Below, piece by piece: positions 1 through 64,000 of a stretch of 64,000 bases of DNA. The stretch is from assembly GCA_041611735.1 (NCBI GenBank), contig JBFIML010000006.1:59936-123935 (forward strand), read 5' to 3'. Made by a program: the position numbers and the translations under genes. Origin of the DNA: Myxococcota bacterium. GTDB lineage: Bacteria; Myxococcota_A; UBA9160; PR03. The notes beneath the pieces were generated by a model. It was not told the origin of the DNA, did no database searches, and saw only the letters and a program-made list of their open reading frames with translations. Numbering within the stretch: position 1 is the stretch's first letter; each line of letters starts with the position of its first letter.

Positions 1-73
1 CGTGGATGAACCAGGGGAAGGGGGTCATCACGACCTTGATGGGCGGGATCCGGTCGCGGTTGTCGAAAGCCAT
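1..73 (-). CDS. partial CDS (N-terminus only, runs off window), hypothetical
   Basis: ATG at 73 (minus), open to window edge: MAFDNRDRIPPIKVVMTPFPWFIH; GC-rich third positions; divergent from ORF at 92. Confidence 0.35.
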   Translation of the reverse strand, partial: MAFDNRDRIPPIKVVMTPFPWFIH

Positions 74-91
74 GGGAGGCAAGGGTAGGCC

Positions 92-1435
92 ATGAGCGGG
101 CTCGGCGCGGTCGCCGCGGTGGGGCTGGGCCTCGGCCTGCTGTGGGGGGGGATCGAGATCGGGCTGCGCGTGGTGCTGGCGTGGCCGCTCCCAGCCGACT
201 TCTACGGCTCGATCTCGCGCGAGCGGGTGCGCGACCGCCAGAAGCGCTGGGGCGTTCGCGTCGCCTGCGGTTCGGGCTGGATCCACCTGGGCTGGATCGC
301 CGACCCGGAGCGGGAGCGCTATCGGATCGAGCGGCGCCGGGGAGAGGCCTGGCGTCCGCTCGGCACGGTGCGCACGGGCTCGTTCCTGGTCCGCGGCGAC
401 GGGGGCACGTTCCGGGTGCTGGCCCTTCCGCGTGGCGGCGACCCGCCCCGGGTGCTCGGCGAGGTGCGGGCCGAGCCGCAGGGGGGGACGCCGTCCGTCT
501 GGCGACCCGTCCGGGCCGGTTCGTGGCGGCTCCTGTTCCGGCCCCGCCGGCATGGCCGCTACGTGAACGACCACGCGGTCTATCGCGACGCCGCGGGGCA
601 CTGGCGGCTGCTGGGCATCACGGGCCCCGGCGACGGCGACTGGGCCCGGGAGCGCTGGTTCGCGGCGGGCGCGAGTGACACCTTCCCGCCCCCCGACGGC
701 ATGCGGGAGACGGAGCCCGTGGCCGACTTCGGAGAACTCGCCTGGGCGCCCCACGTGATCCGCTCGGGAGCCCTCTGGCACCTGTTCTGGTCGCCACACG
801 TGCTGCGCCGCATGACCTCGCAGGACGGCGTTCGCTGGACGGACCCACGCGTCGTGATGGCCGCCCCCCGGCACCGCTTCTTTCGCGACGCCTTCGTGCT
901 CGCGGTGGCCGACGGCCAGTGGCTCCTCTACGCGACCGCGCGGGGGCGCTTCTTCTCTCGTGTGGACGTCTACCAGAGCTTCGATCTCGAGCAGTGGCAG
1001 TACATCGGGCCGGCCCTGCGCGGAGCCTGGGGCAGCCGCCGCAACGCCGCCTATGCTTCCATGGAGTCGCCCAGCGTGACTCCCTATCACGGCGGCTTCT
1101 ACCTGACGATCACCTACAACAACGGCACGGCCTTCTGGCACGCGCTGGCGCTGGCGCTGCACTGGTGGCCCCGGCCCGCCAGCTATCACGAGAGCCTCGT
1201 CTTCCAGGCCGACAACCCCTACGAATTCGGGGTCTACCGGGGGGCCCGGCGCGGGTCGAACCCGGTGGCCCGGCTCGAGGCCCACGCGCCCCGGCTCGTG
1301 CACGATCGCGAGGCCGACACGTGGTGGGTGACGACGGCGGGCTGGCCCTGGGCGGCGACGCTCACTCGCGGCGAGGTGGCGGTGGCGCCGCTTCGTTGGG
1401 AGCCCGTGGCACCCGGAGACGCCCCACTGCGTTGA
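92..1435 (+). CDS. membrane-anchored five-bladed beta-propeller glycoside hydrolase (GH32/GH43-like)
   Basis: N-terminal hydrophobic helix; motifs YVNDH, WAPHV, FRDAFV, MESP resemble the catalytic D / RD / E triad of clan GH-J. Confidence 0.65.
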   Translation: MSGLGAVAAVGLGLGLLWGGIEIGLRVVLAWPLPADFYGSISRERVRDRQKRWGVRVACGSGWIHLGWIADPERERYRIERRRGEAWRPLGTVRTGSFLVRGDGGTFRVLALPRGGDPPRVLGEVRAEPQGGTPSVWRPVRAGSWRLLFRPRRHGRYVNDHAVYRDAAGHWRLLGITGPGDGDWARERWFAAGASDTFPPPDGMRETEPVADFGELAWAPHVIRSGALWHLFWSPHVLRRMTSQDGVRWTDPRVVMAAPRHRFFRDAFVLAVADGQWLLYATARGRFFSRVDVYQSFDLEQWQYIGPALRGAWGSRRNAAYASMESPSVTPYHGGFYLTITYNNGTAFWHALALALHWWPRPASYHESLVFQADNPYEFGVYRGARRGSNPVARLEAHAPRLVHDREADTWWVTTAGWPWAATLTRGEVAVAPLRWEPVAPGDAPLR

Positions 1436-1469
1436 CACGGAGCGCGGATGCGGAACCCTGCGGTTCAGG

Positions 1470-2216
1470 ATGGCGCCGAGTCCGCTTCGGAACCGGTACG
1501 CGAGTCTTCTCGCGTGGGTCGCGCTGGTCGGGATCGCCACGGCGGCCTGTCGCGAGCCGCGGCTGCCCACCGAGGATGCCTTCGCCGCGGCACGCCGGCG
1601 CATGGTGGCCGAGCAGATCGAAGCGCGGGACGTGCGCGACCCGCGCGTGCTCGCGGCCCTGCGACGCGTGCCGCGCCACGAGTTCGTGCCGGAGTCGGAG
1701 CGGAAACACGCCTACGCGGACCGCCCGCTCGGGATCGGACTCGACCAGACCATCAGCCAGCCCTACGTGGTGGCGGCCATGACCGAGCTCGCACGAGCGG
1801 GGCCCGACGCGCGGGTGCTGGAGGTGGGGACCGGGTCCGGCTACCAGGCGGCGGTGCTGGCCGAGCTGGCGGCGGAGGTTTACACCATCGAGATCCTGGA
1901 GCCCCTGGCGCGCCGGGCGGAAGGCACGTTGCGACGGCTCGGCTACGCAAACGTGCACGTGCGTCACGGCGATGGCTGGCTGGGCTGGCCGGAAGCGGCG
2001 CCCTTCGACGCCATCGTGGTGACCGCTGCGCCGCCGCGCGTGCCACCGGCCCTGCTCGAGCAGCTCGTCGAGGGCGGCCGCCTCGTGATTCCGGTGGGCC
2101 GGTCGTGGCAGGAGCTCGAGGTGCACGTGCGCACCCCGGACGGCTTCGAGGTCGAGCGCGTCTTTCCGGTTCGCTTCGTGCCGATGACCGGCGAGGCGCA
2201 GGAGGCGCCGCGCTGA
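1470..2216 (+). CDS. pcm: protein-L-isoaspartate O-methyltransferase with N-terminal signal/lipoprotein-like extension
   Basis: QTISQPYVVA, VLEVGTGSGYQAAVL, GDGWLGWPEAAPFDAIVVTAA, VRFVPM. Confidence 0.93.
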   Translation: MAPSPLRNRYASLLAWVALVGIATAACREPRLPTEDAFAAARRRMVAEQIEARDVRDPRVLAALRRVPRHEFVPESERKHAYADRPLGIGLDQTISQPYVVAAMTELARAGPDARVLEVGTGSGYQAAVLAELAAEVYTIEILEPLARRAEGTLRRLGYANVHVRHGDGWLGWPEAAPFDAIVVTAAPPRVPPALLEQLVEGGRLVIPVGRSWQELEVHVRTPDGFEVERVFPVRFVPMTGEAQEAPR

Positions 2217-2256
2217 GCTCGGCCGGCGAGCCCTCCAGGTTTCGCCAGGCGCTTCG

Positions 2257-2484
2257 TCAAACCTCCACCACCTCACCGCTGATGCGGCTCACGCGGAAGA
2301 CCCCCCGGCCGGTGCGGATGTAGTAGAGGTTCGAGAGCAGTTCCTTCCGCACCCCCGATTCCGGCTCGATCCAGATCAGGGCATCCCCGAGCTTCACGTA
2401 GCCCCTGCGCTCCAGTTCTTCGCGTTGCTCCGACGTGAGCGAGGCCAGGATCTCCTGGCTCCGCTCCGGCTGCTCGCTCTGCAT
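2257..2484 (-). CDS. small hypothetical protein (~75 aa)
   Basis: Protein-like composition (MQSEQPERSQEIL...YYIRTGRGVFRVSRISGEVVEV); fills the gap between pcm and rimK. Confidence 0.6.
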   Translation of the reverse strand: MQSEQPERSQEILASLTSEQREELERRGYVKLGDALIWIEPESGVRKELLSNLYYIRTGRGVFRVSRISGEVVEV

Positions 2485-2621
2485 AGACGCTTTCGACCCT
2501 CCCGGCGGCATCCCGCCCGGACGGGAGGATAGTCGGCGGAGCCGACGGCGCCCGTCCCCGTTGTCGGAACGAGCGCGAGCGGGGTATTCTCCCGCTCGGC
2601 GTTCGGCGCCAGGGAGTTCCC

Positions 2622-3833
2622 ATGCGTATCGCCATCCTCTCGCGAGGTTCTCGCCTGTACAGCACCCGCCGGCTCAAGGAAGCCTGCGAGATGCGCGGGC
2701 ACGAGGCCCGGGTGCTCGACACCATGGCCTTCTCGATCGAGGTGGAGCAGGGCAACCCCCGTCTCTACTACCGGGAGAAGCCGCTCGCCCCCTACGATGC
2801 GGTGATCCCTCGCATCGGGGCGTCGATCACGTTCTTCGGCACCGCCGTGGTGCGGCAGTTCGAGCAGATGGGGGTCTTCTGCCTCAACTCGTCCCAGGCC
2901 ATCAGCGTCTCCCGTGACAAGCTGCGCTCGATCCAGATCCTGAGCCGACACCGGGTGGGCATTCCGAAGACCTCCTTCGTGAAGCGCCGCGAGGCGGTGC
3001 TCGCCGCCATCGATCGCATGGGCGGGCCGCCGGTGGTGGTCAAGCTGCTGGAGGGAACCCAGGGGATCGGCGTGATCCTCGCCGACACCACCAAGGTGGC
3101 CGAAGCCATCATCGAGACCCTGCAGAGCGCCGCCCGCCAGAACGTCTTGATCCAGCAATTCGTGAAGGAGAGCAAGGGGCGGGACATCCGGGCCTTCGTG
3201 GTGGGTAACCGCGTCGTGGCGGCCATGCGGCGGGTGGCCCAGGGGGACGAGTTCCGCAGCAACGTGCACCGGGGGGGGCGCGCAGAGGCCGTGGAGCTCG
3301 ATCCGGAGTATGCGCGCACGGCGGTGCACGCCGCCCAGATCATGGGGCTCCGCGTGGCGGGCGTGGACATGCTGGAAGGGGCCACCGGCCCGCGCATCAT
3401 GGAGGTGAACTCCTCGCCGGGGCTCGAGGGCATCGAGGGCGCCACCGACGTGGACGTAGCCGGTGAGATCGTGAGGCTGATCGAGGAGGAGGTGCTCTTC
3501 CCGGAGATCGACATCCGTCAGCGCATGACGCTCCAGCACGGCTACGGAGTGATGGAGATCCCCGTGGACGAGGCTTCGGAGCTGTCGCACAAGACCGTGC
3601 AGCAGACCAAGCTGCGCGAGCGCGACGTGCTGGTGCTCACCATCAACCGGGGCAGCATCACGATCCCCAATCCGCGCCAGGACCGGGAGATCCTCCCGGG
3701 CGATACCCTGCTCCTGTTCGGGAAGTCGATCACGCTGAAGAGCCTCGCACCGCGTCCCAAGGCGGGGAGCCGATCGAAGCGCAAGCGGGCGGGCGCCGCG
3801 GGGGCGCCCGCCGCGCCGAAGCCGGATGCTTGA
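2622..3833 (+). CDS. rimK: RimK-family ATP-grasp alpha-L-glutamate ligase with C-terminal RCK_C (TrkA-C) domain
   Basis: MRIAILSR..LYSTRRL, IPRIGASITFFG, EGTQGIGVIL, FRSNVHRGG, EVNSSPGLEGIE; tail VLVLTINRGSITIPNP..EILPGDTLLLFG is RCK_C-like. Confidence 0.9.
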   Translation: MRIAILSRGSRLYSTRRLKEACEMRGHEARVLDTMAFSIEVEQGNPRLYYREKPLAPYDAVIPRIGASITFFGTAVVRQFEQMGVFCLNSSQAISVSRDKLRSIQILSRHRVGIPKTSFVKRREAVLAAIDRMGGPPVVVKLLEGTQGIGVILADTTKVAEAIIETLQSAARQNVLIQQFVKESKGRDIRAFVVGNRVVAAMRRVAQGDEFRSNVHRGGRAEAVELDPEYARTAVHAAQIMGLRVAGVDMLEGATGPRIMEVNSSPGLEGIEGATDVDVAGEIVRLIEEEVLFPEIDIRQRMTLQHGYGVMEIPVDEASELSHKTVQQTKLRERDVLVLTINRGSITIPNPRQDREILPGDTLLLFGKSITLKSLAPRPKAGSRSKRKRAGAAGAPAAPKPDA

Positions 3834-4872
3834 ACGGCTGCGCATTGCCGGGATCGACTGTCCGCACGGTGCGGCCACACGACTCAGGATCCCGGTGGCA
3901 CGCCCCTACGGCCAGGCGGAGGTGTTTCTGCCCGCCCAGGTGGTGCGCGGGCGCGAGGATGGCGCGCGCCTGTTCGTGTCGGCCGCCGTCCACGGCGACG
4001 AGATCAACGGGGTCGAGATCATCCGCCGCCTGCTGCGCCTGCGAGTCCTGCGCCGCCTGCGCGGAAGCTTGCTCGCCGTGCCCGTGGTGAACGTGTACGG
4101 GTTCCAGACCCAGAGCCGCTATCTGCCGGACCGTCGCGACCTCAACCGATCCTTTCCGGGCTCGGCCAAGGGATCGCTCACGGCCCGCCTGGCCCACCAG
4201 TTCATGACGGAGGTGGTGGCCCACTCGACCCACGGGATCGACCTGCACACGGGGACCGCCCACCGGGAGAACCTGCCCCAGATCCGGGCCTGTCTGGACG
4301 ATGCGGAGACGGAGCGCCTGGCCCAGGCCTTCGGCGCGCCGGTGATCCTGAACGCGAACCTGCGCGACGGCTCGCTGCGCCAGGCGGTGCTGGAGCGCAA
4401 GATTCCCATGCTCGTCTACGAGGCGGGCGAGGCGCTCCGCTTCGACGAGCTCGGCATCCGCGCCGGAGTGCGCGGAGTGCTGTCGGTGATGCGGGCGATC
4501 GGAATGCTTCCCGAACCGCGGCCGGCCCGGGAGCGCGTCGAGCCGTTCGTGGCCCACTCGAGCATGTGGGTTCGCGCTCCCGACAGCGGGATCCTGCGCT
4601 CGCCCCTGCGGCTGGGGGCCAAGGTGTCCTCCGATCAGGTCCTCGGCACCATCTCGAATCCGCTGGGCGAGAACGAGGCGCCGGTGCTCTCGCCCCTCTC
4701 CGGGGTGATCATCGGACGGCTCAACCTCCCGCTGGTGAACGAAGGCGACGCGCTCTTCCACCTGGCGAGCTTCGAGTGGCCCGCCACGGTGGCCCAGCAG
4801 GTGGAGGCATTCCAGGAGGCGCTGGTGCCGGAGGCCACCACGGCCCCGGCCGGTCCGCTGGAACCGGCCTAG
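3826..4872 (+). CDS. succinylglutamate desuccinylase/aspartoacylase (M14 Zn-peptidase) family protein
   Basis: AAVHGDEING, DLNRSFPG, IDLHTG, YEAGEALRF; overlaps rimK stop. Confidence 0.9.
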   Translation: MLERLRIAGIDCPHGAATRLRIPVARPYGQAEVFLPAQVVRGREDGARLFVSAAVHGDEINGVEIIRRLLRLRVLRRLRGSLLAVPVVNVYGFQTQSRYLPDRRDLNRSFPGSAKGSLTARLAHQFMTEVVAHSTHGIDLHTGTAHRENLPQIRACLDDAETERLAQAFGAPVILNANLRDGSLRQAVLERKIPMLVYEAGEALRFDELGIRAGVRGVLSVMRAIGMLPEPRPARERVEPFVAHSSMWVRAPDSGILRSPLRLGAKVSSDQVLGTISNPLGENEAPVLSPLSGVIIGRLNLPLVNEGDALFHLASFEWPATVAQQVEAFQEALVPEATTAPAGPLEPA

Positions 4873-4895
4873 ACCCGATGGAGTGACCCGCTCCG

Positions 4896-5372
4896 TCAGT
4901 GCCTCGGCGGCCGGCGTGCCGGCCGCGGGCGCACCGGCCGTCCCGTCAGCTGGCGGTGACCCACGTCGATCAGGAAGTGGGCGGCCAGGGCGGAGCGGCC
5001 GAGTAGCATGCGGAAGATCATGCGCTCCCGGTCCACGAGGCTCAGCTCGATCGTACGGCGCACCGGGCCGATGGCCACTTCCGTCGCCACGAAGATCCGC
5101 TCGTTTCGATGACCGGTGCTCGAGCGAACGCGCGCACGACGCCGGATCGCCGTCTCCACCCGCACCCGCCGTTCGCGCTTCTGGCGATGCAGGATCACGT
5201 CGAAGGCCACCCGGCCGTGGGGCAGCACCTCGATGTCCTCCACGTGAAGGGCGCTGGAGCGCGCACCGGTATCGACCTTGGCGCGCAAGCCGTGGATGCC
5301 CCACTCGGGCAGGTCCACGTACTCGTTCCAGCCGATCACGAGGACGAGCCGCTGGTCCTTCCGGGGCGGCAC
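4896..5372 (-). CDS. RimK-associated retropepsin-like protease (RimB / 'ATP-dependent Zn protease' family)
   Basis: IGWNEYVDLPEWG, AKVDTGARSSALH, DRERMIFRMLLGRSAL. Confidence 0.85.
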   Translation of the reverse strand: MPPRKDQRLVLVIGWNEYVDLPEWGIHGLRAKVDTGARSSALHVEDIEVLPHGRVAFDVILHRQKRERRVRVETAIRRRARVRSSTGHRNERIFVATEVAIGPVRRTIELSLVDRERMIFRMLLGRSALAAHFLIDVGHRQLTGRPVRPRPARRPPRH

Positions 5373-5444
5373 GGCGCTCCTCCCTGGCGGCGGTCCGCGC
5401 CGCGGCCCGGAGCATAGAAGCCTTTGGGACCCCGGGCGAGACGC

Positions 5445-8400
5445 TCAATAGTCGAAACTCCAGATCACGTCGGCTCCGGCACTTCCGGAGCTGCCGATCT
5501 CGCTCTCGACGCTCCAGCGGGGCAGGAAGCGCCACTCGATGCGCACGCGATCGGTCTGCTCCGTGCCGAAGCCGCGGCCGTAGCGGACGAAGATGTTCTC
5601 GCGCAGGTACTTGCCGACCTCCACCGTGGCCGAGGTGCCGCCGTCGGCGAGGGCGACGTCGAAGAGATCGAGGGGCAGGGCGGGGGCCAGGGCCGAGACC
5701 ACGCCCCCGGCCACGATCTGGCCGGCGAGCTGGGTGGCGGCAGCCTCGAGGCGCATCGACTCGCCGGTGCCGAGCTCGTGGGCCGGGCGGCCGAACGCCA
5801 GGTAGGAGAGCAGGTCCGTCGAGTCGAGGGGCGGTTCGCTCTCCAGGGCGAGGCTCGGCGCCGACGCGCGTCCGGCCACGCGGGCCCGCAGGGTCACGTC
5901 GCGCACGCGGTGGACGGCCACGAAGTCGAGCTCCGGGTCGAGCTCCCGCGTGCCCGTGAAGGTGGCCACGCCCCGCTCCACCTGAAACGAGCGTCCCTGG
6001 AAGCGGTAGCGTCCGCGCACCACCTGCAGCGTCCCGAAGAAGGTGGCTTCCCGCCCCGGCGCCTTGCGGACGCGCAGCTCGCCCTCGATTTCCACGTCCA
6101 CTCCCCGGCCCTGCACCCAGGTGTTGCGGGGCACCCGCAACACGACCTCCGCGGCGGATTCGTCGAGCCAGCCGGGGGAGGGAGCAGCCTGCTCCACGAT
6201 GCGGGCCGGCTCGTCCGTGTCCGGAAGCCCGAGCACCCGCACTTCCTTCACCAGCGGGTCGCTCTCCTCGGGGAGGCCGATGCGCGCGTCGGCGAGGGCC
6301 AGGTCGCCGTCCACCCGCAGGCGCGGGAACCTGCCCTCCACCTGCAGGGTTCCGTCCAGGTCGGCGCGCAGGGTCGGGGTGCGCGAGATCGCGAAGCGTT
6401 CGAAGCGCGAAACCAGGCGCAGGGCGCCTGGCCCCGCAGCGCTCCAGCCGAGCTCGCCCTCCAGGGTGGCCTGGCCCGGCTCCGAAGCCACCCGCAGCGA
6501 GGCGATCTCGATCCGGCCTGGCCCGAGCCGCGCCACGCCCTGCGCCGGTCCGAACACGAGGCCCAGGGCCGGCACCTCGAGATGGGCGTCGGCCAGCCGC
6601 AGCTCGCCTTCCAGCTCCGGTTCGGGAGTGCCGCCGCGCAGCGTGGCGTCCGCGTCCACCATGCCGGACGCCCGCGCCAGCTCACGGGGCAGCGTGCGCG
6701 CGAGCCAGGCCAGATCCAGGCGTTCCGCCCGCAGGCGCAGGACCGTGTCGGGGCGCTCGAGCAGACGGCGAGGCTCCGCCCGGAGCGTCGCGTAGGGAAG
6801 CTCGGCCTCGATCCGCAGGCGTTCGCGACCAGCGTCCACCAGGTGCGTCAGGACGAAGACCGTCGGTCCCTCCGCGTGCGCTTCGATCAGCACGCGCTCG
6901 GCCCGGGCCGCTCCGATGCGCGCCTCTTCCCACAGCGCGGCCCCGTCCACCCGCGGCCGGCGCAGGGGCCCGTGGGCGACGAGCTGCGCCGTGGCGCGCC
7001 CGCCCATCTCCACCTCGAGGCCCGCCAGCGCGGCGGCGGCGGCCACGTCGAGGGTGGTCACGTCGATGCGCAGGGGCTCGAGCCGGTCGCCTCGGATGCG
7101 GCCATCGAGGCCCAGGGCCCCGCCTTCCCAGGCGAGTCGCACCCCCTCCAGGTCGACCCCGCGCGCATGGAAGCCCACCAGCGCCGGCGCCGTGCTGGTC
7201 ACCGCGAGCTCTCGCGTGGTGACCTGCAGGCTCTCCAGACGGAAGCGTCGGTCGCCCAGTGCCTCGCCGGAGAGGGTCACGTCCGCCGGCCCGATTTCGC
7301 CGCTTTGCAGGGCGCGGCCTGCGAGCGTGAGGCGTCCGCGCGGGTCGCGCCACGGTCCGCCCAGGCGCGCCTCGCCGTCCAGCCGGCCCGCCACGCCCGG
7401 GCGGGGCCGCCAGGGCGCCGGCAGGCCGGCGAGATCCAGGTCCGCGAGCCGCAACTCCACGTCCTCCAGGGAGTCGCCGACCCCCCGGCCCACCGCCTCG
7501 AGGCGCCCGAGGGCGCCGTGCACCTCCAGGCGCTCCACCCGCCAGGCAGCGGTCGCCGTGGCGTACGAGCCGACCAGCTCCGCACCGGCCAGGGTGCTTC
7601 CAGCCAGCGTGGAGGCGGTGAGCGTGGCGCGCGCGTGGAGGCCGGTGCCCGCGGCCAGCGACGCGCCGGCCGGATCCGCGTCGAGCTCCAAGGTGCCGTT
7701 CAGGTCCGACGCGAGCTCGCCATCGCCGGTCAACCCGGCGAGATCGAGGCCCGCCACGCGCGCCCGGCCGGTCGCCCGCACCACCCGCAGGCCGCGGTCG
7801 TCCCGTTGCAGCTCCGCCTCGCCTTCGCCCTCGAGCCGGCCGAAGGCGCTTTGAAGGCTGGAGGGCGCCAGCTTCAGTCGCCCACCCTCGAGCCGGGCGG
7901 TGAGAACGCCGCCGTGCACGTCGCGGCCGTGGACGCGGGAGGGGAGCAGCCTGGCCTCCAACGCCGCCTCGTCGGGCCAGGGGCCCCGGGGCTCGTCCGG
8001 CCAGCGCAGGCCCCGGAGGCGCAGGGATGCCCGGGCGGCCACCCGGCTCGTCCCCGCCGCGCCGCTCCACTCCAGCGCGACCTCCGCGTCGCGGACCTCG
8101 AGGAGCTCGAGCTCGACGGCGACGGGGGGAAGCCCCGGCCCGCCACCCGGCTCGGGGCGGCGCTCCGGCAGGCCGGCGACGCGCCAGCTTCCCGCCGCGT
8201 CGCGCAGCACGAGCAGGCGCAGGCCCTCGAGCGTGAGCGCCTCGATCCTCACCACCCGCTCCGACCACAGCCGCGACAGATCGAGGCGGGCCTCCAGGGA
8301 GGCCGCGTGCAGGTCGCCCACGCGGACGTCGCGGAGAACGAATCCCTCGTGCAGGATGCCCTCGAGGCTTCCCACGTGCACCGGCACGTCCAGGGCGCTC

Positions 8401-8540
8401 TCGAGGCCGCGCTCCGCCAGGCTCCGAACCCGCTCGCGCTGCCAGCCCCGGTCCACGCTCCAGAGCGCCACGGCCAGGATCACGAGCACCGCCAGGAGTC
8501 CCGCCACCCCCCAGGCGAACGTCCGCAGCAGCCGGCGCAT
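5445..8540 (-). CDS. tamB: translocation and assembly module TamB
   Basis: Start MRRLLRTFAWG at 8540 overlaps tamA stop; N-terminal TM; beta-rich body; DUF490-like C-terminus (VEVGKYLRENIFVRY..GADVIWSFDY). Confidence 0.85.
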   Translation of the reverse strand: MRRLLRTFAWGVAGLLAVLVILAVALWSVDRGWQRERVRSLAERGLESALDVPVHVGSLEGILHEGFVLRDVRVGDLHAASLEARLDLSRLWSERVVRIEALTLEGLRLLVLRDAAGSWRVAGLPERRPEPGGGPGLPPVAVELELLEVRDAEVALEWSGAAGTSRVAARASLRLRGLRWPDEPRGPWPDEAALEARLLPSRVHGRDVHGGVLTARLEGGRLKLAPSSLQSAFGRLEGEGEAELQRDDRGLRVVRATGRARVAGLDLAGLTGDGELASDLNGTLELDADPAGASLAAGTGLHARATLTASTLAGSTLAGAELVGSYATATAAWRVERLEVHGALGRLEAVGRGVGDSLEDVELRLADLDLAGLPAPWRPRPGVAGRLDGEARLGGPWRDPRGRLTLAGRALQSGEIGPADVTLSGEALGDRRFRLESLQVTTRELAVTSTAPALVGFHARGVDLEGVRLAWEGGALGLDGRIRGDRLEPLRIDVTTLDVAAAAALAGLEVEMGGRATAQLVAHGPLRRPRVDGAALWEEARIGAARAERVLIEAHAEGPTVFVLTHLVDAGRERLRIEAELPYATLRAEPRRLLERPDTVLRLRAERLDLAWLARTLPRELARASGMVDADATLRGGTPEPELEGELRLADAHLEVPALGLVFGPAQGVARLGPGRIEIASLRVASEPGQATLEGELGWSAAGPGALRLVSRFERFAISRTPTLRADLDGTLQVEGRFPRLRVDGDLALADARIGLPEESDPLVKEVRVLGLPDTDEPARIVEQAAPSPGWLDESAAEVVLRVPRNTWVQGRGVDVEIEGELRVRKAPGREATFFGTLQVVRGRYRFQGRSFQVERGVATFTGTRELDPELDFVAVHRVRDVTLRARVAGRASAPSLALESEPPLDSTDLLSYLAFGRPAHELGTGESMRLEAAATQLAGQIVAGGVVSALAPALPLDLFDVALADGGTSATVEVGKYLRENIFVRYGRGFGTEQTDRVRIEWRFLPRWSVESEIGSSGSAGADVIWSFDY

Positions 8541-10405
8541 CAGAAGCTGTGTCCCACCGAGACGTGGATACGCGAGCGCTTGACCTGGTCCGGGGCGTTC
8601 AGCAGCTGCCCGAAGTCCAGGCGCAGGGGGCCGACCGGCGTGCGGTAGCGGAGGCCCACCCCCGCGGAGTAGAAGACGTCGTGGAGGCGCCACGTCCAGG
8701 GCTCGAGGGCCACCTGCCCGGCGTCCACGAAGACGACCCCGCCGAGCTCCCGCCAGACCGGAAAGCGCCATTCCAGGCTCGCCTCCAGCAGGCTGGTGCC
8801 GCCGAGCGGCGCGTCGTCCACGTCGAGGGGGCCCAGGCGCTGGTACTCGAAGCCGCGCACCGTGGTGCTCCCGCCCGAAAAGAAGCGCTTTACGATGGGC
8901 ACCTCGTCGGGGCTCGTCTCGGCGAAGGGATCGATCACGCCGATTCGCAGGCGGCTGGCCAGCACGCCCGGGCCCAGCGGCAGGAAGCCGCGCCCCTCGG
9001 CCAACAGCCGCAGGTAGGAGGCGCTCGAGCCGATGGCCGGCGAGGAGGGCTCCACGGAGAAGTCGAGCCAGGTTCCGCGCTTCGGGTCCAGGGGCACGTC
9101 GAGGGTGCTGCGTCGCAGGCCGAGCTCGAAGAAGCTCAGCACGAAGGCGCCTTCGGGGTCCTCGAGCACCGCGCCCGTCTCGTCGGCGGCGTCCTCCACG
9201 TCGTTCCACTCGAACTGGTGGGCGAGGCGCGCGCGCCAGCGCGGGTTGAGCGGGCGCGCGAGCTCGACGCGCGTGAGCAGACGGTCTGCGTCGTAGGCCG
9301 GCTCCCGCTCCCGGCGCAGGGAGAGATCGGTGCCGAGGGAGAGCAAGGGGTCCAGGAAGCGCGGCTGATCCAGGCCCGCGTCGAAGGCGCTCAGCAGCGA
9401 GGAGTGACGCAGGGCCAGCTCCAGGCGACGGGCGCCGCCCAGGAAGTTGCGGTGCAGCCAGGAGAGCCGGCCCCGGAAGCGATCCTCGGTGCCCCAGCCG
9501 AGTCCGACGCGGATGCTGCGCAGCGGCCGCTCGGTGAGCTGCACGTCCACCGGCCAGGTCTGCTCCGCCGGCAGCTGGCCGTCGGGTCCCGCTTCGCCCT
9601 CCTCGGGACGCGGCTGCACCACCACGGCCCGGAACAGGCCGAGGCCGTAGATGCCTTCCCGGGTCTCGCGCAGGGCGTCGAGGGAGAAGCGTTCGCCCGG
9701 CTCGAGGGTGACCTCGCGGCGCACCAGGGGCTCGGCGACTGCGTTCAGTCCGGACACCTCGACCGCTCCGAAGTGCACCCGGGGACCCGGCGCGACGCTC
9801 CAACGCACGCTTGCCTCGCGGGAGGCGGCGTCCACCTCGGCGCCGCCCTGGATGGCGGCGCGCGGAAAGCCCGCGTTCGCCAGCCGCGCCAGGATCTCCT
9901 GCTTGGCGGCGCCGTAGCGTCGCAGGGCGAAGATGTCACCCACGCCGAGCGGCAGATCGACCAGCATACGCTCGCGTCCGACCTCTTCGTCCAGGGGTGG
10001 TGCGAGGTCCACCTCGAAGGCCGCGACGCGCACCGGCTCGCCCTCGTCCACGTGGAAGGTGATCCGGACGCGACGGCGCCGGCGGCCCCAATCCAGCTCG
10101 TGGCGGACCTTCGCATGGTAGTAGCCGTGGCGGCGGTAGAGGGCCGCGATGCGACGCTCGTCCCGCTCGAGCACTCCTTCGAAGAACTCGGGCTTGGGCT
10201 TCCAGGGCTTCCAGCTCGGGGCCTGGCTGAAGATGTGACCCGCCAGCTCCTTGCGGGAGATCGCCGATACCCCTTCCCACTCGATTCCCCGCACCGTGAC
10301 GGCCTCGCCCTCGGCGGCCGCCATCGCGGGCGCGAGGGCGGCCAGGCCGAGCAGGACGGCGCGCAGGCGGCGTCGGTGCACCCGCATCCGCTTGGGATCG
10401 ATCAC
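8540..10405 (-). CDS. tamA: Omp85-family outer-membrane protein TamA (POTRA domains + barrel)
   Basis: Signal peptide, POTRA repeats, RFFSGGSTTVRGF, GLRYRTPVGPLRLDFG, terminal HVSVGHSF; adjacent to tamB; start uncertain. Confidence 0.85.
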   Translation of the reverse strand: MIDPKRMRVHRRRLRAVLLGLAALAPAMAAAEGEAVTVRGIEWEGVSAISRKELAGHIFSQAPSWKPWKPKPEFFEGVLERDERRIAALYRRHGYYHAKVRHELDWGRRRRRVRITFHVDEGEPVRVAAFEVDLAPPLDEEVGRERMLVDLPLGVGDIFALRRYGAAKQEILARLANAGFPRAAIQGGAEVDAASREASVRWSVAPGPRVHFGAVEVSGLNAVAEPLVRREVTLEPGERFSLDALRETREGIYGLGLFRAVVVQPRPEEGEAGPDGQLPAEQTWPVDVQLTERPLRSIRVGLGWGTEDRFRGRLSWLHRNFLGGARRLELALRHSSLLSAFDAGLDQPRFLDPLLSLGTDLSLRREREPAYDADRLLTRVELARPLNPRWRARLAHQFEWNDVEDAADETGAVLEDPEGAFVLSFFELGLRRSTLDVPLDPKRGTWLDFSVEPSSPAIGSSASYLRLLAEGRGFLPLGPGVLASRLRIGVIDPFAETSPDEVPIVKRFFSGGSTTVRGFEYQRLGPLDVDDAPLGGTSLLEASLEWRFPVWRELGGVVFVDAGQVALEPWTWRLHDVFYSAGVGLRYRTPVGPLRLDFGQLLNAPDQVKRSRIHVSVGHSF

Positions 10406-10604
10406 GGACCTGCAACCCACCCGACGAGCGCGGAGGGCCGCAATCCCTCGGCCCGAGCGTGGACGGTGGACCTCCGGTGTGTGGGACGCGCGGCGACTCC
10501 TCCCCCTTCACGGACCCCCTGGGGTCCCTTCAGCGCCTGGAAGCCGCGGAGTATAAGGAAGGCGAACCGGCGTCCCGCCGGGGGTTCGGAGCCGGAACCG
10601 GCAG

Positions 10605-10690
10605 TCCAGCGTCTCGCAGGCGGTGCTCGTCACCGGCTGCTCGAGCGGGATCGCATTCATGGCGCGCCGGGAGCCGCCCCGGGGTCCGGA
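10605..10690 (+). pseudogene. remnant of a short-chain dehydrogenase gene
   Basis: Intergenic frame reads SSVSQAVLVTGCSSGI (SDR Rossmann start) and then loses SDR similarity. Confidence 0.5.
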
Positions 10691-10804
10691 TTCCTCCCGG
10701 CCCGCCGGGCCCCTTGGAGAAGCTGCGCAGCCGCTGCCGGCTGTCTGCCGATCCGACCGGGAGGGCGCCTCAGGCGGCGGTGCGGCCCGGCCGAAGACGC
10801 ATGA

Positions 10805-11812
10805 ATGGACTCCGACGCGAGCTCGCGCCGGCCCGCGGGCCCGGTCCAGGCCTTCGACGCCGCGCTGGCGGCCGAGCGCGCTGCGTGCCTGCGCGCCAAC
10901 GTGGAGCGCGCCCTGCGCGGCAAGTCCGAGGTCGTGCGCCGGGCCGTCGAGTGCCTGGTGGCGGGCGGGCACCTGCTGCTCGAGGACGTCCCGGGCGTCG
11001 GCAAGACCACCCTGGCCCAGGCGCTGGCCCGGTCCGTGGACGCCCGCTTTCGGCGCATCCAGTTCACCAGCGACCTGCTGCCGAGCGATGTGCTCGGCGT
11101 CTCGGTGCCCGAGATCGTGGACGGACGGCCCAGCGGGGACTTCACCTTCCAGCCGGGACCGATCTTCTCCAACGTGATCCTTGCGGACGAGGTCAACCGG
11201 GCCAGTCCCAAGACCCAGTCGGCGCTCCTCGAAGCCATGAGCGAGGGCTCCGTGAGCGTGGACGGTGTTTCGCTCCGGCTCCCGGAGCCCTTCTTCGTGG
11301 TGGCGACCCAGAACCCGCTCGAGCAGCACGGGACGCACCCGCTGCCCGAGTCCCAGCTCGACCGCTTCCTGATGTGCCTGACGCTGGGCTATCCGGAGCC
11401 CCAGGACGAGGCGGCGGTGCTGCGCGACGATCCCGCCACCACGGAGCTGCCGCGGCTGACGCCGGTGGTGGGTCTCGACGAGCTCGGGGCCATGCAACGG
11501 CATTCCGCCAGCCTCAAGTTCGACGACGCGCTGGTGGCCTATCTGCTGGCGCTGGTGGAGGAGACGCGCCGCCACCCCGCCCTGGAGCTCGGCGTCTCCA
11601 CCCGCGGCGCGGTGGCCTTGCGACGAGCGGCGCAGGCGCGCGCTCTGGTGGACGGGCGCGACTACTGCATCCCCGAAGACGTGCGCGAGCTGGCGGAGGA
11701 CGTCTGGGCCCATCGCGTGCTGCTCGGGACGGCGGCGGGGCTGCGGCGCGGCAGCGAGGAGAGCGCGTGGATCGTGCGCGAGATTCTCGACCGGGTGCCG
11801 GTACCGCTCTGA
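10805..11812 (+). CDS. moxR: MoxR-family AAA+ ATPase
   Basis: LLEDVPGVGKT, RIQFTSDLLPSD, LADEVNRASPKTQSALLEAM, ATQNP, LPESQLDRF. Confidence 0.93.
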   Translation: MDSDASSRRPAGPVQAFDAALAAERAACLRANVERALRGKSEVVRRAVECLVAGGHLLLEDVPGVGKTTLAQALARSVDARFRRIQFTSDLLPSDVLGVSVPEIVDGRPSGDFTFQPGPIFSNVILADEVNRASPKTQSALLEAMSEGSVSVDGVSLRLPEPFFVVATQNPLEQHGTHPLPESQLDRFLMCLTLGYPEPQDEAAVLRDDPATTELPRLTPVVGLDELGAMQRHSASLKFDDALVAYLLALVEETRRHPALELGVSTRGAVALRRAAQARALVDGRDYCIPEDVRELAEDVWAHRVLLGTAAGLRRGSEESAWIVREILDRVPVPL

Positions 11813-12780
11813 TCCGGCGGCTGGCGAAGGCGCTGCGCCCACCCCGGGTGCTGCGTCCCACCCGGGCCGGCTGGATCTTCTTCGTGCTGACCCTGGCGGT
11901 GGGCTTCGCGGCGCTCAATACGGGCAACAACCTGCTGTATCTGGTGCTCTCGCTGATGTTGTCCTTCCTGGTGCTGTCCGGTGTGCTCTCCGAGTCGGCG
12001 TTGCGGGGCGTGCGGGTGGTACGGCGACTGCCGCGCGAGCTCCACGCCGGGGCCTCGGCGACGGTCGTCCTGGAGATCGTCAACGCAAAGCGGCGCGTGC
12101 CGGCCTTCGCACTCGTCATCGAGGACCGGGTGCGTCCGGCGAGCGGACCGGAGCGGGTCGCGGGACGGGTGTTCGTGCTGCGCGTGGCCGCGAACGCCCG
12201 CGAGCTCGGCGTCTATCGTTGGCAGGCCTCGGCGCGGGGTCCGGCCCGCTTCACCCGCCTGCGGGTCTCGACCCGCTTCCCCTTCGGTCTCTTCCTCAAG
12301 TCGCTGGTGCTCGAGGAGTCCGGCGAGACGCTCGTCTATCCCGCCCTGGAGCCGGTCGCGCTCGCCCGCTTGCAGGGCGGCGAGGGAGCGGCCGGGGAGA
12401 GCCCGGCACGACGGGGCACGGCGCATGCGGAGGTAGAGGGCCTGCGCGACTTCACGCCGGGCGACCCGGTGCGACGCATCCAGTGGCGGACGTCCTTGCG
12501 GCGCGGTGCCCTGGTGGTGCGCGACGGCCGGGCCCAGGCGCCCCGGGAGGTGGAGGTGCACCTGGCCACCCGCGGCGCCCAGGAGGGCGAGGCCTTCGAG
12601 CACGGCGTGCGGCAGGCCGCGTCCCGGGCCGTGGCCGAGCTGGAGCACGGTGCCCGCGTGGCGCTCCGCACCGACTCGCAGCGGCTGTCGGCGGGTACGG
12701 GACGGGCCCAGCGCCGGCGGGTGCTCGCCTTCCTGGCCTGCGTCGCTCCCGAGCCGTTGTCGCAGCGGTTCGACCCGTGA
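11809..12780 (+). CDS. DUF58 domain protein
   Basis: TM pair with AALNTGNNLLYL, TRFPFGLF, LRDFTPGDPVRRIQWRTS; follows moxR; start at CTG 11809 or GTG 11848. Confidence 0.85.
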   Translation: MIRRLAKALRPPRVLRPTRAGWIFFVLTLAVGFAALNTGNNLLYLVLSLMLSFLVLSGVLSESALRGVRVVRRLPRELHAGASATVVLEIVNAKRRVPAFALVIEDRVRPASGPERVAGRVFVLRVAANARELGVYRWQASARGPARFTRLRVSTRFPFGLFLKSLVLEESGETLVYPALEPVALARLQGGEGAAGESPARRGTAHAEVEGLRDFTPGDPVRRIQWRTSLRRGALVVRDGRAQAPREVEVHLATRGAQEGEAFEHGVRQAASRAVAELEHGARVALRTDSQRLSAGTGRAQRRRVLAFLACVAPEPLSQRFDP

Positions 12781-14903
12781 GCCGACTGGAGTTCCGGGCG
12801 GCCCTCGACTCGCCGCGCCCCGCCGCCGCCTGGGCGATGGCCGGCGTGGCGGCGGCGACGCTCTGGATCACCCGGCAGCTCGAGCCGCTGGCGGTGGTGG
12901 CCCAGGCGGCGGCCCTCGGGTTCTCGCTCCGCTTCCGCAACGACCCGCGTGCGTGGCAGCGCAGTCCGCTGCTGCTGAACCTGGGCATGTTCGTCGTCTC
13001 GAGCGCCACCGTCGCGGTGGCCCTGCGCGGGGCCACCTCGCTGGTGGCCCTGGCCCACTTCGCGGCGCTGGCCCAGGCGCTCCAGCTCCTGGACGCGCGC
13101 CCGCGGCGTTCCGAGTTCCTGCTGGTGGCGCTGGCGCTCTTCCAGGTCATCCTGGCCGCCAATCTGACCGACAGCGTCTTGTTCGTGCCCCTGCTGGCGG
13201 GCTTCGTGATTGCCACGACCTGGACGCTGATCGTGCATACGCTGCGGGCCGAGGCGCTCGAGGCGGGCGTGCCCCAGGCGGCAGGCCGGGCCCTCACGCC
13301 GGGTCTGCTGCGCACCACGCTGCTCGCCTCGTGCGGCTGCTTCGCGCTGGCCGTGGTGCTCTTCCTCCTGCTGCCGCGACTCCAGGGCAGTGTCGTGCGG
13401 GGCGTCGGCCTGGGCCCGCTGGCTGGCTCCGGCTTCTCGGACCGCGTCGAGCTCGGCGCGCTGGGGCGCATCCGCCAGGACCCGACCGTGGCGCTTCGCG
13501 TGGAGACCCTGGCGGGACGCCCGCCCCCGCCGCTCGACGCCTACTGGCGTGGGCTCGCCTTCGACCGCTTCGACGGCCGCAGCTGGTCCGTGACGCCGTC
13601 CCGGCGCTGGGTGGTGCCGGGCACCGCCGAGGTCGGGGTCGTGCTCGCGTCGGGCCCGGCGGATCTCGAGCAGCGCGTCGTGCGTGAGCCGGTGGCGTCG
13701 GGGGTGCTCTTCGTGGCGGGCGAGGCGCACGCCCTCCAGGGCACCGTGCGGCGGCTCCAGCACGACGCCAACGAGGGTCTCTACGCGCCCACGCAGGCCG
13801 CCGAGCGCGTTCGCTACACGGTGCGCAGCCGCACTCGAGCTCGCGACGACGCGAGCCTCGAGCGCGACGTGGCGGGTCCCCCCGCCGGCGAGGACGCCGG
13901 GCGCTATCTCCAGCTCCCGCGCCTGCGCGAGCCGGTGGCCGAGCTGGCCGCGCGCATCACCACGGGCCAGCCCAGCGATGCGGGGCGGGCGCGCGCCCTC
14001 GAGCAGTGGCTGCGTCGCAAGGGCCGCTACAGCGACGCGCCACCCCGGGACACGGGGCCCACGCAGCGCACGCCCGTGGAGCGCTTCCTGTTCGGGGACA
14101 TCGCCGGGCACTGCGAGTACTTCGCCAGCGCCATGGTCGTACTGGCCCGGGCGTCGGGGCTGCCCTCGCGTCTGGTGAACGGCTTTGCGGGGGGGCGCGA
14201 GAACCGCATCGGTGGCTTCGTGGAGCTGACCCGCTCCGATGCCCACGCCTGGGTGGAGGTGCACTTCGCCCGGGCGGGCTGGGTCCGCTACGACCCGACG
14301 CCGCCCGACCGGCGACTGCGCGCCGCCCTGCCGCCGTCGCTCCTGGAGCGCGTCGCCCAGATCGGGAGTGCCTTCGAGCTCTGGTGGTTCCAGCGCGTGG
14401 TGGGCTTCGACCGCTCGGACCAGCTCCACGCCATGAAGCGCGCCTGGCTCGCCTGGCGACGCGTGCGCCGCGTCTCGCACGAGCCCGGACGCCTCGAGGC
14501 CTGGTTCGAGCGCCGGCCCGACCGGGCGGGCGCGACGGCGGCGCTGGGGGCGGGGGTGGTGGCGGGGGTCGTGGGGCTGTTGCTGCTCAGGCGGCGCCGT
14601 CGCAAGCCGGCTCTTCCCGCCGGCTACGACCGGGCCCTGCGGCTCCTCGCGCGCCGCGGCCTGGTGCGACCGGCCGCCTGCACGGCGCGGGAGTTCGTCC
14701 GCCACGCCCGGGCGATGCTACCGGAGGAGGCCGCGGGGGCCTTCCAGGCGCTCACCAGCGCCTACCTGGCCCAGCGCTTCGGCGGGCGATCGGCGGCCGA
14801 TCCGACGGACCTGCGCCGCCTGCGAGCGGCCCTGCGCAGGCGGAGGTGGGCATTCGACCTCCCGGCGTGGCGCCGATTTCCTTCCCGGGGGCCACGACCC
14901 TGA
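12777..14903 (+). CDS. DUF3488/transglutaminase-like membrane protein (TgpA type)
   Basis: Multiple TMs, GFSDRVELG, YWRGLAFDRFDG, catalytic GHCEYFASAM..HAWVEV..WVRYDPTP; GTGA overlap with DUF58. Confidence 0.9.
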   Translation: MSRLEFRAALDSPRPAAAWAMAGVAAATLWITRQLEPLAVVAQAAALGFSLRFRNDPRAWQRSPLLLNLGMFVVSSATVAVALRGATSLVALAHFAALAQALQLLDARPRRSEFLLVALALFQVILAANLTDSVLFVPLLAGFVIATTWTLIVHTLRAEALEAGVPQAAGRALTPGLLRTTLLASCGCFALAVVLFLLLPRLQGSVVRGVGLGPLAGSGFSDRVELGALGRIRQDPTVALRVETLAGRPPPPLDAYWRGLAFDRFDGRSWSVTPSRRWVVPGTAEVGVVLASGPADLEQRVVREPVASGVLFVAGEAHALQGTVRRLQHDANEGLYAPTQAAERVRYTVRSRTRARDDASLERDVAGPPAGEDAGRYLQLPRLREPVAELAARITTGQPSDAGRARALEQWLRRKGRYSDAPPRDTGPTQRTPVERFLFGDIAGHCEYFASAMVVLARASGLPSRLVNGFAGGRENRIGGFVELTRSDAHAWVEVHFARAGWVRYDPTPPDRRLRAALPPSLLERVAQIGSAFELWWFQRVVGFDRSDQLHAMKRAWLAWRRVRRVSHEPGRLEAWFERRPDRAGATAALGAGVVAGVVGLLLLRRRRRKPALPAGYDRALRLLARRGLVRPAACTAREFVRHARAMLPEEAAGAFQALTSAYLAQRFGGRSAADPTDLRRLRAALRRRRWAFDLPAWRRFPSRGPRP

Positions 14904-15022
14904 GGGCCGAGCCGAGCATCCTCCTGCTCGACGCCGGTGAGCGCCGAGGCGGGGCGCTCGCGGATCGTCTCGACGCCCTCGGCTTCCGCGTGCGCGTGGT
15001 GGAGACCGCCCTGGTGCTCTGA
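14900..15022 (+). pseudogene. truncated receiver (REC)-domain fragment
   Basis: LRAEPSILLLDAGERRGGALADRLDALGFRVRVVETALVL* resembles beta1-alpha1-beta2 of a receiver domain, then stops. Confidence 0.4.
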
Positions 15023-15023
15023 G

Positions 15024-15680
15024 TCAGCCCTGCAGGGTCGCCACGAAGTCCTGCGCCTCCCGGATCGCAGCCTGCATGTCCTGCACCAGCGCCGCGATGT
15101 CGCTCTCCACCGCGGCCACGTTCCCCTCCAGCGAGGCGATGGCCCGGGCGTTCAGGTTGTGCTTCAGGAACAGCACCTGATCCCGGAACGCCTTCAGCAC
15201 GGGGTCCATGCGCGACTCGGCGCGGCGCATGGCCGCGATCAGCCCGCCATAGCGGGTTCGGGTCAGCCGCAAGCTCGCCTGGCTGCGGCGGCGCAGGCTC
15301 GCGGTCCCGATTTCCTGGATCTCCCCCTCCCACTCCTCGAACAGATCCTCCGCCACCTGCTGGATCGAGGCGATGCGCTCCCGGACCGCTCCGGCCCGGC
15401 TCTCGCTGCGCTCGTACTCCGCTTCGAGCCGCCGGTAGAGCTTTTCCAGGTCTCCCGCTTCGAAGCGCGTCACCTGCTTGAACACCTCGAAGGCACTCAG
15501 GAACTGCTCCTGTGCCTGCTGCTGCTCGCGCTGGCTGGCTTCCACCCGCCTGGTCAGGATGTGGCGTTTCTCCCGCCCGAGCGTCTCCCAGACGTCGTAA
15601 TACACCGAGCGGCACGCAAACGCGCCGGCGCAGAGGGCCAGGAGGGAGCCCAGGAGGAGTGGCGTCGGTGCGCGACGCAT
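15024..15680 (-). CDS. DUF2959-family coiled-coil lipoprotein
   Basis: Lipobox-like AFAC, YYDVWETLGREKRHIL, DLFEEWEGEI, FRDQVLFLKHNLNARAIASL. Confidence 0.85.
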   Translation of the reverse strand: MRRAPTPLLLGSLLALCAGAFACRSVYYDVWETLGREKRHILTRRVEASQREQQQAQEQFLSAFEVFKQVTRFEAGDLEKLYRRLEAEYERSESRAGAVRERIASIQQVAEDLFEEWEGEIQEIGTASLRRRSQASLRLTRTRYGGLIAAMRRAESRMDPVLKAFRDQVLFLKHNLNARAIASLEGNVAAVESDIAALVQDMQAAIREAQDFVATLQG

Positions 15681-15818
15681 CGCGTTCCTCCATTCGAGGC
15701 CAGGCAACATAGCGGAGTCATGACGAGCCGGAGCCGACACAAGGGCACGAGGCCAGATCAGAGGTTATCCTGGCCAGCAGCCGCTCGGGAAGCATTGGTC
15801 CGGCGGCGGGGGGGATGC

Positions 15819-16040
15819 ATGGCGAGACGCGCGAGACGGCGCTTCGGGCCCTCGGCCCTGGATGCCTGGCTGGTTCCGCGCTGGGCCACGGACGCCCGCG
15901 AGCGCGCCGATTCGGAGCTGCACGCCCTCTGGTTCGGGCTTCCCCTCGGCCCCCACGGCGCCCTCCGCTTCCGCAAGTGGCTCGGCTGGGCGCTCTTCCG
16001 GCTGGCAGTGCGCGTGAACCCGGAGGTGGCCGACCTCTAG
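15819..16040 (+). CDS. small hypothetical protein (73 aa)
   Basis: ATG after a G-rich SD-like run; MARRARRRFGPSALDAWLVPRW..; fills gap and converges on the nuclease gene. Confidence 0.5.
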   Translation: MARRARRRFGPSALDAWLVPRWATDARERADSELHALWFGLPLGPHGALRFRKWLGWALFRLAVRVNPEVADL

Positions 16041-16570
16041 GGGCGCCGGGCGTCGGGTGCCCACAGCCCCCGGATTGCCTGGCGCGCCTCGTCCTCCGCA
16101 GCCTCGAACTCCCGGGCCAGGCGACCGCGGCCATAGCGGGTCCAGAAGCGCGACCATCCCGCGCGCACCATCTCCACGTTGACGTGGGTCTCGCCCACGT
16201 ACACGTAGGCCAGCAGGCGTCCGTGGTCGTCGCGCTCTGGACGCGGGTCCTCGAAGGCCAGGGTCACCGGGCCGGAGCCCACCAGGCGGCGCAGGGCCCG
16301 CGTGGCGCTCCCGTAGCCCGGCTCCTGGCGCTCCGGAGTGTCCACCCGAAGCAGCCGCACCCGCTCGCGCCCCGCACCGCAGTCCACGTCGAGGGTGTCG
16401 CCATCGATCACGCGGCGTACCCGACACGGCCCCAGGGCCGCGGCGGCCGCCACGTCGGTCGCCGCAGGCCCGGGGCCCGGCGCGAGCCCGAGCGGGTCGA
16501 GGAGCCCGTCCCGGGCGAGGAGCAGGCCGGCCACCACGAGGAGGGCCACGGCCAGCACTGCCGTGCGCAT
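16037..16570 (-). CDS. thermonuclease (SNase) family protein with N-terminal TM/signal
   Basis: RVIDGDTL, VRLLRVDTPE, RDDHGRLLAYVY, EDEARQAIRGLW. Confidence 0.92.
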   Translation of the reverse strand: MRTAVLAVALLVVAGLLLARDGLLDPLGLAPGPGPAATDVAAAAALGPCRVRRVIDGDTLDVDCGAGRERVRLLRVDTPERQEPGYGSATRALRRLVGSGPVTLAFEDPRPERDDHGRLLAYVYVGETHVNVEMVRAGWSRFWTRYGRGRLAREFEAAEDEARQAIRGLWAPDARRP

Positions 16571-16575
16571 GCCCG

Positions 16576-17739
16576 CTATCCCCCCGAGGCGGGATCTTCC
16601 GCGGCGGCGTCCGGGGGCGTGGGATCCTCGCGGTCCTCCAGCCAGCCTTTCGGCAAGGCCACGCGCTGTCGCCCCCCCGACTTGCCGCGCGGAACCCGCA
16701 GGGCGTGGGGCGGGAAGGGCTCGTCGGGGTCGAGCTGGGTCAGGATGCCCTCGAGCTCCGCCCGGGTCTCGATCGTCATGAGCTCGCGTCGCAGCCGAGC
16801 GCTGCCCGGAAACCCCTTGGTGTACCAGGCCGCGTGCTTGCGGAAGCCGAGCAGCGCCGTGCGTTCGCCTGCCCAGTGCGTGAGGAGCTCGGCGTGCTCG
16901 CGCATCACCTCCGCCACCTCGCCGAGCCGGGGCGGAGCGCTCGGCGGCCGTCCGGCGAACACGTCCGCCAGATCGCGGAACAGCCAGGGGCGCCCCAGAC
17001 AGCCCCGGCCGACCACGACGCCGTCGCAGCCCGTGCTGCGCATGAGGCGCAGCGCGTCGTGGGCCTCCCAGACGTCACCGTTGCCGAGCACCGGCAGTTG
17101 CGGGAGGGCCTGCTTCAGCTCGGCGATGGCCTCCCAGCGGGCCGCGCCGTCGTAGAGCTGAGCGGCGGTGCGGGCGTGAAGGGAGACCGCCGCACAGCCC
17201 TCGTCGGCGGCGATGCGGCCTGCGTCCAGGCAGGTCGGGTGGGCGTCGTCCAGCCCGATGCGGAGCTTGATGGTGATCGGCACGGGTCCGGCGTTGCCTA
17301 CCGCGGCGCGTAAGATGTCGCGCAGCAGGCGTCGCTTCCAGGGCAGGGCGGCGCCGCCGCCCCGTCGTGTGACCTTGCGCACGGGGCAGCCGAAGTTGAG
17401 ATCGACGTGATCGACCTGGCCCTCGCCGACCAGCCGCGCCACCGCCTCGCCCAGCGTCTGCGGATCGACGCCGTAGAGCTGGAGGCTGCGTGGCTTCTCG
17501 TCCGGGGCGAAGCGGGCCAGCCGCAGGGTCTTGGCGTGCCCTTCCAGGAGCCCGCGGGCGGTGATCATCTCGCTCACGTAGAGGGCGGCCCCGAAGCGCC
17601 GGCACAGGGTCCGGAAGGGCGCATTGGTGACACCGGCCATGGGAGCCAGGACCACCGGCGGCCACACGCGCAGCGGACCGATCTGGACCGGCCGGAATGC
17701 CTCGGGCCGGGCGGGCGGTGCGGCTCGTTGCGGGATCAC
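16576..17739 (-). CDS. dusB: tRNA-dihydrouridine synthase B
   Basis: VVLAPMAGVTN, DLNFGCPVRKV, LHARTAAQLYDG, GNGDV, GRGCLGRPW, RKHAAWY; GTGA overlap with DUF393 stop. Confidence 0.9.
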   Translation of the reverse strand: MIPQRAAPPARPEAFRPVQIGPLRVWPPVVLAPMAGVTNAPFRTLCRRFGAALYVSEMITARGLLEGHAKTLRLARFAPDEKPRSLQLYGVDPQTLGEAVARLVGEGQVDHVDLNFGCPVRKVTRRGGGAALPWKRRLLRDILRAAVGNAGPVPITIKLRIGLDDAHPTCLDAGRIAADEGCAAVSLHARTAAQLYDGAARWEAIAELKQALPQLPVLGNGDVWEAHDALRLMRSTGCDGVVVGRGCLGRPWLFRDLADVFAGRPPSAPPRLGEVAEVMREHAELLTHWAGERTALLGFRKHAAWYTKGFPGSARLRRELMTIETRAELEGILTQLDPDEPFPPHALRVPRGKSGGRQRVALPKGWLEDREDPTPPDAAAEDPASGG

Positions 17740-18158
17740 GACGAGAGGGTAGGGGGCGTGCAGCGATCTGCCTCGCACCCGACATGCCGACCCGTCAGGC
17801 GCAAGCGATTGCGGGCGAACCAGCCATAGCCGGCGTCGGCCAGTCGCCGGAGGCCCGGCCAGGCGGTGGGCGCCAGCAGCCAGCCGAGCCCGACGGCGGC
17901 GTAGGCGCGTCTGAATACCTCGACACCCTCGATGATCCGGCCGTCTGGCAGGCGCGCGTGGATGCGTGCCATCAGGGTGGACGGGTCGACGCCGTAGGGG
18001 CCGGCGTCGAAGCCCGCGGCGGCCAGGTTCGTGAAGCGGATGCGTCCGCGCCCGCGGTCCAGGCGTCGGAGCGCCGCGACCTCCCGGGTGCACAGGGGGC
18101 AATCGCCGTCGTAGAGGAGCTCGATCTGCCACACGGGCCTTCCGGAACTGCCTGCCAC
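17736..18158 (-). CDS. DCC1-like thiol-disulfide oxidoreductase (DUF393)
   Basis: LLYDGDCPLCTREV, YGWFARNRLRLTGR, C-terminal C-x4-C. Confidence 0.88.
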   Translation of the reverse strand: MAGSSGRPVWQIELLYDGDCPLCTREVAALRRLDRGRGRIRFTNLAAAGFDAGPYGVDPSTLMARIHARLPDGRIIEGVEVFRRAYAAVGLGWLLAPTAWPGLRRLADAGYGWFARNRLRLTGRHVGCEADRCTPPTLSS

Positions 18159-18191
18159 CCCCGCAGGCTAGGCAGTCCCCGCCCGCCGGGC

Positions 18192-18324
18192 AAGAAAATA
18201 ATCTAGACATGCTTGATATCAGCGCATCAGAAAGACGCAGAAATAACTATAAACAATTGATATATATAGATTATAATGATGTCTAAAAAAAATATAGACA
18301 ATATTCCATCAAGCCGGGTAGACT
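18192..18324. promoter_or_regulatory. AT-rich divergent promoter region with CarH/LitR-type operator sites
   Basis: TGTCTA-N9-TAGACA at 18280-18300; AAATAATCTAGACA at 18196-18209 identical to 24974-24987; candidate promoter TAGACA-N18-TAGACT (18295-18324); TATAAT at 18272. Confidence 0.7.
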
Positions 18325-18349
18325 ACACCCTCGGAGATCGGAGGGACCC

Positions 18350-19726
18350 ATGTTCAAAGACCCCGTCGCTGAGCCTTCGCAAGCGGAGGAAACCGCCGTG
18401 CAGACCTGGCCGGGCGGAAGCGTGGAGCGGCCGGCCCGGCACGGACGTGCCGCCCCCCGCGCCCTCGATTGCTACCTGGCCGAGATCCGGGACATTCCGG
18501 TCCTGAAACGCGAGCAGGAGGCCGAGCTGGCCCGTCGCATGCGGCAGGCCGAGGTCGAGCTGCGCCGGGGCCTGCTCGCCCTCCCGGAAGCGGCGCGTGT
18601 GCTCGTCGAACGCTGGACGCGGCTGCGCGCGGCGGGACGCGTGACCGGCCCCTGGAGCGCCCGCCACCGGGGCGGCGAGCGTGACGCCAGCCCGCACGTG
18701 GATCGCGTGCTGACCCACCTCCAGCGAAGCCTCGAGCGCCTCGAGCGTACAGCACGCGGACCGCGGGCCGCGCCCGAGCGGCGTCGCCTGGCGGCTCGGA
18801 TCACCCGCACCCTGGGTAACCTGGATGCAACCCCGGAGCTCCTGCAGGAGATCTACCGGGAGCTCGAGGCGCGGGGTGGCGTGGCCGCCTCGAGTCCCGG
18901 CTGGGTGCGTGCCCGGCGCGCCCATGCGGAGCTCAGCGACGCCAAGAACACCTTCATGCGGCACAACCTGCGCCTGGTCGTCTCCGTGGCAAAGGGGTTC
19001 CGGAGCCTGGGCGTTGAGTTCGAAGATCTGATCGAGGAAGGCAACCTGAGCCTGATGCGGGCCGTCGAGAAGTTCGATGCCGAGCGCGGCTTCCGCTTCT
19101 CGACCTACGCCGTGTGGTGGATCCGTCAGGCCTGCATCCGGGCGCTCCAGAGGACCTCCCGCACCATCCGCCTGCCCTCCCACCTGTACGACCGCCTGCT
19201 CCGCTACCGGCGCATCCTGGCCCACTGGTCGCGCGACCACCGGGAGGAGCCGAGCCTCGGCGATCTCGCCGAGGCCCTGGAGGTCGGCGAGGACGAGCTG
19301 ACGCAGCTGATCCAGGCCGACCGCCGACCGCTCGGTCTCCACGAGCCGGTGGAGGGCACCGAGAAGGCAAGCGTGGCCGACCGGCTGTCCAGCGGAGCCG
19401 TGAGCGCCGACGAGGCCCTGGACGGGCTGCGTCTGCAGGGTGAGATCCCGACCCTCCTGACCCGTCTCAGCCGCCGGGAACGCCAGGTGCTCGAATGGCG
19501 CTTCGGACTCGCTGAGGAGCAGGAGAAGACCCTGCAGGCCATCGGCGATTCCCTGGGCCTTTCGCGCGAGCGCGTACGCCAGATCGAGCGCGAGGCCCTG
19601 GCCAAGCTGCGCCGGCAGGCCGAGCTCAAGGGGCTCCACGACCTGCTGGGGCGGGTCGCGGCTCAGCCCGCCGGCTCGACGGAGGAGCCGGGCTCGAAGA
19701 GCTTGCGGATGCGTCGGAAGCGGTAG
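18350..19726 (+). CDS. sigma-70 family RNA polymerase sigma factor (RpoD/RpoS-like, no region 1.1)
   Basis: Region 1.2 LDCYLAEIRDIPVL, region 2 NLRLVVSVAK..FSTYAVWWIRQA, region 4 TLQAIGDSLGLSRERVRQIE; GGAGG SD. Confidence 0.93.
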   Translation: MFKDPVAEPSQAEETAVQTWPGGSVERPARHGRAAPRALDCYLAEIRDIPVLKREQEAELARRMRQAEVELRRGLLALPEAARVLVERWTRLRAAGRVTGPWSARHRGGERDASPHVDRVLTHLQRSLERLERTARGPRAAPERRRLAARITRTLGNLDATPELLQEIYRELEARGGVAASSPGWVRARRAHAELSDAKNTFMRHNLRLVVSVAKGFRSLGVEFEDLIEEGNLSLMRAVEKFDAERGFRFSTYAVWWIRQACIRALQRTSRTIRLPSHLYDRLLRYRRILAHWSRDHREEPSLGDLAEALEVGEDELTQLIQADRRPLGLHEPVEGTEKASVADRLSSGAVSADEALDGLRLQGEIPTLLTRLSRRERQVLEWRFGLAEEQEKTLQAIGDSLGLSRERVRQIEREALAKLRRQAELKGLHDLLGRVAAQPAGSTEEPGSKSLRMRRKR

Positions 19727-20142
19727 TCGAAGATGGCGGCCAGCGCCGCTCGCACCGCGAGGCCGTGAGCCAGGCTTCCCAGCGGCCCCAGCGGCAGGGC
19801 GTAGCGCACCCGGTCTCCCATCAGGACGCCGCCTCCCAAGGCGCGGAAGCTGTGCGTGTGTTGCCACGACGCATAGGGACCTCGCTCCTGCTCGTCCACG
19901 AACCCGACCGGCGGGGTCCAGCGAGTGATGCGGGTGCGCCAGCGCACCCACATCCCTGCCAGCCGCAACCGGTACTCGATGCGGGTGTCCTGGGCCATCT
20001 CGATGGGAAGGGGCGTCAGGATCCGAAAGCCGAGCCAGGGCGGCGTGATCACCTCCAGATTGGCGGCATCGGCGAAGAAGGCGAAGACCCGCTCCAGGGG
20101 CGCGGCGATCCATTGCTCGCGCTCCAGCACGTGCACCCTCAC
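19663..20142 (-). CDS. SRPBCC/START-like ligand-binding protein
   Basis: VFAFFADAANLEVITPPWLGF, FVDEQERGPYASWQHTHSF, IFDYR; GTGA overlap with the upstream gene. Confidence 0.87.
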   Translation of the reverse strand: MRVHVLEREQWIAAPLERVFAFFADAANLEVITPPWLGFRILTPLPIEMAQDTRIEYRLRLAGMWVRWRTRITRWTPPVGFVDEQERGPYASWQHTHSFRALGGGVLMGDRVRYALPLGPLGSLAHGLAVRAALAAIFDYRFRRIRKLFEPGSSVEPAG

Positions 20143-21170
20143 CGGGTCGATCCGGCCACCGCGTCGAGCCACGCGTCGATGCGCTCCCATTGCCCGTACA
20201 GCCAGTCGATGCGGCCGGGGCGGTCGCGTGGGATCTCCGTGGCCGGGACCCGCCACAGCATGACCTCGATGCGCCGGCCGACCAGGGCGCCGTGCCAGAG
20301 CTCGCCGAAGCTCGCCGTTCCCTCGAAGCCCGCATGGGCCAGGAACAGCACGTCGGCCTCGGGGCACGCTTCCAGCAGGGCCAGGGGGCCGCCGAGCCGC
20401 GGCGGGAGCACGTGACGCAGCTTCTGCGCGCGGGCAAGCAGCGCCGCGTCGCCCGAGCGTTCCAGGCGGGTCAGCACCCGCGCGCGCTTGGCCGGGCTGA
20501 AGCGCGTCCCCTCCGGATAGATCAGGATGCCCTCGTCCGGGGCGAGATCCTGGCTCACCTGGCGCAGCGCCTCGATCTCACGCTGGCGGTCGCCCGAGTC
20601 GCGGCGTACGAACAGGTGGGGAAGGCGCTGCCCCACCACGTCCAGGCAGGGATCCCAGAGCAGCTCCCGCTTGATCACGTAGCGCAGCCGCAGGCCCTGG
20701 CGGGCCGAGAGGAGCACCGCCGGGAGGATCGTGTCGCCCACGCTGGCGTGCCGCGCGAAGACCAGGAGCGGACCGCGCCCCACGCTCTCCGCGCCCTTCT
20801 GCTGGAACGCGAGTCCGTAGATGCGTCGCACCCCCAGGAAGAGCGCGCCCGCCCAGGCGTGCTGGAGACGATGGTTCCAGGCCCGGAAGCGCCGGGGATC
20901 CGCGCCGGCCCAGATGCCGCTGGCGAGCCACGCACCGAAGGCGGCGATCAGACCCAGGGTTTCGCAGAGCAGGTAGAAGGTCAGGAAGGCGAGGATCCGG
21001 GTGGTGGGAAGCGGCCGGCGCCGCGCCAGGTCAACCGCCAGGGCCGTCGGGAGCAGCACGGGCAGGCCGAGCAGGGCGAGCGCGGTCAAGGCGGTGTAGC
21101 CGGGCACCGTGATCGCGCGCCGTCCCCAGCGGGCGGCGAGCGACTCGTCGCGCGGCAACGGACCCTTCAG
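20139..21170 (-). CDS. PlsC-like acyltransferase with N-terminal membrane segments
   Basis: RHASVGD (HxxxxD), VIKRELLWDP, LIYPEGTRF, VLPPRLGG; start uncertain (CTG overlapping MFS stop). Confidence 0.82.
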   Translation of the reverse strand: MKGPLPRDESLAARWGRRAITVPGYTALTALALLGLPVLLPTALAVDLARRRPLPTTRILAFLTFYLLCETLGLIAAFGAWLASGIWAGADPRRFRAWNHRLQHAWAGALFLGVRRIYGLAFQQKGAESVGRGPLLVFARHASVGDTILPAVLLSARQGLRLRYVIKRELLWDPCLDVVGQRLPHLFVRRDSGDRQREIEALRQVSQDLAPDEGILIYPEGTRFSPAKRARVLTRLERSGDAALLARAQKLRHVLPPRLGGPLALLEACPEADVLFLAHAGFEGTASFGELWHGALVGRRIEVMLWRVPATEIPRDRPGRIDWLYGQWERIDAWLDAVAGSTR

Positions 21171-22570
21171 GGCGATCCTCCCTCCCGGCGCAGCGGGTCC
21201 GGCGCCTCCCGCCCCGCCCGGCGATCCATCACGGCCTCGCGGATGCGCTGGTGACGGACGCGATCGATGGGATAGGCGAGGGCGAGGCCGATTGCAATCA
21301 GGTTGCATAGGCACGGCACCAGCGCGTAGAGGATGCGCAGCGTGAGGCGGACCCCGGGCGTCTGCTCCACGTTCGGCTCGTAGCCGGCAGCGCCCAGCAC
21401 GGCCAGGGCCGCCCCCACGCCCAGGGCGGCTGCGAGCTTGCGGGCGATGGACCAGACGCCGATGTACTGCCCCTCGCGCCGCCGGCCGGTGATCAGCTCG
21501 TCGTAGTCGATCACGTCCGCCTGCATCGATGAGGGGATGGCGAGGGTGCCCCCCAGGCCCAGCCCGGAGAGCACCACCAGCACGGCGTAGGCACCCTCGT
21601 CCCCCGGGCCCAGGAAGAAGACGCCCAGGAAGGCGCAGGTGTTGACTGCCATGGCGGTGAGCCAGGCGGGCTTCTTGCCCAGGCGGTGCGCGAGTCCGAC
21701 CCACGCCGGGAGCAGCGCGATTCCGGTCACGAAGTAGAGCAGCAGGAACAGGTCGGCGCGCTTCGACTCGAGCACGTACTCCACGTAGTACAGGATCAAC
21801 GTAGCGGGGAGATTGCTGCCGAAGGCGGACACGGTGTAGGAGCTCAGCAGGATGCCGAAGGGCCGGTTGCGCAGCAGCGTGCGCAACTGGGGCCAGGGCG
21901 AGGCGCTGCCCGGGCGGCTCGCAAGGCTGCGCTCGGGCACGGCCATCACGCACCAGGCGCACGCCAGCAGCAGGAGCGGTGCGTAGAGCAGGGCGACGCG
22001 CAGGAACTTGGCGCGTTCTCCCGCGGCGTCGTCGGTCAGCCCGAAGGTCCAGGCCACTGCGGCCGGCGAGCTGGCGGCCACCAGGGTTCCGGCCAGGAGC
22101 GCCCCGTCCCTCCAGGCCATCAGCGCGGTGCGGGCGTCGTAGTCGAAGGTGATCTCGGGGCCGAGCGACTCGTAGGGGACGGTGACGGCGGTCCAGAACA
22201 GGAACAGTGCGAATACGGACCCGCCGAACCAGACCGCGGCCCATGGCGGCCCCGTCTCGGGAGGGATGAAGAGCAGCAGGATCGCCAGGGCCAGGGGCGG
22301 CGTGGCGCCCGCCATCCAGGGACGGCGGCGCCCGAAGCGGGTGCGGGTGGCGTCGGAGAAGGCGCCGATCAACGGGTCCGTGACCGCGTCGAAGATCCGC
22401 ACCGCCAGTAGCAGCGAGCCGATGGTCCCGATCCCGACGCCTACCACGTCGGTGTAGAACTTGGGCAGGTAGACGTAGACGGGGATGCCCACCACGGCCA
22501 GGGCAAAGGCCGGGGCCGCGTAGGCCATGCGCCGGCCCGTGGGGACGCGCTCCGGATCCGCGGGGTTCAC
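21167..22570 (-). CDS. MFS transporter, glycoside-pentoside-hexuronide (MelB-like) family
   Basis: RIFDAVTDPLIGAFSD..FGRRRPWM, ADVIDYDEL..RREGQYIG; about 12 TM. Confidence 0.9.
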   Translation of the reverse strand: MNPADPERVPTGRRMAYAAPAFALAVVGIPVYVYLPKFYTDVVGVGIGTIGSLLLAVRIFDAVTDPLIGAFSDATRTRFGRRRPWMAGATPPLALAILLLFIPPETGPPWAAVWFGGSVFALFLFWTAVTVPYESLGPEITFDYDARTALMAWRDGALLAGTLVAASSPAAVAWTFGLTDDAAGERAKFLRVALLYAPLLLLACAWCVMAVPERSLASRPGSASPWPQLRTLLRNRPFGILLSSYTVSAFGSNLPATLILYYVEYVLESKRADLFLLLYFVTGIALLPAWVGLAHRLGKKPAWLTAMAVNTCAFLGVFFLGPGDEGAYAVLVVLSGLGLGGTLAIPSSMQADVIDYDELITGRRREGQYIGVWSIARKLAAALGVGAALAVLGAAGYEPNVEQTPGVRLTLRILYALVPCLCNLIAIGLALAYPIDRVRHQRIREAVMDRRAGREAPDPLRREGGSP

Positions 22571-22653
22571 GCGCTGGCCGCGGGACGCAGGGCGGGGATA
22601 GCATGACGGCGGGGCACGCGGCGCAGCACCACCGGCCGCACGGGGAGTGAGGC

Positions 22654-23010
22654 ATGCCGCACGTGGTGATCGAGGGCTCCGTGGACCCGGGGCGCCTCTT
22701 CGAAGAGCTCGAGCCCGTCCACGAGGCTGGCTCGCACGGCGTACGCCGCACCGGTGAAATCTTCCTGAACCGGCGGCGGGACACGTCGCTGCTCGAGGCG
22801 GTGGTGGTGGAGCGCGGCTTGCGCCAGCGCTTCTTCGTGCTGATCTCCCGCAAGGGGGCAGGCGTGACCGTGAGGCTCGAACCGTCCACGCAGCCCGAGA
22901 AGACCGAGGGCGTGAAGCGGCTGCTGGCGGCGGTGGGCCGCCGGGTCCGCACCCATTTCCCGGACACCCGCTACGGACAAACCAACCTCGCCGACTGTCT
23001 CGACGCCTGA
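22654..23010 (+). CDS. hypothetical protein (118 aa)
   Basis: GGAG/GAGG SD then MPHVVIEG; globular composition; fits between MFS and SDR genes. Confidence 0.7.
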   Translation: MPHVVIEGSVDPGRLFEELEPVHEAGSHGVRRTGEIFLNRRRDTSLLEAVVVERGLRQRFFVLISRKGAGVTVRLEPSTQPEKTEGVKRLLAAVGRRVRTHFPDTRYGQTNLADCLDA

Positions 23011-23027
23011 GGCGCGGGGCAGCCGGA

Positions 23028-24032
23028 TCAGGCGGGCGGGCGCGGCCTGGGGGCGGGTCGCCGCGGCCGTGCCAGGCGCGTGGCCCGCAGGACGGTCGCG
23101 ATCCCCGCCAGGCGCTCGCACGCGTCCCACAAGCGTTCGCGGTCCTCCGGGACCTCGCGCGTGAAGGGCAGCCGGTGGGTGGATGCCGGGGCGCGATCGA
23201 ACCAGAAGGCCCCACTCTGCAGCGCAGGCCTGGCCGCCGCGGCCAGCCAGACCACCGTGTCCGCCCCCTGTTCGGCGCAGCGCAGGATGGAGCGCGTCAC
23301 CCGCCAGAAGCCGGGGAGCGAGCTTCGCACCGCAGGGGTGTCGGCCCAGCCCGGATGCATGGCGTGCACGACGACGCCAGCCCGGCGCAGGCGCTCGGCG
23401 AGCAACTCGGCCAGGACCACCTGCATGCGCTTGGTCTGGGCGTAGGCGCGCGTTCCATCGAAGCGGCGCTGCTTCCAGTCGAGGTCCGCCAGGGACAGGC
23501 GCTGGGTGTACATGCCGCCGGAGGAGACGAAGATCACCCGCGCATGACCGGACGCACGCAGCCGCGGCTCGAGGAGCCGGGTCAGCAGGAAGGGGCCGAC
23601 CACGTGGGTCGCGAGCGTGAGCTCGAGGCCCTCCGGGGTCTCCTGCCGCTCGGCGGGCAGCACTCCGGCGTTGTGGATGAGGACGTCGACGCGCGGCTCG
23701 GGAAAGTCCGCCACGAAGGCCCGTACGGAGGCGAGGCTCGACACATCGAGCCGGGCGAGCCGCACCTCCCGGTTGCCGGTCTCTGCACGTAGCGAGGCCT
23801 CCGCCTCCCGGCCGCGTGCCTCGTTCCGGCACAGCAGCCACACCCGCGCCCCGCGCTGGGCGAGGGCGCGGGCGGAGGCCCGCCCGATGCCGGAGTTCGC
23901 GCCCGTCACCAGACACACCCGGCCGGCGAGATTCACGTCCAGGTCCTCGCTGCGAAAGCCGCGCGCGTGACGCCGGAAACCGCTCCGGTCGAAGGAGAAG
24001 ACGATGGAGGCGTCGAGGAGGCGACCGATCAC
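23028..24032 (-). CDS. short-chain dehydrogenase/reductase (DHRS12-like)
   Basis: VTGANSGIG, HNAG, VSSGGMY, YAQTK, MHPGWADTP; ATGA overlap with carH stop. Confidence 0.9.
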   Translation of the reverse strand: MIGRLLDASIVFSFDRSGFRRHARGFRSEDLDVNLAGRVCLVTGANSGIGRASARALAQRGARVWLLCRNEARGREAEASLRAETGNREVRLARLDVSSLASVRAFVADFPEPRVDVLIHNAGVLPAERQETPEGLELTLATHVVGPFLLTRLLEPRLRASGHARVIFVSSGGMYTQRLSLADLDWKQRRFDGTRAYAQTKRMQVVLAELLAERLRRAGVVVHAMHPGWADTPAVRSSLPGFWRVTRSILRCAEQGADTVVWLAAAARPALQSGAFWFDRAPASTHRLPFTREVPEDRERLWDACERLAGIATVLRATRLARPRRPAPRPRPPA

Positions 24033-24937
24033 GATGCCCGCCTTGCGCGCACGCCGAGCAGGGCCACCCGCTGCTCGAGCTCCTCGATGGAGTGCAGCCG
24101 CCGTACTCCCGTCGGGAGCGCCAGGGCCTCGCTGGCCCTCCCGCCCACCCAGACCTCCACGGCCGCGGGCAGCCCGGCGCGCAGGGTGCGCAGCGCGCGT
24201 TCGCCCTCGCGCTTGGAGAGCTGGACCACTCCCAGGGCGACGGCATCCGCTTCGAGGGTCTCCGCGGCGTGCAGCAATTCCGCCGGGGGCAGATCGGGCC
24301 CCAGATAGATGGCGTGAGCGCCCGACTCCGTGGCCGCCACCGCACCCATCAAGACCCCCAGCTCGTGCCGCTCTCCGGGTGGCGTCGTGAACACGACGAC
24401 GGGCGCTCCGAGCCCGCCGCGCCGGCGCAGGGAGGCACCGAGCAGGCTTCGCACCAGGCTGCTCGCCAGGTGTTCGGAGGCCATGCAGAGCCGGCCGCCC
24501 TGCCAGCGCTCCCCGATCTCGCGCAGCAGCGGAGCCGCCACCGACGCCGCAAAGCGGAGCGGCCCCAGGGCCGCGAGCTGGAGCGCCAGCAGGCGCTCGG
24601 CCTCGGCCGCGTCGAGCCGCTCGACGACGGCGAGGATCGCCGGGATCGGAGCCTCGGGCGGGGCGGCATGGGCGGCGACGCGGCGCTCGAGCTCCGCATC
24701 GTCCAGGCGTGCCGCCTCGGAGATCGAGTGGCCCGCCTCGGTCGCTGCGCGCAGCCGGCGCAAGCGCCTGACGTCCGCCTCCCGATAGCGGCGCGTGCCG
24801 CCCGGGGTGCGCAGCGGCCGTATCGCCTGGTAGCGTCTCTCCCAGGCGCGCAGCACGTGGGGCGAGAGCCCGGTCAGGCGCGAGACCGCCCCCAGGGAGT
24901 AGGTGGGCTCCGGTTTGGCCTCGACCCTGCGACCCAT
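24029..24937 (-). CDS. carH: CarH/LitR-type MerR-family adenosylcobalamin photoreceptor repressor
   Basis: MerR HTH LRAWERRY..RTPGGTRRY; W-x9-EH (WQGGRLCMASEH) and E-x-H-x2-G (ERHELG); YLGPDLP; divergent from photolyase. Confidence 0.9.
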   Translation of the reverse strand: MGRRVEAKPEPTYSLGAVSRLTGLSPHVLRAWERRYQAIRPLRTPGGTRRYREADVRRLRRLRAATEAGHSISEAARLDDAELERRVAAHAAPPEAPIPAILAVVERLDAAEAERLLALQLAALGPLRFAASVAAPLLREIGERWQGGRLCMASEHLASSLVRSLLGASLRRRGGLGAPVVVFTTPPGERHELGVLMGAVAATESGAHAIYLGPDLPPAELLHAAETLEADAVALGVVQLSKREGERALRTLRAGLPAAVEVWVGGRASEALALPTGVRRLHSIEELEQRVALLGVRARRAS

Positions 24938-24966
24938 GGCCGGAGCTTCGAGGCTGGCGGGGCAGT

Positions 24967-24997
24967 TGTCAATAAATAATCTAGACAGCGGTTGACG
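24967..24997. promoter_or_regulatory. putative CarH operator between carH and photolyase
   Basis: TGTCAA-N9-TAGACA (24967-24987) plus TTGACG 10 bp after TAGACA; the only AT-rich patch in the intergenic region. Confidence 0.7.
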
Positions 24998-25069
24998 GGC
25001 CCCGGGCCGGGTGCGAACCTCCCGGCGAAGGCGCTCCCCCCGGCGGACAGGTCCTCCCGACGAGGTGTC

Positions 25070-26476
25070 ATGCGCGCGCTCCACTGGTTCCGTAGCGACC
25101 TGCGCCTGCGCGACAACGTGGCCCTCTCGGCTGCGGCGGAGGCCGCCGACGAGCTGATCCCCGCCTTCGTCTTCGACGAGCGCCTGCTGGCTGGGGGCGT
25201 CGGTGCGCCCCGGCTGCGCTTCCTGCTGGGCAGCCTGGAGCGCCTGGCGGCGGACCTGGAGGAGCGCGGCCAGCGCCTCGTCGTGCGGCGCGGCGACCCG
25301 CGTCGCGAGATCCCTGCGCTCCTCGAGGAGACGGGCGCCGAGCTCCTCACCCTGAACCGCGACTACGGGCCGTATGCGCGCCGGCGCGACGAGGCCGTGC
25401 GCATCGCGGCGGAGAAGCGCGGCGTGCGGGTGCACGACTGCAAGGATCGCGTCGTCTACGAGAGCCACGAGATCCGCACCCGCTCCGGCGATGCGTACCA
25501 GGTCTATACTCCCTACCGACGCGCCTGGATGGCGCGCTGGCGCGAGGATCCGCAGGAGCCGCTCGGGCCGCTCCGACTCCCGCCGCACCCGGAGAAGCTG
25601 CGCGCCGGTCGGCTGCCCAGCGAGCAGGAGCTCGGGGTGGCGGACGACGGGGTCGAGATCCCGACGCCCGGGGAGTCGGCGGCCCGGCGCAGGCTGGATC
25701 GCTTCCTCGAGGTCGGGATCGCCGACTATGCCCGCCGCCGCGACCTCCCGGCCGAGGACGGCACGTCGCGGCTCTCCCCGTACCTGCGGCTCGGTGTGGT
25801 CTCCATCCGCATGTGCCTGGCCGCGGCGCTCGAGCGGGGGCGCGAGGATCGCAAGGCGACCGATGGCGTGCGAACCTGGGTGGACGAGCTCGTATGGCGC
25901 GAGTTCTATCACGCGATCCTCGCCGAGCATCCCCACGTGCTGAGGCGCGCCTTCAAGTCCGACTTCGATCGGGTGCGCTGGAACGACGACGAGCAAGGCT
26001 TCCGGGCCTGGTGTGAGGGGCGCACCGGGTATCCGTTCGTGGACGCCGCCATGCGCCAGTTGGCCAAGACCGGCTGGATGCACAACCGGGCGCGCATGGC
26101 GGTGGCCAGCTTCCTGACCAAGGACCTGTTGGTGGACTGGCGTCGCGGGGAGAGGTTCTTCATGCAGCGCCTGGTGGACGGCGACCCGGCCTCCAACAAT
26201 GGCGGCTGGCAGTGGGCGGCCTCCACGGGGACGGATGCGCAGCCGTACTTCCGCATCTTCAATCCCGTATCGCAGGGGGAGCGCTTCGACCCGGACGGGC
26301 GCTACGTGCGCCGCTTCGTGCCGGAGCTCGAGGGGGTCCCGGACCGCTTCGTGCAACGGCCCTGGCAGGCGTCCGAACCACCCCGGGACTATCCGGCGCC
26401 GATCGTGGACCACGCCGAGCGTCGGATTCTGGCGCTGCGCCGCTACGAGGCCGCGCGCCAGGGCAGGCAGGGGTGA
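25070..26476 (+). CDS. phrB: deoxyribodipyrimidine (CPD) photolyase
   Basis: WFRSDLRLRDN, GTSRLSPYL, ELVWREFY, GRTGYPFVDAAMRQL, WMHNRARM, NNGGWQW, YFRIFNP. Confidence 0.95.
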   Translation: MRALHWFRSDLRLRDNVALSAAAEAADELIPAFVFDERLLAGGVGAPRLRFLLGSLERLAADLEERGQRLVVRRGDPRREIPALLEETGAELLTLNRDYGPYARRRDEAVRIAAEKRGVRVHDCKDRVVYESHEIRTRSGDAYQVYTPYRRAWMARWREDPQEPLGPLRLPPHPEKLRAGRLPSEQELGVADDGVEIPTPGESAARRRLDRFLEVGIADYARRRDLPAEDGTSRLSPYLRLGVVSIRMCLAAALERGREDRKATDGVRTWVDELVWREFYHAILAEHPHVLRRAFKSDFDRVRWNDDEQGFRAWCEGRTGYPFVDAAMRQLAKTGWMHNRARMAVASFLTKDLLVDWRRGERFFMQRLVDGDPASNNGGWQWAASTGTDAQPYFRIFNPVSQGERFDPDGRYVRRFVPELEGVPDRFVQRPWQASEPPRDYPAPIVDHAERRILALRRYEAARQGRQG

Positions 26477-27483
26477 CGGCCGGGCCCGGGGGCGACGGCG
26501 GTTCGGCTCCCGGGGCGCGCCCGCTCTGGCACGACGATGCCCCGATCCGGGTCGGCATCTCCACCTGTCTGCTCGGTCGCAAAGTGCGTTACGACGGCGG
26601 GCACAAGCGCGACCGTTTCCTCACCGACGTGCTGGGCCCCTACGTGGAATGGGTGCCGGTGTGCCCGGAGGTGGAGCTCGGTCTGGGGATCCCTCGCGAG
26701 CCGATCCGGCTGGTGCGCGCGGGTGGCGAAGTCCGGCTCGTGGCCGAGCGCAGCGCACGCGACCACACCCGCGCCATGCAGAGCTGGGCCGGTCGCCGGG
26801 TGCGCGAGCTCGAGAAGCTCGAGCTGTGCGGCTACGTGCTGAAGAAGGGGTCTCCGAGCTGCGGCATGGAGCGGGTGCGCGTCTACCAGGAGGGCGGCAT
26901 GCCGCAACGCGACGGACGCGGCCTGTTCGCGGACGTCCTGATCGGCCACCTGACGAGCCTGCCCGTGGAGGAGGAGGGGCGACTCCACGATCCCCGGCTG
27001 CGCGAGAATTTCGTGGAGCGGGTCTTCGCGTACCGGCGCCTGCGGTCGTTGCTCGCCGCTCGCTGGAGCGTCGGCTCGCTGGTGACCTTCCACACGGCTC
27101 ACAAGCTCCAGCTCATGGCGCACTCGCCCGAGGACTACCGGCGCCTGGGCCGGGTCGTGGCGGAGGCCCGCCGGCTGCCGCGCCGCCAGCTGGCGGAACG
27201 CTATGGCGGGGGGTTCATGCGCGCCCTGGCCCGGACCGCGACGGTGCGTCGCAACGTGAACGTCCTCCAGCACGTGCTGGGACACTTCAAGAAGCGGCTG
27301 GACCGGGACGCGCGCGCGGAGGTCCTCCAGCTGATCGAGGACTATCGCCGCGGGCTCGTCCCGCTCGTCGTCCCCCTCACGCTGATCCGCCACCACGTCC
27401 GCCGGCTCGACGTCGACTACCTGGCGGGCCAGGTCTTCCTGGATCCCCACCCCAAGGAGATGATGCTCCGGAACCACGTCTGA
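26473..27483 (+). CDS. DUF523-DUF1722 fusion (TudS-YbgA; RudS-type thiouridine desulfidase)
   Basis: GISTCLLGRKVRYDGGHK, VCPEVELGLGIPRE, KKGSPSCG, EEEGRLHDPRLRENF, FHTAHKLQLMAHS, PHPKEMMLRNHV. Confidence 0.88.
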   Translation: MTAGPGGDGGSAPGARPLWHDDAPIRVGISTCLLGRKVRYDGGHKRDRFLTDVLGPYVEWVPVCPEVELGLGIPREPIRLVRAGGEVRLVAERSARDHTRAMQSWAGRRVRELEKLELCGYVLKKGSPSCGMERVRVYQEGGMPQRDGRGLFADVLIGHLTSLPVEEEGRLHDPRLRENFVERVFAYRRLRSLLAARWSVGSLVTFHTAHKLQLMAHSPEDYRRLGRVVAEARRLPRRQLAERYGGGFMRALARTATVRRNVNVLQHVLGHFKKRLDRDARAEVLQLIEDYRRGLVPLVVPLTLIRHHVRRLDVDYLAGQVFLDPHPKEMMLRNHV

Positions 27484-27556
27484 GGGGGGGGCGGGACCCA
27501 TCGACCTCCCGGGCCGCGTCGTTCCTCGGGAAGTGGATGGGTCCGGGGGTCCCCCC
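27484..27556 (+). terminator. long GC hairpin after the photolyase operon (possible terminator)
   Basis: GGACCCATC (27494-27502) pairs with GATGGGTCC (27536-27544), with inner stem and outer G/C runs; only a weak U-tract. Confidence 0.4.
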
Positions 27557-27585
27557 TTGAGTCTCGAATTGGAACGTGTTCTAAT
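27557..27585 (+). promoter_or_regulatory. sigma-70-like promoter overlapped by KstR-type palindrome
   Basis: TTGAGT-N17-TCTAAT; ATTGGAAC-GT-GTTCTAAT (27568-27585) contains TnnAACnnGTTnnA. Confidence 0.6.
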
Positions 27586-27609
27586 CCTGATCGGTCTGCC
27601 GAGGAGTCC

Positions 27610-28824
27610 ATGGCGCTCGACGTCCTCGATCCCGAGCTCTATCGGGGCGATCCCCACCCGGACTACGCCTGGCTGCGCAAGAACGATCCGATCCACTGGG
27701 ACGCGCGTCGCGAGCTCTGGATCCTGACCCGCTACGAGCACGTGGTGCACGTCTCGAAGCACCCGCGCCTGTTCTGCTCCGGGCGTGGGGTGCGGCCCGG
27801 CAATCCCACGCCGCTCTCGATCGTGACCATGGACGAGCCACGCCACACCCAGCTGCGGCGCCTCGTGAACCGCGGCTTCACCCCTCGCATGGTCGGGCTC
27901 CTGCAGCCCCGCATCGAGGCCATCGTCGCCGAGAGCCTGGCCCGGGTGCTGTCGCGCGGGCAGTGCGACTTCGTGGCCGACGTGGCGGTGGTGCTCCCGC
28001 TGCTGGTGATCGCCGAGATGCTCGGCATCCGCAGCGAGGATCGCGAGCGCTTCTGGCACTGGTCCGACCACATGATCGCGGCCGACGGCCACTACGACGA
28101 TCCCGAGGTGATGGCCCGCGCCAGCCGGGCCTATGGGGAATACGCCGCCTACCTGAAGGACGTGTTCGCGGACCGGCGACGACGGCCGCAAGAGGACCTG
28201 GTGAGCGTGCTCGTGAATGCGAGTGACGACGGGCTTCTCTCCACCAACGAGGACACGCTGACCGACGACGAGCTCGTGATGTTCATGACGCTGCTCCTCG
28301 TGGCGGGCAACGAGACCACCCGCAACGCCATCAGCGGCGGGATGATCGCCCTGCTCGAGGATCCCGAGGAGCGCGCCAAGCTGTGCGCGCGGCCGGAGCT
28401 GCTGGCGAGCGCGGTGGAAGAGATCCTGCGCTGGACCTCTCCCGTGATCAACTTCATGCGGACCGCCACCCAGGACACGAGCCTGGGCGAGAAGCCCATC
28501 CGGGCCGGCCAGCGCGTGATGCTCTTCTACGCCTCGGCCAACCGCGACGAGGTGGTCTTCCCGGAGGCGGACCGCTTCCGGGTGGACCGGCAGCCGAACC
28601 CCCACGTGGCCTTCGGGATCGGCAACCACTTCTGCCTCGGAGCAAACCTGGCGCGCCTCGAGATCCGCAAGATGTTCGAGGCGCTGATCCCGCATCTCGA
28701 GGACGTGCGCCTCGCCCCCGGTGGGCAGCCGGTCTACGCGCCATCGTCCTTCGTGCGGGGCGTGGAGAGCCTGCCCATCGTGTTCGCGTCCGGCGCCGCG
28801 CGCGCTCAGGGCTCCGTGCCGTAG
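27610..28824 (+). CDS. cytochrome P450 (CYP142/CYP125-like)
   Basis: MDEPRHTQLRRLVNRGFTPR, AGNETT, EEILRW, heme motif FGIGNHFCLGA; GAGGAG SD. Confidence 0.93.
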   Translation: MALDVLDPELYRGDPHPDYAWLRKNDPIHWDARRELWILTRYEHVVHVSKHPRLFCSGRGVRPGNPTPLSIVTMDEPRHTQLRRLVNRGFTPRMVGLLQPRIEAIVAESLARVLSRGQCDFVADVAVVLPLLVIAEMLGIRSEDRERFWHWSDHMIAADGHYDDPEVMARASRAYGEYAAYLKDVFADRRRRPQEDLVSVLVNASDDGLLSTNEDTLTDDELVMFMTLLLVAGNETTRNAISGGMIALLEDPEERAKLCARPELLASAVEEILRWTSPVINFMRTATQDTSLGEKPIRAGQRVMLFYASANRDEVVFPEADRFRVDRQPNPHVAFGIGNHFCLGANLARLEIRKMFEALIPHLEDVRLAPGGQPVYAPSSFVRGVESLPIVFASGAARAQGSVP

Positions 28825-29411
28825 TCCGAGGCGATGCGCCGGACCAGCTCCTGGATGCGTGCGCGGCGGGCCGCGTCCGCTTCCTTGCGCTCCAGGGACG
28901 CCACGATTCGTCCCAGGCGGCCGGCGGTGCTTGCGCTCTCGAGCTTCTCCCCGCTGGCCGCGTCCTCGAAGAAGTCCAGGATCGCGTCGCGCAGGGCAGC
29001 GTCCTGCACCTCGCCGTAGGCCCGCCACGGCACCGCCAACAGCTTCGCGGCGCGGAAGGAGTTGGTCAGGTAGTGGCGACCGCCCCGCATCACCTGGGCG
29101 CGGTAGTTGAGCTCGAAGTAGGCGATCGCCAGCGCGTTCAGGGCGTCGTAGTTGCGCCGGTCCACGGGGTGCCGCTCCAGGTCGTCGCGCAGGGAGCGCA
29201 GGTCCAGGTCCTGGGTCTTCTCGGGATCCAGCACCACGGCGAAGAACGCCTGGTGGCGGGGCCGCACGTCGTCCAGGACGCGGTCGCGGCCGGAGACGTC
29301 CCAGTGGCTGCCGCTCCCTCCCAGGCGGTAGCGCATGGGTTCCGGAGCGGTGGCGCAGGCCCCGCCGCTCGCGAGCGCGGCCGCGAGCAGGGGAGCGACG
29401 AGCCGGCGCAT
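28806..29411 (-). CDS. hypothetical lipoprotein
   Basis: MRRLVAPLLAAALASGGAC signal/lipobox-like; AGGAGG SD; helical body. Confidence 0.7.
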   Translation of the reverse strand: MRRLVAPLLAAALASGGACATAPEPMRYRLGGSGSHWDVSGRDRVLDDVRPRHQAFFAVVLDPEKTQDLDLRSLRDDLERHPVDRRNYDALNALAIAYFELNYRAQVMRGGRHYLTNSFRAAKLLAVPWRAYGEVQDAALRDAILDFFEDAASGEKLESASTAGRLGRIVASLERKEADAARRARIQELVRRIASDYGTEP

Positions 29412-29437
29412 GCGGTCCTCCTGCCTCCCTGCCAGGT

Positions 29438-30742
29438 CTACGTTCCGTCCGGGCGGTCGGTTGCGGAGGTGTCCCCGCGCCGGCTGCGCGGGGCGACCGG
29501 CGCCCTCGTCCCGCCGTCGTCGCGCTGCCAGACCTCGAGGAGCGCGCGCAGCCGCGCGGGCTCGTTGCAGGACGGATCCCGGATCACGCACTCCGTGAGC
29601 CAGTCGAGGGCGCGTCCCACGAGCGGTCCGGGCCGGCAGCCCAGGATCGCCATCACCGCCCGGCCGTCGAGAGCCAGGTCGTGACGGCGCAGGGCGAGCG
29701 CGCCCGCCTGGCGGATCCGTACCACGGCCTGCCGCAGGGCGGCGACCCGCGCCGCCGTCGCCCGGGCTTCCGTCTGCGGGAGCGATGCCGCCTTCACCTC
29801 GGCCTCGCGCAGGGCCAGCAGCGCCGCCAGGTCCTCCTCGCCCGTGCGCCGCAGCAGGCGCCGCACCGCCACGGGGTTGGCGGGGTCGACGCCCCGCTCC
29901 ACGGGGTGGAGCGCGACGAGCCGCGCCACCCGCCGCAGGGTGCGGCGCGGGAAGCGCAGGCGTCCGAGAATCGCCTCCACGCGGCGCCCCCGGAGCCAGC
30001 CGGCCAGGCGCAGGCCCAGGTCGGGCGGCAGGGCCGTCACCACGGCCGCCGCGTCGGGCTCTGCCTCCGCGCCCAGGATCGCAGCCTCGAGCCCCGTCCT
30101 TCGCAGCAGTGCGAGGCCCGCCGCCGGATCCGGCGCCAGGAGCAGCGCCTCGAGCTCGCGCCGGATGCGCTCCCGGGACACGCCGGCCAGTGCGGGTGCG
30201 CAGTCCGCCAGGGCACGCTCCAGGGCCGGCTCCGCCCGCGCGCCGAGGACGGCCACCAGGCGGGCAGCGCGCACGGCGCGCAGGGGATCCTCGCCGAGGC
30301 GCTCCCGCGCAGCGCCCACGGCGCGCAGCCGCCCCTCGCGCAGGTCCGCGACGCCCTGGTGCGGATCGATCACGCGCTCGGAGACCGGGTCCCACGCCAG
30401 GGCGTTCACGGTGTAGTCCCGGTGGGCCAGGTCGTCGTGCAGGCTCGGCCCGGCCCGGAAGCTAGTGACGTCCACGGGGCCGCTGGCGGTGGGCACCATC
30501 ACGGTGCCGTGGTGCAGGCCGATCGGCACGGAGCGCGGGAACACGGCGAGCACCGCCTCGGGCACCGCCGAAGTGGCCACGTCGAAGTCCTCCACCGGCA
30601 CGCCGCGCAGCAGGTCGCGCACGCACCCCCCCACCAGGAACGCATCGTGGCCGTTCGTCCGGAGCCGGGCGAGCAGCTCCCGCACCGGGGCGGGAATCGC
30701 CGCCGACGCCAGCGAGCGGTCGCTGGTCCGTGAAACCGTCAC
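29438..30742 (-). CDS. class II tRNA nucleotidyltransferase (probably CC-adding type)
   Basis: LVGGCVRD..DFDVAT, DDLAHRDYTVNA, EDPLR, SRERI, C-terminal LALDG..PGPLVG. Confidence 0.85.
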   Translation of the reverse strand: MTVSRTSDRSLASAAIPAPVRELLARLRTNGHDAFLVGGCVRDLLRGVPVEDFDVATSAVPEAVLAVFPRSVPIGLHHGTVMVPTASGPVDVTSFRAGPSLHDDLAHRDYTVNALAWDPVSERVIDPHQGVADLREGRLRAVGAARERLGEDPLRAVRAARLVAVLGARAEPALERALADCAPALAGVSRERIRRELEALLLAPDPAAGLALLRRTGLEAAILGAEAEPDAAAVVTALPPDLGLRLAGWLRGRRVEAILGRLRFPRRTLRRVARLVALHPVERGVDPANPVAVRRLLRRTGEEDLAALLALREAEVKAASLPQTEARATAARVAALRQAVVRIRQAGALALRRHDLALDGRAVMAILGCRPGPLVGRALDWLTECVIRDPSCNEPARLRALLEVWQRDDGGTRAPVAPRSRRGDTSATDRPDGT

Positions 30743-30818
30743 CGACGCCAGTCTACCCGCTGCGTCGGGCTCGTCGGCGACGGCTTCCTCGGTGGCCGCC
30801 CTGGGCTAGCCTGGCCGC

Positions 30819-31355
30819 GTGGCTCCCCGCATCGGGCGCTTCGGTCTCCTCGCGGTGGCAGCGCTGGCGAGTGGCGCGGGCCCGTCGGACCCGGGCGTCG
30901 TGCTCCAGGTGGATCGGAACGAGTTCGCGCTCCAGGCGCGCGACCTGCGCGGCCCGGAAATCGGTCCGCGCCTCGTCGTCGCCCTGGGCTCGCCGGCGAA
31001 CCCCACCCCGCGTGGCGTCTTCCGTCTCGACCGGGTGGTCCGCAATCCGGCCTGGTTCCCCGGGAACCAGGCCCGGGAGGCCGGGGCCCGTCCCCTGCCG
31101 GCGTCGCCCCACGGGCCCCTCGGTGTGGCCAAGATCCCCTTCGCGGAGGGCGGCGCCCTGGCGCTGCACGGCGGCGCACATCCCCTGGTGCTCGGCAAGC
31201 CCGTGTCGCTGGGATGCGTTCGTTCCGCGGACGACGCCCTGCTGGGTCTGATCGCCTGGCTCGACACCCGGGACGCCCTGGCCGAGGTGGGGCCCTCGCA
31301 GCAGGGGGAGTTCGAGCGTCGCTTCCGACGCCCGGTCCGGCTCGTCGTGCGCTGA
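30819..31355 (+). CDS. L,D-transpeptidase (YkuD) family protein
   Basis: Signal peptide; VALGSPANPTPRG, NPAW, ALHGG..VSLGCVR. Confidence 0.85.
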   Translation: MAPRIGRFGLLAVAALASGAGPSDPGVVLQVDRNEFALQARDLRGPEIGPRLVVALGSPANPTPRGVFRLDRVVRNPAWFPGNQAREAGARPLPASPHGPLGVAKIPFAEGGALALHGGAHPLVLGKPVSLGCVRSADDALLGLIAWLDTRDALAEVGPSQQGEFERRFRRPVRLVVR

Positions 31356-31501
31356 GCCGGCCAGCCGCTTCGCCCCGGCTTCTGGCTGCCACCTGCGCCC
31401 GCTCCGCGCCACTTCCTGGCTGAGAACCCTCACGAGGGCGCAGGCCCGGGGGGTAAGTGCGTCCACGGCAGCGCTGTGCGGCGGCCCGGGGAGAGGCGGA
31501 C

Positions 31502-32260
31502 ATGCACCCGATTCGGACTTCCGGCGCCTCGGTCCGGGTGCTGGGCATCGGCGTCCTCGCGCTGGCGTGGCTCGTCGCGCCCGCCGCCCAGGCCGTCCCG
31601 CTCTACTTGACGGGGGGCAACACGGGCTTCGACCCGGCGGCGGTGGCCGCCGCAGGTCTCGCGCCGTTCTTCGTGGCCGATCCGAGCGACGTCTTCCTCA
31701 GCGCGGGGGCTCCCACCACCGGCTTCAGCCCGCAGCTCTCCGTGGTGGAGACCGCGCGCAGGACGCGGAGCAATCCCCAGGCCACGGCAGGCACCCCCTC
31801 GCTCCTCGATCCTGCCCGGGTGGACGTGACCCTCCGCATCACCAACGAGACGGCGGATGCGCTGGTGACGCCGGTCCTGCTCTTCCTCGGGGGCAACCCG
31901 AACGCGACCCTCGGCGACCCCGCGGTGACCGCCATGGGGCTCGAAGCGGATCTGCTCGACGAGATCCTGCGCTTCCGGTCCGCGCCGGACGCCGACCCCC
32001 TCCTGTACGGCGTCCTGGCCCTCCCCAGCCTGGCGCCCGGGGATTCCGTGCATCGTGTGATCCGCTACGTGGTGTCGGACACCATGCGCCTGATCCAGGA
32101 CCCGACCCGATGCGCTCCCGACCCCTCCCCCTGCGTCGTGGTGCCGCCCTACGTCCTCACCGGGATCGACAATCCCACGGTCATCCCGGAGCCGGCGGCC
32201 GTCGTGCTCCTGGCGGCTGGCCTGCTGGGGCTCTTCGGGGCACGCCGGCGGTGCGGCTGA
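31502..32260 (+). CDS. PEP-CTERM sorting-domain protein
   Basis: Signal peptide (..APAAQA) and C-terminal IPEP-AAVVLLAAGLLGLFGA-RRR. Confidence 0.88.
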   Translation: MHPIRTSGASVRVLGIGVLALAWLVAPAAQAVPLYLTGGNTGFDPAAVAAAGLAPFFVADPSDVFLSAGAPTTGFSPQLSVVETARRTRSNPQATAGTPSLLDPARVDVTLRITNETADALVTPVLLFLGGNPNATLGDPAVTAMGLEADLLDEILRFRSAPDADPLLYGVLALPSLAPGDSVHRVIRYVVSDTMRLIQDPTRCAPDPSPCVVVPPYVLTGIDNPTVIPEPAAVVLLAAGLLGLFGARRRCG

Positions 32261-33891
32261 CGCGCCGCCCGGGAGGCACCTGGGCGGTCGCCCTGGGCCT
32301 CCTGCTCGCTGCGGTGCCGACGGCTCGCGGCGCCGAGGAGGAGACGGTGCTGCGTCTGCGGGGCGAGCGGCTCGCCGCGCAGGGGCACTGCCAGGAGGCG
32401 ATTCCGCTCCTCGAGAAGGTCCTGGCGGCCCGCCCTTCCGATGCCCGGGCCGCCTTCGTGGCCGGCCAGTGCCGCGTCCGTCAGCAGCGCTACACCGAGG
32501 CCGCCCAGCTCTTCGAGCGAGCCCGCCAGGCGGATCCCAGCCTCGCCGAAGCCGAGCTCTACCTGGGCATCGCGCGCTTCCACCAGGGCGACCTGGCGGC
32601 GGCGGAACAGGCCCTCGACGCGGCCGCTCCCCGCCTCCCCGATCGGGCCGAGCTGCACCTCTACCGGGGTCTGGTCCTGCTGCAGCGCGCCCAGTCGCGC
32701 GAGGCGGCGACGGCCTTGGAGCGCGCGCGGACCGGCGACCCGGACCTCGACCCGATCGCCTCCTACTACGCCGGATTGGCCTGGGCGGACGCGGAGGAGA
32801 GGAAGCAGGCCGAGGAGGCGCTGCGGCGGGCCCGCCAGCACGCACCGGGCACCGAGTGGGCGACCGAGGCCGACCGGGCCCTGGAGCGGCTGGCGGCGGG
32901 GGCGACCCCGCCCTGGTGGCTGCGGGCCACGCTGGGTGGCGAGTACGACGACAACGTGGTGCTGCGCGCCCAGGGAGTGACGCTGCCCGACGAGATCGGG
33001 CGCGCCCACGACGTGCGCGCGGTCTGGGAGCTGGAGGCGGGCCGCCAGCTCTGGCGCGGCCGCGACTGGGGCCTCGGCGCGCGCCTCGCCTATCGCGGGT
33101 CCGCCCACCAGGACCTGGAGGATTTCAACGACCACTACCCGGTCGGCTCCCTGTGGCTCGACCGGCGCCTGTCGGAGCGGGCCCTGGCCCGGCTCCAGTA
33201 CGACCTCGGCTACGCCTGGTATCAGGGCGATCCCTTCCTGGTCTCCCACGTCCTGACCCCGGCGGTCTTCCGCTACTGGGGAGCGGCGGGGCGCACGGAG
33301 CTCTTCGCCCGGCTGCGGCGCTACAACTTCCTGTTCGGCAACGACGACGTGGTCGACGCGGGGGCGGGCGGCGCCTGCCCCCCCGGCTTCCTGACCTGCG
33401 GTCCGCCGGGTCTCGACGAGGATTCGGCGCGCAATCGCGACGGGCAGGGCGTCTCGGCGGGTGTCGAGCACGTGCTTCCCCTGGCCCTGGCCGAGGCCCG
33501 CCTGCGCGGTGGCTACACGTACCATCGCTACAGCGCGCGGGGGAGCGAGTACTCGTTCCAGGGTCACGAGGTGCACGCGGGGGCCCAGGCGAGCCTGCCC
33601 GCGGCCTTCGTGCTCGACGCGCTGGTGAGCTACACCTACCGGCCGTACCGCAACCGCTCCACCTTCCCCGACCCGGCAGACGTCCGCTTCGACGGAAACC
33701 CGTATCCTCTCCAGAACGAGCGCCGCAGCGACGACGCCTGGCGCTTCGAGGTGGGGCTCGGGCGGGCCGTGACGGAATCGCTCAGCGCGGCGGTGCGCTA
33801 CGGCTACTACAAGCAGCACTCGAACGCCGCGGTCTTCGACTACGATCGCGAGATCCTGGGCTTCTACCTGACCCTGGCCCTGCAGCCCTAG
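32251..33891 (+). CDS. TPR-repeat plus C-terminal outer-membrane beta-barrel protein (DUF560/Slam-like architecture)
   Basis: Signal peptide, several TPRs (AELYLGIARF, LHLYRGLVLL, ASYYAGLAW), then GGEYDDNV and amphipathic strands ending FDYDREILGFYLTL. Confidence 0.75.
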   Translation: MRLTRRPGGTWAVALGLLLAAVPTARGAEEETVLRLRGERLAAQGHCQEAIPLLEKVLAARPSDARAAFVAGQCRVRQQRYTEAAQLFERARQADPSLAEAELYLGIARFHQGDLAAAEQALDAAAPRLPDRAELHLYRGLVLLQRAQSREAATALERARTGDPDLDPIASYYAGLAWADAEERKQAEEALRRARQHAPGTEWATEADRALERLAAGATPPWWLRATLGGEYDDNVVLRAQGVTLPDEIGRAHDVRAVWELEAGRQLWRGRDWGLGARLAYRGSAHQDLEDFNDHYPVGSLWLDRRLSERALARLQYDLGYAWYQGDPFLVSHVLTPAVFRYWGAAGRTELFARLRRYNFLFGNDDVVDAGAGGACPPGFLTCGPPGLDEDSARNRDGQGVSAGVEHVLPLALAEARLRGGYTYHRYSARGSEYSFQGHEVHAGAQASLPAAFVLDALVSYTYRPYRNRSTFPDPADVRFDGNPYPLQNERRSDDAWRFEVGLGRAVTESLSAAVRYGYYKQHSNAAVFDYDREILGFYLTLALQP

Positions 33892-33911
33892 GCACCCGGA
33901 GGAGCACGGCC

Positions 33912-34757
33912 ATGCTGCGGACGATCGGACGACGGAGCGTCCAGGCGGGGGCGTGGCTGCTCGGCGCGTACCTGCTGGCGCTGGCAGGACCCGCCGCCGC
34001 CGGCGACCTGCCCGTGGGCGAGGTGACCGCAGTGACCGGAACCGCCACCGCCGAACGGCCCGGCCAGCCCCCCCGCCCGCTGCGCTGCGGAGACCCGCTG
34101 TTCGCGGGCGAACGCGTCGTGACGGCGCCGGAGGGAAGCGTCGGATTCCTGGCGGGGGAGCACTATGCCCAGCTCCACGAGGGCTCGGCGCTGCGCCTCG
34201 AGCTCACCCGCGACGGGCAGCCCGATTTCGAGCTCGAAGCGGGGCGCGTGCGGATGATCGACCCGCGCGCGGACGGAGCAGCGGCGGCGCTGGCGGCGAC
34301 AGGCGCCCGCGCGCGGCTGGTCGGCACCGACACCGAAGCCTACGTGCTCCCCGAGAAGGTGGCACGCTACGCCATGTTCTGCGAGTACGACGCGCCGCTC
34401 GAGGTGGCCCGGGGCGAGGAGCAGAAGGGCGTGGGTCCGGGCGAGTGCGTGATTGCCAAGCCCCGGGAGCCTCTCTACGCCGCCCGGGCCCACGAGGAGC
34501 GCATTCCCCTCACCGGCCTCGACGCCTGCGAGGCGCCGCAGGTGGCGCTCGGGCCGGTGGTCTCGCGCTTCACGGCGCGTGACGTGGCGGCGCCGCCGAT
34601 TCCGAGCACGCCGTTTCCGGGCCCGCTCGCGGCGGCCGGGATCCTCCGCGACGCGTGCGACGACCCGGGCTCCGGATGCGCCGGCGGCGCGGGCCTCGGT
34701 CTCACCACGTCGCCTCCGGAGCCGGGCTTGCCGCCGGGTGTGGGCGCCCCGCGCTGA
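33912..34757 (+). CDS. exported FecR-domain protein
   Basis: Signal peptide; VGEVTAVTGTA..LRCGDPLFAGERVVT, LEAGRVR, ARLVGT; Cys/Pro-rich tail. Confidence 0.72.
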   Translation: MLRTIGRRSVQAGAWLLGAYLLALAGPAAAGDLPVGEVTAVTGTATAERPGQPPRPLRCGDPLFAGERVVTAPEGSVGFLAGEHYAQLHEGSALRLELTRDGQPDFELEAGRVRMIDPRADGAAAALAATGARARLVGTDTEAYVLPEKVARYAMFCEYDAPLEVARGEEQKGVGPGECVIAKPREPLYAARAHEERIPLTGLDACEAPQVALGPVVSRFTARDVAAPPIPSTPFPGPLAAAGILRDACDDPGSGCAGGAGLGLTTSPPEPGLPPGVGAPR

Positions 34758-34841
34758 CGTCGGCGCCCGCGTTGCCCGCGGGCGGTCGCATGGCGCGCCT
34801 GGGTTATGCTTGCCGCCTCGACCCGGCACGAGGAGGAAGGC

Positions 34842-35534
34842 ATGGCTGCCAAGCGGGCGGGGCGCGACATCGATTTCCCGAGCGACGGCGAGCGGGCGCG
34901 CGGCTACCTGGCGCTGCCCGCCTCCGGACACGGAACCGGCATGATCGTGATCCAGGAGTGGTGGGGGCTCGTGGACCACATCCGGGACGTCTGCGACCGC
35001 TTCGCCCGGGAAGGCTTCGTGGCTCTGGCACCCGACCTCTACCGTGGCGAGTCCACCACGAGCCCCGACGAGGCCGGGCGCCTCATGATGGGACTCGAGA
35101 TTCCGCGCGCCGCCCGGGATCTGGATGGCGCCGTGCAGGCGCTGCTCGGTCACGAGGCCGTGGAGGGGGGCCGGGTCGGTGCCATCGGCTTCTGCATGGG
35201 CGGCCAGCTGGCCCTCTACGCCGCCACCCGCAATGCGAAGATCGGGGCCGTGGCGGACTTCTACGGCGTGCATCCCAACGTGACGCTCGACTACTCCGGC
35301 CTCGAGGCTGCAGTGCTCGGCATCTTCGCCGCGGACGACGAGTTCGTGACGCCCGAGGCCGCCCGCAAGCTCCAGGCGGACCTGAAGGCCGCCCGCAAGC
35401 GCGTGCAGATGGAGATCTATCCCAACGTGGGGCACGCCTTCTTCAACGACACGCGGCCCGACGCCTTCGACGCCGACGCGGCGGCGCGCGCCTGGGCCGA
35501 GACCCTGGCCTTCTTCCGCGCGGAGCTGCGTTGA
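34842..35534 (+). CDS. dienelactone hydrolase family protein
   Basis: VIQEWWGL, LAPDLY, GFCMGG, GHAFFND; AGGAGG SD. Confidence 0.92.
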   Translation: MAAKRAGRDIDFPSDGERARGYLALPASGHGTGMIVIQEWWGLVDHIRDVCDRFAREGFVALAPDLYRGESTTSPDEAGRLMMGLEIPRAARDLDGAVQALLGHEAVEGGRVGAIGFCMGGQLALYAATRNAKIGAVADFYGVHPNVTLDYSGLEAAVLGIFAADDEFVTPEAARKLQADLKAARKRVQMEIYPNVGHAFFNDTRPDAFDADAAARAWAETLAFFRAELR

Positions 35535-36436
35535 GCCAGGGCGCCCTGGTCCCGGTCGGCCGCCCGCGCGGCGGCCGGGGCGGCTTGCGGCAGCGCCTGC
35601 TGCCCGGGCCGCTGCGGGATCTCGAGGACGAACTCGAGCGCCGGCTGGCCTCCCTGCCCACCCGGGTGAACGAGTACGGCTACGACGCCTTTGGCTTCGA
35701 TCCCGAGTACGCGCGGCCCTGGCTGCTGCCCGCCGCATTCCTATACCGCTATTGGTTCCGGGTCGAGACGCGCGGCCTCGAGCACCTGCCCGAGGGTCGC
35801 GTCCTCGTGGTGGGCAACCACGCGGGCAACACCTTTGCCTACGACGCCGCCATGCTCGGCATGGCGACGCTGCTCGAGGCCCACCCGCCCCGGGTGCTGC
35901 GCGGCATGGCCGAGTACTACCTGCCGACGCTTCCCTTCTTCAACGTGTTCATGCAGCGCATGGGATCGGTGGTGGGGACCCCCGAGAACTGTGCCCAGCT
36001 CCTGGAGCAGGGCGAGGCCATCATGGTGTTCCCGGAAGGGCAGCGCGGCTTCGTGAAGCCCTTCACGAAGCGCTATCAGCTCCAGGAGTTCGGACTCGGC
36101 TTCATGCGACTTGCGCTCGAAACGGACACGCCGATCGTCCCGGTCGGGATCGTCGGGGCCGAGGAGCAGAACCCCGCCTTCGCGAACCTGCCCTGGCTCG
36201 GGCGCTGGATCGGCTCCCCCGCCTTTCCGATCACGCCCACCTTCCCGTGGCTGGGCCTGCTCGGCTTCCTGCCGCTGCCGGTCAAGTTCCGTATCCAATT
36301 CGGACGGCCGCTGCGCTTCGAGGGCGATGCCAACCAGGAGGACGCGGACGTCACCCGCCAGGTGGAGAAGGTCAAGACCGCGATCCGGGCCCTCGTCCGC
36401 AAGGGATTGACCGCCCGTCGCGGCTGGTTCGTGTGA
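35531..36436 (+). CDS. lysophospholipid/glycerol acyltransferase family protein
   Basis: NEYGYDAFGFDP, VGNHAG..YD, VFPEG, GFMRLAL, VGAEEQ; TTGA overlap. Confidence 0.88.
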   Translation: MSQGALVPVGRPRGGRGGLRQRLLPGPLRDLEDELERRLASLPTRVNEYGYDAFGFDPEYARPWLLPAAFLYRYWFRVETRGLEHLPEGRVLVVGNHAGNTFAYDAAMLGMATLLEAHPPRVLRGMAEYYLPTLPFFNVFMQRMGSVVGTPENCAQLLEQGEAIMVFPEGQRGFVKPFTKRYQLQEFGLGFMRLALETDTPIVPVGIVGAEEQNPAFANLPWLGRWIGSPAFPITPTFPWLGLLGFLPLPVKFRIQFGRPLRFEGDANQEDADVTRQVEKVKTAIRALVRKGLTARRGWFV

Positions 36437-37359
36437 ACACAGCCCACGCCCACGACTTCCGCCGACAGGATCGCCGCTCGCTCCGCCTCGCCATCGCGGT
36501 GGTGGTCTGCTTCCTGATCGTGGAGGTGGCAGGGGGCTGGCTGTCCGGCAGCCTGGCCCTGCTCGCCGACGCCGGGCACATGGCCACGGACCTGGCCGCC
36601 CTGGCCCTGGCGCTCTTCGCCCTGCGTCTCGCCGAGCGCCCGCCCACGCCGGCCAAGAGCTTCGGCTACCAGCGCACCGAGATCCTGGCCGCCCTGGCCA
36701 ACGGGGTGCTGCTGGTGCTGATCGCAATCACGGTGGCGAGAGAGGCCGTCGGTCGGCTCGGCGAGCCTCCTGCGGTGCGGGGCGGCCTCATGCTCGGGGT
36801 GGCGGTGGCGGGGCTGGTGGCCAATCTGGTGTGCGCGGCGCTGCTCCATTCCGGGCGCGCCCGGAGCCTGAACCTGCGCGGCGCCTTCCTGCACGTGGTG
36901 GGTGACGCGCTGGGCTCGGTGGGAGCCATCTTCGCCGCCCTGGCCATCGCCTGGAAGGGCTGGATGCTGGCGGATCCGTTGGTGGCGCTGGGCGTCGCCG
37001 CCCTGATCCTGATCTCGGCCTGGAGCCTGGTGCGGGAGTCGGTCAACGTGCTCATGGAGGCGACCCCCGCCCACGTGGATCTCGCGGCACTGGAGCGGGA
37101 AATCCGGGCGGTGCCGGGCGTGCGGGACCTGCACGACCTGCACGTCTGGACGCTCACCTCCGGCTACCACGCCATGAGCGCCCACGTGGACGTGGCCGAG
37201 GGCGCCGATGCGCACGCCGTGCTGCACCGGCTCTCCGGCGTGGCCGAGAGCCGCTTCGGGATCGCGCACACCACGTTCCAGCTCGAGCCTGCGGAACCCC
37301 TGCTGCGCATCCAGGGCGAGCCACCGCGGGCCCGCGTGCCGGACCCTCGAGCGCCCTAG
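36433..37359 (+). CDS. cation diffusion facilitator (CzcD/ZitB-like) transporter
   Basis: SLALLADAGHMATD, SFGYQRTEILAAL, LHVVGDALGS, HDLHVW, HTTFQLE. Confidence 0.92.
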   Translation: MNTAHAHDFRRQDRRSLRLAIAVVVCFLIVEVAGGWLSGSLALLADAGHMATDLAALALALFALRLAERPPTPAKSFGYQRTEILAALANGVLLVLIAITVAREAVGRLGEPPAVRGGLMLGVAVAGLVANLVCAALLHSGRARSLNLRGAFLHVVGDALGSVGAIFAALAIAWKGWMLADPLVALGVAALILISAWSLVRESVNVLMEATPAHVDLAALEREIRAVPGVRDLHDLHVWTLTSGYHAMSAHVDVAEGADAHAVLHRLSGVAESRFGIAHTTFQLEPAEPLLRIQGEPPRARVPDPRAP

Positions 37360-38150
37360 CGCTCCGCCGGCAGGAAGCTGGCGAACAACGGGACGAGGTC
37401 CGGCCCCTGACGCAGGGTGTGACCCCCGTCCACGGCCACGCACTGGCCGGTGATCCAGCCGGCCTCGTCGCCGAGCAGGAAGGCCACCAGGGCCGCCACC
37501 TCCTCGGGCGTGCCGAGCCGCGCCAGGGGCATGCGCCGGCGGTACTCGGCCACGGCATCCTCGTTCCCGACCAGCGGACCCGTCATCGGCGTCGGCACGA
37601 GACCCGGCATCACGGCGTTCACCCGGATGCCGTGTTCGCCGAGGTCGTCGGCGGCGCAGCGCGTGAGCATGTTCACGCCGGCCTTGGCCGCACAGTAGGC
37701 GGTCATCCAGCGGTGCGTGCGCGCGCCGGCGATGGAGCTCACGTTCACGATGCTGCCGCCCCCGGCACGCTTCATGGCGCGCGCCTCGGCCCGCAGGCAG
37801 CGGTAGACGCCGGTCAGGTTGGTGTCCACCACGTGCTCGAAGTCCGCGCTCGGTCCGTTCAGGACGTTTCCCACGCCCCCCGTACCGGCCGCATTCACGG
37901 CCAGGCGCAAGGCGCCGCCGTGCGTCTCGGCGGCGCGGACCGCCGCCTCCACCGATGCTTCGTCGGTCACGTCGCACGGCGCCCAGGTGGCCGCCGGCCC
38001 CAGGGCGCGGGCGGCCTCGGCGAGGATCTCCGCGCGCCGGCCCGCCAGCAGCACCCGACCGCCCCCGGCCACGATCGCCCGGGCGCAGGCCCGGCCGATC
38101 CCCGTGCCCCCGCCCGTCACGAGGCCCGTGCGTCCCTCGAAGCTCGCCAT
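37356..38150 (-). CDS. short-chain dehydrogenase/reductase
   Basis: VTGGGTGIG, NAAG, NVSSIA, YCAAK, WITGQCVAVDGG. Confidence 0.92.
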   Translation of the reverse strand: MASFEGRTGLVTGGGTGIGRACARAIVAGGGRVLLAGRRAEILAEAARALGPAATWAPCDVTDEASVEAAVRAAETHGGALRLAVNAAGTGGVGNVLNGPSADFEHVVDTNLTGVYRCLRAEARAMKRAGGGSIVNVSSIAGARTHRWMTAYCAAKAGVNMLTRCAADDLGEHGIRVNAVMPGLVPTPMTGPLVGNEDAVAEYRRRMPLARLGTPEEVAALVAFLLGDEAGWITGQCVAVDGGHTLRQGPDLVPLFASFLPAER

Positions 38151-38212
38151 GGCGCTCCTCCTCTCCCAGCGACCGGCCCGGAGATAGCGCAGCCGGATGT
38201 GCCCCTGGGGGA

Positions 38213-38271
38213 TAAACAGTTCTGTTTAGCGATTAAAGGATTTGTTTTTCGAAGTTATGGCGTGATAGACT
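38213..38271. promoter_or_regulatory. palindromic operator and extended -10 for a leaderless HxlR-type gene
   Basis: TAAACAG-TT-CTGTTTA (38213-38228); TG-n-TAGACT (38263-38271) with GTG start 7 nt later. Confidence 0.5.
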
Positions 38272-38277
38272 GCCCGG

Positions 38278-38979
38278 GTGGGCGACCTCCGCTACGCGCA
38301 GTTCTGCCCCCTGGCCCGGGCGGCGGAGCTCCTGGGCGAACGCTGGACCCTGCTGATCCTGCGCGAGCTCTTCCTCGGTCCCCAGCGCTTCAGCGACCTG
38401 CGGCGACGGCTCGGGGAGGTCTCGTCCAGCGTGCTGGCGGAGCGCCTCGAGCGCCTGGAGCGGCGCGGTGTCGTGGCGCGCCGAAAGCTGCCGCCGCCGG
38501 CGGCTTCGGTCGTGTACGAGCTGGCGCCGGCGGGCGAGGCGCTGCGGCCGGCCCTGGAGGAGCTCATGCGCTGGGGCGCCCGCTTCCTGGTGCCACCCCG
38601 TCCGGGCGACCGCCTGGAGCCCGACTGGGTACGGCTTGCCCTGCGCGTCTTCGCCCGTCGCGAGGAGACGCCCCAGCGCCGCTTCGAGATCCGCCTGGGC
38701 GCGGGTTCGGACGCGCTGGTGCTGCGCGCCAGCGGGGGCCCGCACGGGACCCGGGTGGAGGAGGGCCCCGGCGACGCGGACGTCTCGCTGCGCGTGGAGC
38801 CGCTCCTGCTGCTCGGGCTCGTGGCGGGCCGGGTCTGTGCGGAGCGCGCGCTGCGCGAGGGTCGCCTCGAGGCCAGCGGGGACCTGGCCGCCCTCTCGGA
38901 GCTGCCGGCGCTGTTCCACGTCGATTTCGGAGGCGCGTCGGATCCGGCCGCCTCATCCACCCCGAAAGGAGACTCGTGA
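38278..38979 (+). CDS. HxlR-family winged-helix regulator with C-terminal SCP2-like domain
   Basis: YAQFCPLARAAELLGERWTLLILREL, RFSDL, VYEL..GEAL; tail ALREGRLEASGD. Confidence 0.88.
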   Translation: MGDLRYAQFCPLARAAELLGERWTLLILRELFLGPQRFSDLRRRLGEVSSSVLAERLERLERRGVVARRKLPPPAASVVYELAPAGEALRPALEELMRWGARFLVPPRPGDRLEPDWVRLALRVFARREETPQRRFEIRLGAGSDALVLRASGGPHGTRVEEGPGDADVSLRVEPLLLLGLVAGRVCAERALREGRLEASGDLAALSELPALFHVDFGGASDPAASSTPKGDS

Positions 38980-39632
38980 TGCCGACTGTACTCGGAGTGC
39001 AACCGTCCCCGTTCGTCCGCAAGGTGCGCGTCTTCCTGGCCGAGAAGGGCATTCCCTACGACCTGGAGCCCGTGCCCCCGTTCCCGCCCGCCAACGCGAC
39101 GCCTGAGTTTCGCAAGGTGAGCCCGCTCGGGAAGGTCCCCGGCTTCCGGGACGGAGACTTCGCCATCTCCGACTCCTCCGTGATCTGCGCCTATCTGGAG
39201 AAGAGCCACCCGAAGCCGCCGCTCTACCCGGCCGATGCCCGGCACTATGCCCGTGCGCTCTGGTTCGAGGAGTTCGCGGATTCGAAGCTCGCCGATGCCG
39301 TGGGCACCCTCTTCTTCAACCGCGTGGTGAAGAAGAAGTACTTCAAGCAGGAGCCCGATAACCGAGCGGTGGACACCGCCCTGCGCGAGACGCTGCCGCC
39401 GCTGCTGGACTACCTGGAGGGGCAGCTCGGCGAAGCGGACGCCTTCGTGGGCGGGCGCTTCTCCATCGCGGACATCGCCATAGCCAGCATGCTGCAGAAC
39501 CTGCGCCACGCGGGAGAGGAAATCGACGCCGCCCGCTGGCCGCACCTGGCGCGCTGGGCGGAGGCGGTCCTGGCGCGGCCCTCCTTCAAGGCCTGCGTGG
39601 AGGAGGAGGTCAAGCTCTTCGCATCCCTGTGA
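38979..39632 (+). CDS. glutathione S-transferase family protein
   Basis: SPFVRKVRVFLAEKG, SPLGKVP, DSSVICAYLE, FSIADIA. Confidence 0.92.
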   Translation: MPTVLGVQPSPFVRKVRVFLAEKGIPYDLEPVPPFPPANATPEFRKVSPLGKVPGFRDGDFAISDSSVICAYLEKSHPKPPLYPADARHYARALWFEEFADSKLADAVGTLFFNRVVKKKYFKQEPDNRAVDTALRETLPPLLDYLEGQLGEADAFVGGRFSIADIAIASMLQNLRHAGEEIDAARWPHLARWAEAVLARPSFKACVEEEVKLFASL

Positions 39633-39641
39633 GGACCGGGC

Positions 39642-40613
39642 TCAGGGCGCTTCCGGCGTGGAGAGCATCCGCGCCAGCAGCCGCCGCACGCGCGGGTGTC
39701 GCAGCAGGGCGAGCGTCTCGCCGCCCTCCGCCAGACGTCGGATCTCGGGGTCGCCGGCCAGGGCCGCCAGCTCCGGGTCGTTCCGCACGGCTTTCAGGCG
39801 CGGGCCGAGCTCGGCCAGGACCGCGCGCATCTCCTCGCGGAAGGCGGCACGGTCCTGCTCCGCCTGGGGACCCACCAGGCCGAGGGTCACCAGCTCGCGG
39901 CGCAGGCTGTCGTCGTGGACGATCCCCCCGAAGCTGGCCCGGCTCATGGCGGCGTCGAGCGCGCCCGCCTCCACGTGGTCCCAGAACGGCTGGTCGTGGG
40001 CGAGCCGCTGCAGCTGCGGGTGATCGGACACCTGGCGGAGCCGGTCCAGGTGCGTCCCCGGGTGCGCCAGGACGCGCGACGCCACACGGGCGCCGGGGGC
40101 GTCGGAGCCCAGGACCGCCCCGACGCCGCGCTCCACGGCGGCTGCGGCGACGCGGCTCACCGCCGAGGGGGGCGGCGAAGCCGGAGCCGCGCTGCCCGGG
40201 GCCCGGGCGGCGTCGAGCCACAGGCCGAGCCAGGCGATCAGCACCACGAAGAGCGCCCCGCGCGCCGTCCCGAACAGGGCCCCCGCCAGGCGATCGACGA
40301 GGCCGCGCACAGCGTCGTCCCGGCGCCGGGCCGGGTGCAGCAGCAGCCTGCGGCCCAGCGCTCCGAGCCCTCCCACCACCGCGAAGAAGGCCGCCGTGCC
40401 GGCCAGGGGAGGGGCCAGGAGGGGCGGGATCCCGGAGCCCTTCGCCAGCAGCGGACCCAGGTGGAGGGCGGCCGCGGCGGCCGCTGCCCACGCCAGCACC
40501 AGGGCGGCCAGGGCCAGGGCGCTGGCGCGACCCCCGCGTCGCGCCCCGAGCCATGCGAACAGCGCGAGCCCGGCCAGGGCGAGGGCGTCGCGCAGCAGGC
40601 CGTCGCTCGGCAC
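39642..40613 (-). CDS. CvpA-like membrane protein with C-terminal soluble extension
   Basis: Four hydrophobic segments with DRLAGALFGTARG motif. Confidence 0.65.
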   Translation of the reverse strand: MPSDGLLRDALALAGLALFAWLGARRGGRASALALAALVLAWAAAAAAALHLGPLLAKGSGIPPLLAPPLAGTAAFFAVVGGLGALGRRLLLHPARRRDDAVRGLVDRLAGALFGTARGALFVVLIAWLGLWLDAARAPGSAAPASPPPSAVSRVAAAAVERGVGAVLGSDAPGARVASRVLAHPGTHLDRLRQVSDHPQLQRLAHDQPFWDHVEAGALDAAMSRASFGGIVHDDSLRRELVTLGLVGPQAEQDRAAFREEMRAVLAELGPRLKAVRNDPELAALAGDPEIRRLAEGGETLALLRHPRVRRLLARMLSTPEAP

Positions 40614-40640
40614 GCGTTCCTCCCGCGCCGGTGTTGCCGG

Positions 40641-41873
40641 TCAGCCGATGCGGCGCTTGCGCTCGAGGATGAGCCGCTCGTACACGCCGGACATCTCCCG
40701 GCAGAGCGCCTCGAGGGCGGCGTAGGCGGTCTCGCCCAACGCATCGGGCCCGTTGTCCACGTACAGGAGGTTGACGACCCGGGCCCGGATCCGCACCGGA
40801 AGCAGCGCCATCTCGCGGGCCGCACTGCGCCCCAGGGCGGCCAGCACCCGGGCGTCGATGCCCGTCGTCGGCACCGCCATCCGCAGCGGCTCGCCGTCGT
40901 CGGCGCAGGCCGCGAAGCGGCTCTCGCTCGCGCGCGGGAGGACCACGCCCCGCACGCGAGTCGACATCTCTCCCAGGGCCTGGAGTCCCTCGATGGTCTG
41001 CGGCCGCACCAGCAGGAGGGCGGCGCTCTCCGCGTAGCGGCCCGCCAGCCGCAGGGTCCGGTCCGCCACTTCCGCCCGGTTCGTCGACTGGCGCAGCGCC
41101 GCCTCCAGGGCGGGGATGCGCGTGTCCGCAGCCTCGGGCGCCGGGGCCGGCATCGATTCCGCCTCGGCTTCAGGCCGCGGCGCCGCCGGCGTGGATCGCG
41201 CGGCCTCGCGGTGCTCCATCTCGTCGCGGGCGGCGTCCATGCGCCCGATCATGCGCGTCTGCAGCTCCGAGAAGACGGTCTCGCCCACCAGCTCCTCGTC
41301 CTCGCCGAGCGGAGCGATGCCGAGGGCCTGCGCCTCCGGCGCCAGCGGCGCCGGCTGCGCAGCTCGATGGCGCCGCGCCCATGCCTCGTCCTCCGGGTCG
41401 AGCTTCGCATCCTGGGCGCCGCCCAGGTCGATGTGCCGGATCTCACGAGGGATGTCGTAGTGGTAGTCGAGCCAGTAGTAGGCGGTGGCCTCGGGGAACA
41501 CGTAGGGCTTCACGCGCAGCCCGCTGGCGAAGGCGATCTCGTCCATGCGAGCCGGGTCCAGGGGGTCCACCATGGCCAGATGGAGCGTGCGGTTCTCGAT
41601 CTTGAGGGGGAGCACCTTGTGCCGCTTCACGAGCTCCACCGGGACGGCCTGGAGGGCCGTGATCTCCGGTGTCTCGAGCCACTCCCGCGGCGGCACCGAG
41701 AGGCCCACGTGCGCCGCCAGGTGCCGGGTGAGCTCGTCGAGCGTCAGGTAGCCGAGCTCAACCAGATTCGTGCCGAGCCGCCCGCCGAAGGCCACTTGGG
41801 ACTGGAGCGCCTCCTCGAGCTGTTCCTCGCTCACGATCGCGTTCTCCAGCAGGTACTTGCCCAGGTGCTTCAC
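40641..41873 (-). CDS. MshEN/T2SSE-N domain protein without ATPase (C-terminal GAF-like region)
   Basis: HLGKYLLENAIVSEEQLEEALQSQ + RLGTNLVELGYL, KVLPL..LHLAMVDP; no Walker motifs; GGAGG SD before GTG. Confidence 0.75.
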   Translation of the reverse strand: MKHLGKYLLENAIVSEEQLEEALQSQVAFGGRLGTNLVELGYLTLDELTRHLAAHVGLSVPPREWLETPEITALQAVPVELVKRHKVLPLKIENRTLHLAMVDPLDPARMDEIAFASGLRVKPYVFPEATAYYWLDYHYDIPREIRHIDLGGAQDAKLDPEDEAWARRHRAAQPAPLAPEAQALGIAPLGEDEELVGETVFSELQTRMIGRMDAARDEMEHREAARSTPAAPRPEAEAESMPAPAPEAADTRIPALEAALRQSTNRAEVADRTLRLAGRYAESAALLLVRPQTIEGLQALGEMSTRVRGVVLPRASESRFAACADDGEPLRMAVPTTGIDARVLAALGRSAAREMALLPVRIRARVVNLLYVDNGPDALGETAYAALEALCREMSGVYERLILERKRRIG

Positions 41874-41960
41874 GCAAACCTCCGAGCCGAGGCCCACGGG
41901 CGGCCCCGGCGACCCCGCAGGCGCTTCGGCAGGCTCGCGGACCGGCTTGAGGCGGCCGGA

Positions 41961-43322
41961 TCAGTCGATGCCGAGGCGCTGCATCTTCTTGTAGAGGCCC
42001 TCGCGGGTCACGCCGAGGGCGCGGGCGGTGGCGGCACGACGGCCGCCGTGGGCCGCGAGGCTGCGCCGGATCAGCCAGGCCTCCACCCGCGTCAAGGTCT
42101 CCCGCAGCGTCTCCCCCTCCCGGCCCGCCGAGGCCACCGGCTCGAGGGCCGCACGCACCCGCTCCGAGAGGTGCTCCGGACCGACGGGCTCGCCCGCTTC
42201 CACGAGCGCCAGCGCCCGCTGCATCTCGTTCTCGAGCTCGCGCACGTTGCCCGGCCAGGTGTGCGCCAGCAGCAGGTCCCCGGTGGCGGGCGCGAGCCGG
42301 CAGCCCGGGCGCCCCTCCCGCGCACCGTGGCGGCGCAGGAAGTGCGCCGCCAGGGCGAGCACGTCGTCGCGCCGCTCGCGCAGCGGTGGCACGCGGATCG
42401 GGAACACCGCGAGCCGGTAGTAGAGGTCCTCCCGGAAGCCTCCCCGGGCCAGCTCGGCGCGCAGGTCCCGGTTGGTGGCCGCCACCACGCGCACGTCCAC
42501 CTGGCGGGCCCGGGTTCCGCCCACCGGCCGCACCTCGCGCTCCTGCAGGGCACGCAGGAGCTTGGCCTGCAGGGACGGCGTGGTCTCCCCGATCTCGTCG
42601 AGCAGGAGCGTGCCGCCCTGGGCGGCTTCGAAGAGGCCGGGGCGCGCCTGATCGGCGCCGGTGAAGGCGCCACGCACGTGGCCGAAGAGCTCGCTCTCGA
42701 GCAGCGTGTCCGGAAGCGCGGCGCAGTTGGCCGCCACGAAGGGCCCGGGCCGACGCGCTCCCCCGTCGTGGATGGCCCGGGCCAGGAGCTCCTTGCCGGT
42801 CCCCGTCTCCCCCACCAGCAGCACCGTGGCCCGCGAGCGTGCGGCGCGTTGCACCAGTGCGAGCACGTGCCGCATGGCGGGGCTGCGGGACACGATTCCC
42901 GGCGCCGCTTGCGCCGGCTCGGGGCGGGGCGCCGCCCGGACGGCGGGGCCGCGGCGCGCCGCGGGCAGGGCATCCAGCAGCGGAGCCAGTCCGCCGCGGG
43001 GGCCCCGGTCCCCGCCGCCCCGGCTGACGACCTCCGCCGCGCCGGCCCGCCGCAAGGCGGCGGCCGCTTCGGCGCAGTCCGTGGGTACGCGCACCAGGAC
43101 CGGTGGAGCCCCCGTCACGCGCTCCAGCCGCGCCAGGTCCCGGCAGGCGCCGGCGGGATCCTCGGCGTCGAGCACCAGGGCATCGAAGGCGGCCAGGGGG
43201 AGGGCCAGGGCGTCCTCCAGGTCCCGGGCCCAGGCCACGTCCAGGGACGGGGTCTCGGCCACGGCGTCGAGTTCGAGCTGGCGGGCGCGTCCCACCCAGA
43301 GCAGCGAGCGGATCTGCGGCAT
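41961..43322 (-). CDS. sigma-54-dependent enhancer-binding activator with degenerate receiver domain
   Basis: [47 protein letters not shown], Fis-type HTH. Confidence 0.92.
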
Positions 43323-43618
43323 GCGTCCTCCAGGCCCCCGGCGGCCGGGGGAGCAAGGCGCATGCCGCCAGCGCGCGGCTCCCGGGCGGACGCTGCGGGC
43401 CTCCCGAGGCGTGCGGAGGGCCGCAAGCGGCCGCCTGCCGGCCGATGCGGGCCGCCGTTCGCGTCGCTCGCGGGGTCCCGCTCATCCCCCGAGGCTCGAC
43501 TCGGGCCAACCCTGCAACTTCCCGAACTCCGGACGGTTTCCTTCAAGGGGGCGATCCCTCGCGCCGATGGGCCCGGAGGATTCGCAGGCGTCCGTCCCCG
43601 GGCGGGCGAGGAGGTCCG

Positions 43619-45778
43619 ATGTCCGCGCACGACGGCGTGGAGAAGCAACCCCGGCTCCTCCTCGTGGACGACGACGCGACGATCCGCGTGATGGCTCGCG
43701 ATCGTCTCGAGGGCGCGGGCTTCGCGGTGCTGGAGGCCGCCGACGGTCGCGAAGCGCTGGCACGCTTCGAGGCCGAGCGCCCTCACCTCGTCCTGCTGGA
43801 CCTCCAGCTCCCGGAGCTCGACGGTCTCTCGGTCTGCGAGGCGATCCGCCAGCAGCCCGGGGCGAGCCACGTGCCGGTGCTCGTCCTGACCTCCCTGCAC
43901 GACGTGGAGTGGGTGCGGCGGGCCTTCGAGGCGGGCGCCACCGACTTCGTCCCCAAGCCCGTCGACTGGCTCGTGGTGACCGAGCGGGTGCGCTACATGC
44001 TGCGCGCCGCGGCGACCCTGACAAGCTTCGCGCGCAGCGAGACCCGGCTCGATCGGGCGCAACGCATCGCCCGGCTCGGCAACTGGGAGTGGGATCTCGA
44101 GAGCACCAGCCTGCGCTGCTCCCGGCAGCTGCGCCGCATCCTCGGCTTTCCGGAGCAAGGGGATCCGATCTCCCGCGAGAGCTTCCTGGCGCGCGTCCAC
44201 CCGCAAGACCGCCGTCTGGTATCCCACGCCTTCGAGCGCTCGGTCCGTGAGCTGGAGCCCTTTGGCGTGGACCACCGGGTGGTGCTGCCGGACGGCACCG
44301 AGCGGATCGTCCATACCCAGGCGGAGGTGGTGGGGGGGGAGGCCGGAGAGACGCTCGAGCTCGCCGGGACCGTGCAGGACATCACCGAGCGCAAGCAGGC
44401 CGAGAAGCGCTTGCGCTTCCTGGCCTTCCACGACGAGCTGACCCATCTCGGCAACCGCGAGTTCTTCCGGGCCCGCCTGCGGCAGGCCCTGGCCCAGGCC
44501 CGCCGCCACGGGCGCAGCGTCGCGATCCTGTTCCTCGATCTCGACCACTTCAAGCGCATCAACGACACCCTGGGACACTCCGTGGGCGACCAGCTCCTGC
44601 AACGGGTCGCCGAGCGGCTGCGCAACTGCACCCGGGAGGGCGACTTCGTGTCCCGCTCCCACGATGAGGATGGCGACGCCACGGTCTCCCGCTTCGGCGG
44701 CGACGAGTTCATCGTGATGTTGGCGGAGATCGGGGAACCCGAGGATGCCGCCCGCGTGGCGCGCCGGGTGCTCGAGGTCCTCTCGCAGCCCTTCCGCCTG
44801 CAGCAGCACGAAGTGGTGATCGGGGCGAGCGTGGGGATCGCGGTCTTTCCCCACGACGGCGACGACGTGGAGACGATGCTGCGCAACGCGGACGCGGCCA
44901 TGTACCACGCCAAGGAGCGGGGCCGCAACAACTTCCAGTTCTACGAGTCCTCCATGAACACGGTGGCCATGCGCCGCCTCGAGCTGGAGGGAGAGCTGCG
45001 GAAGGCCGTCGAGCGCCAGCAGCTCCACGTGCACTACCAGCCCAAGCTCGATCTCCGGAGCGGACACATCAGCGGAGTCGAGGCCCTGCTGCGCTGGACG
45101 CACCCGGCGCTCGGCGCGGTCTCGCCCGCCGAGTTCGTGCCCGTGGCGGAGCAGGGCGGGCTGATCCTCTCCATCGGGGAGTTCGTGCTCCGCGCGGCCT
45201 GCAACCAGGCTCGCTTCTGGCAGGACGCGGGCCTGCCGCCGGTGCGGGTCTCCGTGAACCTTTCTGCCCACCAGTTCGCCGCCGAGGGCCTGGTGGCCAC
45301 CGTGCGGCGCGTCCTCACGGAGACCGGGCTCGACCCCCGCTGGCTCGAGCTCGAGATCACCGAGAGCGTCCTCATGGAGAACGAGCGCCTGGCGGTGGCC
45401 GCGATGGAGGAGATGCAGGGCATCGGCATCGTCGTCTCCCTGGACGACTTCGGCACCGGCTACTCCTCGTTGAGCTACCTGAAGCGCTTTCGGGTGAACG
45501 CGGTGAAGATCGACCGGTGCTTCGTGCGGGACATCGCCTCGGACCCGGAGGACGCGGCCATCATCGGGGCCATCATCTCCATCGCCCGGGCGCTCCGCAT
45601 GAAAGTGATCGCGGAGGGTGTGGAGACCGAGGCGCAGCGCGACTTCCTGATCGAGCGCGGCTGCGACGAGATGCAGGGCTACCTGTACAGCCGGCCGGTG
45701 GCTCCCGAGGTCTGCGCCGAGCTGCTGAGGAGCAACTCGGCCCGGGAAACGGAGCCGGCCGGCGGGGAAGGGCGCTAG
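43619..45778 (+). CDS. response regulator diguanylate cyclase/phosphodiesterase (REC-PAS-GGDEF-EAL)
   Basis: LVDDD..LLDLQLP..FVPKP; PAS ending QDITERK; RFGGDEF; EALLRW, DDFGTGYSSL, AEGVE, QGYLYSRP. Confidence 0.95.
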   Translation: MSAHDGVEKQPRLLLVDDDATIRVMARDRLEGAGFAVLEAADGREALARFEAERPHLVLLDLQLPELDGLSVCEAIRQQPGASHVPVLVLTSLHDVEWVRRAFEAGATDFVPKPVDWLVVTERVRYMLRAAATLTSFARSETRLDRAQRIARLGNWEWDLESTSLRCSRQLRRILGFPEQGDPISRESFLARVHPQDRRLVSHAFERSVRELEPFGVDHRVVLPDGTERIVHTQAEVVGGEAGETLELAGTVQDITERKQAEKRLRFLAFHDELTHLGNREFFRARLRQALAQARRHGRSVAILFLDLDHFKRINDTLGHSVGDQLLQRVAERLRNCTREGDFVSRSHDEDGDATVSRFGGDEFIVMLAEIGEPEDAARVARRVLEVLSQPFRLQQHEVVIGASVGIAVFPHDGDDVETMLRNADAAMYHAKERGRNNFQFYESSMNTVAMRRLELEGELRKAVERQQLHVHYQPKLDLRSGHISGVEALLRWTHPALGAVSPAEFVPVAEQGGLILSIGEFVLRAACNQARFWQDAGLPPVRVSVNLSAHQFAAEGLVATVRRVLTETGLDPRWLELEITESVLMENERLAVAAMEEMQGIGIVVSLDDFGTGYSSLSYLKRFRVNAVKIDRCFVRDIASDPEDAAIIGAIISIARALRMKVIAEGVETEAQRDFLIERGCDEMQGYLYSRPVAPEVCAELLRSNSARETEPAGGEGR

Positions 45779-48700
45779 CGACGCGCCCAGTAGCGGTCCA
45801 CGCCCCCGCAGTCGAGCTTCTCGAAGCGCCCGGCGGGCACCGCCAGGTCGCCCGCCAGCGGGACCGCCTGCTGACCCTCGAAGCGCCGATCCACGCGGCC
45901 GTCGAAGTCCTCGTCCTCGTCCTGGCGGACCACCTTGTCGCCTGCCAGGTGCTGGATCACGTCCGGGCGGCCGTCTGCGTTGGTGTCCGCGTCGAGTCGG
46001 ACCCGCTGCCCGTCGCGGTACACCTCGCGCTGGTCCGCGACGCCGTTTCCGTCCGTGTCGAGCAGCACCTCCTCCACGGTCCCGTTGCGCACCGCGGCGC
46101 GGGCGTCGAAGCGGCCGTTCCCGTCCGTGTCGAGACACTGGGCCGTGACCTGCCCGTCGGCGCCGAGGAAGAGCTTCTTGTTGGGGCGGCGATGGCGACC
46201 CTCGGCGATCTCCTGCACCACGGGCCGGCCGTCGGCGCCGAAGCGGGTCAGCACGTCCGGCGCCCCGTTGGCATTGGTGTCGCGGACCTCGCGCACGACG
46301 CGGCCGTCCTTGGCGAAGCTCCAGGCGTCGATGCGGCAGTCGCCGGTGGTGTCACGCTGCTCCTCCACCACGTTGCCGGCGCTGTCGTAGCGCTGCACGA
46401 GGTCCGTGCAGCCGTGACCGGAGGTGTCCTGCTCGAGCCGGACGAGACGCCCGTCCTCGAAGCGCGTGATCACGTCCGGCTTGCCGTTCCCGCTGCGGTC
46501 CTCGCGCCGCTCGAGCACCTTGCCGTCGGCATCGGCCACCACCCAGGTGTCCACGCGGCCGTCGCCGTTGGTGTCCGCCTCCTGGGTCTCGCGGCCGGCC
46601 TCCCCGGCGCGGCTGCGGCGGTCCACGATGCCATCGAAATCCGTGTCCTGCTCGCGCAGGGCGATGCGGTCGTTCTCGAAGTGGACGAAGAGGTCGGGGC
46701 GCCCGTCGCCATTCGAGTCCTTCTCGGTGCGCACCTTGCGGCCGGCCTCGTAGATCGTGGCCAGCTCGGGTCGCCCGTCGCCGTCCGCGTCCTCCTCGAT
46801 GCGGGCGGGCCGCTGCTCGGCGTCGAAGACCGTGGTGATCTCCGGGCGCCCGTCGAAGTCGCGGTCCTCCTGCTGGCGGGCCTTGCGGCCGTCCTGGTAC
46901 TCCACCAGAACGTCGGGGCGGCCGTCGCCATTGGTGTCGGCCTCCGAGCGCGTGGGTCGATCGTCCGTGTAGAAGGTCACGAGCTCGAAGCGCCCGTCGA
47001 AGTCGCGGTCCGCCTCGTCGCGCACCAGGACCCCGGCTTCGAAGACCTTGACGAAGTCGGGCTTCTCGTCCCGGTTCTGGTCCACCTCCTCGCGCGCGGG
47101 CCGCTCCTCGGCGTCGAAGCTGACGATCACGTCGATCTTGCCATCGCCGTCGGTATCCCGGCGCTGGGTGCGCTGGCGGCCGTCCGCGAAGAGCAGCTGG
47201 GTGTCGTAGCGGCCGCTGGCGTCCGTGTCCCGCTCCTGACGCACGGGCTGCCCGGCCTCGAAATGGGTCACCACGTCGAAGCGACCGTCGCCGGTGGTGT
47301 CGCGCTCCTCGCGTTTCTTCTCGCCTCCCGCGTACTCGGTGCGCACGTCGAAGCGCTCGTCGCCGTCCGGGTCGCGTTCGTCGCGCACCACGGCACCCTC
47401 GGCGTCGAGCTCGCCGCGCCAGTCGGGCTTGCCGTCGCCGTTCACGTCCTCCTCGAAGCGGGCGGGACGACCGTTCTCGAAGGTGACGACGCGATCCGCC
47501 TTGCCATCGCCGGTGCGGTCGCTCTCCAGCCGCACGCTGACACCCGCGGCGTCGTTGGTCAGCCAGGAGTCGATGCGGCCGTCGCCGCGGGTGTCCTTCA
47601 GGACGCGACGCTCCTTGCCGCTGGCCGGGTCGAGGTCCACCCAGGTATCCACCTTCCCGTCGTGGTCGGCGTCCTGCTCCTGCTTCTCCAGGTGGCCCTG
47701 GGGGTCGTAGAAGTTCCAGAGGTCGACGCGTCCGTCTCCGCTCTCGTCGAGCTCCACGCGCAGCAGGCGGCCCTCCCCCCAGAGCTCGGTGCGGTCCGGC
47801 CGGCCGGCACCGCGCGTGTCGACGGTGCGCTTCACCAGCTCGCCGCGCTCGTGGAGCGCCACGGTCTCGAAGCGCCCGTCGAAGTCCGTGTCGAGCTCCT
47901 CGCGCGCCACGCGCTCCTCGGCGTCGAAGCTGTACACTGCGTCGTTCTTGCCATCGCCGTTGCGGTCTTCCTGCTGGCTCACCTTGCGGCCGTCCTGGAA
48001 GGTGACGAAGGTGTCGTAGCGGCCGTCGTGGTCGGTGTCCGCCTCGCTGCGGGCCGGCTGCTGGCCGGAGAAGACGGTGACGAGGTCCATGCGCCCATCG
48101 CCGTTCTCGTCGCGCTCCTCGCGCACCTTCACGCCGGCCTCGAAGGTCCGCACCAGGTCCGCACGCCCGTCGTCGTCTTCGTCGTGCTGCTCCCGGGCGG
48201 GACGCCCCTGGGCGTCGAAGTCGACAACCAGCTCCGGGGTGCCGTCGCGGTCCGCGTCGCGAACCTGGCGCCGCTCGCGGCCCTTCTCGAAGCTGGAGAG
48301 CGTATCGAAGGCGCCGTCGCCGGTGGTGTCCACCTCCCGGCGCACGATCTCGTCGCCCCGGTAGTGGGTCACGACGCTCGGGCGTCCGCGGCCGTCGGGA
48401 TCCTCTTCGACCCGGACCTTCTGGCCCTTCTCGTACGAGATCACCAGCTCGAAGCTTCCGTCGCCGTCGGCGTCCTGGAGCTCGCGGCGCTTGGCGCCGT
48501 CGGGCCCGAACTCGGCCCGCACGTCCGCGCGTCCGTTGCCGCTCTGGTCCTCCTCGACCCGCTCCGGCTTGCCGTCCCGGTAGGTGACCCAGCGGTCCAG
48601 GCGTCCGTCGAAGTCCCCGTCCAGCTCCTCGCGGGCGGGCTGGCCGGCGGCGTAGGTGAGGGTGGCGTCGGGCTTGCCGTCGCCGTTGCGGTCCTCGCGT

Positions 48701-49047
48701 TGGACGAGGGGCTGGCCTCCCTCGAACTCCACCCACTGGTCGGCCTGGCCGTCTCCCGTGGTGTCGCGCTCCTGGCGCTTCAGGCCGCCGCCGGCGTCGT
48801 ATTCGATCCAGGTATCCATGCGGCCGTCGAGGTCCGCGTCCTGCTCGGCGCGTACGGGCTGGCCGGCCTGGTAGCGCACGATCTCGTCGGGACGGCAGTC
48901 CCCGTTGCGGTCGCTGCGCTTCTCCCGGAGCTCCTCGGTGGCGGGTTCGTAGAGCAGCTCGACGGGCGGGCAGCTCGACTGGGCCTCGGCGTGGGCGGCG
49001 GCCAGGACCGCTGCGGCGGCGAGCAGGACGAGCCGGGAACGGGCCAA
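45775..49047 (-). CDS. large exported protein with ~42 tandem DxDGDGRxD beta-hairpin repeats
   Basis: Signal peptide (..AAAHAEA), ~42 units of 24-26 aa, six Cys; follows the TonB-like gene; start TTG 49047 or CTG 49062. Confidence 0.85.
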   Translation of the reverse strand: MARSRLVLLAAAAVLAAAHAEAQSSCPPVELLYEPATEELREKRSDRNGDCRPDEIVRYQAGQPVRAEQDADLDGRMDTWIEYDAGGGLKRQERDTTGDGQADQWVEFEGGQPLVQREDRNGDGKPDATLTYAAGQPAREELDGDFDGRLDRWVTYRDGKPERVEEDQSGNGRADVRAEFGPDGAKRRELQDADGDGSFELVISYEKGQKVRVEEDPDGRGRPSVVTHYRGDEIVRREVDTTGDGAFDTLSSFEKGRERRQVRDADRDGTPELVVDFDAQGRPAREQHDEDDDGRADLVRTFEAGVKVREERDENGDGRMDLVTVFSGQQPARSEADTDHDGRYDTFVTFQDGRKVSQQEDRNGDGKNDAVYSFDAEERVAREELDTDFDGRFETVALHERGELVKRTVDTRGAGRPDRTELWGEGRLLRVELDESGDGRVDLWNFYDPQGHLEKQEQDADHDGKVDTWVDLDPASGKERRVLKDTRGDGRIDSWLTNDAAGVSVRLESDRTGDGKADRVVTFENGRPARFEEDVNGDGKPDWRGELDAEGAVVRDERDPDGDERFDVRTEYAGGEKKREERDTTGDGRFDVVTHFEAGQPVRQERDTDASGRYDTQLLFADGRQRTQRRDTDGDGKIDVIVSFDAEERPAREEVDQNRDEKPDFVKVFEAGVLVRDEADRDFDGRFELVTFYTDDRPTRSEADTNGDGRPDVLVEYQDGRKARQQEDRDFDGRPEITTVFDAEQRPARIEEDADGDGRPELATIYEAGRKVRTEKDSNGDGRPDLFVHFENDRIALREQDTDFDGIVDRRSRAGEAGRETQEADTNGDGRVDTWVVADADGKVLERREDRSGNGKPDVITRFEDGRLVRLEQDTSGHGCTDLVQRYDSAGNVVEEQRDTTGDCRIDAWSFAKDGRVVREVRDTNANGAPDVLTRFGADGRPVVQEIAEGRHRRPNKKLFLGADGQVTAQCLDTDGNGRFDARAAVRNGTVEEVLLDTDGNGVADQREVYRDGQRVRLDADTNADGRPDVIQHLAGDKVVRQDEDEDFDGRVDRRFEGQQAVPLAGDLAVPAGRFEKLDCGGVDRYWARR

Positions 49048-49058
49048 CGGCTCCGCTC

Positions 49059-50201
49059 TCAGCCGCCCGGACGCTTGCGGAACACGCCCGTGATCTGGCG
49101 GCCCGCCAAGCAGCGGACGCCGTCCGCCATGGGCGGGAAGGGCGAGGCGGAGCGCAGCGCGTCGACGGCGCTCTGACCGAGCCCCCGGTCGCCGCCCGGC
49201 ACGATCTCCACCTGGGTGGCGGAGCCGGCCGGATCCAGCCGGAAGCGCAGGCGCACCTCGACGGTGCCCGGCGGCAGGTTCGGGGGCAGCGCCCAACGCT
49301 TGTAGACTCGGTCCTGGATGCCGCTCCAGTAGGCCTGCACCTCCGCCCGCTCGAAGCAGTCCGGAGCCACGCCGCCCATGCCGGTTCCCGAGCCTCCCGG
49401 TCCGCGCAGGTAGCCGTCGCCCACGCGCGTGTTCACGTTGGCCAGCCGCGGGCCCGTGGCGGAGCCGAGCACGTCGCGGTTCGACGCGATGCCCTCGCGC
49501 ACGGACGAGCCCTCGCCGAGGTTCACGGCGCCGGTGCCCACGGTGCTCCCCTCCGCCACCACCTGCCGGGGGCCCACGGAGGGACCGGCCGGGGCCTGGG
49601 CCTCCAGGGGGCCGCGCAGCGCCGGGGCGGCGGCATCGGCCAGGTCGAGGCGACGGGGCTCGACCCCCGCCACCGAGGTCACCGCCCGGACCGTCTCCAC
49701 CTCCACCGCCGCCCGTTCGATCTGCCGCGGTGCCGTCAGGGACCCCACGGCGTCCAGCTCCAGCCTCTCGGCGGCGATCTGGGGGGTGGCGCGCGCCACC
49801 ACTCGCGGGTTGATCACCTGGGGTGCGATGGCCTGGGCCGAGGGAGCGAAGCGCGCGGAGCGCCGCTCGGCCAGCGCCTTGGGCGCCGGGGCCGGCTCTT
49901 CCGCCTTGGGGGCGGGGACTTCACGCAGCAGCTGCACCGGAATGAGTTCCTCCTCCTCGATCTGGGGGGCGAGGCTCGCCAGCCAGATCACCGAGGCGAA
50001 GAAGCCTGCGTGCAGGAGGACTGCCAGGGCGCTGGCCAGCCAGCGGCGCAGGCGCCCCTCCGGCTCGGGGAAGTGGATGCCCGGGAACGGCAGGGCGGCA
50101 GCCGCGGCTCCGGCGCGCCAGGCCGGGCCCACGCGCAGCCGGCGCATGGGGTTCCCTCGCGCCGGGCGGCGGCGCAGCCCCAGGGGATTCCTCGTCGTCA
50201 T
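49059..50201 (-). CDS. TonB/TolA-like energy transducer
   Basis: Single TM with His (ALAVLLHAG), Pro/Ala/Gly-rich linker, C-terminal YWSGIQDRVYKRW..FRLDPAG..AVDALRSASPFPP. Confidence 0.82.
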   Translation of the reverse strand: MTTRNPLGLRRRPARGNPMRRLRVGPAWRAGAAAAALPFPGIHFPEPEGRLRRWLASALAVLLHAGFFASVIWLASLAPQIEEEELIPVQLLREVPAPKAEEPAPAPKALAERRSARFAPSAQAIAPQVINPRVVARATPQIAAERLELDAVGSLTAPRQIERAAVEVETVRAVTSVAGVEPRRLDLADAAAPALRGPLEAQAPAGPSVGPRQVVAEGSTVGTGAVNLGEGSSVREGIASNRDVLGSATGPRLANVNTRVGDGYLRGPGGSGTGMGGVAPDCFERAEVQAYWSGIQDRVYKRWALPPNLPPGTVEVRLRFRLDPAGSATQVEIVPGGDRGLGQSAVDALRSASPFPPMADGVRCLAGRQITGVFRKRPGG

Positions 50202-50410
50202 GACCCGCGAACTCCCAAACCTCGCACCACGTACGGCAGGGGACTCGAACCGCTGGGAACGTGCGGGACCTCCAGACGACCCTGCGGTCTGCCGATCCTC
50301 CCTATCGGCCGAACCCCTCGTGTGTCTGACACCGGATCGGTGGCTCTGGGATTGGACGGGGTTTCGGCGGAAGTCTTCGGCAGCGCAGCGGAAAATCCTG
50401 CCGCGCGAGA

Positions 50411-50439
50411 AGCGTAAGGAAGGCCCGCGGGGGTGTCAA
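50411..50439 (-). promoter_or_regulatory. sigma-70 promoter for the tonB-like/repeat-protein operon
   Basis: Minus strand TTGACA (50439-50434)-N17-TACGCT (50416-50411). Confidence 0.65.
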
Positions 50440-50540
50440 ACGCGGGTTCGGGACGGCGCGGGACGCGGTGCGTGCCGGGGGTCGATCGGGTACCGTCGGG
50501 CCGCCGGCCACCTGGCCGGCAACAGGAGGCGAGGGGGGAA

Positions 50541-51278
50541 TTGGAAGGCGTAACGGCGATCGAATCGGTGAACCAGACCGTGAACGGCGTCCAGGCGCTC
50601 AACGGTGTGGTGTGGCTCGACATGCTCTGGGCGGGCTGGTACGCCAGCGTGCCGCTGCTGGTGGGATCGGTGCTGGTGCTGGCCGTGGCCCTGGAGCGCA
50701 TCTGGCGCTATCGGGGGCTCGAGAGCGCCACCCGGCAATTGACCCGCCACGTGGTGGACGCCCTGGTGAAGCGCGACGTGGCCACGGCCCGGGCGCTCTG
50801 CCAGAACTCCAAGAACCCCGTGGCGAAGGTCTTCCACGAGGGGCTGCGCTGGCGCAACATCGCCCTGGAGGACCTGGACCGGGTGCTCGCCACCTCCCGG
50901 CAGGAGGCCGCCGGGGATCTGCGCCGCGGTCTGTGGGTGCTCGGCACGATCGGGTCGCTGGCCCCCTTCGTGGGGCTGTTCGGGACCGTGATCGGCATCA
51001 TGAAGGCCTTCCACCAGATCGCCGTCGAGGGCTCGGGCGGCTTCGAGGTGGTGGCGGCGGGCATCTCGGAGGCGCTGATCGCCACTGCCCTGGGCCTCGG
51101 CGTCGCCATCGTGGCCCTGGCCCTCTACAACTACCTGCAGATCCGCGTGGGCGGCATCGGCAACTCCTTCGCCCGCGCCTGCGAGCGGTTCGTGCAGGCC
51201 CTGCTCTACCTGGAGGCCGCCTCGGAGTCCGCCCCCCCCTCCCCGGAGATGAGTCATGGCCATCCACAGCCTGCCTAG
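50541..51278 (+). CDS. MotA/TolQ/ExbB proton-channel protein
   Basis: LGTIGSLAPFVGLFGTVIGIM, AGISEALIATALGLGVAI; start uncertain. Confidence 0.92.
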   Translation: MEGVTAIESVNQTVNGVQALNGVVWLDMLWAGWYASVPLLVGSVLVLAVALERIWRYRGLESATRQLTRHVVDALVKRDVATARALCQNSKNPVAKVFHEGLRWRNIALEDLDRVLATSRQEAAGDLRRGLWVLGTIGSLAPFVGLFGTVIGIMKAFHQIAVEGSGGFEVVAAGISEALIATALGLGVAIVALALYNYLQIRVGGIGNSFARACERFVQALLYLEAASESAPPSPEMSHGHPQPA

Positions 51279-51693
51279 CGCCGACGAGTTCACCGGCGAG
51301 GACATCGTCGCCGAGATCAACATCACGCCGCTCACGGACATCTTCCTGGTGCTGCTCATCATCTTCATGGTCACGTCGTCGGTGATCGTGAGCCAGGGCA
51401 AGCAGGTGGACCTGCCCAACGCGGTGGTGGCGAACCAGAACCCGAGCGGCGTCACCGTCACGGTGACGGCGGCCGACGAGGTCCAGGTGGACGGGCAGAC
51501 GGTGACCCTCGAGCAGCTCCCCGCCATCCTGAAGGTTGCGCTCGAGGGGTCGCGGGACAAGCTCGTGATCCTGCGCGGGGACCGCGCCGTGCAGCTCGGG
51601 CGCGCCGTGAACGTGCTCGATCTGGCTCAGCAGGCGGGGGCCACGGGCATCGCCATCGCCACCCGGCCGCTCCCCACGGACGGGCGTCGCTAG
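51256..51693 (+). CDS. ExbD/TolR family protein
   Basis: EINITPLTDIFLVLLIIFMV (conserved Asp), VDLP, LRGD. Confidence 0.92.
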   Translation: MAIHSLPSADEFTGEDIVAEINITPLTDIFLVLLIIFMVTSSVIVSQGKQVDLPNAVVANQNPSGVTVTVTAADEVQVDGQTVTLEQLPAILKVALEGSRDKLVILRGDRAVQLGRAVNVLDLAQQAGATGIAIATRPLPTDGRR

Positions 51694-51697
51694 GGGC

Positions 51698-53221
51698 TCA
51701 GGCCGACCGGCGGCGCAGCCAGATCAGGGCCGCGGCGATCAGGCACCCCTCCGGGATCACCAGCCCGACCCCGTAGAACATCCGCAGCGAGTCCTGGGGC
51801 GTGAGCGGGAACTGGTGGGGCGTCAGCGTCTTGGGGCGCAGCGTGATCTGCTCCTCCCGCTGCGTGGCCCAGTGCACGGCGTTCAGCACCACGTCCAGGT
51901 TGTAGAGGGCCCGCAGGTAGCGGTTCGAGGCGAAGTCGCTGTCCCCGAAGACGACGATGCGCGCCTCGACCCCGTCGCGGGGATAGCGTCCCGCGGCCGC
52001 CAGCGGGAAGTGCTGGCGGGTCGCATCGGGCGGAGGCGCCGGGAGCAGGCCCCGCTCCGCGGCACGCACCTGCTCGGTGAGCCAGGCGCGCCCGGACGTG
52101 AAGGCCACCCCGGCGAGGTCGTCCTGGGGCGCCGGCTTGCGGGTGGGCAGCACGGGGCGGGCGCGCAGCAGGAAGAGCATGCGGCGCGAGTCGAGCCCGC
52201 GCACCACGGGATGCTCCGCGTAGGTGAACAGGATCGGGTTCAGCCCGGCCGCGTCCCCCTCCACCGGCCCCGAGGCCGGGTCGATCACCACGGCGTCGGG
52301 GAGCTCGAAGCCCCAGGCGCCGAGCAGCGCCTCGAGCCCCGTCTCCCTGCCCGGGTCCAGGAGCACCACCAGGCGCCCTCCGCCGCTCAGGTAGTCCGCG
52401 AGGGCCGTGAGCGTCGCGTCGCGCAGGGGGCGCTCGGGACCCACCACCAGCAGGCCGGCGGCGTCCTCGGGGACCGCGCTGGCGGCTGCCAGCACCAGCT
52501 CCCGCAGGCGGTAGCCCTCCGCGTGCAGGGCCGCGCCGAGGCCCGAGTAGCCGATGGGCTCGACGCTCGAGAAGTCGCCCTCGCCCTCGCCCCGGGCCAC
52601 GTAGAGGAGGGTCTCGTCCCGGCGCCCCAGGCGGCGCAGGGCCTCGTAGAGGCTGCCCTCGGTGGGGTTCTCCACGGTCTCGAACGTGCCGTCCAGGACC
52701 AGCACCACCGAGTTCGAGCGGGTGACCTCGTAGCGGTCCGCTTCGAGGGCGCTCTCGGCCAGGCGGCGCTGCCGCACGCGCAGGGCGGCGGCGTTCTCCT
52801 CCAGGGTCTCCAGCAGCAGCCGCGTGCGACGCACGCGCGGGTCGAAGTCCTCGAAGTACAGGGTGGCGGTGACCGCGCCGGGCAGCTCCGCCAGCGCCTG
52901 GCGGGTGGCGGGCGCCAGCTCGAAACGTCGCTCCGCGGTCCAGTCGGCCTGGAGCTCCGTGTGCTGGGCACAGCGCTCGAGAGCCACCGCTGCGGCGAGC
53001 GCGAACACCACCCAGACGGCCCGGGGCAGCAGGCGCCCCCGCCCCGTCGGCGCGCCCGCTCGCCGGGCGCCCCGGGCCACGGCCGCCACCGGCGCGGCCA
53101 GCAGGGCGACGGCGCCGGCGGCCAGGTTCGCCACGGCGAAGCCACCCAGGGACTCGGTGGTGTAGTAGGAGCCCAGCCCGAAGGCGATGGCGATCATCCC
53201 GACGAGCGCCAGGCCGCGCAC
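51698..53221 (-). CDS. GldG-like ABC-transporter auxiliary component
   Basis: N-terminal TMs, DWTAERRFELAPAT, GEGE, VVGPERP, VVFGDSDFASN, NAVHW, C-terminal TM + WLRRR. Confidence 0.82.
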   Translation of the reverse strand: MRGLALVGMIAIAFGLGSYYTTESLGGFAVANLAAGAVALLAAPVAAVARGARRAGAPTGRGRLLPRAVWVVFALAAAVALERCAQHTELQADWTAERRFELAPATRQALAELPGAVTATLYFEDFDPRVRRTRLLLETLEENAAALRVRQRRLAESALEADRYEVTRSNSVVLVLDGTFETVENPTEGSLYEALRRLGRRDETLLYVARGEGEGDFSSVEPIGYSGLGAALHAEGYRLRELVLAAASAVPEDAAGLLVVGPERPLRDATLTALADYLSGGGRLVVLLDPGRETGLEALLGAWGFELPDAVVIDPASGPVEGDAAGLNPILFTYAEHPVVRGLDSRRMLFLLRARPVLPTRKPAPQDDLAGVAFTSGRAWLTEQVRAAERGLLPAPPPDATRQHFPLAAAGRYPRDGVEARIVVFGDSDFASNRYLRALYNLDVVLNAVHWATQREEQITLRPKTLTPHQFPLTPQDSLRMFYGVGLVIPEGCLIAAALIWLRRRSA

Positions 53222-53222
53222 C

Positions 53223-54011
53223 CTACCGGACCCGCGCCTGCTCGAGGGAGAAGCGCGCCAGGGCGAACGCCACCAGCCCGTAGCCGGCGAAGTACGCCAG
53301 GTCGCCGAGCCGCACCAGGCCCTCGGCGAAGGCCCCGAAGCGCGGGTGCAACGAGAGGGCGTCGAGCACCTGCGCCGCCGTCTCGGGCGCGAAGGAGGAG
53401 GTCCAGCGGAAGTCGTACAGGACGAAGGCCACCGCGTAGGCCGAGATGGCCGCCAGCAGCTGGTTGCTGCTGAAGGCGGAGCAGGCCAGGCCCACCGAGG
53501 CCAGGGCGATCCCGAGGCCGAACAGGCCCACGTAGACCGCCAGCAGGTGGGGCAGCCCGAGGCCCGCCCGCACCACCGAGGTGGCCGGGTAGACGAAGCT
53601 CAGCCCCAGCATGAGCAGGACGAACAGGTAGGTGGCCAGGAACTTGCCGAGCACGATCTGGTTGGGGGTGAGCAGGGTCGTCGCCAGCAGCTCGTCGGTG
53701 CCCCGGGAGCGCTCCTCCGAGAAGACCCGCATGGTGACCAGCGGCACCAGCCCGATCAGCGTGAGGGCCAGCGTCTCCATCACGGGCAGGAAGACCTGGT
53801 CGCGCAGGTTCACGTAGACGGGCACCGTGTCGGTCTCGAACCCGCCCATGTTGCTCGAGGCGTACAGGAAGAGGATCTGGTTGTAGAGGCGCAGGTGGTC
53901 GAAGAAGAGCAGGGCGGTCACCAGGCTCACGCCGGTCAGGGTGAGCCAGGCCATGGGCGAGCCGAACAGGACCGTGATCTCCTTGCGCACCAGTGCCCGC
54001 AGCGGGATCAC
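53223..54011 (-). CDS. ABC-2 type permease (GldF-like)
   Basis: RKEITVLFGSPMAW, TMRVFSEERSRGTDELLAT, IVLGKF, SNQLLAA. Confidence 0.88.
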   Translation of the reverse strand: MIPLRALVRKEITVLFGSPMAWLTLTGVSLVTALLFFDHLRLYNQILFLYASSNMGGFETDTVPVYVNLRDQVFLPVMETLALTLIGLVPLVTMRVFSEERSRGTDELLATTLLTPNQIVLGKFLATYLFVLLMLGLSFVYPATSVVRAGLGLPHLLAVYVGLFGLGIALASVGLACSAFSSNQLLAAISAYAVAFVLYDFRWTSSFAPETAAQVLDALSLHPRFGAFAEGLVRLGDLAYFAGYGLVAFALARFSLEQARVR

Positions 54012-54751
54012 GGGGCGACCCCCGTCTCGCCGCGGAACAGGCGCAGCGGGTCGGCGCTGCCGAGCAGCTCGTCCGTGGCGCCCAGGGCCACCAGGCGACC
54101 GCGGTGCAGCACCGCGACGCGGTGGGTGAGCTCCCGCGCTTCGGCCAGATCGTGGGTGCACAGCAGCACCGTGCGTCGCCCGCGCGCCTCGCGCAGCACC
54201 CGACGCACCTCCGCCTGCTGGACCGGATCGAGCCCGCTGGTGGGTTCGTCCACGATCAGCAGGGCGGGATCGTGGAGGAACGCCTGGGCGAGGCTGACGC
54301 GCTGCTGGTAGCCCTTGGAGAGGTGGCCGATCGGGCGCCCGGCCACGTCGTCGAGGCCGAAGCGGCCGAGCGCGGCCTTCACCGCCTGCCGGGCCGCGGG
54401 GCCGCGCAGCCCCCGGGCGCCGGCGGCGAAGCGCAGGAAGCCGCGCACGCCGAGCTCCGGGTAGAGGCGGGAGGTCTCGGCCACGAAGCCGACGCGGGCG
54501 TTCACGGCCCGGGCGTCCCTCACCGGGGAGAGGCCGTCCACCCGCACCTCGCCCCGGGTGGGGACCAGGTAGCCCGTCACCAGGCGGATGAAGGTGGTCT
54601 TGCCGGCGCCGTTGGCGCCGAGCAGCCCGAAGGGCTCGCCCGGCTCGACGCGCAGGGAGACGCCGTGGAGGGCGGCCCGGTCCCCGAAGTAACGGGTGAG
54701 CTCCACCGCCTCGATCGTCGCTCCGGAGCCGGTCCCGCCGTCTGCGCCCAT
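54008..54751 (-). CDS. ABC transporter ATP-binding protein (GldA-like)
   Basis: GANGAGKT, LSKGYQQR, IVDEPTSGLDP, TH. Confidence 0.92.
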   Translation of the reverse strand: MGADGGTGSGATIEAVELTRYFGDRAALHGVSLRVEPGEPFGLLGANGAGKTTFIRLVTGYLVPTRGEVRVDGLSPVRDARAVNARVGFVAETSRLYPELGVRGFLRFAAGARGLRGPAARQAVKAALGRFGLDDVAGRPIGHLSKGYQQRVSLAQAFLHDPALLIVDEPTSGLDPVQQAEVRRVLREARGRRTVLLCTHDLAEARELTHRVAVLHRGRLVALGATDELLGSADPLRLFRGETGVAP

Positions 54752-54845
54752 GGGTCCCCCGCGCGCCGTGGGGAAACGCGATGCGCCATCCTCCTACGTT
54801 TCCGCGTCTCGCGGGGTTTCGCATCCCTCGCCGCGTCGTTGCGGC

Positions 54846-54873
54846 TTGCCACCGGGAGGCGGGCTCCTACATT
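54846..54873 (+). promoter_or_regulatory. candidate sigma-70 promoter for the small Cys-rich gene
   Basis: TTGCCA-N16-TACATT, ATG 10 nt downstream. Confidence 0.45.
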
Positions 54874-54883
54874 GCGTCCCGCC

Positions 54884-55114
54884 ATGACCGATTACCGACC
54901 TGCCAGCGGCTCCTGTGCCCGCTGCCGCGCCGCCCTCGGCACGGCCTCCCTGAAGCGCGACGGGGTCTGGTACTGCAGCCCCGCCTGCGCCGAGGGGCAC
55001 CCGGAGCCGGCCCGGACCACCGCAGTGCCCGAGTCCCGGCTCTACGGCGTCCCGCGCCGCTTCTTCCGTTCCCGCCGGCCCAAGGAGCTACGCGGCGCCC
55101 GTTCGGGCGCCTGA
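54884..55114 (+). CDS. small zinc-finger protein resembling the SmtA/BmtA metallothionein core
   Basis: CARC-x16-CSPACAEGH in a 76-aa ORF with its own promoter. Confidence 0.65.
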   Translation: MTDYRPASGSCARCRAALGTASLKRDGVWYCSPACAEGHPEPARTTAVPESRLYGVPRRFFRSRRPKELRGARSGA

Positions 55115-55204
55115 CCGCGCCGCTGGTCGCCAGGCGCCGAAGCGCTTCCGGATCGGGGGCTTGGACCCCTCAACTTCTCATGGGTTCCACCGATCAGAAG
55201 CGGC

Positions 55205-56740
55205 GTGTGGCGCACCTCCGCAGGGCTCTCGGCGCTGGCGCTGCTGGCCCAGGGCCTCCAGCTCGCCCTGCACCTGTTCCTGGCCCGGCGCTACGGCGCC
55301 GGGCCGCAGGTGGACGCCTACGTGGCAGCCGTCACCGCTCCGCAGCTCCTGGTGGCGCTCCTGGTGGGGCCGAGCAGCCAGCTCCTGATTCCCCTCCTGG
55401 TCCGGGAGCGGGAGGCGGGGGAGGGGGCCTACGCCCGGGCCCGCAACGCCCTGCTCGTGGCCGTGGCGGGCTTCGGCGCCGGGGCCGCGGCGCTGCTGGC
55501 CCTCGCCCCGCAGCTCTGGCTCGGGCTCGTGGCGCCGGGTCTCCACGGCGAGGCGGCCCGCCTGGCCTCCGGCCACCTGCGCTGGGCCGCCCCGGCCCTG
55601 GTGCCGGGTGCGCTCGGGGCGTATCTCGCCCAGACCCACGCGGTCCGCGGACGCTTCGCGGTCCCGGCCTGGATCGCGGCGCTCAGCTCGGCGGGGCTGC
55701 TGCTGGGCTTCCTGAGCTACGAGGCGGCGTACGGGCTGCAAGCGCTCCTGATCGGGCAGCTCGTGGCGCAGTCGCTCGCTGCCACCGCCCTGCTCGTCTC
55801 GGAGCTCGGGCGTCTGCCGGGGCCCCTGGCGCTGCGCCATGCGGCTCTGCGCCAGGTGGCGAGCCTCGGCCTGCCCGTCCTGGTGGTGGCGGCCAACACG
55901 CGGCTGAGCGCCGCCGTGGATCGCTACTTCGCCTCGCTGCTTGGGGACGGAAGCCTGGCACTGCTCTACTACGCCGATCGCTGGCTCGTCCTCACCCACA
56001 CGGTGGTGGCGATGCCGCTGGTGGCGGTGCTCTACACGCGTCTCGCGCGTTCGCGCCCCGCCGGCGACGACGCCGGGGCACGCGACACCAGCGCGGCCCT
56101 CTCGGGCACGCTCTTCGCGGGGCTTCCCCTGGCCGCCGGGACCTGGGTGGCGGCGCCGGATCTCGCGGCGGTCCTGCTCGCAGGGGCGCGGCGCGGGGCC
56201 AGCCCCGAAGCCATGGCGAGCCTCGCCCTCTGCCTGCGCGCCTACGTGGGGGCCCTGGCACTGGCCGGCACCGGAAGCCTGCTGGTGCGCGTCTTCTACG
56301 TGGCCCGCGACACCTGGACGCCCATGTGCTGGGGCGGCCTGCTTCCCATGCTCGCCAACGTGGGCCTCGACGCCCTGGTCTATCGCCGCTTCGGGGTGGT
56401 GGGGCTCGCGGCCGTCACGTCGTTGAACGCGATCCTCGCCCTGGGCGCTCTCGCGGCCATCCTGGCCCGCCGCGAGCCGGAGCTGCTGGGGCGCGAGCTT
56501 GCGCGCGGCACGCTGCGGGCTCTCGCCGGCTGCACCGTGATCGTTGCGCTCGGAGCGATGATGACCCAGCTCCTGCCCGGAAACGGGCCCGGGGTGGCGG
56601 CGCTGCGTCTCGCCTGGCTCGGCGTGCTCTCGGCCGGGGGCTACCTGGCCGCCACGGCGCTCCTGGGGAGCCCCGAGGCCCGGGAGATCTGGGGCATCGG
56701 GCGCCGGCGCGCGCCCGCGCCCCAGGTACGCCACCCGTGA
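55205..56740 (+). CDS. MurJ/MviN-like lipid-linked glycan flippase
   Basis: ARRYGAGPQVDAYVAA, VDRYFASLLGDGSLALLYYADR, RVFYVARDTWTP; multi-TM. Confidence 0.8.
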   Translation: MWRTSAGLSALALLAQGLQLALHLFLARRYGAGPQVDAYVAAVTAPQLLVALLVGPSSQLLIPLLVREREAGEGAYARARNALLVAVAGFGAGAAALLALAPQLWLGLVAPGLHGEAARLASGHLRWAAPALVPGALGAYLAQTHAVRGRFAVPAWIAALSSAGLLLGFLSYEAAYGLQALLIGQLVAQSLAATALLVSELGRLPGPLALRHAALRQVASLGLPVLVVAANTRLSAAVDRYFASLLGDGSLALLYYADRWLVLTHTVVAMPLVAVLYTRLARSRPAGDDAGARDTSAALSGTLFAGLPLAAGTWVAAPDLAAVLLAGARRGASPEAMASLALCLRAYVGALALAGTGSLLVRVFYVARDTWTPMCWGGLLPMLANVGLDALVYRRFGVVGLAAVTSLNAILALGALAAILARREPELLGRELARGTLRALAGCTVIVALGAMMTQLLPGNGPGVAALRLAWLGVLSAGGYLAATALLGSPEAREIWGIGRRRAPAPQVRHP

Positions 56741-57924
56741 CGGCTCCGTGCGTGCTCCAGGTGGTCGGGTCCCTGGCCGTGGGAGGCGCCGAGCGGGTAG
56801 CTCTCGAGCTCGCCGCGGGCCTCGCCGCCCGCGGCTGGCGCAGCGCCCTGGGGGTGGTCGGGACCGGGGATGCGCCCTGCCCGGCAGAGCCGCTGGCGGC
56901 CGAGGCGGAGCGGCGTGGCGTCCCCGTGCATCGCCTGGCCTTCGCCGGCCTGCGCGCCGGCATCGAGCGCGCCCGCCTGCTCCGCTTCCTGCACCAGGGC
57001 TGGGATCTCGTGCACGTGCACAACCGTCCGTGCGACTGGCAGCTCGCGCTGTGGGGACGCCGCGCCGGGGTCCCGGTGCTCTACACGCGCCACCTGGTGT
57101 ACGCGGACCAGTCGCGGCGCCAGCGGGCGCTCTACTTCGCCGCCGCCCGGGTGGCGCCGGCCGTGGTGGCGGTGACGGACGCCGTGGCCGAGCATCTGCG
57201 CGCCGCCGAGCGCACGCCGCGCCGCCGCATCCATGCCATCCCAGACGGCATCGACGTGGCGCACTACCGGCCGCCGACGCCCGCCGGGCGCGCGCGAGCC
57301 CGGGCCGCCCTGGGCCTTGCCGCACGGGACTTCGTCTGGCTGTGCGCAGCCCGCCTGGTGCTTCAGAAGGGGCATCCGGACCTGCTGCGCGCCCTGGGTC
57401 GCCTGCCGGCGACGTCACGCGCCCGGCTGCTCCTGGCCGGCGACGGTCCGGAGGCCGAGTCCCTGGGCCGCCTGGCGCGGCGACTCGGCCTGGGGCCGCG
57501 GGTGCGCTTCCTCGGCGTGCGCGAGGACGTGCGCGAGCTCCTGTGGGCCTGTGACGGCTACGTCTGCGCGTCCCTGGCCGAGGGCCAGGGCCTCTCCCTG
57601 CTCGAAGCCTGGGCCACGGGCCGCCCGGTGGTGGCGCCGCGCCTGGCCTGCGTGGAGGAGATCGCGCCGCGGGAGGGCGTGCGCTTCTTCGGCCCCCGCC
57701 ATCGAAGCTGGGCGCCGGGCCACGATCCCGAGGCGCTGGCGGCGGCGCTCGGGTCCCTGGAGCGGACCGACGCCGGCGACCTTGCCGCCGCACGCCGGCA
57801 CGTGGTGGCCCGCTACTCGGTCGGGCGCATGCTGACGCAGCACGAGCGGCTCTACGCGCGGGTCCTCGCGCGCAGGCGGCCGCGCGTCCAGGCCGCTCAC
57901 AGGGCGTCGAGCATCTCGAAGTAG
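56737..57924 (+). CDS. glycosyltransferase family 4 (GT-B)
   Basis: LAVGGAER, IPDGID, ARLVLQKGH, FLGVREDV, SLAEGQGLSLLEAW (E-x7-E). Confidence 0.88.
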   Translation: MTAPCVLQVVGSLAVGGAERVALELAAGLAARGWRSALGVVGTGDAPCPAEPLAAEAERRGVPVHRLAFAGLRAGIERARLLRFLHQGWDLVHVHNRPCDWQLALWGRRAGVPVLYTRHLVYADQSRRQRALYFAAARVAPAVVAVTDAVAEHLRAAERTPRRRIHAIPDGIDVAHYRPPTPAGRARARAALGLAARDFVWLCAARLVLQKGHPDLLRALGRLPATSRARLLLAGDGPEAESLGRLARRLGLGPRVRFLGVREDVRELLWACDGYVCASLAEGQGLSLLEAWATGRPVVAPRLACVEEIAPREGVRFFGPRHRSWAPGHDPEALAAALGSLERTDAGDLAAARRHVVARYSVGRMLTQHERLYARVLARRRPRVQAAHRASSISK

Positions 57925-59177
57925 TCGGGCCAGGTCTTGGCCACGCAGCCCGGGTCGCGGACCACGACGCCCGGGATGCGCAGCCCCGCCAGGGCGAAGG
58001 CCATGGCCATGCGGTGGTCGTCGTAGGTGTCGATCTCGGCGCCGTGCAGGGGGCCGGGCTCGATCTCGAGCCAGTCCGGCCCCGTCCGGGCCGCGGCGCC
58101 GAGCTTGCGCAGCTCGCGCTCCAGGGCCGCCAGCCGGTCGGTCTCCTTGATGCGCAGGTTCGCCACGTTGCGGATGCGCGTGCGGCCCCGGGCGAAGAGC
58201 GCCACGACCGCCAGGGCCAGCACCGCGTCCGGCATGGCGTTCATGTCCACGTCCACCGGCTGCAGCGGCCCCTGCGGTCCGTGCACCTCCGCGAAGTCCG
58301 GGCCCCGCGCCACCCGGCAGCCCATGCGGGCGAGCACCTCGAGGAGCCCGAGGTCCGCCTGGCGGGAGGCGGCCGAAATGCCCTCCACGCGCACCCGCCC
58401 GCCCGCCACCGCCGCGGCGGCGAAGGGGTAGGCGGCGGCAGAGGCGTCGGGCTCCACCCGGTAGGCCCGGGCCCGGTAAACACGCCCCGCCGTCACGTGA
58501 AGCGTCGCGGCGTCGCGCCAGCCCGCCTCGGCGCCGAAGGCCGCCATCACCTGGAGCGTGAGCTCCACGTAGGGCCGCGAGACCAGGATGCCGTCCTTCA
58601 AGGCGAGGCTGACGTCGCGACGCGCGTAGGGCGCCGCCAGCAGCACCGCCGACACGAACTGGCTCGAGCGGCTGGCATCGAGGGCGGCCCCGCCACCCGC
58701 AAGGCCGCCGCCCGCCACGCGCACCGGCGGGCAGCCGCCGTGGCCCAGCAGCTCCACTTGCGCGCCGAGCTCCCGCAGGCAGCGCACGAGATCGTCGATG
58801 GGGCGCTCGCGCATGCGCGGGGCACCGTCGATCACGACCGGGCCGGGCGCCAGGCTGGCCACGGCGGTGAGGAAGCGCGCCGTGGTGCCCGATGCCCGGG
58901 CGTCGAGCGGCCGAGCCGGGGCGGCGAGGCGGCCGCCGGTCCCCGTCACGGTCCAGGCGGTCGCCTGCCGAGCGACCCAGGCGCCGAGGGCGACGACGCC
59001 TTCGCACATGGCGTCCGTGTCCTCGCTCTCGAGCGCCCCCTCGAGCCGGCTCGTACCCGCCGCAAGCGCCGCGGTCACCAGGGCCCGATTGGTGACGCTC
59101 TTCGAGCCGGGCACGCGCAGGGTCGCGTCGAGGGCCCCGCGCGGCCGGATCGGGAGGCGCGGCGGCAGCGCCGCCAA
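57897..59177 (-). CDS. aroA: 3-phosphoshikimate 1-carboxyvinyltransferase (EPSP synthase)
   Basis: PGSKSVTNRAL, RMRERP, SSQFVSA, VEPDASAA, LRIKETDRL, TYDDHRMAM, KTWPDYF. Confidence 0.95.
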   Translation of the reverse strand: MAALPPRLPIRPRGALDATLRVPGSKSVTNRALVTAALAAGTSRLEGALESEDTDAMCEGVVALGAWVARQATAWTVTGTGGRLAAPARPLDARASGTTARFLTAVASLAPGPVVIDGAPRMRERPIDDLVRCLRELGAQVELLGHGGCPPVRVAGGGLAGGGAALDASRSSQFVSAVLLAAPYARRDVSLALKDGILVSRPYVELTLQVMAAFGAEAGWRDAATLHVTAGRVYRARAYRVEPDASAAAYPFAAAAVAGGRVRVEGISAASRQADLGLLEVLARMGCRVARGPDFAEVHGPQGPLQPVDVDMNAMPDAVLALAVVALFARGRTRIRNVANLRIKETDRLAALERELRKLGAAARTGPDWLEIEPGPLHGAEIDTYDDHRMAMAFALAGLRIPGVVVRDPGCVAKTWPDYFEMLDAL

Positions 59178-59180
59178 CGG

Positions 59181-59270
59181 CTAGCGCCTCTTCCACGTCG
59201 GATCGCGCTCCTCGAGGAACGCCATCACGCCCTCGATGGCGTCCTCGGAGGAGAGCTTCCCGGTCCGCAT
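59181..59270 (-). pseudogene. C-terminal remnant of an enoyl-CoA hydratase/crotonase gene
   Basis: SEDAIEGVMAFLEERDPTWKRR* matches the crotonase C-terminal signature; no room upstream for the rest of the gene. Confidence 0.6.
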
Positions 59271-59323
59271 GCGCTGCAGCTCCTTGCCAGACGTGGGCGA
59301 AGCTAGCGGAGGGGAGGGCGGCG

Positions 59324-59352
59324 TTGACACCCCCACGGGAGTCGGTCACAAT
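59324..59352 (+). promoter_or_regulatory. sigma-70 promoter for the aminotransferase-serA-purA operon
   Basis: TTGACA (59324-59329)-N17-CACAAT (59347-59352). Confidence 0.65.
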
Positions 59353-59436
59353 TTCGGTTCGGGTCGCCTTTCCGCAGCGATCACCGGGAGTTGCGGCCCG
59401 CGGGCCCGCGCGGGGCCTCCCTACAAGGGCCACCCC

Positions 59437-60579
59437 ATGCTGAAGCGTCGTCTGTTCACGCCGGGGCCGGTCCCGGTCCCCGACCGGGTGCGTCTGGCGA
59501 TGGCGCAGCCCATCGTCCATCACCGGGCGGCCGACTTCCGTCCGATCTTCGAGACCTGCCGGCGCGGACTCCAGCGCGTGTTCCAGACCGAGCAGCCCGT
59601 GCTGGTGTTCGCCTCCACGGGCACCGGCGCCATGGAGGCGGCGGTCGCGAACTTCCTCTCCGCCGGCGATCGGGCCCTGGTGGTGCGGGGCGGGAAGTTC
59701 GGCGAGCGCTGGGCCGAGATCTGCCAGGCCTTCGGGGTCGAGACCACCTGCATCGACGTGGAGTGGGGCCAGGCGGTGGACCCGGCGCGGGTCCAGGCGG
59801 CGCTGCGCGCCCAGCCCGACGTGAAGGCGGTGTTCGTGCAGGCCTCGGAGACCAGCACCGCCGTGCGCCATCCGGTGCGGGAGCTGGCGGAGATCGTGCA
59901 CCGCGACGGCGAACGCCTGATCGTGGTGGACGGCATCACCGCCGTGGGCGTCTACGACCTCCCCATGGACGCCTGGGGGCTCGACGTGGTGGTCTCGGGC
60001 TCCCAGAAGGCCTTCATGCTGCCGCCGGGCCTGGCCTTCCTGGCCCTCTCGGAGCGTGCCCAGCGCTTCCGCAAGCAGGCCTGCCAGCGGCGCTTCTACT
60101 TCGACCTGGACGCCGAGATCAAGATGCAGGCGGACAACCAGACCGCCTGGACGCCGGCGGTATCGCTGCTGGTGGGCCTGGCCGAGGCGCTGCGCATCCT
60201 GCTCGACGAGGAGGGGCTCGAGGCCACCTGGCGGCGCACCGAGGCCCTGGCCCACGCCACCCGCGAGGCCATGCGCGCCATGGGTCTCGAGCTGCTGGCG
60301 CCCGACGCGCCGAGCCCTGCCTGCACGGCGGTGCGGGTGCCGGCGGGCATCGACGGCCCCGCCCTGCGCAAGCACCTGCGCGACGCGCTCGGGCTCCACG
60401 TGGCCGACGGCCAGGGCAAGCTCAAGGGCAAGATCTTCCGCATCGCGCACCTCGGCTACTACGATCGCTTCGACGCCGTGACGGCCGTCGCCGCCGTGGA
60501 GATGGCGCTCGCCGCCCTCGGCTGGACCGGGAAGTTCGGCGAGGGCGTCCGCACCGCCACCGAGCTGCTGCGCGACTGA
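59437..60579 (+). CDS. class V PLP aminotransferase (alanine-glyoxylate family; probable phosphoserine aminotransferase role)
   Basis: LFTPGPVPVP, STGTGAMEAAV, ETST, VDGIT, SGSQKAFMLPPGL, FRIAHLG; directly upstream of serA. Confidence 0.9.
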   Translation: MLKRRLFTPGPVPVPDRVRLAMAQPIVHHRAADFRPIFETCRRGLQRVFQTEQPVLVFASTGTGAMEAAVANFLSAGDRALVVRGGKFGERWAEICQAFGVETTCIDVEWGQAVDPARVQAALRAQPDVKAVFVQASETSTAVRHPVRELAEIVHRDGERLIVVDGITAVGVYDLPMDAWGLDVVVSGSQKAFMLPPGLAFLALSERAQRFRKQACQRRFYFDLDAEIKMQADNQTAWTPAVSLLVGLAEALRILLDEEGLEATWRRTEALAHATREAMRAMGLELLAPDAPSPACTAVRVPAGIDGPALRKHLRDALGLHVADGQGKLKGKIFRIAHLGYYDRFDAVTAVAAVEMALAALGWTGKFGEGVRTATELLRD

Positions 60580-60595
60580 CGGCGAGGAGGGCGGC

Positions 60596-62176
60596 GTGGC
60601 GAAGGTCCTGATCAGCGACCCCCTCGCGCCCCAGGGGATCGAGATCCTGGAGCGGGCGCGGGGCATCCAGGTGGACCAGGCGCCGGGGCTCTCGCCCGCG
60701 GAGCTGTGCCGGCGCATCGCCGATGCGGACGGCCTCGTCATCCGCAGCGGCACCCAGGTGACCCGCGAAGTGCTGGCGGCGGCCAAGCAGCTGCGCGTGA
60801 TCGGCCGGGCCGGCATCGGCGTCGACAACGTGGACCTGGCCGAGGCCACCGCCCGCGGCATCGTGGTGGTGAACACGCCCGAGGGCAACAACGTCACCAC
60901 CGCCGAGCACTCCATCGCCCTGCTGGTGGCGCTGGCACGCCACATCCCCCAGGCCACCGCCTCCATGAAGGCCGGCAAGTGGGACAAGAATCGCTTCGTC
61001 GGCACCGAACTCTACAGCCGCACGCTCGGCGTCATCGGGCTCGGCAACATCGGTCGCATCGTGGCGCAGCGGGCCCAGGGGCTCGGCATGCGCGTGATCG
61101 CCTACGACCCCCACATCGCCCAGGAGGTGGCGGGCAAGCTCGACGTGGAGCTGGTGTCCTTCGACGCGCTGCTGGCCCGCGCGGACGCGATCACCGTCCA
61201 CGTGCCCAAGACCAAGGAGACCGCCCGGCTGCTCGGTGCGGCCGCCTTCGCCAAGACGAAGTCGGGCGTGCTGCTGGTGAACGCGTCGCGCGGCGGCATC
61301 GTGGACGAGGCGGCGCTGCTCGAGGCGCTGGAGGCGGGTCGGGTGGCCGGCGCGGCGCTCGACGTCTTCGAGAAGGAGCCGCCCCCGGCCGACCACCCGC
61401 TGCTGCACCACGAGCGCGTGATATGCACCCCGCATCTCGGCGCCTCCACGGAGCAGGCCCAGGTGAACGTGGCGATCGCCGTGGCCGAGCAGGTGCGCGA
61501 CTACCTGCTGGAGGGGCTGATCCGAAACGGGGTGAACGTGCCCTCGGTCTCGGCGGAGATCCTGGAGCAGGTGCGGCCGTACCTCGTCCTGGGCGAGAAG
61601 CTCGGCCGCTTCCAGGGCCAGCTCTGCCCGGGCGCCATCGAGGAGATCGAGATCGAGTACGCGGGCGAGGTCGCCGCGCTCCGGCTGGCCCCCATCACCA
61701 TCGCCGTCCTGAAGGGGCTGCTCGAGACCGTGACCGACCGGGTCAACATGGTGAACGCGCCGGTGATCGCCCAGGAGCGCGGCATCAAGGTGGTGGAGTC
61801 CAAGGCCAGCCGGGCCCAGGACTTCGCGAGCACCATCACCACCCGGGTGCGGGGCTGCGTGGACCGCCTCATCGCCGGGGCGCTCTTCCACGGCGGCCAG
61901 CCGCGCATCGTGCGCCTGGACGACTTCATGCTGGAGGCGGTGCCCGACGGGCCCGCCCTGGTGATTCACAACAACGACCAGCCCGGGGTGGTGGGCGCCG
62001 TGGGCACCGTGCTGGGCGAATCCGGCATCAACATCTCCCGCATGCAGCTCGGCCTGCTGCGGGAGCGGGCCGAGGCGGCCATGCTGGTGAACGTGGACCA
62101 GCGCCCCGACGAGGCGGTGATGGAGCGACTGCGCGCGCTCCCGCACGTGATCTCCGCCCAGCTCGTCGAGCTCTGA
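60596..62176 (+). CDS. serA: D-3-phosphoglycerate dehydrogenase (long form with ACT domain)
   Basis: GRAGIGVDNVD, GLGNIG, NASRGG, LDVFEKEP, TPHLGASTEQAQ, NDQPGVVG..INI. Confidence 0.95.
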   Translation: MAKVLISDPLAPQGIEILERARGIQVDQAPGLSPAELCRRIADADGLVIRSGTQVTREVLAAAKQLRVIGRAGIGVDNVDLAEATARGIVVVNTPEGNNVTTAEHSIALLVALARHIPQATASMKAGKWDKNRFVGTELYSRTLGVIGLGNIGRIVAQRAQGLGMRVIAYDPHIAQEVAGKLDVELVSFDALLARADAITVHVPKTKETARLLGAAAFAKTKSGVLLVNASRGGIVDEAALLEALEAGRVAGAALDVFEKEPPPADHPLLHHERVICTPHLGASTEQAQVNVAIAVAEQVRDYLLEGLIRNGVNVPSVSAEILEQVRPYLVLGEKLGRFQGQLCPGAIEEIEIEYAGEVAALRLAPITIAVLKGLLETVTDRVNMVNAPVIAQERGIKVVESKASRAQDFASTITTRVRGCVDRLIAGALFHGGQPRIVRLDDFMLEAVPDGPALVIHNNDQPGVVGAVGTVLGESGINISRMQLGLLRERAEAAMLVNVDQRPDEAVMERLRALPHVISAQLVEL

Positions 62177-62178
62177 GC

Positions 62179-63474
<1,296 letters not shown>

Positions 63475-63550
63475 TCGCGCTCTCTGGAGTCTGCGCTGAG
63501 GATTGGGAAACCACCCCGGATCCCGTCCCAGGACGGCCCTATCAGGAAAG

Positions 63551-63566
63551 TGTGATCTAGATCACG
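63551..63566. promoter_or_regulatory. CRP/FNR-family binding site
   Basis: TGTGA-TCTAGA-TCACG, one mismatch to the ideal CRP core TGTGATCTAGATCACA. Confidence 0.65.
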
Positions 63567-63657
63567 GAATCGGCTATGCGTTCCGGGGTCTGCTAAACGC
63601 GACCTGCGTCGCGACTCCTCCCCAAGCCCAGTCGTGGCGGGTCAGGGGGTGCCCACC

Positions 63658-63831
63658 ATGACGTGGCCGGTTCTCGTGTTCGCGTTGACCGCCGTCTTCG
63701 CGCTCGGGTTTCATCTCGGGCAGAAGCTGGCGGTTGTGGAAGCGGACTCGCCCGGTCTCCGGAACGGAGACGAGCTGAGTGGCGAGCCGGCGCTTTTGAT
63801 GCGCCCGGAGAGCGCGCGCCGCAGCTTCTGA
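63658..63831 (+). CDS. small single-TM hypothetical protein (57 aa)
   Basis: MTWPVLVFALTAVFALGFHLG hydrophobic N-terminus; downstream of the CRP-like site. Confidence 0.45.
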   Translation: MTWPVLVFALTAVFALGFHLGQKLAVVEADSPGLRNGDELSGEPALLMRPESARRSF

Positions 63832-63926
63832 GCCGGAGGGCGGCTCACCGCGGCCGAGCCGCCCGCACGGCCGATCCGACACGCCCGCGCTCGACAGCGC
63901 GCCGGGGCGACGGTACCCGTGCACAC

Positions 63927-64000
63927 GGGCCGCTAGCTCAACTGGTAGAGCAGCGGGCTTTTAACCCGTTGGTTCCGGGTTCGAGTCCCGGGCGGCCCAC
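63927..64000 (+). tRNA. tRNA-Lys (UUU); 3' CCA cut by window edge
   Basis: Acceptor GGGCCGC/GCGGCCC, D arm GCTC/GAGC, anticodon arm GCGGG-CT TTT AA-CCCGT, T arm CCGGG-TTCGAGT-CCCGG. Confidence 0.97.

Follow-up and report, generated by a model that had tools for sequence, protein, structure and literature searches.

A predicted CarH operator in front of a group 2-type sigma factor gene in an uncultured Myxococcota bacterium

According to the account in PMC11519972, an AdoB12 photosensor, LitR, controls a sigma factor, LitS, in Streptomyces. Could a B12 photoreceptor directly control a sigma factor of the housekeeping type as well? This question is raised by a gene cluster in a 64,000-nucleotide stretch of DNA (hereafter, the window) from an uncultured, marine Myxococcota bacterium that encodes a CarH-like regulator, a DNA photolyase and a sigma-70 factor. 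The original prediction for this locus was that CarH directly gates an RpoD/RpoS-like sigma and thus turns light into a wide transcription switch.

The sigma gene (18350..19726, plus strand) encodes a 458-aa protein in which Pfam models detect regions 1.2, non-conserved, 2, 3 (weakly) and 4; region 1.1 is absent, with no match to Sigma70_r1_1. The primary RpoD, which has region 1.1 and the canonical RQAITRAI motif, is encoded on contig C64 and shares 37% identity with the window sigma over 299 aa. Group 2 sigmas are RpoD-like proteins with regions 1.2-4 that lack region 1.1 and exist beside a separate primary sigma, and the window protein shows this combination. Other identities are ruled out by NCBIfam cut-offs and region content: the scores with the rpoS models (236 against a cut-off of 378.7 and 229.6 against 394) and with the RpoD model (227.6 against 555) fall short, and a protein of 458 aa with regions 1.2, 2, 3 and 4 is not of the ECF (group 4, LitS/CarQ) type. 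Thus, the RpoD-like part of the predicted label holds but the RpoS part does not. By sequence, the window sigma is a member of a lineage-specific family of RpoD paralogues lacking region 1.1.

The sigma gene had been described as distant from carH. It does have its own operator, but the distance was overstated: the two genes are 6.7 kb apart, and the sigma gene is part of the same photostress cluster as carH, which is conserved as one unit in the related genome G003. Divergent from the sigma gene is a gene for a DCC1-like/DUF393 thiol-disulfide oxidoreductase (17736..18158, minus strand; PF04134, E 2e-29), a gene often found in the carH clusters of relatives. Between sigma and carH are genes for an SRPBCC/polyketide-cyclase-like protein (19663..20136, minus strand; PF10604/PF03364), present in carH or sigma clusters of relatives, an acyltransferase (20139..21158, minus strand; PF01553) that in many relatives comes after carH or the sigma gene, an MFS_2/GPH-type transporter identified by family match (21167..22570, minus strand), a 118-aa ORF without a family match (22654..23010, plus strand) and a short-chain dehydrogenase (23028..24032, minus strand) that overlaps the carH stop codon. 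On the other side of carH are a PhrB-type photolyase (25070..26476, plus strand; Pfam and NCBIfam) and a YbgA-like protein combining a 2-thiouracil desulfurase domain with DUF1722 (26473..27483, plus strand; PF04463, PF08349). The lack of carotenoid genes observed for the window extends to the genome as regards the phytoene/squalene synthase family (PF00494), which has no match in this assembly (95% complete) or in G003 (87% complete).

The regulator (24029..24937, minus strand; 302 aa) consists of MerR_1, B12-binding_2 and B12-binding domains, and among PDB entries it best matches two CarH structures, 3whp and 5c8d (E 1e-34). The N-terminal domain (MerR_1, E 3.8e-17) contains RAWERRY, which we take to be the RxWERRY label of the CarH/LitR DNA-binding domain. 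The B12-binding match (30.3 bits) is slightly below the Pfam cut-off of 32.1. The genome encodes a PduO-type adenosyltransferase; a search for CobA/BtuR found none. The Wx9EH motif that defines class I proteins in PMC8156234 is present as WQGGRLCMASEH, as it is in 35 of the 36 aligned CarH hits, and the ExHx2Gx41SxV/Tx22-27GG signature is matched, with one deviation, by ERHELG, x41, GVV, x26 and GG. Domain order, Wx9EH and ExHxxG are shared with the class I CarH proteins described from Thermus thermophilus, Bacillus megaterium and Myxococcales (PMC8156234, PMC9304148); the window protein differs from them in having Gln in place of His beside the Trp of Wx9EH and Gly in place of Ser in SxV. These motifs place the regulator in class I, among CarH proteins of the AdoB12 type.

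We scanned the 4.09-Mb genome with a matrix trained only on the carH promoters of relatives, this genome being left out. The highest-scoring site, TGTCAA-N9-TAGACA (24967..24987, 35.9 bits), is located between the divergent carH and photolyase genes and is conserved in relatives; its left half coincides with the predicted carH -35 (TTGACA, minus strand), and a predicted photolyase -35 (TTGACG, 24992-24997) starts 4 bp past it. The second-ranked site, the palindrome TGTCTA-N9-TAGACA (18280..18300, 28.4 bits), overlaps the candidate sigma -35, as had been proposed: its right half is the predicted -35, with a putative -10, TAGACT (18319..18324, plus strand), 18 bp further on. The third-ranked site scores 15.5 bits, and 0.0005 sites of at least 28.4 bits per genome are expected by chance. 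With a matrix of 6 sites from other families only, the two window sites remain on top (35.4 and 31.4 bits; next, 20.5), and the pattern TGTCNA-N9-TAGACA occurs at three places in the genome, these two and a third site of 14.5 bits on C58, at the contig edge. A second sigma gene, on contig C5, has no operator.

The 14-mer AAATAATCTAGACA is found at 18196-18209 and 24974-24987, with no third copy in the genome; both palindromes and this repeat are thus where the original prediction placed them. The assignment of the 14-mer to the sigma operator is probably wrong. At 18196..18209 it is an 8.6-bit half-site that abuts the predicted -35 of the divergent DUF393 gene, and because it is located on the predicted leaderless promoter of that gene (18165..18193, minus strand; -35 TTGCCC at 18193-18188, 17 bp, -10 TAGCCT at 18170-18165, 6 bp to GTG), it probably serves DUF393; a second sigma operator is the less likely reading. 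The geometry of this predicted promoter matches that of the predicted carH promoter.

Of 37 carH promoter regions, 21 carry the inverted pair at exactly 9 bp (0.1 in shuffles) and 8 have 11-bp direct repeats; each half-site is preceded, at 11 bp, by an internal wAGAwA pseudo-repeat. Operators of at least 20 bits within 650 bp upstream of RpoD-like sigma genes were found for 10 of 81 such genes in the 34 genomes with full-length CarH and for none of 40 in the 26 genomes without it, the relatives being non-independent samples; two of the ten sites (G045 and G050) are common to a divergent carH and hence are not independent. All ten sigmas belong to clade C, which comprises 45 of the 125 tips of the sigma tree (FastTree support 0.944 and 0.999), and represent 5 of 12 families. 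The link is patchy, with 25 of the 35 clade-C sigmas from CarH-encoding genomes lacking a strong site, and a single clean clade of solely CarH-linked sigmas can be rejected because these interleave with site-less ones.

The expected conservation of the motif was borne out in G003, which has the only close orthologue in family f1, and in related sigmas of four other families. In G003, TGTCTA-N9-TAGACA (30.2 bits) precedes the sigma gene with both halves kept and the spacer changed, followed by a predicted -10, TACACT, at 17 bp spacing. Elsewhere, the arrangement varies: the operator is ~340 bp from the sigma start codon in G014 and G015, is followed by folE2 and then sigma in G042 and G057, and in G027 stands before a sigma gene that is remote from carH (0.615 Mb vs 3.360 Mb). 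Among the 37 loci of the CarH scan, a closely similar sigma is adjacent to carH in L109 only, with distant sigma matches in three more, and the palindrome is immediately upstream of carH in L108, L121 and L130. Other operators in relatives precede typical photo-oxidative genes, namely those for photolyase, cyclopropane synthase/amine oxidase/DUF1365, FolE2, fasciclin and DUF2867. Four genomes encode a CarH-like variant whose DNA-binding domain is of another kind. In all four, the gene for this variant adjoins photolyase and diverges from a clade-C sigma gene, there is at most a weak palindrome (0-10 bits), and another shared motif is present. Therefore, the palindrome tracks the RAWERRY-type regulator rather than the sigma.

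These observations suggest that CarH very probably keeps the photolyase-ybgA operon and the spare RpoD-like sigma off in the dark through the palindrome. B12-dependent dark repression is a known property of CarH. In the dark, AdoB12-bound CarH would occupy TGTCwA-N9-TwGACA, covering the -35 of carH itself as well as the promoters of photolyase-ybgA and the sigma gene, with the weaker half-site probably covering the DUF393 gene. Light would break the Co-C bond, CarH would leave the DNA, and the repair genes and the sigma gene would be transcribed; the sigma could then redirect RNA polymerase to a second, operator-free gene set. As in the original prediction, we infer direct binding of CarH at the predicted sigma promoter, given the class I motifs, the operator over the predicted -35 and its conservation. 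The complete two-tier response, in which dark repression by CarH extends to repair genes and a sigma that serves a second gene set, appears likely to us.

The second tier alone is affected by a competing view that is compatible with the first tier and to which we give a little less than an even chance, namely, that CarH controls the sigma but the latter is narrow in range or weakened, either carried along as a passenger among the photostress genes or competing for core polymerase, with no broad reprogramming. With a mean depth of 1.53 vs 0.40 for the one-per-genome paralogue, clade C is by far the faster-evolving of the two, most of its members lack the operator, and in G026, G041 and G046 the sigma gene merely heads a run of lipid-modification genes. 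Furthermore, region 2.2 of the window sigma reads DLIEEGNLSL compared to DLxQEGN in the paralogues, a Q-to-E change common to this genome and G003; the Gln of region 2.2 plays a role in core binding, which the change could weaken. Conversely, regions 2.3-2.4 and 4.2 retain the DNA-recognition signatures (RFSTYAVWWIRQ, SRERVRQIE), and in both genomes the intact gene is preceded by a good ribosome-binding site. The DUF2867 gene and the cryB operon, which directly carry the operator in relatives, have none here, a pattern that fits control delegated to the sigma but proves nothing. Inspection by eye of the regions upstream of photostress genes on contigs C5, C18, C50, C57 and C60 revealed only ordinary -10-like hexamers and yielded no sigma regulon.

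It is unlikely that the main reader, or an additional reader, of the palindrome is a second LitR-like MerR protein without a B12 domain, such that the sigma would answer a redox or other signal rather than light via B12. Intact copies of this protein carry a C-terminal CECPNHL motif, and the recognition-helix motif is identical (RAWERRY); in G004, G008 and G040, where only the second MerR was found, palindrome-like sites of 17.0, 26.3 and 18.3 bits precede DUF393, photolyase and the regulator itself, respectively. The present genome encodes a copy on contig C5, beside cryB and ybgA. However, this copy is 214 aa long and without the CECPNHL segment, its alignment covering residues 7-171 of an intact copy of 326 aa, and the best site in the surrounding 44 kb scores 5.8 bits; G003, in turn, keeps both operators, and no second MerR was found there at E 1e-15 (87% complete).

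The architecture of the sigma upstream region invites another, still less probable explanation, that the 18280 site belongs to the divergent DUF393 gene, or takes part with IHF and the half-site in activation or looping, without repressing the sigma promoter. The region is an AT-rich island (18174-18362, minimum 25% GC), the sole stretch of the 4.09-Mb, 72%-GC assembly with 100-bp windows below 40% GC; it is not an assembly artefact because a contig from another study is identical over 17600-20992 (0 differences). Within 105 bp of the island, the half-site and the full site are packed together with WATCAANNNNTTR (18250..18262, minus strand), an exact match to what we take to be the IHF consensus, suggestive of a possible role for IHF, and DUF393 genes commonly adjoin the operator. 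The IHF consensus has 8 exact matches in the genome, including this one, which is kept only partly in G003; the TAGAC of the half-site is kept there at the aligned position. Against this explanation, the sigma start codon is closer to the full site (50 bp) than is the DUF393 start (~120 bp), the right half of the site is at -35 spacing from a TAnnnT conserved in both genomes, and operators precede clade-C sigmas without a divergent DUF393 gene in G027, G017, G026 and G056. That the matches are chance products of the island, which is far more AT-rich than the genome and reaches 20 bits in 57 of 20,000 dinucleotide shuffles, has a negligible probability and is refuted by the lack of any shuffle in 20,000 at 28.4 bits, the halves conserved in G003 despite the changed spacer, and the sigma-gene operator counts.

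Direct repression of the sigma by CarH would follow the logic of Streptomyces LitR-LitS, with a group 2-type sigma replacing the ECF one: in both cases, an AdoB12-type LitR/CarH would act on its own promoter and that of a sigma gene, and the sigma would drive a second tier. As described in PMC11519972, however, LitS belongs to the ECF type, is encoded divergently from litR and drives crtE, whereas the window sigma is RpoD-like (regions 1.2-4), its gene has an operator to itself, 6.7 kb away from carH, and no member of the phytoene/squalene synthase family was found in the genome. With class I CarH, as presented in PMC8156234 and PMC9304148, the system shares the TnnACA half-site and an operator over a TTGACA-type -35, but those operators consist of 3-4 tandem 11-bp direct repeats and the targets are mainly carotenoid genes; here, the dominant arrangement of the halves is an inverted pair spaced by 9 bp, with a pseudo-repeat inside. 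Neither window operator contains a perfect 11-bp direct-repeat pair (nAnnTnnACAn), a feature that concerns operator type and says nothing against the family of the protein. What had looked like a palindrome in M. xanthus was subsequently reinterpreted as direct repeats (PMC9304148). The class II LitR proteins of Pseudomonas (PplR/PmlR), in the description of PMC9758184, have a similar regulon (photolyase, short-chain dehydrogenase, FAD oxidoreductase, furan-fatty-acid synthase, cryB and folE) and a paired-hexamer operator over the -35, but lack a full B12 domain, partner with a LOV protein and recognize T(G/A)TACA-N12-TGTA(C/T)A; the parts of that source used here mention no sigma target. The light-linked sigmas named in the original prediction (LitS, CarQ) are of the ECF type, but non-ECF ones are known as well: the Synechocystis group 2 genes sigB and sigD, encoding non-essential RpoD-like sigmas, are induced in high light (PMC8875361), although this is a phototroph and the portions of PMC8875361 drawn on mention neither a B12 photoreceptor nor operator control. 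Searches of main texts in an open-access library found no account of a CarH-controlled RpoD-like sigma or of this inverted-N9 operator.

Light-induced non-ECF sigmas being already known, the new element would be direct CarH control of a group 2-type sigma. A much bolder picture, which we consider rather doubtful, is that a dedicated clade of RpoD-like sigmas is the output stage of the B12 photoreceptor across an order of uncultured Myxococcota-like bacteria, with CarH reading the palindrome in a binding mode undescribed for class I and the sigma, coupled anew to two or more types of regulator that differ in DNA-binding domain and motif, broadly reprogramming transcription in the light without a carotenoid response. 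The operator bears on whether class I CarH can recognize an inverted repeat, the inverted spacing being the conserved feature here, and the compact 21-bp operator combined with a sigma amplifier could serve optogenetics. If the proposed control is real, a non-photosynthetic bacterium has a housekeeping-type sigma under direct control of a B12 photoreceptor, and the LitR-LitS design would extend past ECF sigmas and past carotenoids.

The photostress cluster comprises, from left to right, genes for DUF393/DCC1 (-), the sigma-70 factor (18350-19726, +), SRPBCC, an acyltransferase and an MFS transporter (all -), a 118-aa orphan (+), a short-chain dehydrogenase and CarH (both -), and photolyase and YbgA (both +). 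CarH (24029-24937, -) combines a MerR domain with both B12 domains and contains the RAWERRY, Wx9EH and ERHELG motifs; both B12 motifs are its defining features according to PMC8156234, the CarH structures 3whp and 5c8d are the top PDB matches, and the nearest named CarH, from a Myxococcota MAG, is 60% identical. The genome also encodes a PduO-type adenosyltransferase. The original prediction mentioned that the window has no carotenoid genes; in the whole genome, no gene of the phytoene/squalene synthase family was found. PF00494 has no match in this genome (G000; 95% complete) or in its relative G003 (87% complete), and occurs in 14 of the 16 other family members, nearly always as paired genes that may be hopanoid genes. 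Positions 17600-20992 are matched without any difference by a contig of a different study, and DNA of the window is carried by marine and sediment metagenomes. At 31457-33891, judging from the translation only, a PEP-CTERM-like exported protein is followed by a TPR-containing outer-membrane-type protein.

The three sequences on which the prediction was based are all present: full palindromes at 24967-24987 (carH/photolyase) and 18280-18300 (sigma), and a 14-mer half-site (18196-18209 and 24974-24987) with two copies in the 4.09-Mb genome. Only in the AT-rich island 5' of the sigma gene do 100-bp windows of the genome have less than 40% GC. A matrix derived from 18 sites located 5' of carH genes of relatives, leaving out the G000 sites and sigma promoters, scored the sites at 24967 and 18280 at 35.9 and 28.4 bits, respectively, the next best in G000 being 15.5; the same two sites rank top with a matrix from six sites of other families only, and none of 20,000 shuffles of the island attained 28.4 bits. 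With no spacing assumed, TGTnnA-N9-TnnACA was detected in 21 of 37 carH promoter regions (shuffle mean, 0.1), each other inverted spacing at most twice, and 11-bp direct repeats in 8 (shuffle mean, 0.15). The palindromic operator is real, and its conserved feature is the inverted spacing. The palindrome is also located directly 5' of carH in two proteobacterial MAGs (L121, 24 bits; L130, 26 bits) and is therefore not restricted to this order. On another G000 contig, C8, a ~20-bp AT-rich palindromic sequence is present in two copies 25 kb apart (58009-58028 and 83295-83314), possibly the operator of another regulator.

Class I operators described in the literature consist of 11-bp direct repeats in tandem; what had seemed a palindrome in M. 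xanthus was reinterpreted in the same way (PMC8156234, PMC9304148). Here, a wAGAwA pseudo-repeat is found 11 bp before each half-site, on the strand of that half-site, so the known direct-repeat binding mode is possible at the palindrome as well. In relatives, the remaining sites lie in front of photolyase, cyclopropane-synthase/amine-oxidase/DUF1365, folE2, DUF2867, fasciclin and ferritin-like genes, resembling the Pseudomonas class II regulon (PMC9758184); some of them are in front of genes without a clear link to light.

The 14-mer, originally assigned to sigma control, was misplaced. It scores 8.6 bits, and its minus-strand geometry leads into the divergent DUF393 gene (TGTCTA-N10-TTGCCC-N17-TAGCCT-N6-GTG) as it does into carH (TGTCTA-N9-TTGACA-N17-GAAGCT-N6-ATG); most likely, it belongs to a predicted, probably leaderless, DUF393 promoter. 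Both carH (start 24937) and DUF393 (start 18158) look leaderless, as only six bases separate the predicted -10 from the start codon. Many of the predicted -10 hexamers at these genes and in loci L013-L024 lack the first T (GAAGCT, GAACCT, CATTCT). Between the half-site and the full operator, there is an exact IHF consensus (18250-18262), one of eight in the genome and only partly conserved in G003, which may account for part of the AT-richness of the island. M. xanthus needs IHF to activate carQRS in the light (PMC8156234), and we infer a role for IHF at the sigma island. On visual inspection, some relatives also have IHF-like sequences in AT-rich DNA 5' of carH.

The sigma factor contains regions 1.2, 2, 3 and 4 but not 1.1; of the predicted RpoD/RpoS-like affinity, the RpoD-like build holds, and its scores are under both the RpoD and the RpoS cut-offs. 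It is 37% identical over 299 aa to the primary RpoD, encoded on contig C64. Besides the latter, G000 has, this sigma included, four RpoD-like paralogues without region 1.1 (on C5, C6, C26 and C63); the other three, on C5, C26 and C63, share its build, and no operator was found at any of them. The C26 type evolves slowly and is widespread in the order.

We surveyed 126 RpoD-like genes, most of them among the matches listed (all but 44 of ~190), with the best-scoring paralogues favoured, and counted sites of at least 20 bits with a 9- or 8-bp spacer that lie no more than 650 bp 5' of region 1.2, omitting five genes with less than 400 bp of upstream DNA. Of the 61 genomes in the family and order, 34 yielded a full-length CarH; among the matches listed, and with the relatives being non-independent samples, sites precede 10 of 81 sigma genes in these 34 genomes versus 0 of 40 in 26 others. 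None of 3,000 random 800-bp windows of G000 attained 20 bits. All ten site-bearing sigmas (G000, G003, G014 and G015 in family f1; G017 in f2; G045 and G050 in f10; G026 and G056 in f11; G027 in f12) fall, among the matches listed, within one fast-evolving 45-tip clade. The link is patchy within the clade: 25 of the 35 clade members listed from CarH genomes lack a strong site; several of these (G006, G037, G059) are preceded by partial sites of 13-14 bits. As predicted for an orthologue, G003 keeps both halves of the sigma site, along with the entire gene order and a TACACT -10 at 17 bp. Elsewhere, the arrangement varies: the sigma gene shares its site with a divergent carH (G045, G050), is located far from carH (G027), follows operator and folE2 (G042, G057) or directly follows a second carH (G022); the site lies ~340 bp from the sigma start codon in G014/G015 and combines an 8-bp spacer with an 11-bp direct repeat in G017, G026 and G056. 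Collectively, these comparisons provide good support for direct control of the sigma gene by CarH.

As for what the sigma factor would itself control, a number of stress genes preceded by the operator in relatives have none in G000, a pattern that fits control possibly delegated to the sigma factor. Since the clade evolves fast and region 2.2 carries a Q-to-E change common to G000 and G003 (DLIEEGNLSL versus DLxQEGN in the 24 other paralogues listed), a broad role of the sigma factor and a narrow or weakened one are about equally likely. Separately, G000 harbors a second photostress cluster (C5:27423-38800) that encompasses dps-like, ybgA, DUF2867-like and lipocalin-like genes, cryB, oxidoreductases and a shortened LitR-like MerR (L277), with no operator; intact homologues of this MerR in relatives terminate in a CECPNHL motif.

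The main rival to CarH as the reader of the site is the second RAWERRY-type MerR, which lacks B12 domains. Three genomes in which it was the only such regulator found contain similar palindromes, but the G000 copy appears to have suffered an internal deletion, and there is no operator in its vicinity. Sigma autoregulation through the palindrome is argued against by family f4, in which 4 of the 61 genomes searched encode a CarH-like protein with a different, HTH_17-type helix-turn-helix domain that retains Wx9EH and has DPY in place of ExH (L285:6693-7565 in G036, L288:3136-4008 in G019, L289:7854-8729 in G053 and L286:7627-8523 in G048): in all four, the gene is divergent from a sigma gene of the same fast-evolving clade and adjoins a photolyase gene, and the sigma promoters score just 0-10 bits for the palindrome and have in common another motif, a GrACGwTTyGArCG-like GAACG repeat, so that the palindrome tracks the RAWERRY-type regulator rather than the sigma factor. 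This arrangement also shows more than one link between sigmas of this clade and photolyase clusters.

Cyanobacteria are known to have group 2 sigmas that are induced by light (PMC8875361); we found no description of a CarH-controlled RpoD-like sigma in the main texts of the open-access literature. The regulatory logic is the same as in the Streptomyces LitR-LitS system, where, however, LitS is an ECF-type sigma that drives crtE (PMC11519972), in contrast to the RpoD-like sigma described here. It appears quite probable that, in the dark, CarH-AdoB12 would block three -35 elements of this bacterium (those of carH, photolyase-ybgA and the sigma gene), and that light would free all three promoters from CarH.
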